Shown: piece by piece, positions 1 through 64,000 of the stretch
Numbering within the stretch: position 1 is the first letter of the stretch
Layout of the letters: every line of letters begins with the position of its first letter
Source of the DNA: Octopus vulgaris
Lineage: Eukaryota
Direction: 5' to 3'
Assembly: GCA_951406725.2 (NCBI GenBank)
Contig: OX597819.1
Location: 123,380,001 to 123,444,000 of the forward strand
Length of the DNA stretch: 64,000 bases
Notes under the pieces: model-generated
Seen by the model: only the letters and a program-made list of their open reading frames with translations
What the model was told of the DNA's origin: nothing
Database searches by the model: none
Position numbers and translations under genes: made by a program

Positions 1-1151
1 GGTAAATTCCATTGTCTCGACCATGGTCGAACAATGATGATGAAATTATGATGTATGTGAGGGATATCGGAACACGAGAATCTGGGCATGCGGAATATTT
101 CGTTAGCAAGCAATGCCAACCTAAAAATATTGAATGATTAAAATTAAGGGCACACTAGCATTGTATCTGTAGTGTAACAAATTTCAAATGCTTGAAGCTG
201 AGCACGCTAACTGGAAGCTGCTGCATGCCAAAAGATCTCTTGTGGCACACGGAGAAATAAAGAAAATAAATGAATTATAATCTAATGTATTCCGTAATGG
301 GAGTTTGAAATGCCACGATGTATTTCCATCTAAATAAGTGAACGAAGAATTCGGATGGTAGAATAATTATTTTAGAAAAAAAAAATCCACTATGTTTTAG
401 ATATCAAATATTCAAATTTTGATTCTGCTATCTGACATGAATAATAATTGGCCATTGCTATAGAGAATTAATGTAAATTCTTACGGCCATAAAGAAAGTT
501 GCTCCGAACAACAATCCGATTCGTTTTAATACAGGTGAAAACAAATCGTATGACAGCAGTTGGCAGCTAGTGGAATTGTAATTTTCAAATCAAAACCCAG
601 AATAACGAATATAGTCTTCTTCCTCCTTTTTCATTCTCATTTTGAATTTTTCAAAGCGCGGTTTTAATAAATTCATTTATTCTGAAATGTCTGATAATAT
701 ATTCTAACTTTAAAATATGTAGTATATATGGTTGGTTGGTTGGTTGGTAGGTACTATTATTTTCAATTTTAAATAGTATTGGTAAATATGCATTGATCAA
801 TTTTGATCGAAACATTTAGGGGAGATAACTGCATAATTATAATAATATTAAAATTAATTAAAATATAGAATTCGAAAGTTAGAGTGCTGAATATGGTTAT
901 GGTAACATAGTGAAAACATATTGAGTCTGGCCTTTCTCGGCTTGTTTTTACAATCCTGATGATTTCAGAGATATGTGTTTTACTGAAAAGGCTTAATAAT
1001 GCAGAAACATGTACATATTTTCTCGGAATAAAACATACGATACGCTATTCCAATATGCTTTTTTAAAATAGTGAATTTCAGGAAATGATTTCGAACCGAA
1101 GTCACTCGTCTGTATGTTATATTTTACTACCAACATGAAGATGATATTAAA

Positions 1152-1380
1152 GGTGCGTGACATAGCAGTTAGAGAGCTGCACTTAGGATCGCTCGGTCGT
1201 GGTTTCGAGTTCTGGACAGAGAAGTGCGTTGTGCTTTTGTGCAATACTTCATTTTATGCTGTTCTACTTTACTCAGTTGTAAATGGATAAGACAGCGATG
1301 ATTGGTGTCATCTTTTGAGTAAATGTGACATCGGTCACTTATACGCCAAAGCACCAGGGTAACCAGCCTGTTGAGTCATA
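1152..1380 (+). mobile_element. Diverged tRNA-derived SINE (family 3)
   Basis: Degenerate tRNA-like head with B box GTTTCGAGTTC. Body and 3' end (gagtcata) resemble the minus-strand copy at 29111-29327. Confidence 0.55.
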
Positions 1381-2049
1381 GAACTTGTCAAAGACCTATT
1401 GCCTAAAGATATGGAAACTATGCTGAATACTGAATTTTATCTCCCCACCCCCCTCAAAAAAAAAAAAACAAACACAAAAATTATTTAATATGTTCTTTAA
1501 AGTTTACTATATAATGCCTGGTAATATTTTTGGCGATTCAGAAACACAAATATTATTAGAGCGCTTACAATAAAGAGAAGTGTATAATAAATAAAGCAAA
1601 CTTTCTAGGTCACTAAGCAAAGATAACGATTTTCTGTCGATGAAATATTTGCTAAGTAAATCAACTTCCTGGAAAGCATTTTTGTTTTAGTTACTGACCG
1701 TGGTGTGTTACTAAAATTATGCGGAGTATCATAATCAAAGGATTTCCAACGGAAATCCATTCCGCTTGTATTGCCGGTACATACGCTGAGAATGTAACTC
1801 CAATGAAGGGATCAGGGTAGAATATCGAGTAGAAACCTAAAATAGACTTGGGGATAATTTCGAAACTACAGCTAAATCAGAAAATTCATCAATTCTAAAA
1901 TCAGGTTTAGCTGGTTTTAAATGATGCATATGTCCCTTTTTATGTGCTTTTCGTTTTCTAAATTAAGAATTATTCTAGTGTAATTGGTTGCTCTTTGATT
2001 TCATGTGTGTTTTCGCTGCAGTTATAAAAGCGTGTCAGGTGAAATGGAA

Positions 2050-2520
2050 ACCGAAATATGAAGCATAAACCTCAACGTGGTCGTGATTGTTGCGGAATGA
2101 CCGAAAGAGTATGATTGCAAAATCAAACGGTCGAAATAGGATTCTTCTGGAGGAATTCTGGAGCAACATTACTCAACAGAGTGCGAATCTCGGAGAACAC
2201 GGAGTCTCTCCTGGACGTGTCAGCCTCTACTTCTCGTCATCGAGAATTCACAACTCGCGCACTACGGACACGTAACTAGAATGTCACTGGAAAAACCATA
2301 ACACGGATTCTTCAAGCCGATCTAACCGGGAGGATATCTAAGGGTAGACCTAGTACGAGATGGTTAGCTAATATCCGTTCACGCAATTGGTCATACTTTG
2401 GAATCCAACCAGAAAGTGTACTGACGGTTGACCCTCATAAACGTATATACAGGTGACTGAAGGATTTACACCCTTGACACTCCCAGGAATTGCGCGCAAG
2501 AAACATGGAAGGTTGGACAA
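2050..2520 (+). pseudogene. RTE-clade LINE, 3' end remnant
   Basis: Frameshifted translation gives QPLLLVIENSQLAHYGHVTRMS...KGRPSTRW, typical of the RTE ORF C-terminus (GHV.RM...GRP..RW). Confidence 0.65.
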
Positions 2521-2559
2521 ACCTCAACTTGCAACATAGGTGAATAGATTTTATATTTT

Positions 2560-2950
2560 TTACAACATGGCTCTTGAGGGAGGGTGGGGCTCATGGCCAC
2601 TCTTCGGCGCCAGTGAGATTGATGCCATAATGTTCCCTACGAGTCTTGGTAACATGATACATGCAGGAAGAACATGAACTGGAGGAATTCCAGACGACCG
2701 ATGTTCTAGCAATGTATAAGTGGATGTATTGATTAGTGAAGGTCTTGGAGGTTGGATACAAAAATGTAATGAGTGGTGCAGAAGCAAGTTGGACGGGAAT
2801 GCTTGGTTAGGTGTGGGCGTATGAGTCCTGCTAGCTCGAAGCATCAGAAATGACCATAGTAGCGACAGAAAATTCAGTGACAGCGGGCTAGTTGGCTTGT
2901 GTCTTGGACGTGTCTACGTGAGGCTTCCTGCCAGGCAGTAGGGTGAAATT
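2560..2950 (-). pseudogene. CR1/L2-like LINE, 3' end remnant
   Basis: Frameshifted minus-strand peptides FCRYYGH / ELAGL / HFCIQPPRP / TNQYIHLYIARTSVVWNS / PVHVLPA match the CR1-group C-terminal pattern. Confidence 0.6.
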
Positions 2951-3511
2951 TTTTCTGGATGCATTGTTGCTAATGTGAGACCCATACTGTTTAAGGTTAT
3001 TTAGAAAAATATGCGAACATCGAAGTGGCGTATGAAAATTAGGAAATGTGTACAATTCCATAAAATATCTATTCTTACAGAACATTTATTGAGAATTTCA
3101 GGTGATGATACATAATGAAAATACAAGATAATTAAGTCATATATCCCTTTGGAATTTATTTCGTAGTTCTTGCATGTATTTTCTGGTGCCCTAAAAGACG
3201 AGTGATTTTAACAACGGAATACTAAAGAGCAGAGTATGGTAAGCAAGACGTCCTTCCATTTATCATAAGGCTATCAGAACGATTTTGTGTTATCGATGTG
3301 CTTGCAAAACAAGTCATTCAGCTGAAAAGCACATTTCTCCCTGTTACTGTCCACGATGTGTTACTATAACTGTAATGAAAATTATCATCAAATTATTGAA
3401 AACTCAGAGATCGCAAATCACCGAGAAGAAAACACCAAAGTCCTCTCAATGATTAGCCAGAGATGATTTTTTTAAATGAGAATATCTGAAATAAACTCGA
3501 CTGCTCTCACA

Positions 3512-3770
3512 AACGAGAATACTAAAAGTGAACCCGGCCGATCACAATAATTTAAAAGAAAAACAGGAAAAGTAATCCCAAATCCTTGTCGGGTGCCAGA
3601 GTGATCCCAAAATCTAATCAGCTCGTGCCAGACTCAATGCCAAACGTCCCTCAAAGTTTCATCCGAATCTATCCAATAGTTCTTGAGATATCGTGCTCAC
3701 GGACAAGGAAACAAACAAACAAACGCGACTGAAACAACACCTCCGCCTTCGCTAAGGCGGAAGTGATAAA
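3512..3770 (+). mobile_element. Helentron-associated non-autonomous element (HINE/DINE-like)
   Basis: Core caaagtttcatccgaatc...ttgagatatc, an (AAAC)n tract, then the terminal hairpin cctccgcctt-cgct-aaggcggaag. Confidence 0.55.
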
Positions 3771-4475
3771 TGAGTTCCTTTCCCCTTATTTTGTATACTG
3801 ATATTGGTGAGAACGTAACAGCAATAATTGGAACATTGTAAGATGTTAAATATTAAATCAAAATAGGCTTTGGAAAAGTTTTGCAAATAGCCATGAGGCG
3901 GATAACTTGTCCTTAATGTGAAGCTCGCGTATATCCATTATTAGAATATTTTAGTTTAAGTATACTCAATGAAATATTAGGTGAAACCAATATGGCTACC
4001 GCTATGTTGCTGCAGTTCAAATACACCGATATAATGCAGGTGAAAAGCATTATTTTGTTCATGATATAATTACAAATCTGAATAATTTAACTTGCTATTT
4101 AAATTGATATACATACACATTCGCATATATACACCCACACACAGAAACGCCTCCTCACCCACCCACACACACACGCCCACACACACCTACCTGTTCCCGT
4201 AGAATTTTACAATCGACGTCTCTGTTGATTTAAATCATATCTACTATATCCTGCAAGTACTTGAAGTCGACATAGTTGATTTATTTCACTGAGATCTCGA
4301 TGTGTTTGCAGCTAGCCATGTTCTGGGCTTTTACATGCTTATATGCTTTGATCCTTAAAGAATCCTTGTAACTGAATCTCACATACGTACATATGTACAT
4401 ACATACGTACATACATGTGTGTATCATTTACACTATTTACATTGGACGGATGTGTCCTCATCTTGTTTGTTGTTA

Positions 4476-4520
4476 CCACATCGTTTCGGCTGATTTACTC
4501 TCCAGCCTTCATCAGGTGTC
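4476..4520 (-). ncRNA. Minimal hammerhead ribozyme motif, probably inactivated
   Basis: gacac-CTGATGA-a-ggctg(10 nt)cagcc-GAAAC-GAT-gtg. The cleavage triplet reads GAT, not GUH. Confidence 0.65.
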
Positions 4521-4586
4521 CTGGTAGAATTTTAAACCTAACCCTGATGTTATCATTATTATTATTATTAATATTTATTTATTCAA

Positions 4587-4657
4587 GATACTGCCTAGAA
4601 TTGAAATCGGAATCTTGGGGTTAGTAGCCCGCGCTCTTAACCATTACGCTATTTGCC
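4587..4657 (-). promoter_or_regulatory. tRNA-derived segment with Pol III A box and degenerate B box in the PLE 3' region
   Basis: A box TAGCGTAATGG, anticodon-like arm ggg-ctactaa-ccc, degenerate B box gatttcaattc. Confidence 0.6.
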
Positions 4658-6249
4658 TGAGTGAATTATAGAGTAAATTTTAGGGCTTATAAATTAAATA
4701 TTTTTTGTCCACTTCCTTAATGCCGATTCCCATATGCTGCTCATATCTGCACTCGGTCTGCTTAGGAGATTATTGTATCCTAGCATATGTACTGCTGCTT
4801 TTAGTTTTCGTATTTTCCTGTGGTGCTCCCTGTCTATTATTTTAAATTCATCCCACAGGGGGAGGTGGTCTCCGTTTTTCCATACATGATCAGCCATACC
4901 CGTCTTTTCAACATCTCGTTTCACAGCCTTAAGGTGTGACACGAGAAGTTGAGTGGACGGCATGTTTCGCCTTTGTATAACCTACTACAACTGCATGGGA
5001 TGGAGTACACGTAGTCTTTTGTCATATTCTCTTCCATTGGTGGTTTTACTCGAAGAAGATATTTGCAAAGTGTTGTATTACTCTTGAGTACGGTCCTGAT
5101 GTCATATGAACCGCATCTTTTCCGAGAGGCTTTTCACATAGGGCACACAGGCTGTGGTTTATTTATGGTTTTCATCATCTCGCCTCTTCCTAATTGGAAT
5201 AGATAGTATATTTCGGGGTAGTTGTTGCTTAATAGATTGTTACTTAGCTTGAGCATTTCTTCGTTTTGTGTATCAAGATCGCTACTTATATTCTTTGCTC
5301 ATTGCTCATCCCTCTCTTTACACTGTATGAAGCTGAGTTATCGTCCACTGAAGGTTGACTTGCAGTATGCGGATGCCATGAACCTATGCTTCCTGCGTGT
5401 TTTTAATACATCCAGGAATGCTAGCTGATTATCTTTTTCCTTTTCCGTTGTGAACTGTATGGCTTTATTGAGATTATATTGTCTAGCAGTACTTGGACAT
5501 ATTCCTTGTGGGGCCAGACTATAAAGGTATCATCAACGTATCGAAACCATAGGGTTGGCTTTAGTGGTGTTGAACCTAAAGCCAAATTCTCAAAATATTC
5601 CATGTATATATTGGCTATTATAGGTGATAATGGTGAACCCATAGCCAAACCCTCATCTTGTCGATATATATCAGTATCTACTCTGAAGTAGGTAGTCAAA
5701 ATTTGCATCAAATTTCATATTGGTATACTAGCGCGATCTTTTAGATAGGTGTCTGTCACTAGTTTTACTTGAATCCCTGAGAGTGCTTCATTAGTTGGGA
5801 TTTTGGTGAACAGATTTATCACATCTAAACTTACCATCTGGTTGAATCCAATAGGGGTATCCTTGATCAATTCTGTGAAGTGGATGAAGTTCATCACATA
5901 ATGTTGATTTACCTGCTAATCGATTGATTATATCCACAAGGAAACGGTTCAGTGGATGACATGCCGAACCTCAACCATTCACTATGGGTCTTAATGGAAT
6001 ACCAACCTTGTGAATCTTAGGGAGACCGTACATGTGGTAGCTTACTGTATTTGTTTCTAATTCACTCTATAATTGCATGTAAAAGAGGTAAGCAGTTCTG
6101 AAAGTGATTCAATTGAGGTAGATATGATTAATAGAATATGAATGGTATTTGAGATCATGTGGATTAGTAGAATTAGTAAGGTTAGTAGTGTCCTGTATTA
6201 AGTCGTGTGTTCATGTTAAGTTTTCGTTGATATTTCTTACTGAAAGTTG

Positions 6250-6900
6250 CCAATTTATTTAATCTTTGGTGCACTGAGATTTTCTCTGAACTTTCATAAA
6301 AGCGAAAAATCAGGAAGTTTGATATAAGTTTCCTAGCACATATATCTATTTGCTCACTGTCTATATCTGTCTATATTGTGGAAAGCGGATTTGTTCTTTG
6401 TGAAGTGTTGTTCTTCATCTGAGGGTCATTCGTGTTTGGCCTATATAGTAGTAAACTAAGTAGGTAATAACTTAGATTAAGTTTTCAGAGGCACAAGTGA
6501 AATTTGACTGTATGTTAAATATTTCACATTGTTTGAAGTGAAATTCTGTACCCTCCAAAAGGTGGGGGCATGTGTCACAGTTAGGCCACCCGCATTTTTC
6601 CACTTTTGGTTCCGTTGTTAAGGGATTAACAACGCTTAATATTTTTTGTGGTTAATATTTGCGCCGGTTAATATTTTTTTAGGTGATTTCGGTTGCTTTC
6701 TCCTTTTGATAATTTTATGTGACCCCAAAATTTCGTTCATTATTTTATCTCCAGTGAGAATAGGTTGATTTTGGATGATGATGTTGAATGCCTCATTGTT
6801 TCTAGGACTATATGTGGAGATGCATAGGAGTAATTTTAAATCTGTTGTTGTATTTCGGTTAACGTCACTTCTATGAGACGCAATTTTCAGCAAAAGTCCA
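6250..6900 (-). pseudogene. Penelope-like element (Neptune-type) Cys linker and GIY-YIG fragment
   Basis: CGWPNCDTCPHL...FTCASENLI*VIT...YYIGQTRMTLR*RTTLHKEQIR, with in-frame stops. Confidence 0.8.
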
Positions 6901-6984
6901 TAGTGTTTACCTTGACTTCATTCGGATTCAATCTGCGACAGGTTGGTGTAAACTTCTAACCTCTTGCTAAAATATTGGTTTATG

Positions 6985-7120
6985 TACTAGTTAGGATTTT
7001 CTTTGAATAAGTACTAGGCTTTAGAATAAACCATTGGGTCGATTTCTTCGGCTAACACTCTTTAAGGAGGTACTGCAGCATGGCTGCAGTAAAATGACTA
7101 AAACAAGTAAAATAATAAAA
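6985..7120 (+). mobile_element. SINE family 2, 3' tail fragment
   Basis: gaataagtactaggc...gcagcatggctgcagtaaaatgactaaaacaagtaaaa resembles the tail of 16228-16632. Confidence 0.6.
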
Positions 7121-7259
7121 TATAATAAGTAAAATAATAGAATATAATAAAAAGAATATATATGTGTGTGTTTGTGTGTATATATCTATGTATCTATCTA
7201 TCTATCCCTCTATTTATCAGTCTATCTATCTACCAACCTATCTATCTATCTGTCTGTCC

Positions 7260-7295
<36 letters not shown>

Positions 7296-8417
7296 TGTGT
7301 CTATATTTCAAACTTGTTAGGAATTCATATATCATTTCTTTATCTTAATGTGTGAAACACTTCACAGTTATAAGATAATTAATTTGAAAATTTATGAAAT
7401 AATAAAACAAGAGTAATTAACTCCATTACGATTCTTCCACTCGCCTCACTCTCGATATGTTATTATAAACTCGCCGCATACTGTGGTGAGAATATCTTTA
7501 AAAAATACTTATGCTGTTACATTTTAGATAAATATTTCTACTAGTCACGACATTTAGTCTTCTAGATCATTCAACTGTGTACTAATGAACGTAAATGTAA
7601 CTGATGTCTTCCATCATCCAAGGGTTTGCAAGATATATATTTAATTATAAGAAATCGTTTCTGCAACGTCTGCGGTGTCTACGTAATTAGTCGTAACATG
7701 TGTAGATTGGTCCAGGCGCAGAATTTGGTGGGTGCTGTAGTGTATGTCTTAGGAGGTAGATGTCTCTCTCTCAGACAACAGTGCACCCAAAAATACCGTA
7801 GGCTTGTGAGATGTTGGTGTTGAACATACTGTTGTCTGAGACGGAGAAGCTATTCTCTCAAGAGATACACTAATGCACTTAGCCTATTTTCCATCTGAAT
7901 CTGCCAAGAATAAGCATGCAAATATTCATTTAATCATAACTTCCATACAATCGCCGAGTGTAATCCAACAGATTTTGGCAGAATTTGCAAGCTTTATTTA
8001 TCTTTAGTACTTGTCCAGATATAACACAAGAAAACGTATAAATATTTAATTGTTGAAGTTCATAACTGATAACGGAGTCAATATAACTTTCTTGTATAAA
8101 CCATTTCAATATTTGAGTCAGGGTTGTTGACTTTACGCGTTTTCCCCCTTAAAATTATTATTGACTATCTTGGGTAATCGTATTCATGAATTGGATATTA
8201 AAACACTCGTAGCAATATACGTTTCATAGTTTCACAGAGAAATTAATCCTGCATGTTTCTACATTAACTGCTGATTTCACAAATTATTACTTCTCGAATA
8301 TTCTTAGCTGCTTTTTTATGAATCGTTTTTCTGAATCTGTCATACTCTATCATTGAAATTTTGTCACAGTAGGAAAATCCTTTTTTTTTTTTTTGTATTA
8401 TTTGAACGTGGTAATGG

Positions 8418-8620
8418 TTTCTACTATATGCACATGATCTGAAATTTTGAGGGGAGGGGGATAGTCAATTACACCGACCCTGGTACTCAAATGATGCTTT
8501 ATTTTCTGACCCCGAAAGGATGAAAAGAACGTCGACCTTGGCGGACTTTGAATTCAGAACGCAAAGCTAGAAGAATTGAACCTATTATGTCCGGCGCCCT
8601 AAAGATTTATGGCTCACCGC
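8418..8620 (-). mobile_element. SINE family 1, diverged copy
   Basis: Contains the gaccccgaaaggatgaaa...gtcgaccttggcgga core. Confidence 0.7.
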
Positions 8621-8837
8621 CATATTTACTTATACTAATTATTATATATAATCTATAGAAAAATTATTCATTTTATTTGTTGGCTTGTCAATTTCAAATG
8701 ATTCCTGTCTGATACAATTATAGAAGGAATATAATATTACATGTGAATTCGACAAAACTACATGTCGTACATTACACAGGTACAATATACATACATACTG
8801 CATACAATTATCGTTCGAGTCTTCTACGTTCAGATAA

Positions 8838-9814
8838 TCTTTTCTACTCTAGGTACAAGACACGACATTTTTAGGGAGGGGACCAGTCGATTAGATCAAC
8901 CCCAGTATGCAGTTGGTACTTAATTTATCGACCCCGAAAGAATGAAAGGCAAAGTCGACCTCGGTGGAATTTGAACTCAGAACGTAAAATACAGACGAAA
9001 TACCTATTTCTTTACTACCCATAAGGGGCTAAACAAGGAGGGATCGAACAAGGACAGACAAACGGATTATGTCGATTATATCGACCCCAGTGCGTAACTG
9101 ATACTTATTTAATCGACCCCGAAAGGATGAAAGGCAAAGTCGACCTCGGCGGAATTTGAACTTAGAACGTAGAGGCAGACGAAATACCGCTAAGCATTTC
9201 GCGTGGCGTGCTAACGTTTCTTATTTCTTTCTTGCCCAAAAGGGGCTAAACATAGAGGGGACAATCAAGGACAGACAAAGGGATTAAGTCGATTATATCG
9301 TTTCCAGTGCGTAGCTGGTACTTAATTTATTGACCCCGAAAGGATGAAAGGCAAAGTCGACCTCAGCAGAATTTGAGCTCAGAAAGTAACGGCAGACGAA
9401 ATACCTATTTCTTTACTACACACAAGGGGCTAAACACAGAGAGGAGAAACAAGGACAGACAAACGGATTAAGTCGATTATATCGTTTCCAGTGCGTAACT
9501 GGCACTTAATTTATCGACCCCGAAATGATGAAAGGCCAAGTCGACCTCGGCGGAATTTGAACTCAGAACCTAGCGTCAGACGAAATACCTATTTCTTTAC
9601 TAGCCACAAGAGGCTAAACACAGAGAGGACAAACAAGGACAGACAAACACATTAAGTCGATTATATCGCCCCCAGTGGTACTTATTTAATCGACCCCGAA
9701 AGGCTGAAAGGCAAAGTCGATCTCGGCGGAATTTGAACTCAGAACGTAGCGGCAGACGAAATACCGTTAAGCATTTTGGCCGGCGTGCTAACGTTTCTGC
9801 CACCTCGCCGCCTT
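8838..9814 (-). mobile_element. SINE family 1 pentamer with 16-bp TSD
   Basis: Five tandem units carrying the aagtcgacctcggcggaatttgaactc core. Flanking direct repeat ttctacgttcagataa at 8822-8837 and 9815-9830. Confidence 0.9.
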
Positions 9815-10229
9815 TTCTACGTTCAGATAAATGACAAAAGACATCATCGCTTCTTTAAATATTGAATCTTATATTCTTTAATGTCTTCATAATCTTGTAT
9901 TCGTCATCCCACTTATACTGTAGATGGGTTCATCTATAACCATTAAATAGATACGATATATCCCAAGTGATATTATCGTTGGTACTTACGTAAATATTGA
10001 AATATTTCATTCTTAGTACATATACGCTACATTTCATCTTTCCTTTGTTAGCTTAAGTTTTCGCTTAGTATACTGTTTATTTTCTTTCTTGAATCCCTAG
10101 CTACAGATACTACGTCACTGAGCAGTTCTCATTTGACTAAAACTATATTATAGTCTGTTTAACGGTTATATTCGATATTGCTTGATACAGGTTTTAACCG
10201 GTTTACAAAGGATGTCCTTGTACTTACTT

Positions 10230-10595
10230 GTACTTGTGGCGACATTCACCTTGGGCGGGTTGAGTCGGCTTCTTCTACCATGGAAGAAGTTTCGTGGGAA
10301 TATGTGGATTTCACAAGCGGTCCCCTACAATCCCACATGTAGAGACATCCTGTTTGACGCAGATTGTCCACAGACGCAGGGACAGAACGACCGAGGAGCC
10401 GCCGGTTGCCGAAACAGATACTCCGAAGATTTTCACCAGAGCCCGGTCCGCTGGGTTGTGTCCCTAATACCACTCGGTGTCAGACCAATCCGCCTTGGGT
10501 GGCCCTACCAGGAACCGAAGTCCCGACGGCATAGCTCTGACACTACCCGTTGCCAGCGTCCCCACCACGGTGAGGAGGGGATGGACTTTGGGGAC
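10230..10595 (-). mobile_element. RTE-clade LINE 5' UTR fragment with structured motif
   Basis: GC-rich island. The motif gagctatgccg...tagggccacccaaggcgga is of the kind found in BovB/Expander 5' UTRs (recalled, not searched). Confidence 0.65.
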
Positions 10596-10599
10596 GTTC

Positions 10600-10930
10600 T
10601 GTCATGTTGTGAACACAATCAATGTTTTCCTCGGTGGTGGCGGTTGCAGGACGTTCAGACCTTGGGTCAGTTCCAAGGCTCCCCATTCCCGATTCCAAAG
10701 GCTCTCTTACCAAATTCAGATGCCCACTGTTGCAATGCTGATAAAGCTGGAGCATCATCCTCTAAAGTAGCAACCGTGTTAGCATGAATGATGTTGATAG
10801 TTAAACACTTTCCCTGCAGGTACTTGATAACATAATGATGAAAGATTCTGTCCATTTTCAAGAGAAGTCGGTATTAGTTACATCGGATTCTTCCTTAAAC
10901 AGTCAGTTGTCAGCTTACCGGAAAAGATGC
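10600..10930 (-). pseudogene. mariner transposase N-terminal fragment
   Basis: VIKYLQGKCLT...LEDDAPALSALQQWASEF, then in a shifted frame DPRSERPATATTEENIDCVHNM. Confidence 0.8.
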
Positions 10931-11075
10931 AGTCAGTACTATTAGTTGAAATTAATGCATCCAAGATTTCACACTTTTCAACTCACCCCCATATTTATCT
11001 AAATATAAATCTGCCTCTATTTCTCTCTTTCTCACTCTCTCTCTCACTCACTCGCTCTCTCTCTCTCCCCCAGCT

Positions 11076-11135
<60 letters not shown>

Positions 11136-11147
11136 TATATATATATA

Positions 11148-11360
11148 CTCTTTTACTGTTTTACTTGTTTCAATCATTTGACTGCGGCCATGCTGGAGCA
11201 CCGCCCTTAGTCGAGCAAATCGACCCCGGGACTTATTCTTTGTAAGCCCAGTACTTATTCTATCGGCCTCTTTTGCCGAAGTGACGGGGACGTTAACACA
11301 CCAGCATCGGTTGTCAAGCAATGCTAGGGGGGACAAACACAGACACACAAACACACACAC

Positions 11361-11415
<55 letters not shown>

Positions 11416-11575
11416 TACTAACAGGCTTCTTTCAGTTTCCGTCTAGCAAATCCACTCACAAGGCATTGGTCGGCCCGGGGCTATAGCAGAAGACACTTGC
11501 CCAAGATGTCACGCAGTGGGACTGAACCCGGAACCATGTGGTTGGTTAGCAAGCTACTTACCACACAGCCACTCC
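11148..11575 (-). mobile_element. SINE family 2 (tRNA head, CORE-like motif, internal microsatellite)
   Basis: Reverse complement of the 16228-16632 family. Contains the cttgggcaagtgtctt motif. Confidence 0.9.
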
Positions 11576-12529
11576 ATAAATATTTATAGATCTCTGTATG
11601 TATACATGTATGGGCTTATAATTGTATATGTATGTGTGTATGTATGTATAAAATTGTTAATCAAATATTTGGTTCTCGTGGCAACCCTGAGCGAAGAAAG
11701 TGAAATATTTGATTGGGCCTAGCACTGTGTAATATATCTCATATAATTAAGGAATGCACGGATATCAATACACAAGTATAATAAAAAAAAAGATAACTTT
11801 ATGCTGTACAAACAATAACTGTGAGAGTGTTAATTAACCAAAAGAATGGATGAAAGTATAAATAAATACGTGGTTATTAATTATCAGCTTCGCAGAAAGA
11901 AAATTTATAGGTTAAAATCGAGAAACATGTGTCAATTTTATAAATCAACGAAGCAGATGGAAATAAGTCATATTAAGAGGAGTGGTCTGTATGATATTGA
12001 TGCAAATATAGAGTGAGGTGGAGGAAAGAAAATAGATGTAATATATGTATTGTTATTGAGTTCATAAATCTGTTTTATAGGCATAATGGAATATATGTGG
12101 AATATTCCAATATCCTTTGAGTAAAATTCAAAAGTCCAATAGAGTTTAATATGAGTTCATCCAGATTTAAAGTTTATAAACTTTAAATGTAAGATTCTCT
12201 TAAAGTTGGTCATTCCCAGTAGGGAATTTATATAGAGTGTAGCCGATTCGAGGTTTGTGTTTGAACTGACCTAGAAATAGGGAGTGTATTAGTTTGGTCA
12301 AATTGAAAACAGGAAGAGAGGAATGACAAAGAAAAAAAAGAGAGAGAGAAAGATAAAAGTAGGAGAGAAAGAAAGAAAGAAATAAAGAGAAAGAAGAAAG
12401 AAGATTAGTAAAAACAAAAATAAAGAATAAAACTCCTGAAGGTATGAATAAAGAGAATAAAGGAAAAGAAAAAAGAAAAATTAAGATATAGGTTGGTCAG
12501 TGGTCAGTGGAGGTAGTTTAAAAGTATGA

Positions 12530-12763
12530 GTGGGAAAGCTGGCAGAATCGTTAACACGCCGGGCGAAATGCGTAGCCGTATTTCGTCTGTCGTTTCGTGT
12601 GAGCTCAAATTCCGCCGAGGTCGACTTTGCCTTTCATCCTTTCGGGGTCGATAAATTAAGCACCAGTTACGCACTGGGGTCGATGTAATCGACTTAATAC
12701 CTATGTCTGTCTTTGTTTGTCCCCTCTATGTTTAGCCCCTTGTGGATAATAAAGAAATAGGTA
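12530..12763 (+). mobile_element. SINE family 1 in the palindrome spacer
   Basis: Full head gctggcagaatcgttaacacgccgggcg plus core and tail. Confidence 0.85.
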
Positions 12764-13182
12764 TTATAGTATAAATGATAGAGAAATGGGTGGGGGTAAG
12801 AGGTAGAGGAGGTACTTTGTCATTCCTCTCTTCGTGTTTTCAATTTGACCAAACTAATACAATCCCTATTTCTAGGTCAGTTTAAACACAAACTTCGAAT
12901 CTGCTACATTCTATATAAATTCTCTACAGGGAATGACCAACTTTAAGAGAATCTTACATTGCTTATAAACTTTACATCTGGATGGACTCATATTAAACTC
13001 TGTTGGACTTTTGGATTTTACTCAAAGGATATTGGAATATTACACATATATACCATTATGCCTATAAAACGGATTTATCAACTCAATAACCATACATATC
13101 TTACATATATATTTCTTTCCTCCACCTCACTCTATTTGTATCACATCGAAACTAACTATGACTTAATTTTTCCTCTCACACC

Positions 13183-13234
13183 GTCTCCGATGAAGGGATA
13201 TTATTAATTAATATTCTAGAAACAGCTGTAAGAC
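13183..13234 (+). ncRNA. Type I hammerhead ribozyme with CCGAUGA core variant
   Basis: gtct-CCGATGA-agggatatta/taatattct-a-GAAAC-agct-GTA-agac. Palindromic helix III acagctgt. Confidence 0.8.
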
Positions 13235-13459
13235 CTTCTATCTATAAATGCTCTAATATCTATACAGCCTTGGTTTTTTTATCTCATTCCCCAAAAAATT
13301 CATAAAAACACACGCTGACATAAAACCAACGTTGAACCCTTTATTCGCAATATTACCGAATCTGGAACTTAACTATGGTCTATCTATAGCACTTATTCAG
13401 CATTACCTGACACCTTTGGGTCTCAATGACCAACTTATAACCTCAACTTCTCGCTAATA

Positions 13460-13587
<128 letters not shown>

Positions 13588-13589
13588 TA

Positions 13590-13700
13590 TGAAAGAATGG
13601 AGTCGAACGACGATTTAACAAAATTCCATTATTCTCGACATATGTTTCGAAGACTGCATATTCTTAATTCCGAAGGAATAAAGGGTGGATTATGCCGCCT

Positions 13701-13705
<5 letters not shown>
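13590..13705 (-). mobile_element. Short repeat with 5'-truncated HHR between (GATA)n and (TA)n
   Basis: (ta)TGA-gaaggcggca...tgcagtcttc-GAAAC-atat-GTC-gag. The CUGA part is replaced by (TA)n. Confidence 0.6.
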
Positions 13706-13759
<54 letters not shown>

Positions 13760-14191
13760 TGTGTGTGTGTGTGTGTGTGCATCTGGTATTTATGACAGTA
13801 TGTAGAATGAATTTACCGTGCCTAAGAAATGGATTGGAGGAATACTTAGAGTGTTGTATAAATGTTTCTCAATAAGTGTTTGCTAAATTAAGTGTATTGT
13901 TCTATGCAAAATTTCGTAACAAATACACTGCCTTTGCCAGTAAGATCATTCGCCGATCTGACGAAGAGAGAAATATGTGTGTATGTATGTATGTATTATG
14001 CGTGCGTATATATGGAACCTGGTGCCTGTGTGTATATTTGTGAATAAATGGAGAGATATAAAATAGATACCTATAGTTTAAATAGTCGCAAAGCTTTAAA
14101 AAAATTAATTTTAGACAGCTCTCAGAGAAAAATAGGCTTCAAATATGTTTTGCTCTAAAATTGCGCTAAGTTCCAGAAGCTCATAAGTTAT

Positions 14192-14579
14192 TGTGGAAGC
14201 ATTCCGTCGGTTACGACGATGAGGGTTCCGGTTGATCCGAATCAACGGAACAGTCTGCTCGTGAAATTAACGTGTAAGTGGCTGAGCACTCCACAGGCAC
14301 GTGCACCCTTAACGTAGTTCTCGAGGATATTCAGCGTGACACAGAGAGTGACAAGGCCGGGCCCTTGAAATACAGGTACAACAGAAAAAGGAAGTAAGAG
14401 TGAGAGAAAGTTATGGTGAAAGAGTACAGCAGGGATCACCACCATCCCTTGCCGGAGCCTCGTGGAGATTTTTAGGTGTTTTCGCTCAATAAACACTCAC
14501 AACGCCCGGTCTGGGAATCGAAACCGCGATCCTATGACCGCGAGTCCGCTACCCTAACCACTGGGCCATTGCACCACCA
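14192..14579 (-). mobile_element. tRNA-derived SINE (family 3 related) with 12-bp TSD
   Basis: A box TGGCCCAGTGG, B box GTTTCGATTCC. TSD ctcataagttat at 14180-14191 and 14580-14591. Confidence 0.9.
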
Positions 14580-14691
14580 CTCATAAGTTATAGTGAGTAT
14601 GATAATAGAATTTTTGTATCGGCTTTATTTTCTACGAATTACTCAGAAAAACGATATGGCAAATAATAAAATGTGAAACATGCATAGATAT

Positions 14692-14725
<34 letters not shown>

Positions 14726-14819
14726 GTGATGGAAACTACACTATAAGAAGTAAAATATGAAACAATTTGTAACTTAAACCGTTAAACTGTGTATCACAAT
14801 TCAGAATATTAAATAATTG

Positions 14820-15081
14820 TATTCTGTTGTGTCTGGGGAGAGTCATTTTCTTTTTGTGACTTATAATTTAACACACTCACCGGTAAAATTTCCACTTATT
14901 CCTTATTTTTATTTTCCCAAAACCTTCGTTGCGTCTCGCAACCTTTTCAATAGTCAAGGTTGCAAGACGTAACGAAAATTGTAAGAAAATAAAAGCAAGA
15001 AACAAGTGGAAATTTTACCGGTGAGTGTGTTACATTATAAGGCACAAAAAGAAAATGACTCTCTCCAGACACAAAAGAATA
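14820..15081. repeat. Foldback repeat, about 126-bp arms with a 10-bp spacer
   Basis: 14820-14945 is an imperfect reverse complement of 14956-15081. Confidence 0.9.
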
Positions 15082-15680
15082 TGCTTCAACGCACGAACTC
15101 GCATAAAGAATCTTGTAAACCAAATCTAAAAACGAAAAGTAATTGTATATTATAGAAGAAAACTTTTCAACCGCAAATCAAATTTTGTTTCATATTGATT
15201 AAGGTCCTACGGATATCATCTTGACTAGTAAATAGCATCTTTATCTAAGTCTATCTCGCTTTTGTTTTAGCACAGTTATTAAAGTTTTCCGAAAGTAACT
15301 CACCTAATAATTATAACACTTGTACAGCTCAGTTTTGGAAGCAGTCGACTGAATATACTTCAACACATGCCTGGAAGAATCATTATCGACTCGGGATTTT
15401 ACAGAGACATCACTCAGAACGTATAATCGGAACTTATAGCGCTTCTTCACCATCATTAATAATCTCAATACAATAACTATTACATTACAGGAATTTGCTT
15501 TGATACTTAATTTGTAACTGTTAAATCTCATTGTATATGTATGTGTGTATATATATACATATGTATGTATACAATACCTGATATAATATGAAAGGAGAGA
15601 AGGAGAGGTATTTGAACCTCGCATATCTCTTTATACGTCTCTCCTCCTCTCATTTATTTTCTTTCATTCTCTCTCTCACA

Positions 15681-15712
<32 letters not shown>

Positions 15713-15761
15713 TTCCATCTATCTGTCAATCTTCATTCCTTCTCCTTCTCAGTATATATAT

Positions 15762-15990
15762 TTTTTTACTACCCACAATGGGCTAAACACAGAGGGGACA
15801 ATCAAGGACAGACAAAGGGATTAAGTCGATTACATCGACTCCAGTGCGTAACTGGTACTTAATTTATCGACCCAGAAAGGATGAAAGGCAAAGTTGACTA
15901 CGGCGGAATTTGAACTCGGAACGTAACGACAGACGAAATACGGCTACGCATTTCGCCCGACGTGCTAACGGTTCTGCCAGCACGTCGCCT
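15762..15990 (-). mobile_element. SINE family 1 with 17-bp TSD
   Basis: TSD tccttctcagtatatat at 15743-15759 and 15991-16007. Confidence 0.9.
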
Positions 15991-16227
15991 TCCTTCTCAG
16001 TATATATTCATTATCCTAACTTAGCAGCCAACTTCCGTGTCTACTGCTTTGGCCATAGACATTGAACTGTTTCCACCAATTGGTCTATATTTTGAAATGT
16101 TTTAAGAGGAAATTCTTGCGTTATGGGTAATATTCTTATTATATATTACGCAGACCTGGAACCGACGTGTTAATCGATTTCAAAGTAACACTATTTGGTT
16201 TGACTTTATTATTACAACGTATATATA

Positions 16228-16632
16228 CGCAGGAGTGGCTGTGTGATAAGTAGCTTGCTTACCAACCACATGGTTCCGGGTTCAGTCCCACTGCGTGGCA
16301 TCTTGGGCAAGTGTCTTTTGCTATAGCCCCGGGCCGACCAATGCCTTGTGAGTGGATTTGATAGACGGAAACTGAAAGAAGCCTGTCGTATATATGTATA
16401 TGTATATACATATGTGTGTGTATGTTTGTGTGTCTGTGTTTGTCCCCTTAGCATTGCTTGACAACCAATGCTGGTGTGTTTACGTCCCCGTCACTTAGCG
16501 GTTCGGCAAAAGAGACCGATAGAATAAGTACTGGGCTTACAAAAGAATAAGTCCCGGGGTCGATTTGCTCGACTAAAGGAGGTGCTCCAGCATGGCCGCA
16601 GTCAAATGACTGAAACAAGTAAAAGAGTAAAG
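16228..16632 (+). mobile_element. SINE family 2, full length
   Basis: Head aggagtggctgtgtgataag...ggttcagtcc, CORE-like cttgggcaagtgtctt, tail ggtgctccagcatggccgcagtcaaatgactgaaac. Confidence 0.9.
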
Positions 16633-16935
16633 AGAGAGAGAGTATACATACGTGCATATGTGCACACAAGCGTACATGCACACTCACACGCACACACACA
16701 CACACACACGCACACACATATACACACAAATACACACTCATACACAGACATATACATACATAAAACAGTAACTTTCGTATTTTGCTTATAAAAATTCGCA
16801 TGCATAGAATGCCTGACAAGTGATAACATGTGACGTTCTGCGACATGATTGCGACATAATAAATACATGTGCGTACTCATGGCTGTCTGTCTGACTGTAT
16901 GGTATGCATGGATGCATGCTGTACGTAACTGTGTA

Positions 16936-17496
16936 TTGGGTTGTCTGGAAAGTTCGTGCCGATTTATAGTAGCTTACTTTCGACTTATTTTAGAACATGG
17001 TCGAGTCCATAAAATAGGATTTGACTACACCTCCATTTAGAGTACAGTCTAAGCTATCTTTTTATGGAAGAAGGTTTATGTTCCTATAACCTGTGTTAAT
17101 TTTGTAACCCTTTAAATTGGAAGATAAAGTTCATTTTCAGCACTTGATGCTTTGGAACCAGACAAAAATTGCTGCAGTTCGGCTGGGTTGTGTTACCCCA
17201 CCCTCCATATTCACCAGATATTGCTCTTTCGGATTTCCACTTATTCAGGTCTCTGCAGAATAGTTTTAAAGGGTAAAAATTTCAATTCCTTGGATGACGT
17301 AAAAAGATACCTTGGTGAATTCTTTGCCATGAAACCACCTCACTTCTGGGAAGAGGATATTTTCAAATTAAAAGAAAGATGGAGACGCATTGTGGAACAA
17401 AATGGTTTATATTTAGTTGATTAAAAATGAATGGCAAGTATTTATTGACCTTTTTCTTTCCTTTAAAAATCAGCTCGAACATTCCGGATAACCCAA
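16936..17496 (+). mobile_element. Internally deleted mariner transposon
   Basis: TIRs ttgggttgtctggaaagttcg / cgaacattccggataacccaa, TA on both sides, HPPYSPDIALSDFHLF motif and C-terminus. Confidence 0.9.
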
Positions 17497-17520
17497 TAGC
17501 TATCTATCTATCTATCTGTA

Positions 17521-17592
<72 letters not shown>

Positions 17593-17969
17593 AATCTATA
17601 TATCTCGATACATACATTTATACATTAATATGTGAGCGTATGTGAGAAGAGAGAGAGAGAGAGTGAGAGTGAGAGAAAGCGAGAGAGAGAGAGACAGAGA
17701 GACAGAGAAACAGAGAGAAACATTTAAATAAGAAATGTTTTCATAATAATATTACTAAGATGTCGAAAAATATAATTTTTATTTAAAACTGATTGAACTA
17801 TCTCTATTCGCAAGGTGAACAATATCAGAAGATATATATATAATTTTAATGAATTATCTATTTCTGTCACACAAAAGTTAATACCCTGCAGTAAGTTAGT
17901 ATAATACAATTTTAGAATTGCATATTATTGAATATGACGCACATTTATAAAGAGTTGGTTTGCGTAATT

Positions 17970-18165
17970 TTCGCGGGTGTTACGTTCGAACCCCACCCCC
18001 TCCGCGATAATTGAAAATCTGCGAAGCAGAAAGACTAAGGAACTGTACGTCTTTAAAAGTATTTTATAATTTGTATGTATTTATTTTATTATAAATGCAA
18101 AACAATACCATGGAGGAATCGACGTATGCTTAAATGATAAACCGCGATATGGTGAGGGATTACTG
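17970..18165. mobile_element. Tigger/pogo-like MITE remnant
   Basis: Right end ccgcgatatggtgagggattactg followed by TA. Left end is decayed. Confidence 0.5.
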
Positions 18166-18289
18166 TATTCACTGACAACTTAAAGATATGATTTTTGACT
18201 GGTGAATATGTCATGTTAATACTGTTTATCTAGCTTTTTGTTATACGGCAAGCTTGAACGTTTATTTGCATTTCGATATAGACTTATTA

Positions 18290-18464
18290 AGGAGTGGCTG
18301 TGTGGCTGTGTGGTAAGTAGCTTGTTTACCAACCACATGGTTCCGGGTTCAGTCCCACTGCGTGGCACCTTGGGCAAGTGTCTTCTACTATAGCCTCTGA
18401 CCGACCAAAAACCTTGTGAGTGGATTTGGTAGACGGAATCTGAAAGAAGCCCGTCGTATATATG

Positions 18465-18530
<66 letters not shown>

Positions 18531-18738
18531 TGTGTCTGTGTTTGTCCCCCTAGCATTGCTTGACAACCGATGCTGGTGTGTTTATGTCCCCGTTACTTAG
18601 CGGTTCGGCAAAAGAGACCAATAGAATAAGTACTGGGCTTACAAAAGAATAAGTCCCGGGGTCGAGTTGCTCGATTAAAGGCGGTGCTCCAGCATGGCCG
18701 CAGTCAAATGACTGAAACAAGTAAAAGAGTAAAAGAGT
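18290..18738 (+). mobile_element. SINE family 2, full length
   Basis: Highly similar to 16228-16632. Confidence 0.9.
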
Positions 18739-19234
18739 ATTTAAATTTGTATGAATCAGGGCAAACCACAGACTGTGAAAGGCAATTATAAAATGGAATA
18801 TTATTGTCTTCCCTACTCCCAAAACGCTTTCAACAACAAAGTGTTGATCGCATGTCTGTTCCAAATGCATCATAAATTTCACCGAGATGTTTACACTAAT
18901 CCTATGTGCATTCCACAATTCCAGCATTACGTAACCTATTCCATATTACAAATCTCTAAACTTCATACAGCTCCACAAATTCCAGACTGTAAGAGACACA
19001 AACAACAACAGTACAAGCCCAAAATGCCGGAACATCTCCAGAACCCAACGGCACACTTAATTTACACAAATACTTATTATTCTCTACCCTCATGATTCAT
19101 CGTCTTTTCTTTTCCACATTCCTAGGATCAGTTACACAACACTTCGTACAATTGCCAAATTAGATATACATCCTAGATATACATCGAATCACACGCATTC
19201 TTCGGACCACCTTTACATTACATACTACCTTCTT

Positions 19235-19588
19235 GGAGAAAAAATTCAGGATGACATTCCAAAGGTTGGAGCAGTTTGAATGGGAAACGATCCCCTGCCA
19301 TCTTCATCGGACATTGCCCCGTCTGAATATCATTTATTCTGCAGTCTTCAAAATAATTTGAATGGAAAATATATGAATTCTGTAGACGAGGTCAGAACAG
19401 TATTGGAAGAGTATTTTTTGTCACAAACAAGTGAATTTTGTAAGAAGGGCTTTCCAAGTCTACCAGATAGATGGAAGAGCATTGTAGAATATGAGGGAGA
19501 GTATATTTTAGATGAAAAAAGATTTTGTTTATCTTAATTTTGAAAAGTAAAAGTGTAAAAACACCGTATTGTTTAAGGGATAACCCAA
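19235..19588 (+). pseudogene. mariner 3' fragment with right TIR
   Basis: SSDIAPSEYHLFCSLQNNLNGK...LPDRWKSIVEYEGEYI. Ends ggataacccaa followed by ta. Confidence 0.85.
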
Positions 19589-20324
19589 TACATACCTGTG
19601 TGTGCGTTGATATAATTACTGAACACAAGACATAAATTGAAAACCACTTCACTACGTATCCCTTGTGTATAACAACTATAAGCAATACATAAAATTCATA
19701 GCACAGATATTTCTCACAGGGGAAAACACTTATATATTATTTGGAATATTTATGGATGACCGTATAGACAGGACGATAGCAACACCTCAGCAAAGACCCC
19801 TACGATGACTTCCACAATAGCCCAGCAGAAACGGGCAAAAGTGACAGTGAATCTACGCTGGTTTGTTTAAAGCCCAGGATTTCTTCTATCCGGATACTAA
19901 AGTACGCAAACTGTAAGTATTCGAATGCCCATTTGTCGAAAGAATGAAAGTAAATGAGATTTCTTTCCATTAAAACGCTACCACAGTAATTGCCACGTAA
20001 TCTCTAATAGCTGAACTCAGCAAACTACCACAGTCTTAGTGCATATGTTGCTTATAGAAACAGTGTAGAGGCAGAAATATTTTGTCTCTATCACACAATA
20101 GAAACGTCACTGCTGTCTACTGAAGCATTATTACAGTCACAACTTGATATGGAAAATCGGGCGTGGTATATAATAGATAATATACACACGTACGTATGAT
20201 GGGATATAATTTGTCAACTCACTGCGTGCGTCGAGGAATATGTAGTTGAACAAAAGTACAATTACAAAAGCCTTGCAGTTATAATCTTTATGCTAACTTT
20301 TATACAGAGATCTGTGTTAATTAA

Positions 20325-20399
<75 letters not shown>

Positions 20400-20400
<1 letters not shown>

Positions 20401-20565
20401 TCATCTTACCAGACAAGAATCACCTTGCATGGGACTAAGAGATCATACTATTTCAGAGTATTGTGTTTCTTCAGTTGCAGGTGTCTAGTCAACGCAAACC
20501 AGTCAAATGTCACTGCCAATGTTATGTACTCCGTGGGGGAGATTCAAGTTAATATCCTATTAGAC

Positions 20566-20620
<55 letters not shown>

Positions 20621-20848
20621 TGATTGATTCTAGTTTCAGCTCACGAGCTGTGGCCATGCTGGGGCACCGCCATTTATATATAATATTATAAATTAGGGTA
20701 TCTATGAGATACCACCATGCTAAAAATAGCAACCATGATCTGACTCTAAAACGGAGAGAAAAGAAAGAGACAAGATGAAACTAGTAAAAAATTACTAGTT
20801 TCATTTTAATTACTAGTTTCATTTTAATTCTAGATCCCGGATTTCTGC
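20400..20848. repeat. Local inverted duplication of 25071-25238 plus 22537-22750
   Basis: Both blocks are near-identical reverse complements, joined by (TA)n. Confidence 0.9.
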
Positions 20849-21277
20849 CTTTCTATCTTTTAATTATTTTGATGCGTAACTTATTCGTGCGTTGTAAATG
20901 AAATAAATATATTTGTACTTCACTGAAAGAAGATTGACTACTTCCTCTGGCTTGCTATATTCTCGCATGCATTTTCTTCGAAAGTAGCACTGGTGACGTC
21001 AGTGTCTCATTTTATTTGTGAACATAATTCACGTTCTTTTAGCAAAAATATTGGTATGACTTTGGTTTTTAAAAATTCCAGTCCAATTATATAAGCACAT
21101 ATTTGTGTGTGCACATCTGTAGATATATATATGTGTGCATATATTATATATACATAGGCGCACATGGATTTATCTATATATATATATAAGGATAAGATCG
21201 TTAATTTCAAAATAAAATAACGATTTTATCAAGTGGTCAGCATGGAAAAAATAACCTTCAAAGGTAATAATTATTAA

Positions 21278-21455
21278 AATTATAAATTAGGGTATCTATG
21301 AGATACCACTATGCTGAAAATAGCAGCCATGATCTGACTCTAAAACCACCCTAATTGTCCATATATCAACACGGAGAGAAAACAAAGAGACAAGATGAAA
21401 CTAGTAAAAAATTACTGGATAATTCTAGATCCCGGATTTCTGACTTTGCATTTAT
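21278..21455 (-). mobile_element. Diverged inverted copy of the HHR-bearing repeat at 22480-22690
   Basis: attataaattagggtatc...tctagatcccggatttctgactttgcattta. Truncated inside HHR helix II. Confidence 0.8.
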
Positions 21456-21479
21456 ATGTTGTATTTGTATATATATATG

Positions 21480-21519
<40 letters not shown>

Positions 21520-21525
<6 letters not shown>

Positions 21526-22423
21526 TGTATATGTACATGTAGAGGTAGGTACGTACATACATGTTTATATATATGCATATATTTTATTAACATATTATAC
21601 GACTAAACGCACGCACCCTATTAAGTAAGATTGTTCTGTTTATCAAGTTCGCCTTGATATTAACTCTCACGCGACTCTGCCTCTTTCTTTCTTTCTCTCC
21701 CATTCCCTTTTTCGTCCTTTTTCCCTCACTTAACTTGTCTCTTCCTCTCTCTCTCCCCCTCACTGTTCTTCATGGTCTCCTCGCACCATTCCCCTTCTTC
21801 TCTCTCTTCCTCTTGCTCCTCCTCCCCCATTCCCGTCGTCCATCTGCGACGTACTTCCGTCGTAACTGCTTTCCTGTCTTTCCTCACCTGCCTTCTAAGG
21901 CCACTGGTCGACATCTTCCTCTCTCGTCGTCCACTATAATCCAGCGTTTGCAATACTTTTTTCGTCTGGCGTTAACAGCCCTTCTTATCTTGTTCTCCTT
22001 GTCCTGTCTCTCACTGTTATATATTTATTTTTCCACTGTTTATATATATATTTTTTACTGTTTATATGTTTGTACTGTCGTTACCGTCTTGCCTTTTTTT
22101 TACCCCTCCGCGACAAGATCTCAGAATTTTAATTGATTTGCTTGTCTCGGGAAGGAATTTTTCATTCGAAGTATACGTCTCGCTTTTATCCTTCGAAACG
22201 TTTAGTAGATGAAACTTTAGCGACTGAAGAAGGGGATTTTTCGTTGTGCTTATTGTCCTGTATCTCCTTTTTTTGCTTGTCTTGTTCCTTGGTTTGTGTC
22301 TATGTTTTTCGTCTCTCTATGTGTTCGACGTCCTTTTGGTGTCCTGTACACATATATGCGTGTATATGTACATGTAGAGGTAGGTACGTACATACATGTT
22401 TATATATATGCATATATTTTATT

Positions 22424-22430
<7 letters not shown>
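21520..22430 (+). mobile_element. Non-coding element with about 75-bp terminal direct repeats inserted in (TA)n
   Basis: Direct repeat tatgcgtgtatatgtacatgtagaggtagg...ttattaacat at about 21520-21593 and 22355-22428. Pyrimidine-rich body. Related copy at 59560-60025. Confidence 0.75.
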
Positions 22431-22478
<48 letters not shown>

Positions 22479-22499
22479 TTATGTTTCTCTTCGGTGTGT

Positions 22500-22558
22500 A
22501 TTCTACTGACGAGGCAAAGCATTCCTAAATGCAAAGTCAGAAATCCGGGATCTAGAAT
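22500..22558 (+). ncRNA. Type I hammerhead ribozyme
   Basis: attcta-CTGACGA-ggc...gtc-a-GAAA-tccggg-ATC-tagaat. 6-bp helix I and near-palindromic helix III. Confidence 0.8.
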
Positions 22559-22746
22559 TAAAATGAAACTAGTAATTTTTTACTAGTTTCATCTTGTCTC
22601 TTTCTTTTCTCTCCGTTTTAGAGTCAGATCATGGTTGCTATTTTTAGCATGGTGATATCTCATAGATACCCTAATTTATAATATTATATATAAATGGCGG
22701 TGCCCCAGCATGGCCACAGCTCGTGAGCTGAAACTAGAATCAATCA

Positions 22747-22799
<53 letters not shown>

Positions 22800-22856
22800 C
22801 ATTATTGGTGAATTGAAGAAATGGAGCTGAACGCAGATTGAACGGAAATCGTTTTA

Positions 22857-22946
22857 TTTCATTCTACACGTGTTTCGAAAGGCACAAATTACCAAAATCC
22901 GATGGAATAATGGGACCATATTGTGTCTTTCTCTTCAGGAAGAAAA
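22857..22946 (-). ncRNA. Type I hammerhead ribozyme (left arm)
   Basis: Mirror copy of 24730-24818. Confidence 0.85.
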
Positions 22947-23533
22947 TAGGAAATCCGTTGGAAAAACAAAAACAGAACAGAGGCGGAGCAAAAACAAATC
23001 GAACTATGCTCCTAAGAGCCCATGGCGAAACTGTTTATCAGTGTATGTTGAGAACCGGTGGCTGAAGAATTCAACGGGTCAGGCATCGGTCAATCATGTG
23101 GGTGAGGGGGCGTAGATGTTCTTTGTGACCGAGAATAAAGTTCTGACTATTTAAGGAATATTGGATGTTTTATAAGGGGCGAGAAAAAATCTACTTAGAG
23201 ACGTGTGTGTGTGTATACTGTTCTATATACGTGTGTGTTGGCGTAGGGGTAGAAAACATTTTTTGTGTACGTGTGTGCGTTTGATCGTTCGGCTGTCAGT
23301 GGCTACTGCCGTGATGACCGTTGGGTGGCAGAAAAAAAATATACATCATGTTTTATGTGTGTGTGTGTTCTCATCTAAACCTGCCTTGTCAAGGAAACCC
23401 CCCGCTGTGAAAAAACCAAGCCCCGTTTGTCTTACAGGAGTAATTCCCCTTGCAGTGGTTAATCGTAGATATCTTAAAGGCTATTTCAGAATTTGTTACC
23501 AAGGGCTATGGGTGCCGGTATTATTTATAAACG

Positions 23534-23930
23534 CTATTTAAAAGCCAGATAAGTGTAACGCCGCCAATGGGGGCATCGAAAAGCCGACTGTAAAAGCCCG
23601 TTTACCATCCGGCCTCTGGCAAACAAAATATGGAAGAGTTCGGAGACACAAAGGTTGCACTGCCTTCTGCCCCTATCAAATGGGAGGGCCACCGACAAAA
23701 TTGACCATTCCAGCCTGTAGCTTAAGTTCGTATCCTTCAGTCGCCATATTAGCTTACTGAGTCCCGTGGTCTGGCGCTTGTTCATGTCCCGAAAAGTTGC
23801 GTAATGGTTGGAGACACGCAAAGACAATCTTGAGGATGAGGCCCCTACATAAGTGAAGACATCTGAGTCCGTGTAAACCTTGCATTGGTAGACGGCGTTT
23901 TTGATCTTGGAGTTCGCCGACGTGAATCTA
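23534..23930 (-). pseudogene. 5'-truncated GIY-YIG endonuclease domain (open frame)
   Basis: KNAVYQCKVYTDSDVFTYVGASSSRLSLRVSNH...LSKLIWRLKD...WSIL...CNLCVSE...CPH. Confidence 0.9.
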
Positions 23931-24729
23931 ATTCTGAAGGATACGAACTTAAGCTACAGGCTGGAATGGTCAATTTTGTCGGTGGCCCTCCCATTTGATA
24001 GGGGCAGAAGGCAGTGCAACCTTTGTGTCTCCGAACTCTTCCATATTTTGTTTGCCAGAGGCCGAATGGTAAACGGGCTTTTACAGTCGGCTTTTCGATG
24101 CCCCCATTGGCGGCGTTACACTTATCTGGCTTTTAAATAGCGTTTATAAATAATACCGGCACCCATAGCCCTTGGTAACAAATTCTGAAATAGCCTTTAA
24201 GATATCTACGATTAACCACTGCAAGGGGAATTACTCCTGTAAGACAAACGGGGCTTGGTTTTTTTCACAGCGGGGGGTTTCCTTGACAAGGCAGGTTTAG
24301 ATGAGAACACACACACACATAAAACATGATGTATATTTTTTTTCTGCCACCCAACGGTCATCACGGCAGTAGCCACTGACAGCCGAACGATCAAACGCAC
24401 ACACGTACACAAAAAATGTTTTCTACCCCTACGCCAACACACACGTATATAGAACAGTATACACACACACACGTCTCTAAGTAGATTTTTTCTCGCCCCT
24501 TATAAAACATCCAATATTCCTTAAATAGTCAGAACTTTATTCTCGGTCACAAAGAACATCTACGCCCCCTCACCCACATGATTGACCGATGCCTGACCCG
24601 TTGAATTCTTCAGCCACCGGTTCTCAACATACACTGATAAACAGTTTCGCCATGGGCTCTTAGGAGCATAGTTCGATTTGTTTTTGCTCCGCCTCTGTTC
24701 TGTTTTTGTTTTTCCAACGGATTTCCTAT

Positions 24730-24818
24730 TTTCTTCCTGAAGAGAAAGACACAATATGGTCCCATTATTCCATCGGATTTTGGTAATTTGTGCCTTTCGA
24801 AACACGTGTAGAATGAAA
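24730..24818 (+). ncRNA. Type I hammerhead ribozyme (right arm)
   Basis: ttc-CTGAAGA(24737-43)-gaaagacacaa...ttgtgcctttc-GAAAC-acgt-GTA(24808-10)-gaa. Palindromic helix III acacgtgt. Confidence 0.88.
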
Positions 24819-25027
24819 TAAAACGATTTCCGTTCAATCTGCGTTCAGCTCCATTTCTTCAATTCACCAATAATGTTCTAATTTCAATTATCCGCACCAA
24901 CGCACGGTTGCAACACCATATGGTTGTACCTCCAACCGTGCTGTTTTACTGCTGTGATTTTTGCTACTAAGGTATCGGTTAAACTTTTGATTAATCTACT
25001 ACAAGATTATTCATCTTTCTATTTCAC

Positions 25028-25070
<43 letters not shown>

Positions 25071-25072
<2 letters not shown>

Positions 25073-25236
25073 GTCTAATAGGATATTAACTTGAATCTCC
25101 CCCACGGAGTACATAACATTGGCAGTGACATTTGACTGGTTTGCGTTGACTAGACACCTGCAACTGAAGAAACACAATACTCTGAAATAGTATGATCTCT
25201 TAGTCCCATGCAAGGTGATTCTTGTCTGGTAAGATG

Positions 25237-25286
<50 letters not shown>

Positions 25287-26016
25287 TATATATACATATA
25301 TATAGTGGGGGAAAACAAGTAGAAGAAAACGGAGAAAAAATGGATGTAATTACTGAGTTATTTGCATGTTGAAGAAAGATGTCACTTTTGGAAAAGTAAT
25401 TATAAAAAATAAATAAGTTGATTGGAAGTTGAAAGCTTAAAAAATTTAAGAAAAACGTAAATAGGACCTACATATATGTTTCTGTTGAACCTATTTCTTT
25501 ATTACCCACAAGGGGCTAAACACAGAGGGGACAAACAAGGACAGACATAGGTATTAAGTCGATTACATCGACCCCAATGCGTAACTGGTACTTGATTTAT
25601 CGACCCCGAAAGGATGAAAGGCAAAGTCGACCTCGGCGGAATTCGAACTCACAACGTAATACAGACGAAATACCGCTAAGCATTTCGCCCGGCGTGCTAA
25701 CGTTTCTGCCAGCTCACTGCCTTTCTGTTGAACCATTTAGCTCACCGCCTTTCTGTTGAACCATTTAGTTGAACCTAAGTTGCGTTCGCTGTTTTTGAAC
25801 CCTCGGCACTACAAAACATGCTTAGAGATTCCCATCAACTAAATGGTTCTACAGAAACATATATGTAGGTTTTTCTTAATCTTTTTCAGCTTTCAACTTC
25901 CAATCAATTTATTTATTTATTTATACTGTTCTTTTCCAAAATTGTCATCTTTCTACAACATGCGAAGAAATCAGTACTTACATCCATTTATTCTCTATTT
26001 CTTCTTGTTTACCGCC

Positions 26017-26077
<61 letters not shown>

Positions 26078-26240
26078 TATCTTACCAGACGAGAATCACC
26101 TTTGATGAGACTAAGAGATCATACTATTTCTGTGTGTTGTGCTTCTTCAGTTGCAGCCGTCTAGTCAACGCAAACCAGTCAAATGTCACTGCCAGGGTTA
26201 TGTACGCCGTGGGAGATCCAAGGTAATATCCCACTTGACG
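25071..26240. repeat. Older diverged inverted repeat
   Basis: Arms at about 25071-25485 and 25850-26240 are diverged reverse complements, with a SINE in the spacer. Confidence 0.8.
25492..25722 (-). mobile_element. SINE family 1
   Basis: Full unit flanked by the direct repeat tttctgttgaacc. Confidence 0.9.
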
Positions 26241-26432
26241 TATATGTATGTAATTACTTCCATTTATTCGCCATTTCCTTCTACTTGTTTTTCCCTCAAT
26301 ATTAAAAAATTCAATAATCCTAAACATATAGCATTATATGATACGGATTAAACCGGTGGATTAGGAATATATAATCCTTAATGACGACTTAACTACCTCG
26401 AATTAACTATATATATATATATGTGTGTGTGT

Positions 26433-26838
26433 AAGGCAGCAAGGTGGCAGAAGCGTTAGCACGCCGGGCGAGATGCGTAGCCGTATTCCGTCTGTCGTTA
26501 CGTTCCGAGTTCAAATTCCGCCGAGGTCGACTTTGCCTTTCATCCTTTCGGGATCGATAAATCAAGTACCAGTTACGCACTGGGGTCGATGTAATCGACT
26601 TAATTCTGTCCTTGTTTGACCCGTCTGTGTTTAGCCTCTTGTGATTAGTAAAGGACAGACACATGAATTAAGTCGATTACATCGACCCCAGTGCGTAACT
26701 GGTACTTAATTTATCGACTCCGAAAGGATGAAAGGCAAAGTCGACCTTAGCGGAATTTGAACCCAGAACGTAACGGCAGACGAAATACGGCTACGCATTT
26801 CGCCCGACGTGCTAACGTTTCTGCCAGCTCGCTGCCTT
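26433..26838. mobile_element. Tail-to-tail inverted pair of SINE family 1
   Basis: Plus copy 26433-26650 is directly followed by minus copy 26652-26838. Confidence 0.88.
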
Positions 26839-29110
26839 AAATAAATTGAATATAATTCACACTTAAATGTTGGATTCTAAACCACAGTGAATTACATGAC
26901 ATGTGATAGGAACATCCTAACGCAAAGCGAAGTACTCGAGACGTTAATGTATTTGTAAAAATGCGAAAAGACTAAACTACTCGTCTTCTTGAATATTTTT
27001 AAGAGTACAAAATGGCGTATGCTACTATTTCAAACCTAAGAGTGATAATAATATTTTTGTGATGCTTAATAAAAATAATATTTTACAAAGATCAGCTGCA
27101 ATCTTTGCTGATATAAATAACTATAGTAGGGTTAAGAGTATCATACTCTCTGTAATTAGCAAAATGCTATAATTAATTAGAAATACTTTTATGTTAAAGT
27201 TATAATTAGCTAAAAATAAATTTTTACGATTAGAACAAGAAATCGATTAGTCGACGTCTAATGTAAATTTAACTATTCATATAATCTGAGTTGGTAAGGA
27301 ATAATTTTTTCGAAAAATGTTTTTTTATAAGATAAATTCGTATTTATGGTGGAAACAAGACTATCAAACATGGAAGTTAATGTTTTCTAAGCACAATATT
27401 ATTCCGGAGAGGCGATCCTTAGAGAACATTGTTGGTTGTTTTGTTTAGTTAAGTCTATTAATATTCATCTAATGAAAATTAATACGAATGCCAAACAGGC
27501 ACATTTATAATCATAAATATTAATAGTTAAATATTCAGAGTGTAGTTATAATAGCTTGCAGAAGAATAGATGTATTGAGCGTCGGTATCTACACATACAT
27601 CAAATATCCGAAGCTTATATGAGACGAGTGAAATGCTAGTAACAGCAGCTAAGTGACACACCAGTTATCAAAAAGTGCCCATAAATAGAAAAGAGTTTGA
27701 ATTACAATATTAGGTAGAACTTCTTTGGTCACATGTCATACATGAGAGTTAAACTTGGGCTACATGAAAAAACGCTTGCCAAAACACTTCGTAAATATTT
27801 TTGGCTGAAACCTGTAGGCCAAAATTATTAATATGTAGAAAAGAGCCATGGGTCTTTTTCAAGACTGTATGTGTTGTAAACCAATAACATTTCTGTTCAC
27901 ACACACACACTGTTTAACTTATAATAATTCCTTCAGAATCATCATATATTCAAGATTACCTTCATGCAGTAAACTTTTACAAGCAAGAAATCCTTGCAGC
28001 CTACCCTAGCTTTCAATCATGTGGTTAACGTCTTATAAGGCCATGACATTTAAAGCATTCAGAATTATTAATAACAAGCATTTACAAGTTTAACACAATG
28101 GCCGAAGGAAATATTTGTACAAAAATACTGTTCACGATTAATTTTACAATAATGCATCTATGTAATTAGAACAAAATTTACTTGATGGATGAAAATTATA
28201 CAAAAAGTAAAAGACACACTTGAGAGCGTCTTAGACTTGGTATCAACTAAATGAAAAGTTCTTATGGTTAATCAATAAATTTGTTTCAGTTTGTATAAAT
28301 ATTAGGCTGATATTAGAGAATTGATGACATACTAACATTTCATGTTAGCATAACATGAAGGGTCCCATTTCGAGATTTCGATAGACCGAATGAAAAGCAT
28401 GCAAATATCATAGACATTATGGGTGAACAGATGTATTGAATACGTGTTAATATGCAAATATGCTATATCTCTTTATTTCTAGTGTGCATTATTAACCTAA
28501 TTTAAAAAATTAATAAGCATTCACTTCATACTTTCTGTGATTACTAGCTTGGATATTTATTTAATTGGAATCAAGTACAGATTACATAAAGCTTAAATGA
28601 CCTTCAAAATTTGTGTTTGTATCTGCAATTCGATTGGACAAATACGTCCATCGAAATATATTGTCAATAAAATTATATAAAAAAGCAAAATGAAAAAGTG
28701 ATTTTTGTCAGTGAGGATTAAGTAGGATTTTAATAGTATTAATATTTTTGATTTCTTTTAGGAGTGTGTTTTATATTTCTACTAAAAGACCGGCATTTTG
28801 ATTCCACAAATTATTCGAAGAATGAGTATGCAACTAAACTTATAATGTGCCAATATGATTAACCTTTTAAAAATGTATAAACTTTAAACTATGAATAATG
28901 AGGGACAGAAATTTTGTTATAAATGTTTTATTCGGCAACTACAGTCGCTGCAAGTGTTACATCACATATGCGTGTAATAGTATGCAAAACGTTTTATGTA
29001 TGTATATTTACATGAACATGCGTGTATGTACATATACATATGGATTCATAAATGTGGTTATTCATTGCTGCAGTTACAAAATCATCTAAAAGTAAGTGCC
29101 ATCTCGAATG

Positions 29111-29327
29111 TTATGACTCGTAGAGCCAGATACCAGGTGTTCGTGACGAATAAGTGACGAAGAGGCCACGTGTTGCAGAATCATTCACTTCCAACCGAGC
29201 GAGTTGGACTAACGTGAAATTAAGTGTTTTATTCAAAAACACAACACACAGCCTGGTCCGGGAAGCGAAATCCCGATCTTGCGATCGTAAGTGTAACGCC
29301 CCATCCACTAGGCCAAGTGTTGCACCC
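29111..29327 (-). mobile_element. Diverged tRNA-derived SINE (family 3)
   Basis: A box TGGCCTAGTGG. Body resembles 59130-59470 and 1152-1380. Confidence 0.65.
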
Positions 29328-29337
29328 AAAAATATTA

Positions 29338-29400
<63 letters not shown>

Positions 29401-29422
29401 TGTATGTATGTATGTATGTATA

Positions 29423-29600
29423 TGGAGAGTTTACGAAAAAACAAAAGACGAAGACAGGTGGTGTACAAAACAAACAGATGTGTTAGTATAACGCTCGGGA
29501 ATAGAAAAAGTCTTTTACATTTCGAGCCTACGCTCTTCTACAGAAAGGGACACAGAAAAAACAAGCAGAGAAAAAAAGGAGAACTTCTTTGGTCACATGT
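29423..29600 (-). mobile_element. Short microsatellite-anchored repeat F with minimal HHR variant (29512-29547)
   Basis: Three copies in the window (also 47191 and 60272). cttt-CTGTAGA-a-gagc-gtag-gctc-GAAAT-GTA-aaag. Confidence 0.8.
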
Positions 29601-29715
29601 CATACATATATATATATATATATATATATGTAGGTCCAGGGTTGATTCGGGGTTAACCACAGTAAGTAAGGTACTCAATACATAGCAGAGTAAAATTAAT
29701 TTATTATATAGAAGG

Positions 29716-29765
29716 AGCTTCTACAGGACTAGTACTGTTTCATTCAAGAGAAATCTTCAGAAGCT
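29716..29765 (-). ncRNA. Hammerhead ribozyme, left arm (one C missing in helix I)
   Basis: agctt-CTGAAGA-tttctcttgaat-GAAACAG-tactagtc-CTGTA-gaagct. Confidence 0.75.
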
Positions 29766-30147
29766 ATTTAACAAGAATTGTATTAGCATTTATACATTTA
29801 GGCAGGTTTAAAGGAGTGGTGGTGGGGGACTTTTTTGGGGGTAGGCATAGCGCAAAATATCATACTTGGGGGAGTGGTCAAGGAGTCAGTGGTAAGTTAG
29901 ATGAAAGAATAGATAAATAAAAAAATAAAATAATAAAATAAAAAAAATAAAAAAATAAATAAATAAATAAATAAAAAAAAATAAAAAAATAAAAAAATAA
30001 AATAATAAAAAAATAAAAAATATATATAAAAAATATATATATAAAAAAATATATATATAAAAAAAGGGGGATAGAGTTATAGGTAAATAAGGAGATTCTC
30101 ACTTATACCTATACACATATGTATGCGTATCTACACACATATATATA

Positions 30148-30189
<42 letters not shown>

Positions 30190-30493
30190 TATATACACAT
30201 ATACATACATATCTACATACACACATACATACACCCGCCCACATATACAAATTTATACACATGCACATGCATATACCTGTCTACACATACACACACGTAT
30301 ATATGCATACACTCACTCCCATGCATGCACGCATACACACATGTATATATATACACACACGACCACACATACATATATACACAGAAAAATATATATTCAT
30401 ACGCACATACACTCATGCACACACAACACACCTAGTTCCCTATATACACATATTTACACCTATATATACAAACACCCACATACACATATGTAC

Positions 30494-30528
<35 letters not shown>

Positions 30529-30633
30529 CATATACACGCATACATATATATACATGTGTGCACATACATACACATACACATATACATACACACACACATA
30601 CACATGTGTACCTATACATACCTACACATACAC

Positions 30634-30678
<45 letters not shown>

Positions 30679-31004
30679 CCAATACAGGCCCATTCCCTAA
30701 TTTTAATTTTATTATCTTCATTTATTACTTTTGTTATCTTTGATCGCTAGAGCTAAGGATCCTGGCTATGGCAGCATGTCCATTTGTCTGTCTACTAGAA
30801 GGCAAGTACTCATTCCCGCACGCCCACTCATTAGCACGTACATTCACCCATTCGTACACTCATACACATACACGTACGCACGCGTTATATTCATACATAC
30901 AAACATCTACATACGTTCACGTATATACACATACGTACTCGTACCTACAGATTCGTGTCTACACTTTAGGAGGCTAGTCTATACATATACACCAATAAAT
31001 ATAC

Positions 31005-31035
<31 letters not shown>

Positions 31036-31075
31036 TACACACACACACATATACTCCTACATACAGATACATACC

Positions 31076-31127
<52 letters not shown>

Positions 31128-31333
31128 CATACACACACACACATATATATACACACACATACATACACATATATATACATACACAAACATATATACACAC
31201 ATATATATATATATATATACACACATACACACACATACATACATATACACACAAACACATACATACGTATACATACATACATACATCCATACATCCATAC
31301 TTACATGCATTTATACGCATACACACACCCCCA

Positions 31334-31370
<37 letters not shown>

Positions 31371-31427
31371 TCACACATACATATACAAATATACGCACAC
31401 ACATACATACATACACGTATACGCATA

Positions 31428-31853
31428 CACGCACATACACATATACATGCGTACCCATACACGTGCACACACGCACGTGCATCCATATATATATACACAC
31501 ACACATATATACACGTGTGCAAGCATACATACATACTCATACACACACACATACTTACATATACATATATGCACACACTTACACACATATATACATACAC
31601 ATATACATGCATACATACATATATGCATACATACACATACACGCACATACACATATACATGCGTACCCATACACGTGCACACACGCACGCGCATCCATAT
31701 ATATACACACACACACATATATACACGTGTGCAAGCATACATACATACTCATACACGCACACATACTTACATATACATATATGCACACACTTACACACAT
31801 ATATACATACACATATACATGCATACATACATATATGCATACATACACACACG
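31428..31853. repeat. Two tandem units of about 212 bp inside the cryptic (CA/TA) array
   Basis: gcgtacccatacacgtgcac...gtgtgcaagcatac occurs twice and is mirrored at about 35075-35510. Confidence 0.8.
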
Positions 31854-31857
31854 CGCA

Positions 31858-31911
<54 letters not shown>

Positions 31912-32200
31912 CACATATACACACACACATACATACACACATACATATACATACACATACACATACATACATATATATATATATATACACATATATACAC
32001 ATATACACATACATATATACACATATACATACATATACATACACACACACATACATATATACATATACACTGATACACATACCCATACATATATATATAT
32101 ATATACACACACACATATATACACATGCATATACTTATATCTCTACATACTCACATATAAACATATATATACATACACACATATATATATACATGTACAT

Positions 32201-32235
<35 letters not shown>

Positions 32236-32237
32236 CC

Positions 32238-32273
<36 letters not shown>

Positions 32274-33163
32274 TACATATACATATACATGTATACATAC
32301 GCAATAATGATACACATATATACACATACACACACACAGACAGATGCATATACATACATATATATATAAATTACATATCTACATAAATACATACATAATA
32401 CACATATACACACACATATATATATACATGCATATACATATACAAATATACATACACATACATACACACACACACACACACATACATATACACACACACA
32501 TATACAAATACATACATACACACATACACACACACACATATATACATACATGTACACACATACATATATATATATATCAACAAGGGAGGGTAAAGTTAAT
32601 TAGTTATTAATCGATTTCACCAAGTATTCAGTATGTAAAGGGACCATTATTATTTTGAGTAAACAATGTTAGAGGGAAAAAAATTCTCTAAGTAGTGGAA
32701 GAGGCTAAAAAACTTTATTGGCTGCTATTTCTAGAAAGTTTAGTATGTGGCAAAGTAATTTATTTTATTTTACTAAGCCCTAATTATATAATATTTTATA
32801 CACACATACACATACATAAACACATACATTTACACATACATATGCATATACGTATATACACATATACATACAAACACATATACATATATACACACACACA
32901 CACATACAAGCACATACATATATATATATATATATACATATATGCAAATATATATACATATATATATTTTTACATGCATACATACACACACACACACATA
33001 ATACATGCGTATATTCCTACTGTACCCATGCATTTCTATACATATATACATACATACGATACACATATACAAGCGTGCACATACAATATGTGAAAGGTCT
33101 TAGGAGAAAAGGTGCAGGGGGGGGGTTGGGGGGGTTGTGGGGGGGGTTGTAGGGGGGTTGTCA

Positions 33164-33425
33164 TCAATCAGGTTGCCGGGTAGGTCTATAGTTCTTGTAG
33201 TTCGCATACTTCTTATGCATGCAATTTGGGGAGTGTTCTGAAAATTTGTTAAGGAGAGGGCCTTTGGCGAACAAGATCTCTAGGCTCTCTGATATGCATA
33301 GGTCACAGCAGGTATGTCCTCCTGTGTACGAGCGCGCCTTCTGTAGTAGTTTCCACTTGGTCTTGAAGGGGATTGAGTTCCTTTTAAGGTACCAGATGTG
33401 GGCGGCGAGTTGATTTTTGTTGATT
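33164..33425 (-). pseudogene. GIY-YIG endonuclease C-terminal fragment
   Basis: KNQLAAHIWYLKRNSIPFKTKWKLLQKARSYTGGHTCCDLCISESLEILFAKGPLLNKFSEHSPNCMHKK...stop. This frame is not in the ORF track. Confidence 0.88.
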
Positions 33426-33462
33426 TTTTGTTAAGACTTTTCTTTTCTATGACGGATCCCAC

Positions 33463-33810
33463 TGGATCAACAAAAAATCTGTGACCCCCTTCGACGTCAG
33501 CATGGTGCTAACGACTCTGCTGAAATAAGTGACCTAATGGGCCTTTTCATCCTTCATAGGCTGAAAACCCTATTCACAGGCCTCTCCGGTGGTCTACTAC
33601 AGCTGTGATGACTCGCCATTTCGCCCTCCACAATTTGTACCCCAGGAGCCTACGGATGGGTTCTTGATACAATTTTCAGACACTTCTTTAAAAACTTAGG
33701 CCATAGCATTACCCTAGATATGCAACTTAACTAAGGCTAACTTCCTAGACCTCACCCTCGACTTAAAAACGGTGATTTGACAACCCGTACCCCAATACCA
33801 AATGCACTCT
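33463..33810 (+). pseudogene. PLE reverse transcriptase fragment, frameshifted
   Basis: PFDVSM / ANDSAEISDLMGLFILHRL...SGGL / FFKNLGHSIT / NLTKANFLDLTLDLK. Confidence 0.85.
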
Positions 33811-34666
33811 CTAAGACCTTTCTAGATGTCAATGTGCAACCACTCCAGAAATATATGTAGATATCATAGTAATATAGTATATATGTATAAATGCATCCGC
33901 CACGGAAGCTTTAAGGCCGCAGCCCCCTATTACAACGAGGCATGTGTGTATGTATGCATGTAAAGAATATATATATGTATATATATTTGCATATATGTAT
34001 ATATATATATATATATATGTATGTGCTTGTATGTGTGTGTGTGTGTGTATATATGTATATGTGTTTGTATGTATATGTGTATATACGTATATGCATATGT
34101 ATGTGTAAATGTATGTGTTTATGTATGTGTATGTATGTATAAAATATTATATAATTAGGGCTTAGTAAAATAAAATAAATTACTTTGCCACATACTAAAC
34201 TTTCTAGAAATAGCAGCCAATAAAGTTTTTTAGCCTCTTCCACTACTTAGAGAATTTTTTTCCCTCTAACATTGTTTACTCAAAATAATAATGGTCCCTT
34301 TACATACTGAATACTTGGTGAAATCGATTAATAACTAATTAACTTTACCCTCCCTTGTTGATATATATATATATGTATGTGTGTACATGTATGTATATAT
34401 GTGTGTGTATGTATGTGTGTATGTATGTATTTGTATATGTGTGTGTGTATATGTATGTGCGCGCGTGTGTGTGTATGTATGTGTATGTATATTTGTATAT
34501 GTATATGCATGTATATATATATGTGTGTGTATATGTGTATTATGTATGTATTTATATAGATATGTAATTTATATATATATGTATGTATATGCATCTGTCT
34601 GTGTGTGTGTATGTGTATATATGTGTATCATTATTATGTATGTATACATGTATATGTGTATATGTA

Positions 34667-34704
<38 letters not shown>

Positions 34705-35563
34705 GGTATATATGTATATATATATATATATATGTATGTGTATGTACATGTATATATATATGTGTGTATGTATATATATGTTTATATGTGAGTATGTAGA
34801 GATATAAGTATATGCATGTGTATATGTGTGTGTATATATATATATATATATGTATGGGTATGTGTATCAGTGTATATGTATATATGTATGTGTGTGTGTA
34901 TGTATATGTATGTATATGTGTATATATGTATGTGTATATGTGTATATATGTGTATATATATATATATATATGTATGTGTATGTGTATGTATATGTATGTG
35001 TGTATGTATGTGTGTGTGTGTATATATGTATATATATATGTATATATATATGTATATATATGTATATATATGAGTGCGCGTGTGTGTATGTATGCATATA
35101 TGTATGTATGCATGTATATGTGTATGTATATATGTGTGTAAGTGTGTGCATATATGTATATGTAAGTATGTGTGCGTGTATGAGTATGTATGTATGCTTG
35201 CACACGTGTATATATATGTGTGTGTGTGTATATATATGGATGCGCGTGCGTGTGTGCACGTGTATGGGTACGCATGTATATGTGTATGTGCGTGTATGTG
35301 TATGTATGCATATATGTATGTATGCATGTATATGTGTATGTATATATGTGTGTAAGTGTGTGCATATATGTATATGTAAGTATGTGTGTGTGTATGAGTA
35401 TGTATGTATGCTTGCACACGTGTATATATGTGTGTGAGTGTATATATATGGATGCACGTGCGTGTGTGCACGTGTATGGGTACGCATGTATATGTGTATG
35501 TGCGTGTATGCGTATACGTGTATGTATGTATGTGTGTGCGTATATTTGTATATGTATGTGTGA

Positions 35564-35608
<45 letters not shown>

Positions 35609-35706
35609 TGGGGGTGTGTGTATGCGTATAAATGCATGTAAGTATGGATGTATGGATGTATGTATGTATGTATACGTATGTATGTGTTTGTGTGTATATG
35701 TATGTA

Positions 35707-35757
<51 letters not shown>

Positions 35758-35824
35758 ATATATGTTTGTGTATGTATATATATGTGTATGTATGTGTGTG
35801 TGTGTATATATATGTGTGTGTGTG

Positions 35825-35880
<56 letters not shown>

Positions 35881-35923
35881 GGTATGTATCTGTATGTAGG
35901 AGTATATGTGTGTGTGTGTATGT

Positions 35924-35955
<32 letters not shown>

Positions 35956-36275
35956 TTATTGGTGTATATGTATAGACTAGCCTCCTAAAGTGTAGACACG
36001 AATCTGTAGGTACGAGTACGTATGTGTATATACGTGAACGTATGTAGATGTTTGTATGTATGAATATAACGCGTGCGTACGTGTATGTGTATGAGTGTAC
36101 GAATGGGTGAATGTACGTGCTAATGAGTGGGCGTGCGGGAATGAGTACTTGCCTTCTAGTAGACAGACAAATGGACATACTGCCATAGCCAGGATCCTTA
36201 GCTCTAGCGATCAAAGATAACAAAAGTAATAAATGAAGATAATAAAATTAAAATTAGGGAATGGGCCTGTATTGG

Positions 36276-36322
<47 letters not shown>

Positions 36323-36427
36323 GTGTATGTGTAGGTATGTATAGGTACACATGTGTATGTGTGTGTGTATGTATATGTGTATGTGTATGTATGTGCACAC
36401 ATGTATATATATGTATGCGTGTATATG

Positions 36428-36461
<34 letters not shown>

Positions 36462-36766
36462 TGTACATATGTGTATGTGGGTGTATGTATATATAGGTGT
36501 AAATATGTGTATATAGGGAACTAGGTGTGTTGTGTGTGCATGAGTGTATGTGCGTATGAATATATATTTTTCTGTGTATATATGTATGTGTGGTCGTGTG
36601 TGTATATATATACAAGTGTGTATGCGTGCATGCATGGGAGTGAGTGTATGCATATATACGTGTGTGTATGTGTAGACAGGTATATGCATGTGCATGTGTA
36701 TAAATTTGTATATGTGGGCGGGTGTATGTATGTGTGTATGTAGATATGTATGTATATGTGTATATA

Positions 36767-36812
<46 letters not shown>

Positions 36813-37193
36813 TATATATATGTGTGTAGATACGCATACATATGTGTATAGGTATAAGTGAGAATCTCCTTATTTACCTATAACTCTATCCCCCTTTTTT
36901 ATATATATATTTTTTTATATATATATTTTTTATATATATTTTTTATTTTTTTATTTTTTTATTTTTTTATTTTTTTATTTTTTTTTATTTATTTATTTTT
37001 TTATTTTTTTATTTTTTTATTTTATTATTTTATTTTTTTTATTTATCTATTCTTTCATCTAACTTACCACTGACTCCTTGACCACTCCCCCAAGTATGAT
37101 ATTTTGCGCTATGCCTACCCCCAAAAAAGTCCCCCACCACCACTCCTTTAAACCTGCCTAAATGTATAAATGCTAATACAATTCTTGTTAAAT

Positions 37194-37244
37194 AGCTTCC
37201 TGAAGATTTCTCTTGAATGAAACAGTACTAGTCCTGTAGAAGCT
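37194..37244 (+). ncRNA. Type I hammerhead ribozyme, right arm, with monomeric helix III
   Basis: agcttc-CTGAAGA-t-ttc(tctt)gaa-t-GAAACAG-tactagtc-CTGTA-gaagct. Predicted cleavage after 37238. Confidence 0.85.
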
Positions 37245-37619
37245 CCTTTTATATAATAAATATATATATATATATATATATACGCACGCGCACGCGCGCA
37301 CACATATACACACACATGTATACATATATATAAGCACACAATTAGCATATGTTTGCCAGCACCAAAAGTAAAGATACCTATTTAGTGAGCTACTTACAGT
37401 CTCATGAAAACATGTCCGTTTTATAATATCACTTCAGTATTCAATACGGAAAGGCTTTATATCTCAATCAGCATGCAACATGAACAAGAAAAACACATCA
37501 ATCTGCCTTAGTTGAGCTACAACCCCGGTTTTGGTTCATGCAAAAAAAATTGAACAATGATCAAGATTGTACATTTCATTATTAAGTGTATAATTACTGT
37601 TGTAATTATTATTATTCTC

Positions 37620-38390
37620 ACGCTTATTATTTTTCCTTCGTAACACAGTGTAGGTAAAAATGCACCAGATTCTTTAGTCATCTGTCAAGTTACAAAAAGG
37701 ACAGATAATACTTGCCTTAAGATGTGCGCTGTGCCCAATAAGTCTGTTTTTTGCAAGACATCAGTCTTGCATGGGATTTCCAGTTGCCTTATGTTTTGAG
37801 GTTTCACTGGGATTGAACCCAACATTCCGATCACCACTGGCATCACTTTTACAGCAACCTTCTCGCATTCCATACAGTCTTGTCATTTCCATTTTCAATT
37901 CGGAGAACTTGGTGATTTATTCAACCTCTTTACTCACAATATTCATGTCATTTGCTATAGCTACATCAATGATCTGACAGTATTTGTCTCTCTTATTCAA
38001 TATGATAATACACGGCAGATCCGTCTAAAAATCCTAATCCAAGAGTATCGATACTTTTCCATCCTCCTGCACAACCTTGCTCATACCACATCTCTGTTAC
38101 TTCAGATTGGTATTTACGACATATGAAATAATTACGATACACACACGTCTTGATAGTTCCCATCCACATTGCATCCCTTTTATGCACCATATTGTTTCCC
38201 CATAATCCGCTCAAGAATTCCTTGGCATGATTTGCATCAGGAGCAACATTTTTCCCTATTATCTCCTAACGTTCGGAAGAATTGCTCCGGGTTATTTTTG
38301 AGATGATTCTTTCTGTTCTGATCTTCTGCCTTTTTGCCATGATCCTCTGTTTTAGCTGCTCTAATACTGCATCAAACCCGTTCTTCCGTA
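37620..38390 (-). pseudogene. R4/Dong-like non-LTR retrotransposon, RLE domain remnants
   Basis: VKVMPVVIGMLG...LQKTDLLGTAHILRQVL, CQIIDVAIA and WYE motifs, next to (TTA/TTG)n. Confidence 0.8.
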
Positions 38391-38404
38391 TTATTATTAT
38401 TGTT

Positions 38405-38446
<42 letters not shown>

Positions 38447-38598
38447 ATTTTTGTTGTAATTATTTCTTTATAATTCATTATTAATATATGTTTGGCTTTT
38501 GTTTTGTATTCGTACAAGTTGGCTCAAGTCTCACCCAGATACCTCAAGAAACAACAAGTCAGAAGTTCAAGTTATGACTAGGGTGCCGTGTATTTGGC

Positions 38599-39018
38599 GG
38601 ATCATTTCGGTTTGAACGGCAGTTTTTAACATATTTTCTAGGTAACTAAAAAATGTTAAACTTCGTATACTGGTAGAATGTATTTATAAAAAATCTTTTT
38701 CTCTTGGCTTTATTGAGAAAATTCTATAGTTTGTAAGATATTTGTTGTTGTTTCTTCTTCAATTTCTGCAATTCCAACCAATCAGTGATGTCTATTGAGT
38801 TAAAAAGCATTCTGTGCCGTATGAATATGTCCCTCGTTTAAGAAACAGATTGGGTTTATTTACATTTGTGAAGAACAAAAAAAGATACCCTTCCCCCACC
38901 CCTAACCCTAACCCTAAAAGAGATTGAAATGCAATAGATCGATTCTAGGGTCATAATTATGGGTGACAATTTCATATGACACCGCTAGAAAAAACTGCCG
39001 TTCAAACCGAAAAGATCC
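38599..39018. mobile_element. MITE with about 29-bp TIRs, 8-bp TSD and internal (CCCTAA)3
   Basis: ggatcatttcggtttgaacggcagttttt / aaaaactgccgttcaaaccgaaaagatcc. TSD tatttggc/tatttggt. Interrupts an R4-like 3' UTR. Confidence 0.88.
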
Positions 39019-39202
39019 TATTTGGTTTTACCTACCATATTCTTCTTGAGCATGTCTGTCTGTCAAAGCACAACTAAATTAAAAGTTTGTTTTAAAAGTT
39101 ATGTAACTATAAAAGGATAGTCTGATGTTTAAATGACACTAAAAGAGGTTTTCTGTTATGTACATTTAAAACTATTCCGACAATGTTTACGGATTAAAAT
39201 AC

Positions 39203-39253
<51 letters not shown>

Positions 39254-39254
39254 G

Positions 39255-39520
39255 ATTCAGTAGTTTTATTTTTATAGCGTGCTTTCACTTCACTACCGAG
39301 CGCAGCTCTGTGTGCCTTGGGTATGTGCTGTGATTTGTTGTGATGCTCTGATGGTTGCTGTATTGAAAGCCTTTTGCGTAGGATGTGTGCAGTGCCTAGT
39401 GGTGCAATTTTCTGTATGTTATATGTGTTTGTAAGTCCTGGTGTTTTTGTTATGTATTTGTCTGAATATTTTTTTTATCATGCCTAATGCACCTACTATG
39501 ATAGGAATTGTTTCTATTAT
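39255..39520 (-). mobile_element. R4/Dong-like 3' end in (TTA)n
   Basis: ETIPIIVGALG...PGLTNTYNIQKIAPLGTAHILRK plus a 3' UTR shared with 42670-42876. Confidence 0.85.
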
Positions 39521-39745
39521 TATTATGTTTTTTCCTTCTTTCTTCAAATTTTCTTCCGTTTCTCGTCGATTGTTTTCCATACACCTAGGGCAGAGAAGGG
39601 AATTGTATGCATTCCCAGATTACACACGGAAATTCACAGATAAAATATGTATTTAAAAATTAATAAATAAATAAATTCATGGATGGATGTTATTTTCACA
39701 GCGATAGTGCTCTTCTCAGTACATGAGCCGTTCCAGTTAATACAA

Positions 39746-39816
<71 letters not shown>

Positions 39817-39984
39817 TTTTTTTTTCTTCTTTCAAATTTGCTTCCATTTCTTGCCGAGTGTCTTCCCGACTCCTAGGGCAAAGAAACTCATAGTATACAT
39901 TGGTAGGCCATTAAACCAAACTCAGTAGTTCGTTCATTTTTTTTTTTTTTAAGTTAAATTAAGATACATTTATTATTATTATAC

Positions 39985-40114
<130 letters not shown>

Positions 40115-40624
40115 TTATTTATAGGTTTACACAAACCATGCTAAGTTAGCAATAATTTTAACCAGGTTAAAAGAAATGTACGTAAACGAACCGCTGTACA
40201 CCAAAAAATATTATTGCTGTCGCAGCGCCGGAAATATTGAACTAAATACACTGCAAAATATCGATATTGTAGAACATATGACCAAATGTTTACTATCTCA
40301 GCCACAAACGTCATTCTAATCGAAAATAATCTTACGCATCATTTCATGTAATTTCTGAAAGAAGACAAAATAATAACTCGTCAAACCATATTGAAGATAA
40401 ATTTTCGCCAGAATGATTAAGTCACAGTCAATTTCTTTTCACTGGCTAATTATCTGGTCATTGATAAAGATTAGGAAATCAAGTAGAAAATTTTCCTTTT
40501 TTTAAATATAAAATTTGCGTTAAATAATGTTGAAAATTGTTTTGTAACACTTCTTTCCTCAGGTACGTATTTTCCGCTGCACTCATTATCTGCATTCATT
40601 TATTTCTTTATTAATTTGTTTACT

Positions 40625-41385
40625 TCGTTTTATGTTCTGAGTTCGAATTCCGCCTAGGTCGACATTGCCTTTCGTCCTTTCGGGGTCGATAAATTAAGTA
40701 CCAGTTGCATACTAGGATACATACAGTTGCATACTAGTGGGCCAGTCTAATCGACTGGCCCACTCCCCAAAAGTTTCGGGTCCTTGTGCCAAGAGTAGAA
40801 AAGAATATATTTAAAGATGGCGAACTGACAGAAAAGTTAGCAAGCTGCGCGAAATGCTGAGCGGTATTTCGTCTGCCGCTAAGTTCTGAGTTCAAATTCC
40901 GCCGAGGTCGACTTTGCCTTTCATCCTTTCGGTGTCGCTAAATTAGGCACCATTTGCATACTAGGGTCAATCTAATCGACTTAATCCGTTTGTCTGTCCT
41001 TGTTTGTCCCCTCTATGTTTAGCCCCTTGTGGGTAGTAAAGAAATAGGTATTTCGTCTGCCGTTATGTTCTGAGTTCAAATTCCGCCGAGGTCGACTTTG
41101 CCTTTCATCCTTTCGAGGTCGATAAATTAAGTACCAGTTACGCACTGGGGTCGATATAATCGACTTAATCCCTTTGTCTGTCCTTGTTTGTCCTCTCTGT
41201 GTTTAGCTCCTAGTGGGTAGTAGAGAAATAGGTATTTCGTCAGCCGCTACGTTCTGAGTTCAAATTCCGCCGAGATCAACTTTACCTTTCATTCTTTCGG
41301 CGTCGATAAATTAGGTACCATTTGCGTACTAGGGTCGATCTGATCCCCTGCCCCAAAATTTCGGGCCTTGTACCTAGTGTAGAAA
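40625..41385 (+). mobile_element. SINE family 1 monomer plus trimer
   Basis: Four core units near 40640, 40890, 41070 and 41255. Confidence 0.88.
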
Positions 41386-41533
41386 ATAATTTGTTTTCTT
41401 TGTCTAAAAACAAAAATGTAATTGTTTGCTTAGTTCCAAGAATAAAGAAAAAAATATGACTATATATATTTACAGAACAGAAATAGACACTTACGTTTTA
41501 CGTTCTTTATGTTAGAACTGTTTCGTCACTAAA

Positions 41534-41935
41534 AGGCGGAGAGCTGGCAGAAACGTTAGCACGCCGGGCGAAATGCTTTGCGGTATTTCGTCTGCCGTTA
41601 CGTTCTGAGTTCAAATTCCACCGAGGTGGACTTTGCCTTTTATTCTTTCGGGGTCGATAAAATTAAATACCAGTTACGCACTGGAGTCGATGTAATCGAC
41701 TCAATCCGTTTGTCTGTCCTTGTTTGTTCCCTCTATGTTTAGAGCCTTGTGGGCAGTAAAGAAATAGGTATTTCGTCTGACTTTACGTTCTGAGTTCAAA
41801 TTCCACCGAGGTCGACTTTGCCTTTCATCCTTCCGGGGTCGATAAATTAAGTACCAGTTGCGTACTGGGGTCTATCGAATCGACTGGCCCCCTTCCCCAA
41901 AATTTTTGGCCTTGTGCCTAGAGTAGAAAAGGCTA
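41534..41935 (+). mobile_element. SINE family 1 dimer with 13-bp TSD
   Basis: TSD tttcgtcactaaa at 41521-41533 and 41936-41948. Confidence 0.9.
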
Positions 41936-42209
41936 TTTCGTCACTAAATGCTTATCTTTAAACTCATTTGGTTTTATATTTATGCAATAAGAACTGAGAC
42001 AAAATTTTAAGAATAAAGAGTTTGTCAGTATTTGCTACAGCAATCCCGCGTGTAGCGCACTATGCAAATGAAAAAATAGAATGATGTATGTGAGTTCTAA
42101 GCTCGTATGACACAATCAAATACAGACGCGAACAAGATATTTCAGGTTTCAATAACATTCTAGAAGGATTTCCAATATTATATTTGTGATATTATAATAA
42201 TATTAATAA

Positions 42210-42428
42210 TCGTTTTCACTATTCGCACAATGCCTGAAATTTTGGGGGAGGGGGCAAGCCGATCACATCGATCCAAGTGCATAACTGATACATATATCAT
42301 CGACCCTGAAAGGATGAAAGGCAAAGTCGACCTCGACGGAATTTGAGCTCAGAACACAAAGGCAGACGAGATAGATGCCGCTAAACATTTTCCTCTGAGT
42401 GCTCACGAACCTGACAATACGCCACCTT
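42210..42428 (-). mobile_element. SINE family 1, diverged copy
   Basis: Core gaaaggatgaaaggcaaagtcgacctcgacggaatttgag. Confidence 0.8.
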
Positions 42429-42482
42429 AATAATAATAATAATAACAACAACAACAACAACAACAATAAAAATAATAATAAT

Positions 42483-42521
<39 letters not shown>

Positions 42522-42534
42522 TAACAACAACAGC

Positions 42535-42612
<78 letters not shown>

Positions 42613-42617
42613 TAAAA

Positions 42618-42669
<52 letters not shown>

Positions 42670-42670
<1 letters not shown>

Positions 42671-42872
42671 GACAAATACATAACAAAAACACCAGGACTT
42701 ACAAACACATATAACATACAGAAAATTGCACTACTAGGCACTGCACACATCCTACGCAGAACACTTTCCATACAATAACCATCAGAGCATCACAACAAAT
42801 CACAGCACATACCCAAGGCACACAGAGCTGCGCTCGGTAGTGAAGTGAAAGCACGCTATAAAAATAAAACTA

Positions 42873-42876
<4 letters not shown>
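42670..42876 (+). mobile_element. R4/Dong-like 3' end in (AAT)n
   Basis: KYITKTPGLTNTYNIQKIALLGTAHILRRTLSIQ* plus 3' UTR, with (AAT)n on both sides. Confidence 0.88.
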
Positions 42877-42948
<72 letters not shown>

Positions 42949-42949
42949 G

Positions 42950-43444
42950 TAATGCCCTGATGCAGTACCAGTCAGTGGCTCTCATGGCTTCTGATCTTAA
43001 CTGATTGGAAGTGTTATCATGTACGTTTTTTTTTATCTTGGCATAAAAGATGGGCAACAGCAAATATTCTACTCAATACGAAAGATTTGCTTGTCAGTTG
43101 TTTGACCTTAACCAGTTGACTATGTCCCTTAGTGGCTGACGATAAGTAGTGGGGGAACATCATAGCCATGTGTTAAGAGGGATTCGTTCAACATCCTTAA
43201 ACAACCCTTATTCAGGGACTCTTCTGAGCGAGATGGGTTACTCGACCAGAAGAAAATACTAACTGGACCCCACTTGCAAGGTCCTGCGCTGTTTATCTTC
43301 ATACGAGATCACCATGTCGCGCACATATGGTTGTGATGTATGTGCCTCGTGTACCCTTATCAGACGGGTAGTCATGATGGGTATACTGGGCTTCGTATAT
43401 TTTACCCCAGTGTCACTTTGATAGCATGCACTGCTCTCTCACTC

Positions 43445-43445
<1 letters not shown>
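42950..43445 (-). mobile_element. (AAT)n-embedded element, probably an R4/Dong-related 5' part
   Basis: Unique block bounded by (AAT)n on both sides with several hairpins. The family call and strand are inference. Confidence 0.45.
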
Positions 43446-43491
<46 letters not shown>

Positions 43492-43492
<1 letters not shown>

Positions 43493-43670
43493 TAAGAAAC
43501 ACATATAACATACAGAAAATTACATTACTGGGCACTGCACACATCCTACGCAGAACACTTTCAATACAGTAACCATCAGAGCATCACAACAAATCACAGT
43601 ACACACCGAAGGCACACAGAGCTGCGCTCCGTAGTGAAGGGAAAGCACGCTATAAAAATAAAACTACTGA
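43492..43670 (+). mobile_element. R4/Dong-like 3' end in (AAT)n
   Basis: NTYNIQKITLLGTAHILRRTLSIQ* plus the same 3' UTR. Confidence 0.88.
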
Positions 43671-43679
43671 ATGATAATG

Positions 43680-43767
<88 letters not shown>

Positions 43768-43768
<1 letters not shown>

Positions 43769-44080
43769 GGGACTGATTGCTACATAACTCAGATACCAGG
43801 AAACCCCAAAATGGCAGAAATTCAAAAGATAGTGCTCATGGGAACTGCTCATATCCTACGTAAAATACTCTCTATGTAATCCCAAGGTTTAAAACAAACT
43901 CCTTTTTTTTTTATTTATTTTTTTTTTATTTTTATGTATTAGACATTCACTAGTACGATACAAAAAAAAAAAAAAACCCAAATATATGGCACAGAACTTC
44001 TAACCTGTTGTCTCTTGAGGTCTCTGGGTGAGACTTGGAGCCAACTTGTACAGACATAAAGCAAAAGTCAAACATAGAAT
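43768..44080 (+). mobile_element. Second R4/Dong-like family, 3' end in (AAT)n
   Basis: YITQIPGNPKMAEIQKIVLMGTAHILRKILSM*. The 3' UTR resembles minus-strand 38490-38580. Confidence 0.85.
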
Positions 44081-44379
44081 GATAATAATAATAATAATAA
44101 TAATAGCAATAATAATAACTTATGTTAAACTTATGTGAAAACTTAACAGAAAACATAAAAAATGTAAGCATCTATAAATTGTGTGCTAGTGCCATGGGAA
44201 ATATTTCTATGCTGTGACATTTACAGAATATAGAAAGAAGTATAAAACTGATAATGATATAATGCAAGCAAAATATTTGTTATGCAAACGTAAGCTGAAT
44301 TACTATTTAGCCTTAAAATACATCGTACATCTTCAAAGAACCTTCTTGGTTTAGTGGTAGGGAACGTTCTTTTGGTATG

Positions 44380-44757
<378 letters not shown>

Positions 44758-45046
44758 GAAAAAAAAAGGAGTGGGACTTGTTTGTAGTTTGTGGAGAAAA
44801 CATTAAATGTGCCTGAAAAACAACATGGCATTTCGCCCCAAGTAAAAGACATGAAGAACTATCAAACAAAGCGAATAAGTACCAGGGTGGGGGAAAGCAG
44901 AGAGAACTAACACTGGATCCTTCCAGCACTCCCAGAATGAAAACCTAAACACCTGAAAGACTTCCGCTATATTCCTTACTAAATGATTGAAGCTTTCCTT
45001 TCCCTGTCTTTATTGCTTAGCTCCTTTTCTCTTCAGTTGAGAGAGT

Positions 45047-45560
45047 GGAGGTGCGTGGCTCAGTGGTTAGGGGTATTCGACCAATGATCGTAAGGTCATG
45101 GGTGCGATACTCAGCAGTGAGTTGTATTCTTAAGTAAGGCACTCTACTTCACCATGCTGCAGTCCACTCAGCTGGATAAATGAGTTGTAGCTGTAAACCA
45201 AAGGGGCCAGCCCCGTAACATTCTGTGGGAGGCTGAATCCCCCTGAGAACTACGTTAATGGTATGTATGTCTGTTAAGGCGGCGAGCTAGCAGAAGCGTA
45301 AGCACGCCGGGCGAAATGCTTAGCAGTATTTTGTCTGCCGCTACGTTCTGAGTTCAAATTCCGCCGAGGTCGACTTTGCCTTTCATTCTTTCGGGGTCGA
45401 TGAAATAAGTACCAGTTACGCACTGGGGTCGATATAATCGACTTAATCCCTTTGTCTGTCCTTGTTTGTCCTCTCTGTGTTTAGCCCCTTGTGGGTAGTA
45501 AAGAAATAGGTATGCATGACTGTGGAGTACTCAGTCACTTGTGCGTTAATGTAATGCTTA
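45047..45560 (+). mobile_element. tRNA-derived SINE (family 3) interrupted by SINE family 1 (45276-45511)
   Basis: A box TGGCTCAGTGG. The inner SINE is flanked by ggtatgtatgtctgt / ggtatgcatgactgt. Confidence 0.8.
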
Positions 45561-45744
45561 TGTGGTAATGAAAAGTGAAAGTGACATCCAATATTTGCTG
45601 TAGTTATTTGTTTTTGATATAACAATGTGTCTATGAATCAACTTTTCTTTCGATGTATCAGTCCACTCTGAAAATACTGGCAAACTTTTAAAAACACAAA
45701 ACGAATGCCAACATTCTTTCAGTCACCACTCACTGTCTCTCTCA

Positions 45745-45777
<33 letters not shown>

Positions 45778-45904
45778 AGCTTCACTTCCTCTCTGTCCCT
45801 CCTCTCTCCCGCTTTTAATTTAACAATGAGTGTTTTGTGAGGTTCACAGTTATTTACTGAAAGAGAGAGTGTGTGACAGACAGAATAACTGTCAGGCAGA
45901 CATA

Positions 45905-46127
<223 letters not shown>

Positions 46128-46598
46128 GGCAACATTTCCTTTTGCAATTTCCATATTTTCAATGGATTTATCATATATCATCAAAAAGGAAAAGTTTTCC
46201 AGCATTTTCTGAATTTGAAAACTTCTGTTCTCTTTCACTGTTATTCTCTATCCACTCCTCCTTCACTCAATCTCTCTTTTCTCCCTTCTTCCCCTCTCTT
46301 TTCTCTATGTATCCTTGGGTCTAATTATTTTGCTGCGTTTAACGCATTATATTTCTCATACTGCTCAGCACTATCAATCTCCCCTCTCTCCCTCTCACTC
46401 CCTCTTACTTCCTCCACTTTGCTGCTTCGCCACTCACTTCAACTATACCTACTCTGCTTAACACCGTTTATTTCTCTTTTTCTTTGCACCTCTCCCTTCA
46501 ATTTTTTTACCTCTTCCTTTGAAGTAAGTGTGACACACACCACAGGTATGTACAAAAACAAAAGTTGGCGTATTAATATTATTGATATTAATAATAAC

Positions 46599-46688
<90 letters not shown>

Positions 46689-46689
46689 T

Positions 46690-47068
46690 GACAATCTAGG
46701 GAGAGTAATCCACTGGGATTTATGTAGAAAGCTAGGATTTTAGCGTATTGATAAATGGTATGAACATGAACCTAGCAAAGTGCTAGAAAGTACGAAATAC
46801 AAGGTGTTGTGAGAAGGAATCATTTGTTAGTAGTAGATAAAGAGAATAGAAAGTGTCAGATAACTGACTTTACAGTCCCAAATGATGAAAAAATTAATAT
46901 GAGTATTATAGAAAAATAGCAAAGTAACAGGATCTAAATATTGAATTACAGAGACTATGGAAAAGTGCAGGTAAAATGTATCCCAGTAGTTATAGGTGCA
47001 TTGAGAACTATCCCTAAATATCTGAACAGATGGATAGAGGAAATAGGTATAAATCCAGTTTAGGACAG

Positions 47069-47070
<2 letters not shown>
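46690..47070 (+). pseudogene. R4/Dong-like RLE domain fragment after (AAT)n
   Basis: DNLGRVIHWDLCRKLGF...KWYEHEPSKVLE...CQITDFTVPND...IPVVIGAL. Confidence 0.85.
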
Positions 47071-47120
<50 letters not shown>

Positions 47121-47134
47121 CTGTCCTAAACTGG

Positions 47135-47190
<56 letters not shown>

Positions 47191-47193
<3 letters not shown>

Positions 47194-47400
47194 AGAGTTT
47201 ACGAAAAAAAACAAAAGACGAAGACAGGTGGTGTACAAAACAAACAGATGTATTAGTATAACGCTCAGGAATAGAAAAATTCTTTTACGTTTCGAGCCTA
47301 CGCTGTTCGATAAAAAGGAGTACAAGGAAATAAATAGAGAATAAAAATAAAACGGAGTGAGAATAACTGTGAAGAGTTTAGCGGTCTAACATGGCGATGA
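47191..47400 (-). mobile_element. Repeat F copy with decayed HHR
   Basis: Similar to 29423-29600 and starts at (TA)n. Confidence 0.8.
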
Positions 47401-47494
47401 TCCCTGAGCAAGGAATTCCAACCACGTTTCCTGGTTCACTATCTCAACAGCTCCTCTTCCTTTTTTAATGAAATTATCAATTTCTTTTCATCTG

Positions 47495-47606
47495 ATGGTA
47501 TGAGGGCAATAAACTGTCCACAGTCTGTCTACCCTATATGAAAGACCTCTCTAAAATGATACAAAAGATATGCGGCCCATATGACATCAAGACAGTATTC
47601 AAGAGT
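47495..47606 (+). pseudogene. Poseidon-type PLE fragment
   Basis: TVCLPYMKDLSKMIQKICGPYDIKTVFKS, homologous to minus-strand 5080-5180. Confidence 0.75.
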
Positions 47607-47609
47607 TAT

Positions 47610-49027
47610 GGAATTACAACCGTGTTTCGTGGTCTGCTACCACAGCAGCTCCTTTATAGGATCCAGTTAGCTCACGACATCATCAAGAGGAACCACGTCC
47701 GGTTTCGGCCCCTACTCCTCTACCGTTTTGACGTGGTGGGGACCCCCCCTTTCGGAGGTGTCTTCAGCTCTGGTGTTGAGTGCATGTCTTCTTTCTTCTT
47801 CTTTCTTCTGTTCCCTGGCCTCTTCGAATGGTACACTTGGTTTGGGTGGTATCTTCAGCCCGAGCATTTCCGGGAGGACTTTATTTCGTATCAGCGAGCT
47901 CTTCTTCAGTGCAATCTATTCTTCCGCCCTTACTTTCAGTAAACAAACGTTTAGCATATTCATATGGGTTGGTTACCAAACTACGATACTTATTTTCTGT
48001 CTCCTGTCTTCTGTCCTTCCATCTTTCTTTTCTTAGTTGTTTTCGATGCCTCATTTTTATCTCTTCATATAGTTGTTTTAGTCCTTCTCTATCCTCCTCC
48101 TTTGCATCCCCCATCTGGTTCTTACTTTTTTCTTCTCTTCGCGTATCTGTCTTTCTCTCCTCGATGATCCGTCCTTTACCGATGATTCTCCATTGCTTGT
48201 TGTTTCAAGTCCACAGCTTTTCTCTCCTTCCCAATAGATTATATTGAAGTTCTCCAGATTTTGTTCGTTGTCCCCTTTGAATTTAGTGCTCATTCTTGCT
48301 ACATCATCATCGAATTTCTTATAGCTAGCTGCTAAATCTTTGACTTCTTTACGCCTATCTCTTTTCATGGCTGTTCAGATTCAACTGTGGAATAACCCTC
48401 GATATAGTCTCATACCAGGTGATTCTGGACATGCCTTCGAACCAGAAGGAGGGCACGCAATGAAGGAGATCGTTCTCTTGACCCACCTATCAAAGAGCAA
48501 CGCTGCTTAAGTGCCAGTCAGCCTCACCTAGCGACGCTATTTCCCAGTCGACATATTATGGCTTTCGAGCCATTTTGGGTCTTCTCGTTTCAGTCATATA
48601 TAGAAGCTGGCTTTGTCAACTGCTTCCCGTATCCCGCTTATTACGTTTCTCAGCTCTGAGCTCGAAAATGCAAACGTTCTTTTAAAAAACGTCGCCATTT
48701 TCCATTCAATGAAGCCTAGACACCACTGCCAGGTGGTAATACTCGACAAGTCTACCCCTGTCTTCCGCACTCTTAGATTAATTTCTCATACCTTTTCTCC
48801 TTCCGTTGCTCTGCATTAGTGATGTTCTCAGCTCTAGCAAAATTCCAATTTTCCGTTCTGTGTTCCACAGGATTAAGTCTGGTCTTTTTGTTGTTTTTAT
48901 GAGTGGAAATATTAGCAGTCTTCCCAAATCCGCGGCGGCCAGCTCCCGGAATCCCTTCCATCTTTCGTCTGTCTCGTATACTTTTTTCGAAGGCCTTCTG
49001 GAAGTATATCCTTCCAAGCCTTCCCAA

Positions 49028-49030
<3 letters not shown>
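47610..49030 (-). pseudogene. HERO/NeSL-like RLE non-LTR retrotransposon fragments
   Basis: RLE: KRPDLILWNTERKIGILLEL / ENITNAEQRKEKRYEKL at 48600-49030. Pre-RT helical region EGLKQL...NPYEYAKRLF at 47880-48370. Confidence 0.75.
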
Positions 49031-49061
<31 letters not shown>

Positions 49062-49138
49062 ATATATATGTATATAATATATATGTATATAATATTGTCA
49101 GTGGCCAGCATATTAAGAAATACCTTTTAAGGTGAAAA

Positions 49139-49316
49139 TTATAAATAAGGGAAAAAAAAAATAAATTCCAATGCCAAATATACTGAGACTCTAAATCAAA
49201 GTCCGAAGCTTCGTGACACGTGCTTATAGTGATGAATTATATGTGGTATTGACGATTTAAAGTCTCTTCTCAGCATATTTGGCATTGGAATTTTTTTCAT
49301 TTGCTCTTATTTATAA
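49139..49316. repeat. Imperfect foldback repeat
   Basis: ttataaataag...aattccaatgccaaatatactgag versus ctcagcatatttggcattggaatt...cttatttataa. Confidence 0.8.
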
Positions 49317-49342
49317 GTTGTATTTATCTATCTATCTATTTA

Positions 49343-49390
<48 letters not shown>

Positions 49391-50489
49391 TGTATGTGAT
49401 GTATACGTTTGCTTAATATGATTAGTTTATGTGTAAGTTGTTAACTGTAAATCCGGTATCTCGTGTATTCGTGATATCTAAGTTGGCTTGCATTGAGGCT
49501 CTATTTATTGTCATAGAAAAAAACGTTATATATGAGTTGTTTCAAGTTTCGTACTCCGATAGGACAGCAATAAGACGGTCTTGTATAGCGTACCACACAC
49601 GATCCATCACTTATTCAGGCGCAGATGACACGGCTGCCTCATGAGGAAATGCGAGAAAAAGAACAAAAAAATACGTGAAAATTGAAGAAACGGAAAACAT
49701 TATAGAAAAAAGCAGCATAATATTTACAGCTGTTAATCCTTTCGATGAAGAATATTGCAAATGTCAAGTATTAATGTCTAAAACAGCTGTTACTTGATGA
49801 GGAATTGAATGGGGAAAGGTTGAAGTGCATTAAACTGTGTGTCTCATCTGGAGAGCGTAGTGTCTTCCTGCTTGATAACTGAAAATTGTCGACATATCTG
49901 GAGTAAGTAACATTTCTGATCACTATTTTAGGTCAATAAAGGTTATGCATTCTTTCATGTATAAGGAACATTTATTTTTAAGCCATTAATGTATGACGTT
50001 GTGCTCGTTACGACGTTTCTCTTGATAGAATATGATATATTACAGTCGTTCAGTTCACATAGATAAATTGTGTTTATTCCTTTGTTTTTTTCGCTAACGG
50101 GAGTGAAAGAAGAACGGCGGTGGCGTTTCCCTTTTGGGTGTCTACAGACTGAACTATATATCTTTTTTTTTTTTGCTTCCCTTCTTTGGCGGAAGAGATG
50201 CTCTAGGCTACGTAGATGACTGAGCTAACGGTGAATGCATCATCTACTGCAAACAATATCTAATATAGAATTCAGTACGTTGAATGGAGACACTATACAG
50301 TATATGCGGACTAAACAGAACAGGAATATATATAAATATATATACATATACATACATATACACACACGTATGCGCATATATATACATACATACATATGCA
50401 CACACACACACATACACACATAAATACATAAATATGTCAACGGAAAGAATGAAAATGCGCAGACATTTTATGTACGAAAACATACCTTT

Positions 50490-50535
<46 letters not shown>

Positions 50536-50573
50536 TGTCTGTCTGTCTGTCTGTGTATGTATGTATAAATATA

Positions 50574-50626
<53 letters not shown>

Positions 50627-50675
50627 TCAATAAATGGTGGGGTTGTGTTGACCGCACGTGGAGAAATGATAAGTA

Positions 50676-50881
50676 AGGAAAATTTTTTTAAAAATGCAGA
50701 ATGCTCAAATGAAAGAAAATTTTAATAAAATGAGAAAATGATAAAATATATAAATATATATTGCGAAAATGAGAAAATATATATTTATATATTTTAAATA
50801 TATATTTATATATTTTATCATTTTCTCATTTTATTAAAATTTTCTTTCATTTGAGCATTCTGCATTTTTAAAAAAAATTTT

Positions 50882-50884
<3 letters not shown>
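50676..50884. repeat. Near-perfect AT-rich foldback next to (TA)n
   Basis: Arms at about 50676-50760 and 50799-50884. Confidence 0.88.
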
Positions 50885-50929
<45 letters not shown>

Positions 50930-51261
50930 AACTGCAGTGGAAAGGCTAGCCACTGGATTTGGTTAAAAAAGAGACGATGACGATGGCTAGAAGAATACTG
51001 AGTTTTATTTGATAACCATTTGATCTAGCAAGCGGCGCCTCATATCATTGAGTGGGGCCGGTATGCAATGATGCTATCGAGAGGCAGGCCCCGAAACGGC
51101 GTGCGTTTTATCTTGATGACTCAATACGATTGCAGGCTTCCAGTTTGCGGATCTTTCATGTGCAAGTTGTTTATAAAACATGCATTTGCTTCTTTTTATA
51201 ATTTGTACTACAATTTCCAAGCTGAAGAATGTTTTTCTCGAACATTTTCACATTATATATA

Positions 51262-52524
51262 CAGAGATTTGACAAAATAATGGAAATACCTTAAATTTTC
51301 AAACAAATTTATTTTAATATGGGGTAGGACCAGCTTTGGCAGTAATTACAGCTTGAATTGGACTCGTACAAAGTTTGAATTGTTTCCAAAGGAACTTTTG
51401 GCCATTTTTCAGCTAAAACAGTCTCCAGTTCTTGTAGTGATGATGGTGGAGGATATCGAATCATTACCTGTTTTCTTTTTTAAATGCACTATAAATGTTC
51501 AATAATATTGAGATCTAGGGGCTGTGGTGGCCAGATAAGATGTTCAACTTCACTAGAATGTTCCTCGTGCCATTCAGTAACAACTTTAGCTGTGCGAATT
51601 GGTGCATTATCATCCTGAAAGATTGCATTTCCCTCCGGAAACAGTTCCGCAACCATAGGATGAATTTGATCAGACAAAATGCTTAAATAGTCATGACTAT
51701 TAATTCTGCCATGAAGGGAAACCATTGGGCCGGCGAATTTCCAAGATATAGCCCCCACCCTGATCATCACAGATCCTCCTCCATGTTTAACTGTTGGAAG
51801 AAGGCAGTCTGCGTCAAACGCTTCTTTTGGCTGTCTCCACACGTATACTCGGTCAGGTGGTCGGAAATAAGGTAAAGGATAGCTCGTCCGAGAAAATAGC
51901 AGTCTTCCTCTGCTCTAGAGTCTAATTCTGTAGGTTTTACTTCACTGAAAACGCTTAGCAAGGTTTGTTTTTGAAAGTAGTGGGTTTCTGATTGCAGTCT
52001 TGTCATGAAATCCGGCTTTGTGCAGCTCCCGGCGAACAGGTTTTTGTGGAAACTGGGTTGTCGAGGTGGTCATTAAGCTCTGCAGTAATTTTGGGAGCTG
52101 TACTTTTGTGATCCTTTCTAACAATTTGCGTAAGAGTCCGACGGTCCCTATCTGAATGCTTTGGTTTTCCTCCGGACTTTTGTTTCGACGAGGAGGTTTT
52201 TCCCTCTCTCTCAAAGGCTGTCATTACTTTCAAGGCAGTACTTCTTGGCACACCAATCATTTCGGCTGTTTTCATTACGCTAACGCCTGCCATACGAGCA
52301 TCAACAATTTGACTTCTTTGAAAGTCTGATAGATCTGTTATTCTAATGAATTTTAATTACCTTTCTCTGATGATATCTGAAAAGAAACAGTAAATTTTAG
52401 CAAATCATATCAAGCAACACTAATAATAAATTTAAAAAAACATAAAAATAAACAAGCTTTTCTAGATATTTCAAAATTATGATGCTATGATTCTAGGTGT
52501 TTCCATTAGTTTGTCCAACCCCTG
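51262..52524 (-). mobile_element. Tc1-family transposon, full length, frameshifted DD34E transposase
   Basis: TIRs cagagatttgacaaaataatggaaatacct / aggtgtttccattagtttgtccaacccctg. TVKHGGGSVM, FQDDNAP, WPPQPLDLNIIEHL. Confidence 0.93.
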
Positions 52525-52551
52525 TGTATGTATATACATACATACATGCAT

Positions 52552-52700
<149 letters not shown>

Positions 52701-52758
52701 ATAATAACGGTAAGCCTTTGTATAACGGTCTTTTTTCATAGCGTTTTTCCGATGGCCG

Positions 52759-52819
52759 GATAACTGAAGAGATTGTGGTTTGGATTTCCACCTTGGCATC
52801 CGAAACTCAGAGTTTTATC
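52759..52819 (+). ncRNA. Type I hammerhead ribozyme in a unit of about 160 bp between (TG)n and (TA)n
   Basis: gataa-CTGAAGA-gat...gtgg...ccac...atcc-GAAAC-tcaga-GTT-ttatc. Confidence 0.8.
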
Positions 52820-54284
52820 TTGGCTACCGAATTATTGTCACATATTATATTTACAGATATATATATATATATATATTGAATATATGTGTGTGTTTGTGTG
52901 TGTGTGTGCATACATTTAACCCATTGTATTATAAACACACATTCCTAAATATATAATACTTGTGTATATAATTGTAAATGCTTTTGCGTGTTTCTGAGTG
53001 TGTCGGTAGTATTTTTAATGATAAATGTCACGTAGTATGTAATTTAATTGTTTTAGCTGTTAAGCGCAAATGTAATTTGGTTATATTATAAATCTAGATA
53101 TCCGAAAAGGCCACTGTTTGTAACGTAGCTACTATGTTTTCATAGGTTATTGACCTAAGTAACGTTATAAGAAAGCAAGACAGATTCAGACTTAGAATGA
53201 ACGTTGATATTAAAAAGGAAGTGAAATATATGCTAGGAAACCTTTTGTAAGTAAAAGGTTGTTGAAGAGAAAAAGTCCAGTGAGATTACATACGTGTGAG
53301 AAAACGATACAATTTATTGCAATAAATTAAAACATGCATGCCCTGTGTGGGCTGTGATTTATGAAAGAGTATAAGACAAAATACCAATTAAATTTAATTA
53401 GACAGGTGAAATAAATGCATAATATTTCATTTTTGTAGATGAAAACTAACAGATGACAAGAAAACCAGAATATATATGAGAAAAATAATACGGAGATACG
53501 CAGCACGTTCATGTAAACACAAACGATAGTCGGTGCATTCTGGTTAGCTGAGAATTGCGGGATGAAGGGAACTGGGGCACATTTTTGCGGTACGAATCTT
53601 CTAGCGTTATCATGGATCAATCCGTGATATGCGTAACGCGGTTCAAAATTAAGCATACCGTGTCATCTCGGCTGAGTGATGAATGAATTAGCGATAATGA
53701 ATGAATCAGCTTACATGTAGTCAACTGATTTCTCCAATTCTGCTTTAACTGTATATAAAAAAATAAAAGGGAGAGAGAGGGGGGAGTGAGAGGGAGAGAT
53801 AGAGCTTTAACATAAGAGGTTAATTCCTATCAGGATGAGTACAGATACTTGGTTTGTTGGTAGGAAACGGTAAATTTTAATTTTATTTTAATATAAGTAT
53901 TTTACCTTTGACAATATGTATTTATTTCATCCCTTTTGTTTTTGTATAGGCACGAAACCATTTCATGAAAGTTAATTTATAATTACCGTTTGCAATATTT
54001 CCTGCTGTTATCTATGGTAGCAAAAGTATACTTCCAAAGTTACCTCTCATATGACAGGTAACACTAGTTAAATTTGCTTTCTTTATCGGGGCGTTAACAA
54101 AGGAAACAATGACTCTGTCCGAGAGCTTTACCACAACGTTAATCTGTTTGTAACTGGCTTAGTCAGAGGAAGAAAGGGAATGCCCATGACATTTTACTTG
54201 GCCTCTGAAATTGACGGAGGAAAGGAAAGAATCTACATATCTTAGAATAAATAGTACAATAGAAAGTAGTACAGTAAAATATAT

Positions 54285-54514
54285 ATTTCTTTACTACCCA
54301 CAAGGGGCTAAACATAGAGGGGACAAACAAGGACAGACAAACGGATTAAGTCGATTACATCGACCCAGTGCTAAACTGGTACTTTATTTATCGACCCCCG
54401 AAGGATGGAAGGCAAAGTCGACCTCGGCGGAATTTGAACTCAGAACGTAACGACAGACGAAATACCGCTAAGCATTTCGCCCGGCGTGCTAACATTTCTG
54501 CCAGCTCGCCGCCT
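54285..54514 (-). mobile_element. SINE family 1
   Basis: Full unit with flanking agtacagtaaa repeat. Confidence 0.9.
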
Positions 54515-57500
54515 CAAGTACAGTAAACTATATTTAGGCTTGAGAACGCGTCACGATGCTACGACAGCGTCTGTCTATTTGCTTGTCAGTCTGTCAATCT
54601 TTCTGTTTGTCTGTCGTTACTTCTTTCTGGTTTCCTGATGAGCGAATTTATTGGAACGCTATTTCCCTTTCATTAAGGAATATCAATGTTTTTGTAAAAT
54701 GATATTTGAAGATTATTTTATATAAATAAGTATCCGAACCACTTGCCTTAATTCCAAAATATCTAGTACCTGAAACTAGTACACGTATATCTTCCAGCAC
54801 CCTTATCTTTGAATAACACTGCGCCCAAATAATGCTGTTATAACTAGGCGCATAGTTATAGTTGTTTCTCAGTTACTATACACTATGCATGTCCTCAAGC
54901 AGAGAAACAGGCCTAAAAATACTCTCACGGAGGCCTACATGATTAGTTAAACCTTATACAATTAGTCAGGAGCTTTGTAATATATCAAAGAATACTTTAG
55001 AAAATAAATATACCGTGAAAATTTTCCCAATTTTCAGCAAGATGTTTCCATGCGAACTTATTATATTTTCCGAGTTTCACGATGATGACGAATTCATCTG
55101 AAAGAACCAATGTGCAAAGATTATCGATTGATATTTTGTAATTAAAGCATTTTTTGAAGTTAGTGATATTAATAAATATTAACAAGAAACTCAGCAAAAT
55201 ATGGAAGTAAACGATCGTTCATTCTACATAATTCCTACCAAATGATTAATCTCGTTTGATGATTCTCAGACATACGGGAAATAGCCTCATCTCTCTGTCT
55301 CAGGGTTAAATATTCCAGTAGTTTCTCGGTCACTTTATCAATTTGTTTCTTATATTAGCGTGTAAAGGGTCGAGTCTTCGGCAGCCACGCTTGCTTTTAG
55401 TGCAGTCGTAAGGAAGAATCAATACGACCTTACGACGTGACTACCTTGGCCCAAAGATGGAGTCCATTCATCGGACTTCCACCAGTTTCCACCTATTCAG
55501 TTTCGCTCACAAGATATATTTTGACCAGAGTCTAAAACAGGAGATATTTACCCAAGATGCTTCGCAGTAAGATCGTGTCCGGAACATCGTGATTACGAAA
55601 GGAAATTCCTACCCACTCGTCCATCCCAACACTTATGCACATCATGCATACATCAGCATTCGAATACAATTATTATGGACAGAGAATATTTACGAAGATT
55701 ACGAAGAGAAATTCATAACATTTTCTATTTTAATTAGTAAGCTGCCCTCCCTATTATATCACTACTTTGATATTACAACCCTCTGTCATTTAAAAATACC
55801 GATAACAGTTCATTTTCTCTCGCTCGTTATCGAATATTAAAAATAACTCAGCAGAATTTTAATTGTTTAATGTTTCAAAATCGATTTACAAGTTATGTTT
55901 AGAAGTGAAAGAATCAAATCTGCAACTAATCAGTTCTGAATCACTGCACACGATAAAAGTCATAAAATGTATAAGGACATAAAATGTATAACTACAGGCT
56001 GTTGTAACACGCAGGTTTAACAATAAACATTAACTAGGAGGGCCCGTGAATATTTCACGGAATTAATGGTAAACATTGGGTTATTTCTGAAAGCTTTATC
56101 CCAGAAAACTTGAAAGCGTAGCCTGTGTTGTGTCTGTATGGAAAGATAGTCGCTCGTCTGCTACTCAATGAAAAGTGAAAGAAATTGGAATGCGATGATT
56201 ACTTAATATACTTTATGTATACACTTTATATATGCACTCTATGCACAATTTTATAAACTTAATACACAGCACTCAGAAAATAAATATTAACTCTTATTTT
56301 TTCCATTTTCCCATAAAAAGAATATTCCCGTTCATATGATTACAGCCTTAAGTCAAATTGCATATATCTGCCACGTAAATAAGCGTGAGTATTTCACGGA
56401 ATTGCACTTATGTGCGTGCGTTGACAGGTTAAGTAACTTAGGTCGAATTAAAAAATACACTTTCACCGTCTAATCACCACCACCACCATCATCATCTTTT
56501 TTCTCTCCCCCTCTCTCTCTGCCTTTAACCTCGTCATCAGAACATCATCGCTCTACTAAAATTATATTTTTAACTCTCTTTCTCTATCTTCTAATAACTT
56601 ATTTTTAGCCCCGTAATAAATATTACGGTCCTCCAACCACATGTCATGGTTGCTTCTCTCCCCGTCTTTTCTCTTTCACTCTTTTTCTTTCTCCCCCTTT
56701 CCGTCTCACTCTTCACCTTATCCTCTTTTTCTTTTCCCTTTTTCTTTCTCCTCTCTTTCCCTTCTACTAATGACGTGCAAGCTTTTCAATTACATTCCCT
56801 CTACCTCAAGTCTTGGACGCTTCTCTCTCCCTCTTCTCCTCCTCCCTCCTTCCTTTTCTCTCTCCATCTTTCCTTTCTCCTCTTTTTCTCTCGTAATGTG
56901 AAAGCGCTACCGACTGGCTAACGCAATGAGAAGCAGAATTAATATAAAATGCTGTGATTTGTGATATAAAGAGTCAAGATTTCTCTAATAAATCGAACTA
57001 ATTTCTTTCATTAATCAGTTAACATGGATAACTACAATTTGACTCAACTTTTTTCTTTTCCATTTAAATTAATTTTATTGATTTCCAATATTTGCATGTG
57101 TAATGATGTTCCAACTTCTGTGACATATGTGACATAAACAGATCAACACCGACGATGCGTTTACTGCTAGAAACACGTATCTTCTTTATCGAGAACTTGA
57201 TAGGATAGTGTTGCGGATATAGAAATGATACATGTAACAGTGTTTCTATTTCGAGTGTTTCAAAGGTTTTAGTTTGGAGATAAGTAATTTAAATTGTGTG
57301 TTAAGTAATTGTTCAAATCACAAGATTCTGCGTAAAGTCCCAGTGGGTAGCATCTTAGAAAGTAGTCCTGTACTATAGCCCAGGGCCGACCACATCTATA
57401 GAACAAAAAGAGGATAGAATCTACGGGTTTTGCATTTTGGTAATCATGACAGGGAAATTGGTGGAAATATTGCAATTTCGTAATATATTAAGGAGATCAA

Positions 57501-57762
57501 GTTGCATGAGTGTTTGTTCGTAAATAAACTAGCATGTAGAAAAATCTAAAGGGAGGTAATTGGTGGGTGTTATGATTGGAATCAAAGAAGGTAATTACAC
57601 TTTTTGTGGGTAGGGTGAGGGGAGATACATTTTGTGGTGCACAGTTTTTTGGGGAGGGCAAATTGATAGTATTTATATTACGAAATTATTAATTTATGGA
57701 TTAAAATAGTGAAATAGAATATGCACAAAGTTTGTTATGCGCCCACGCATTAAAAATTAACG

Positions 57763-57947
57763 TTTCCACTATAGATACAAAGCCTGAACTTAGGCGGGAG
57801 GCGAATAGTCGATTACATCGACCCCAGTGATTCACTGGTACTTAATTTATCGTCCCCGAAAAGATGCAAGGTAAAGTCGACTTCGGTGGAATTTGAACTC
57901 AGAACGTAGCGACGGAGGAAATGTCGCGAAGCATTTCGCCCGGCGTG
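57763..57947 (-). mobile_element. SINE family 1, diverged copy
   Basis: Core aaagtcgacttcggtggaatttgaactcagaac. Confidence 0.8.
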
Positions 57948-57999
57948 AATTAGAATAGTAGCAAAATCCCAAACTGCTTAGGTACCCATATTCAGACGT

Positions 58000-58650
58000 A
58001 GTTTGTATTTTTCAATAAATATATTCCCTTTATTTAATCGATCATGAATAGGATATTACTTCCTTGCATCGGTAGATGGGGAAAACTGTGAAGTTTGGTT
58101 GTATATTACCTGCGTATCTCTCTATGTGTTCGCTCAATAGTATCTGTCTATAACTTGGGAAACAAATCTGTTACTTATACAGAGTAGTTCTCAGTCTATG
58201 TAACATCCTTGTTTGGCCTATATAATTGCGTACACATCCTGAACAAGTTATCACGTAAATAAAATTTCAGATGTACAAGTGAAGTCTTAATTGTGAATCT
58301 CTGCCCTTGTTTGAGGTCGAATCCCAAACACTCCAGTAGTTTGGCGCATTTTCCACAGTTTGGAACACCGTGTTTTTTATTTATATTTTGTGGTCGTAGT
58401 GTTTGTATTTGAGGGAATTCTTTACGGTGATTTGGTTTCTTTTTTCACGTTTGATGAACTTGTGTGTTTTTAGAATGTTGTTAATCTTTAGATCCCTACT
58501 GAGCATTGGTAGATTTTGAATAATGGTGTTGTATGCCTCATTGGTTATAGGATTGAATGTTGAAATACAGAGTAGTATTTCTAGATGAGGTGCGGGATTT
58601 AGTCTCGTTTCTCTTTGTGTTTTGATATCAGTTTTCTTTAATCCTATCAT
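58000..58650 (-). pseudogene. Neptune-type PLE GIY-YIG fragment
   Basis: LLCISTFNPITNEAYNTIIQNLPML, CGKCAKLLE, FTCTSE and YIGQT-like segments. Homologous to 6250-6900. Confidence 0.78.
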
Positions 58651-58826
58651 CTATAAGTGAGGTTACATTGTGACTCTCGGCTAATATCGTTCTAAGGTAC
58701 TGAAGGCAAAGTTCCTGACTATTTGCATCGGATTCTGTTGTGCAAATCCTTTTCGCTGGATTAAAGGGAATATTTATCATATACATAAAAAGTGTCTAAA
58801 TCTCTCCATTCTCGCATGTCTTGCTC

Positions 58827-58897
<71 letters not shown>

Positions 58898-59129
58898 TTA
58901 TGTGTGTGTGTGCGTGTGTGTGTTCTTTTATTTCTGGTCATTGTACTGCTGTAATTGCTTTGTTACAGGGACGTAAACAAACTAATAGCGATTGTTAAGT
59001 AATGGTACAGGACAAACACAGACACAAATATACAGATACAAAAGCAAACACACACGCATGTATGTATATGTATGTATACACACTCACACACACACACACA
59101 CACACACACAGATATATATATATATATAT

Positions 59130-59470
59130 GCTGGGACCCTCTTCGGTCACGACACAGACCATGGGATTGCACCTAGAAAGTTAACCTCCCAGGCACAAGT
59201 CCGGGCAAGTTTGTTTATCGAAGACCAGCAGTCACACATGCATACCGGCCTCCCCTTTCCACGCCACTGATGTTATCCAAGGGAAAGGCAAAGGGGCCGA
59301 TACAGCTTGGCACCTGTGACGTCGCAACTCATTTCTACAGCTGAGTGAACTGGAATTGCGTGAAATAAAGTGTCTTGCTGAAGAACACAACACGCAGCCC
59401 GGTCCGGGATTCAAAATCACAACCTCACAATCGTAAGCTCGACGCTCTAACCACTGCGACATGTGCCTTC
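59130..59470 (-). mobile_element. tRNA-derived SINE (family 3 related)
   Basis: Head gtcgcagtggttagagcgtcgagcttacgattgtgagg and CORE-like cttcagcaagacactt. Confidence 0.8.
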
Positions 59471-59473
59471 ACA

Positions 59474-59537
<64 letters not shown>

Positions 59538-59559
59538 GTATACACACACACTCTCTCTC

Positions 59560-60025
59560 GTTGCTCACACGTGATCATAGTCCATCTTTATTTTACTGCA
59601 GGGACGTTCAAAGAATGTACGCGTTTTTTCTCTTTCTTTCCTATCTTTTCTCTTTTCAAAAAATATTTCTCACAATGTTCACTATTTTCATCTCGTTCCG
59701 GTCTATCGTCTCTCCATGTTTGTTTCCGTTCAGTTTCCTTGTATATCTCTACTGTCATGTTTTCGCTGTCAACTTTGACCATCCATAAATCCTAAATTTT
59801 ATTTTAGAATTCATGGGAGCAACTGTCGTTAAAGAGTCATATTGTCGTTGAATGCTCGAAATGACGAGTAGATAGAGAGCCGACAAATGATGACGGGTCC
59901 TTTCTCTGTGTTTAATTGTCCTGATTTCCTTTTTTCCTCGTTGTTTACTTATTTAACTATTTTCTTTACGTATATCATGTTATTTGCACCGTTGGTGATG
60001 TCCTGTACCCATATATGCATATGTA
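59560..60025 (+). mobile_element. Diverged relative of the 21520-22430 element
   Basis: Pyrimidine-rich body, GAAA-to-TGATGA motif with the same spacing, end tgtcctgtacccatatatgc. Confidence 0.55.
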
Positions 60026-60136
60026 TGTATATATATATATATATATATATTTACTATTTACTATTTAATATTTACTATTTACTATTTATTATATGTTTGT
60101 ATATATACACACACATATTATTTACTATTTATTATA

Positions 60137-60176
<40 letters not shown>

Positions 60177-60205
60177 TATTTATTATTTATTATATGTTTA
60201 TATAT

Positions 60206-60271
<66 letters not shown>

Positions 60272-60275
<4 letters not shown>

Positions 60276-60456
60276 TTTACGAAAAGAAACAAAAGACGAA
60301 GACAGGTAGTGTACAAAACAAACAGATGTATTAGTATAACACTCAGGAATAGAAAAAGTATTTTACGTTTCGAGCCTACGCTCTTCTACAGAAAGGGACA
60401 CAGAAAAAACAAGGGGAGAAAAAAAATGTGTGTAGTGGCTAACGATCTATCATGGC
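60272..60456 (-). mobile_element. Repeat F copy with minimal HHR variant (60361-60394)
   Basis: ttt-CTGTAGA-a-gagc-gtag-gctc-GAAAC-GTA-aaa. Confidence 0.82.
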
Positions 60457-60847
60457 GTGTATATATATACACACACATTAATGTCTTCAGATGTGTATCG
60501 CCTCCTATAAATCTACATATGCGCGAAGACATACACAACACTCATAAATCTTGTGTATTGTGTAACATCTGGAAAAGTGAACATTGAAATGGCCATATAA
60601 GATCAACAAATTATAACAATAAGAATATGAACAAAGATTAAAAAAACACTATTGCATTTCTGGTCTGCAATGCAATAAATGTTCAACTTATAACCTTAAT
60701 ACAAAAGCGTGTATTTTCCGTTTTGATTTACGAAACGCCTGGCGTTTGCAATATATTATTTTATTTTATTACTACTGCGGTTTGCAATGTTGTGTAACTG
60801 TTAGTTGAACTTTTGATTATGATAATAATTTGCGTTGTTTCTAATAT

Positions 60848-63830
60848 CAGGAATCCCTCGCTTTACGTGATGAATTTTCGAAAATCTGGCAGGGACGCGA
60901 AATTGCTTAAGGCAAATTTAATTCTCCTTTTGATTTTCATAACATCAAGTGAGATTGCATTCCTATAGACTTTTTTAGAAAAAAAAGATAAGAAAGAAAA
61001 TAAGCATAATAAAACAACAGAGAACAGCCAAGGCGATCACCTACATGCGTGGAATTAACTATTTCTAAACTTGCGTAACAAAATATGGAACATAAACACA
61101 TTCAATTGGAATACCTAAGGGAATTAATAACAATCGTAATGTCGTAAACTTATATTCTCACCGCAAAAGATGGTGACTGCTGTATGAGGTGTGATGGGGA
61201 ATCAGCATTACTAAGAAGATAGGGAATATTATTTACTTTCTTATAGTTCCTTATCATCTGAATGAGCTTGAATGCTGAATAATTTATCCAAAGTTGTTTG
61301 TGGTTTATATGACATCATCTCTTACAGCTCAGTATAGAAACTGAGCTTATTGTAAACTCCTTTTGTAATTTTCATGTTATGTTCATGATTAAATTTATTA
61401 TCATCAAAAATCTGCAGCCCTTCCTCTAGAGGTGCCAGCCTCTTAGCTACAATTTTTGTACTCAGTTTAAGTCATGCAGGCGGAACAGTTGTTATCTGTA
61501 TTCTCGGTCTGTTCTGTTTCTAACTGTATCAGCTGCTTGTGAAATTAACTTTCACTCTGGGACACTAGAATTTCAGTCACACCATTCTCTGGCTTCTTCA
61601 AATTCTTCATTCTTTGCACCTGTCACACTATCTCTTCGAATGTAAAGCAGACTTTCTATTTGGGGGAAAATAGTCTGACCATATCTCTTCCAAGCACTAT
61701 TCGAAGTTGAACGCTTCACTTCATCCTGTGATTCAGCTATGTTTTCCACAGCATCTATTATATAGAATTTCTTCCAGAAATCTTAGACTGTAGGTTTATT
61801 CTCATTGTCATTAGCTATCATAAATTGTTTGACATTTCTGATATAATCTGCCTCGAAGTTTGCTATCCAACCTTGAGCCATTGACAGAGTAAAGAAGTTG
61901 TATTTTGGGGGATATATTCTACTCTCACATTATCAGTAATGCCATTTAGGTCCGCTGAGTATCTCGATGCATCGCCTAAAAGAAACAATGTTTTGTTGGA
62001 AAATAGTATTCTTACGCTGAACCTCTCTCTGGCGAGACGAAAGACGTTTGTAAACCACACTTTGAACATATTCTTTCTCATCCATGACATCTTATTTGGA
62101 CACCAAAGTTTAGATAGATTAAATTTCGTGTAACCCTTGAAAGTTCTTAGATTTTCGGAATGATACACGTGAAAGGACTTCATTTTATATCACCATCGGC
62201 AATTTTTGGAAGTGTTAAACACCGGTGTTGAATTTTCTTCTCGAGAAATACGAGGGACGTTCAATAAGTAATGCCTCTGACTCACTTGCAGTTGTTTGAT
62301 CTAGCTGAAATTTTGCATGTGCAATTATTTATATCTCTATAGAGTAAGTGACAAATTACAGCTCTGAATTAATTGTGGTTTCTGATTTACAGGTGTTTGA
62401 ACCGAGTCAAGTGTGAAATGGAGCCTGTTGAGTGTCGGGCAGTGATCCGGTTTTTGTATTTGAAAGGACGCACACCACGGGAGACTTTTGATGAAATGAA
62501 AGTAACTTATGGTGATGATGCCCCATCATATGACCTTGTAAAACGCTGGCATCGTGAATTCAGACATGGTCGGAACTCTGTGGAAACAGCTCCCAGATCT
62601 GGTCGCCCCCTTCTGCCATTGATGGGGCATCTGTCCGTCAAGTTGAGGCTGCCATTTTGGAAGATCGACGCATAATTATTCGCCAAATAGCCCATGAGGT
62701 CAAGATTGGTACCGGGTCTGTGGAAACTATCATTCATGACCATTTGCATATGCAAAAGGTGTCTGCCAGATGGATTCCCAGGTTGCTCACGCCTTTCCAG
62801 AAGCAAGAACGCGTCGAGTGCTCGAGGGTGAATTTGGAGACGTGCCAAGAAGATGAGTCAAAATTTTTCAAAAGACTGATTACACAGGATGAAACCTGGG
62901 TCGATCACGATGATCCAGAGACCAAAGCCCAGTCAATGCAGTGGAAGCACTGTGACTCACCCCCTCCAAAGAAGGCAAGGGTGCAGCCCTCCGCTGGCAA
63001 GGTCATGCTCAGTCTTCTGGGACCAGGACGGAGTAGTGATGACAGATTTCCTGGAAAAGGGTACCACAATTGCAGGAGCCTATTATCCTTCACTTTTGAG
63101 GAAATTAAGAGAAGTTATCAAAATCAAGAGGCGGAGCAAGATCAGCAAAGGCATCCTCTTCCTGCAGGACAACGCTCCGGTCCACAACTCGCTTGTCGCC
63201 AGATCAGAAGCACAGGCGTATGGCTATGAACTCCTCCCCATCCCCCCTACTTTCCTGACCTTGCACCCTCTGATTTTCACCTCTTCCCAATCATGAAGTT
63301 GTTTTTGAAAGGAAAGCGTTTCCCAGATGATGCAGCCTTGATTTCTGAAGTCACGTTGAGGTTGGAGGACCAAGCTGGGTTCTTCTACAAAAACGGTCTC
63401 CAGAGCCGCATCAAACGATGGGAGAAATGCGTAACTCTGGGTGGTTCCTATGTAGAAAAAGACTAATAACTGTGCCAAGTTTCGTTGCTCTACTGCTATG
63501 GGAAGTGGGTCATGGGCATTACTTATTGAACGCCCCTCGTAAAAGTTCTAGCAAGTGTTCGCTTCTAGAAAAGAGCAATTTCATCAAAATCGTTTACTTT
63601 CTCTGGTGTATAACTCACTTCGCAAATTATTTTCTTCGACTGCTCAGAAAATTAGTTGCAGCCTTTTTATTACCGATCGCAGTCTCATCACTTATTTTTA
63701 TGTTGTGTACATTCATGAGATTCTTAAACATTTTAAAACCCGCCTTTACTAACCCCAAAAAGAATTTTCATTCGAAGTTTCACCTTTTTTCTGTAAGTCA
63801 CCATATAAATTTTTAGTTTCTTTTTGAAAT
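60848..63830 (-). mobile_element. Decayed Tigger/pogo transposon split by a mariner insertion
   Basis: VYHSENLRTFKG...NKMSWM...VEYIPQNTTSL. The segment FDEIALF*KRTLARTF|ISREE is continuous across the mariner. TIR-like caggaatccctcgctttacg. Confidence 0.78.
62251..63539 (+). mobile_element. Full-length mariner (DD34D), transposase 62418-63466 with about 3 frameshifts
   Basis: TIRs cgagggacgttcaataagtaatgcc / ggcattacttattgaacgcccctcg, TA TSD, WIPRLL, TQDETWV, QDNAPVH, PDLAPSDF. Confidence 0.95.
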
Positions 63831-63831
63831 A

Positions 63832-64000
63832 CCTATTTCTTTACGACCCACAAGTGGCTAAACACAGAGAGGACAAACAAGGACAGACAAACAGATTAAG
63901 TCGATTATATCGACTCCAGTACGTAACTGGTACTTATTTAGTCGACCCCGAAAGGATGAAAGGCAAAGTCGACCTCGGCGGAATTTGAGCTCAGAACGTA
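63832..64000 (-). mobile_element. SINE family 1, cut by the window end
   Basis: Tail and core present. Confidence 0.9.

What the first reader, a model, noticed from the sequence alone, without database searches (positions are those of the whole stretch)
29631..37261. 7.6-kb palindrome whose apparent microsatellite sea is the 3' UTR of a PLE
Seen: two inverted arms of about 3.3 kb made of cryptic (CA/TA) sequence with unique islands and an A/T tract. Each arm ends in an HHR and then (TA)n. The arms differ mostly in repeat lengths plus a few substitutions. Inferred: one insertion event copied a 3-kb low-complexity UTR twice, so this element is a vehicle that spreads complex microsatellite arrays. 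Read-through transcription would give a kilobase-scale dsRNA hairpin, a candidate ADAR or siRNA substrate.
Basis: partly seen in the sequence, partly recalled or inferred. Interest (0 to 1): 0.72.

Follow-up and report, generated by a model that had tools for sequence, protein, structure and literature searches.

The report
Penelope retrotransposon hauling kilobases of microsatellite
This 7.6-kb mirror-image stretch is two back-to-back copies of a Penelope-like jumping gene whose 3.4-kb tail of simple repeats recurs in the same order at many other sites, so the element likely spreads ready-made repeat arrays that also serve as landing sites for itself and other elements, though it would account for only about 0.1% of the genome.

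Summary
Confirmed. The arms (29699-32990 and 33942-37261, about 99% alike) are the 3' UTR of a Penelope-like element (PLE) with Hydra-clade motifs: RT, C-terminal GIY-YIG, hammerhead, (TA)n target. The order EN stop, islands, A/T tract, hammerhead recurs in 19 of 20 EN-bearing loci. The 1.85-kb repeat sea aligns at 90-99% in 47 other arms. UTRs measure 1.5-3.9 kb, whereas published Hydra elements are about 3 kb or less in total. One island is a whole head-to-head stub of a separate 560-nt hammerhead repeat, trapped in the UTR. The family also inserts into its own UTR (TA)n tracts. All 85 head-to-head pairs scored have one long and one short end, which argues against a foldback artefact; the scan noted this rule before on other DNA of this genome. 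About 1,226 arms reach the middle island, roughly 3 Mb or 0.1% of the genome. Caveats: 33597-33915 is a mosaic, likely an assembly consensus artefact; no spanning long reads were available; an editing footprint did not beat its control; dsRNA is untested. PLE-borne microsatellites are already reported in shrimp. Verdict: new variant of a known kind.

The parts
29631..29698 (-). 68-nt tail (long end), followed by target (TA)n; in intact copies this sequence continues into the 5' UTR
   Evidence: matches L045:3051-3118, just upstream of the ORF start
29716..29765 (-). type I hammerhead motif, left copy, one base short at the stem I/core boundary
   Evidence: layout as in the Hydra table of PMC8557442 File S2
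29699..33163 (-). complete 3' UTR of the left copy (about 3.44 kb from stop to hammerhead): hammerhead island, A/T tract 29904-30065, TG/TA seas, islands
30676..30985 (-). island 2, found only with this family in the places checked, partly decayed repeat
   Evidence: 1,226 exact hits of an invariant 19-mer; 28 of the first 31 have the hammerhead motif 0.56-1.05 kb downstream (compared by eye)
31351..31858 (.). 212-nt tandem duplication inside the sea
32575..32797 (.). island 3: trapped head-to-head stub (long and short end) of a separate 560-nt tandem hammerhead repeat family
   Evidence: 3,008 exact 21-mer hits, many in 560-nt arrays; halves align 70/79 and 113/140 to L139
33164..33431 (-). 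C-terminal end of the GIY-YIG endonuclease with its stop codon; 5'-truncation point of the left copy; last 22 nt degraded
33432..33941 (+). RT fragment (= L045:4044-4547) that starts the right copy, then jumps about 940 nt to the UTR; this junction is unique in the genome
33597..33915 (+). mosaic of family RT and the left copy's EN/post-stop sequence; likely a consensus artefact
33942..37261 (+). 3' UTR of the right copy (islands at 34138-34360 and 35969-36278), ending at the short end before target (TA)n
37194..37244 (+). type I hammerhead motif, right copy; predicted cleavage after 37238

Best explanation
The palindrome is a head-to-head pair of 5'-truncated copies of a Hydra-type Penelope-like retrotransposon whose 3.4-kb microsatellite-rich 3' UTR recurs co-linearly across the genome, and both copies were likely made in one insertion into a (TA)n tract. 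Shown: the unit is hammerhead, tail, RT-EN ORF, then a 1.5-3.9 kb UTR ending in the hammerhead. Copies are cut at variable 5' points inside the sea. Every scored pair has one long and one short 3' end. The UTR holds a trapped stub of another hammerhead repeat, and family copies sit inside family UTR (TA)n tracts. Inferred: the GIY-YIG nicks both strands of the (TA)n target; each nick primes reverse transcription at one of two fixed sites 68 nt apart on RNA from one source element; both cDNAs run through the UTR, stop, and join head to head. Inferred: the UTR is weakly constrained cargo that grew by slippage, segmental duplication and capture of (TA)n-targeting elements, and each full copy delivers about nine new long (TA)n tracts that would be targets for later insertions.
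For: Co-linearity: 35 of 36, 19 of 20, and the same plan in a sister subfamily with 95-97% ORF identity, where 16 UTRs measure 1.5-3.9 kb and 18 of 20 loci hold island 3. Sea orthology: 47 arms at 90-99% identity with 8-63 gaps, against block-shuffled controls with 63-147 gaps. Tandem unit of 5,387 nt in L103. End rule 85 of 85. Paired arms are closer than permuted pairs: p=2e-4 (9 pairs), 1e-4 (20 pairs) and 1e-4 (37 pairs); 19 of 20 tiny palindromes share a loop allele, 51% expected. Nested self-insertions with the UTR continuing in register in L057 and L103. Nine (TA)9+ tracts per reference UTR. An Anolis PLE cuts and extends both strands and initiates at two sites that define the tail (PMC11167929).
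Against: No spanning long reads. The centre is mosaic, so its true length and the RT-to-UTR jump are unverified. The same consensus problem could homogenise long symmetric arms and inflate the arm-sharing test. Some pairs are discordant (L118; L098 differs at 10 sites of island 2). Pure-(TA)n changes are mostly in one arm only (6 single-arm A>G, 0 shared), so 'one RNA molecule' is not shown. No fetched copy has a complete open ORF: 22 of 24 junctions not chosen for it are out of frame. Transcription of the whole UTR was not shown.
Confidence: 0.85

Rival explanations
1. Foldback chimera or misassembly: the palindrome as a whole does not exist in the DNA.
For: The centre is a fine-scale mosaic of its two halves (score gain 138.5 against a shuffle mean of 7.6, SD 20.5, max 62). 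Contigs of runs X8 and X1 carry family letters at those sites. The RT-to-UTR junction occurs once in the genome.
Against: The two ends differ (tail on one side only) and the flanks are unrelated; a foldback would give identical ends. The same asymmetry holds in 85 of 85 pairs. Pairs of similar size occur elsewhere (L113 8.3 kb, L055 7.2 kb, L117 7.1 kb). Each half of the centre drifts towards the other, as expected if reads spanning a real palindrome were used in both orientations.
Confidence: 0.05
2. One copy inserted and the second arm arose afterwards at DNA level (fold-back of the first cDNA, or repair synthesis), or two independent insertions landed back to back.
For: The commonest stubs are perfect palindromes centred on the self-complementary AGCT of hammerhead stem I, which a snap-back could make. 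Arms share alleles, as a DNA copy would.
Against: The right arm holds RT sequence that the left arm lacks, and in many pairs the short-end arm is the longer one, while the tail may sit on either arm. Independent insertions would not give 85 of 85 long/short pairs or matched subfamily alleles.
Confidence: 0.08
3. The long UTR is functional: for example an RNA-protein binding platform, or a UG-rich strand shaped by A-to-I editing of (UA)n hairpins and fixed by reverse transcription.
For: The sense strand has TG 536 against CA 80. The UTR is kept long in all subfamilies. New interruptions in pure (TA)n tracts are A>G 32 against T>C 6.
Against: In unrelated genomic (TA)n tracts, interruptions match the orientation of neighbouring repeats in 55 of 66 cases, the same share. 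In non-repeat contexts the skew is reversed (A>G 21, T>C 67). UTR length varies from 1.5 to 3.9 kb, and islands diverge faster (78-92%) than ORF or hammerhead (91-97%).
Confidence: 0.15

Closest known systems
Hydra clade of C-terminal EN+ Penelope-like elements (Craig et al. 2021, PMC8557442; seen: passages, sections 11 and 15, supplement file 1 part 2)
   Same: RT then GIY-YIG; RWR/DKT/CxCx5C/CxxC/CxH motifs; minimal type I hammerhead near the 3' end; (TA)n targets; inverted 5'-truncated copy; tail on one end only.
   Different: Unit of 5.4-5.7 kb with a 1.5-3.9 kb UTR, against 1.1-3.0 kb for all 27 listed families; tail of 68 nt against 30-40; a retrozyme-like stub nested in the UTR. Hydra-1_Obim has a different hammerhead sequence.
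PAc Poseidon element of Anolis (Frangieh et al. 2024, PMC11167929; seen: parts 1-2 of 4)
   Same: Two initiation sites defining the tail; both strands cut and extended; AT-rich target; hammerhead cleavage not needed for insertion.
   Different: Different clade; in vitro data exist for PAc and none for this family.
SSR-carrying Penelope elements of penaeid shrimp (PMC7878876; seen: passages)
   Same: Recent PLE copies above 98% identity with syntenic internal microsatellites that moved with the element.
   Different: The passages describe two copies and do not place the SSRs in a multi-kb UTR; here there are over a thousand arms, several subfamilies and nested capture.
Animal non-LTR retrozymes (10.64898/2026.07.22.740005, part 1 of 5 seen; PMC7229834, listing only)
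   Same: The source of island 3 is a non-coding 560-nt tandem repeat with a type I hammerhead motif, inserted in (TA)n with long and short ends.
   Different: Only island 3 belongs here, and the stub lacks the ribozyme; circular RNA was not tested.

Membership tests
Hydra-clade PLE | RT followed by a C-terminal GIY-YIG endonuclease | tested here: met
   L045 ORF pieces align along their length with homologues of about 700 aa, one labelled GIY-YIG endonuclease; Pfam gave no significant hit
Hydra-clade PLE | Single open ORF | tested here: inconclusive
   22 of 24 unselected junctions out of frame and 10 of 13 in the sister subfamily; RT and EN share one frame in L111, L194, L195, L198; short-read contigs hold both C-run lengths, the in-frame one at 35,558 of 60,587 depth in X6
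Hydra-clade PLE | RWK motif and DKT in place of DKG | tested here: met
   IRWRSF (R for K, as in several homologues) and SDKTKN
Hydra-clade PLE | CxCx5C linker; CxxC and CxH beside the conserved E and N; no CCHH | tested here: met
   CNCHDKTTC, CDLC before ESLE, CMH after LLN; absence of CCHH judged by eye
Hydra-clade PLE | Canonical type I hammerhead near the 3' end | tested here: met
   motif layout matches the Hydra table; Rfam no hit; cleavage not assayed
Hydra-clade PLE | Insertion into (TA)n | tested here: met
   nearly all ends listed and both ends of all 20 stubs run into (TA)n
Hydra-clade PLE | Generally short (<3 kb); descriptive, not diagnostic | tested here: not met
   unit 5,387 nt (L103) and about 5.7 kb (L045)
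Hydra-clade PLE | Placement in the Hydra clade on an RT tree | not tested
Naiad/Chlamys PLE | N-terminal EN, no canonical hammerhead | tested here: not met
   EN is C-terminal and a hammerhead motif is present
Non-LTR retrozyme (source of island 3) | Non-coding tandem monomers, each with a type I hammerhead | tested here: met
   six 560-nt units in L138, each with the core motif on the minus strand; the fold is not supported by energy
Non-LTR retrozyme (source of island 3) | Self-cleavage and circular RNA | not testable with these tools
   needs RNA work

The most novel reading that the evidence does not exclude
(TA)n-targeting PLEs with microsatellite UTRs form a feedback loop: each copy seeds about nine new target tracts, these trap further PLEs and retrozymes, and the cargo is passed on. 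Summed over all such families, this would make a large share of octopus compound microsatellite 'seas' retrotransposed UTR rather than local slippage.
Probability: 0.15. Interest if true: 0.72.

Novelty: new variant of a known kind. Interest (0 to 1): 0.45.

Why it matters
Sequence that repeat finders would file as simple repeat is here the conserved, retrotransposed UTR of one element family, so PLE lengths and shares may be under-counted in microsatellite-rich genomes. The family gives a natural experiment: over a thousand copies of one compound array, for measuring slippage and decay from a known start. The strict long/short pairing with multi-kb arms offers a genomic test of how PLEs make inverted insertions, which PMC8557442 (section 15) names as open. 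Each long pair is also a potential multi-kb dsRNA if transcribed, which is untested. The share of the genome explained by this one family is small.

Tried and rejected
Rfam: no hit at gathering level; the E-value scan showed only repeat-driven miRNA models among the 150 of 313 rows listed. Hammerhead folding energies were no better than shuffles. Pfam did not recognise the RT or EN pieces. An editing footprint was tested and rejected as unproven: A>G 32 against T>C 6 in pure (TA)n, but control tracts match their neighbours in 55 of 66 cases and flanking target tracts gave 8 against 5. My first idea that EN-bearing copies without the island-2 22-mer had a different UTR was wrong; they are subfamilies with the same UTR. 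A programmed frameshift was considered; a homopolymer under-call or a real polymorphism fits better, and it is unresolved. No host gene was found: 75 of 102 open frames of 75 aa or more were scanned and gave transposon domains plus one sub-threshold DUF hit; short exons would be missed. No run on record as RNA was listed; runs only guessed to be RNA join EN to the start of the UTR, which does not show transcription. No contig covered 33792-33857 or crossed the inversion point, which proves nothing for other individuals. No non-family source was found for island 2 or island 1b among the fetched loci. Structure prediction was not run, as it would not change the verdict.
Full report
Observation. 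The left arm 29699-32990 matches the reverse complement of 33942-37261 with 29 substitutions and 20 short gaps. The left arm carries an extra 68-nt tail, 29631-29698, and both ends run into (TA)n. A type I hammerhead motif lies at 37194-37244 (+) and 29716-29765 (-). Its layout matches the Hydra hammerheads in PMC8557442 File S2, but Rfam did not call it and its fold is no more stable than shuffles. The window holds no N. The host is likely an octopus: two proteins 91% identical to the family RT carry the label Octopus vulgaris.

What the element is. The centre encodes the end of a GIY-YIG endonuclease on the minus strand (stop at 33164-33166) and an RT fragment on the plus strand. A search of the own genome with island 2 gave 1,154 candidates; all 40 scored were at least 99% identical. 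L045 is near full length: hammerhead, tail, ORF, 3.45-kb UTR, hammerhead. L103 holds tandem units of 5,387 nt. The protein has RWR, DKT, CxCx5C, CxxC and CxH motifs, the features given for the Hydra clade (PMC8557442 section 11). No tree was built. The 27 Hydra families listed there are 1.1-3.0 kb; this one is about twice as long because of its UTR.

The sea is the UTR. Island 2, island 1b and the hammerhead occur in order in 35 of 36 loci chosen by island 2. EN, post-stop sequence, island 3, island 2 and hammerhead occur in order in 19 of 20 loci chosen by EN. The 1.85-kb stretch between islands 3 and 2 aligns to 47 other arms at 90-99% identity with 8-63 gaps; 15 block-shuffled controls need 63-147 gaps. 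Twenty-eight UTRs measure 2.4-3.5 kb. A sister subfamily with 95-97% ORF identity has the same plan: 16 UTRs of 1.5-3.9 kb, 53-64% alternating repeat, island 3 in 18 of 20 loci. Copies are truncated at variable points inside the sea, as reverse transcription would leave them.

How much it spreads. Exact motif counts: hammerhead 4,328, island 2 1,226, EN 172 (a lower bound; 287 candidates for the RT/EN linker). Among the first 100 hammerhead places, 84 form 42 head-to-head pairs and 25 of these are stubs. In 93 arms of the window's subfamily the mean UTR length is 2,546 nt and 23 are complete. Scaled to 1,226 arms this gives about 3.1 Mb (0.11% of the genome), of which 1.8 Mb is alternating repeat. 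This is rough: local alignments may overrun into flanking repeats, and one subfamily stands for all. Against 4.8% alternating repeat in the rest of the window, the family explains on the order of 1% of such sequence.

How the UTR grew. The island 3 21-mer has 3,008 hits, many in 560-nt tandem arrays. These arrays are non-coding, carry a hammerhead core motif per unit, and sit in (TA)n. Island 3 is a whole head-to-head stub of that family: its halves align 70/79 and 113/140 to L139. It was trapped before the subfamilies split. The family also lands in its own UTR: in L057 and L103 an inverted pair sits in a UTR (TA)n tract with the UTR continuing in register; 4 more of 116 loci are candidates (L041, L105, L159, L178). 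A reference UTR has nine (TA)9+ tracts. Feedback is inferred from this, not measured.

One event. All 85 head-to-head pairs scored have one long end (with tail) and one short end. Paired arms are closer than permuted pairs at three islands (p=2e-4, 1e-4, 1e-4), and 19 of 20 stubs share a loop allele where 51% is expected. Exceptions exist (L118, L098). This fits priming from both strands of one cut at two fixed RNA sites, as shown in vitro for an Anolis PLE (PMC11167929). Whether one RNA molecule or two from one source were copied is open: pure-(TA)n changes are mostly arm-specific. Inverted truncated copies and one-sided tails are already described for PLEs (PMC8557442), and earlier notes of this scan report the long/short rule in this genome.

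Artefact at the centre. 33597-33915 is only about 75% like family RT, between stretches that match at 97-100%. It drifts, co-linearly, towards the EN/post-stop sequence on the other side: score gain 138.5, against 7.6 +/- 20.5 in 200 shuffles and at most 28 in 29 other family segments. The left edge drifts the other way. Contigs of runs X8 and X1 carry family letters at these sites. I read this as a consensus built from reads laid in both orientations over a real palindrome. It means the centre is unverified, the unique RT-to-UTR jump may not be real, and arm identity may be somewhat inflated. The frameshift between RT and EN (22 of 24 and 10 of 13 junctions) is likely at least partly a homopolymer error, since short-read contigs hold both lengths.

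dsRNA and editing. Read-through would give a 3.3-kb duplex; that follows from the sequence. No host gene was found and no run is on record as RNA, so this is untested. New interruptions in UTR (TA)n tracts are A>G 32 against T>C 6 on the sense strand, but unrelated tracts match their neighbours' orientation in 55 of 66 cases, and non-repeat contexts show the reverse skew. No editing claim is made.

Comparison with print. Penelope copies carrying syntenic SSRs are reported in shrimp (PMC7878876, passages), and non-LTR elements as microsatellite sources are reviewed (PMC3812793, listing only). An octopus repeat annotation lists 31 recently active PLE families, 336 insertions, 1.83 Mb (PMC13282606, part 1 of 3); its supplements were not read and may hold this family. 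PMC3124438 (passages) added nothing specific. Eight literature searches showed no account of a Hydra-type PLE with a multi-kb microsatellite UTR or a nested retrozyme stub; the library is limited to open papers.

Verdict. The architecture and mechanism are known PLE behaviour. The new part is the size, stability and composite origin of the UTR. New variant of a known kind; interest 0.45.

Noticed in passing
window 22799-25030: A second head-to-head palindrome (arms about 950 nt, 99-100% alike) flanked by (TA)n, with a hammerhead-like motif with a long stem II near 24720-24820 and an extra tail on the right; probably another PLE family with a short UTR.
   Followed up: no
G000:C1 stubs L118-L137: The commonest insertions of this family are palindromes of about 200 nt joined at or near the self-complementary AGCT of hammerhead stem I; 25 of 42 pairs among the first 100 places are stubs.
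   Followed up: partly
   Followed up: partly
L045:4636-4643 and homologous sites: The C run between RT and EN is out of frame in most assembled copies of all subfamilies, while short-read contigs hold both lengths; assembly bias or real non-autonomous lineages.
   Followed up: partly
UTR non-repeat positions, 93 arms: Sense-strand T>C changes outnumber A>G 67 to 21 (p=5e-4 given composition); possibly an RT misincorporation bias.
   Followed up: no
window 29420-29600, 47188-47346, about 60250-60420: Three copies of a short repeat that looks like the 3' end of another hammerhead-bearing element; the first lies just left of the insertion.
   Followed up: no
window 9005-9765 and 40863-41339: Tandem arrays of a 184-nt unit, inverted to each other at 87-88% and 31 kb apart.
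   Followed up: no
window 51492-52356, 61866-63293, 5424-5714: Broken Tc1/mariner transposase pieces and an RT fragment.
   Followed up: no
L031:2300-6720: A 4.4-kb element with two long ORFs (1,043 and 415 aa), probably a LINE, inserted inside the family UTR.
   Followed up: no
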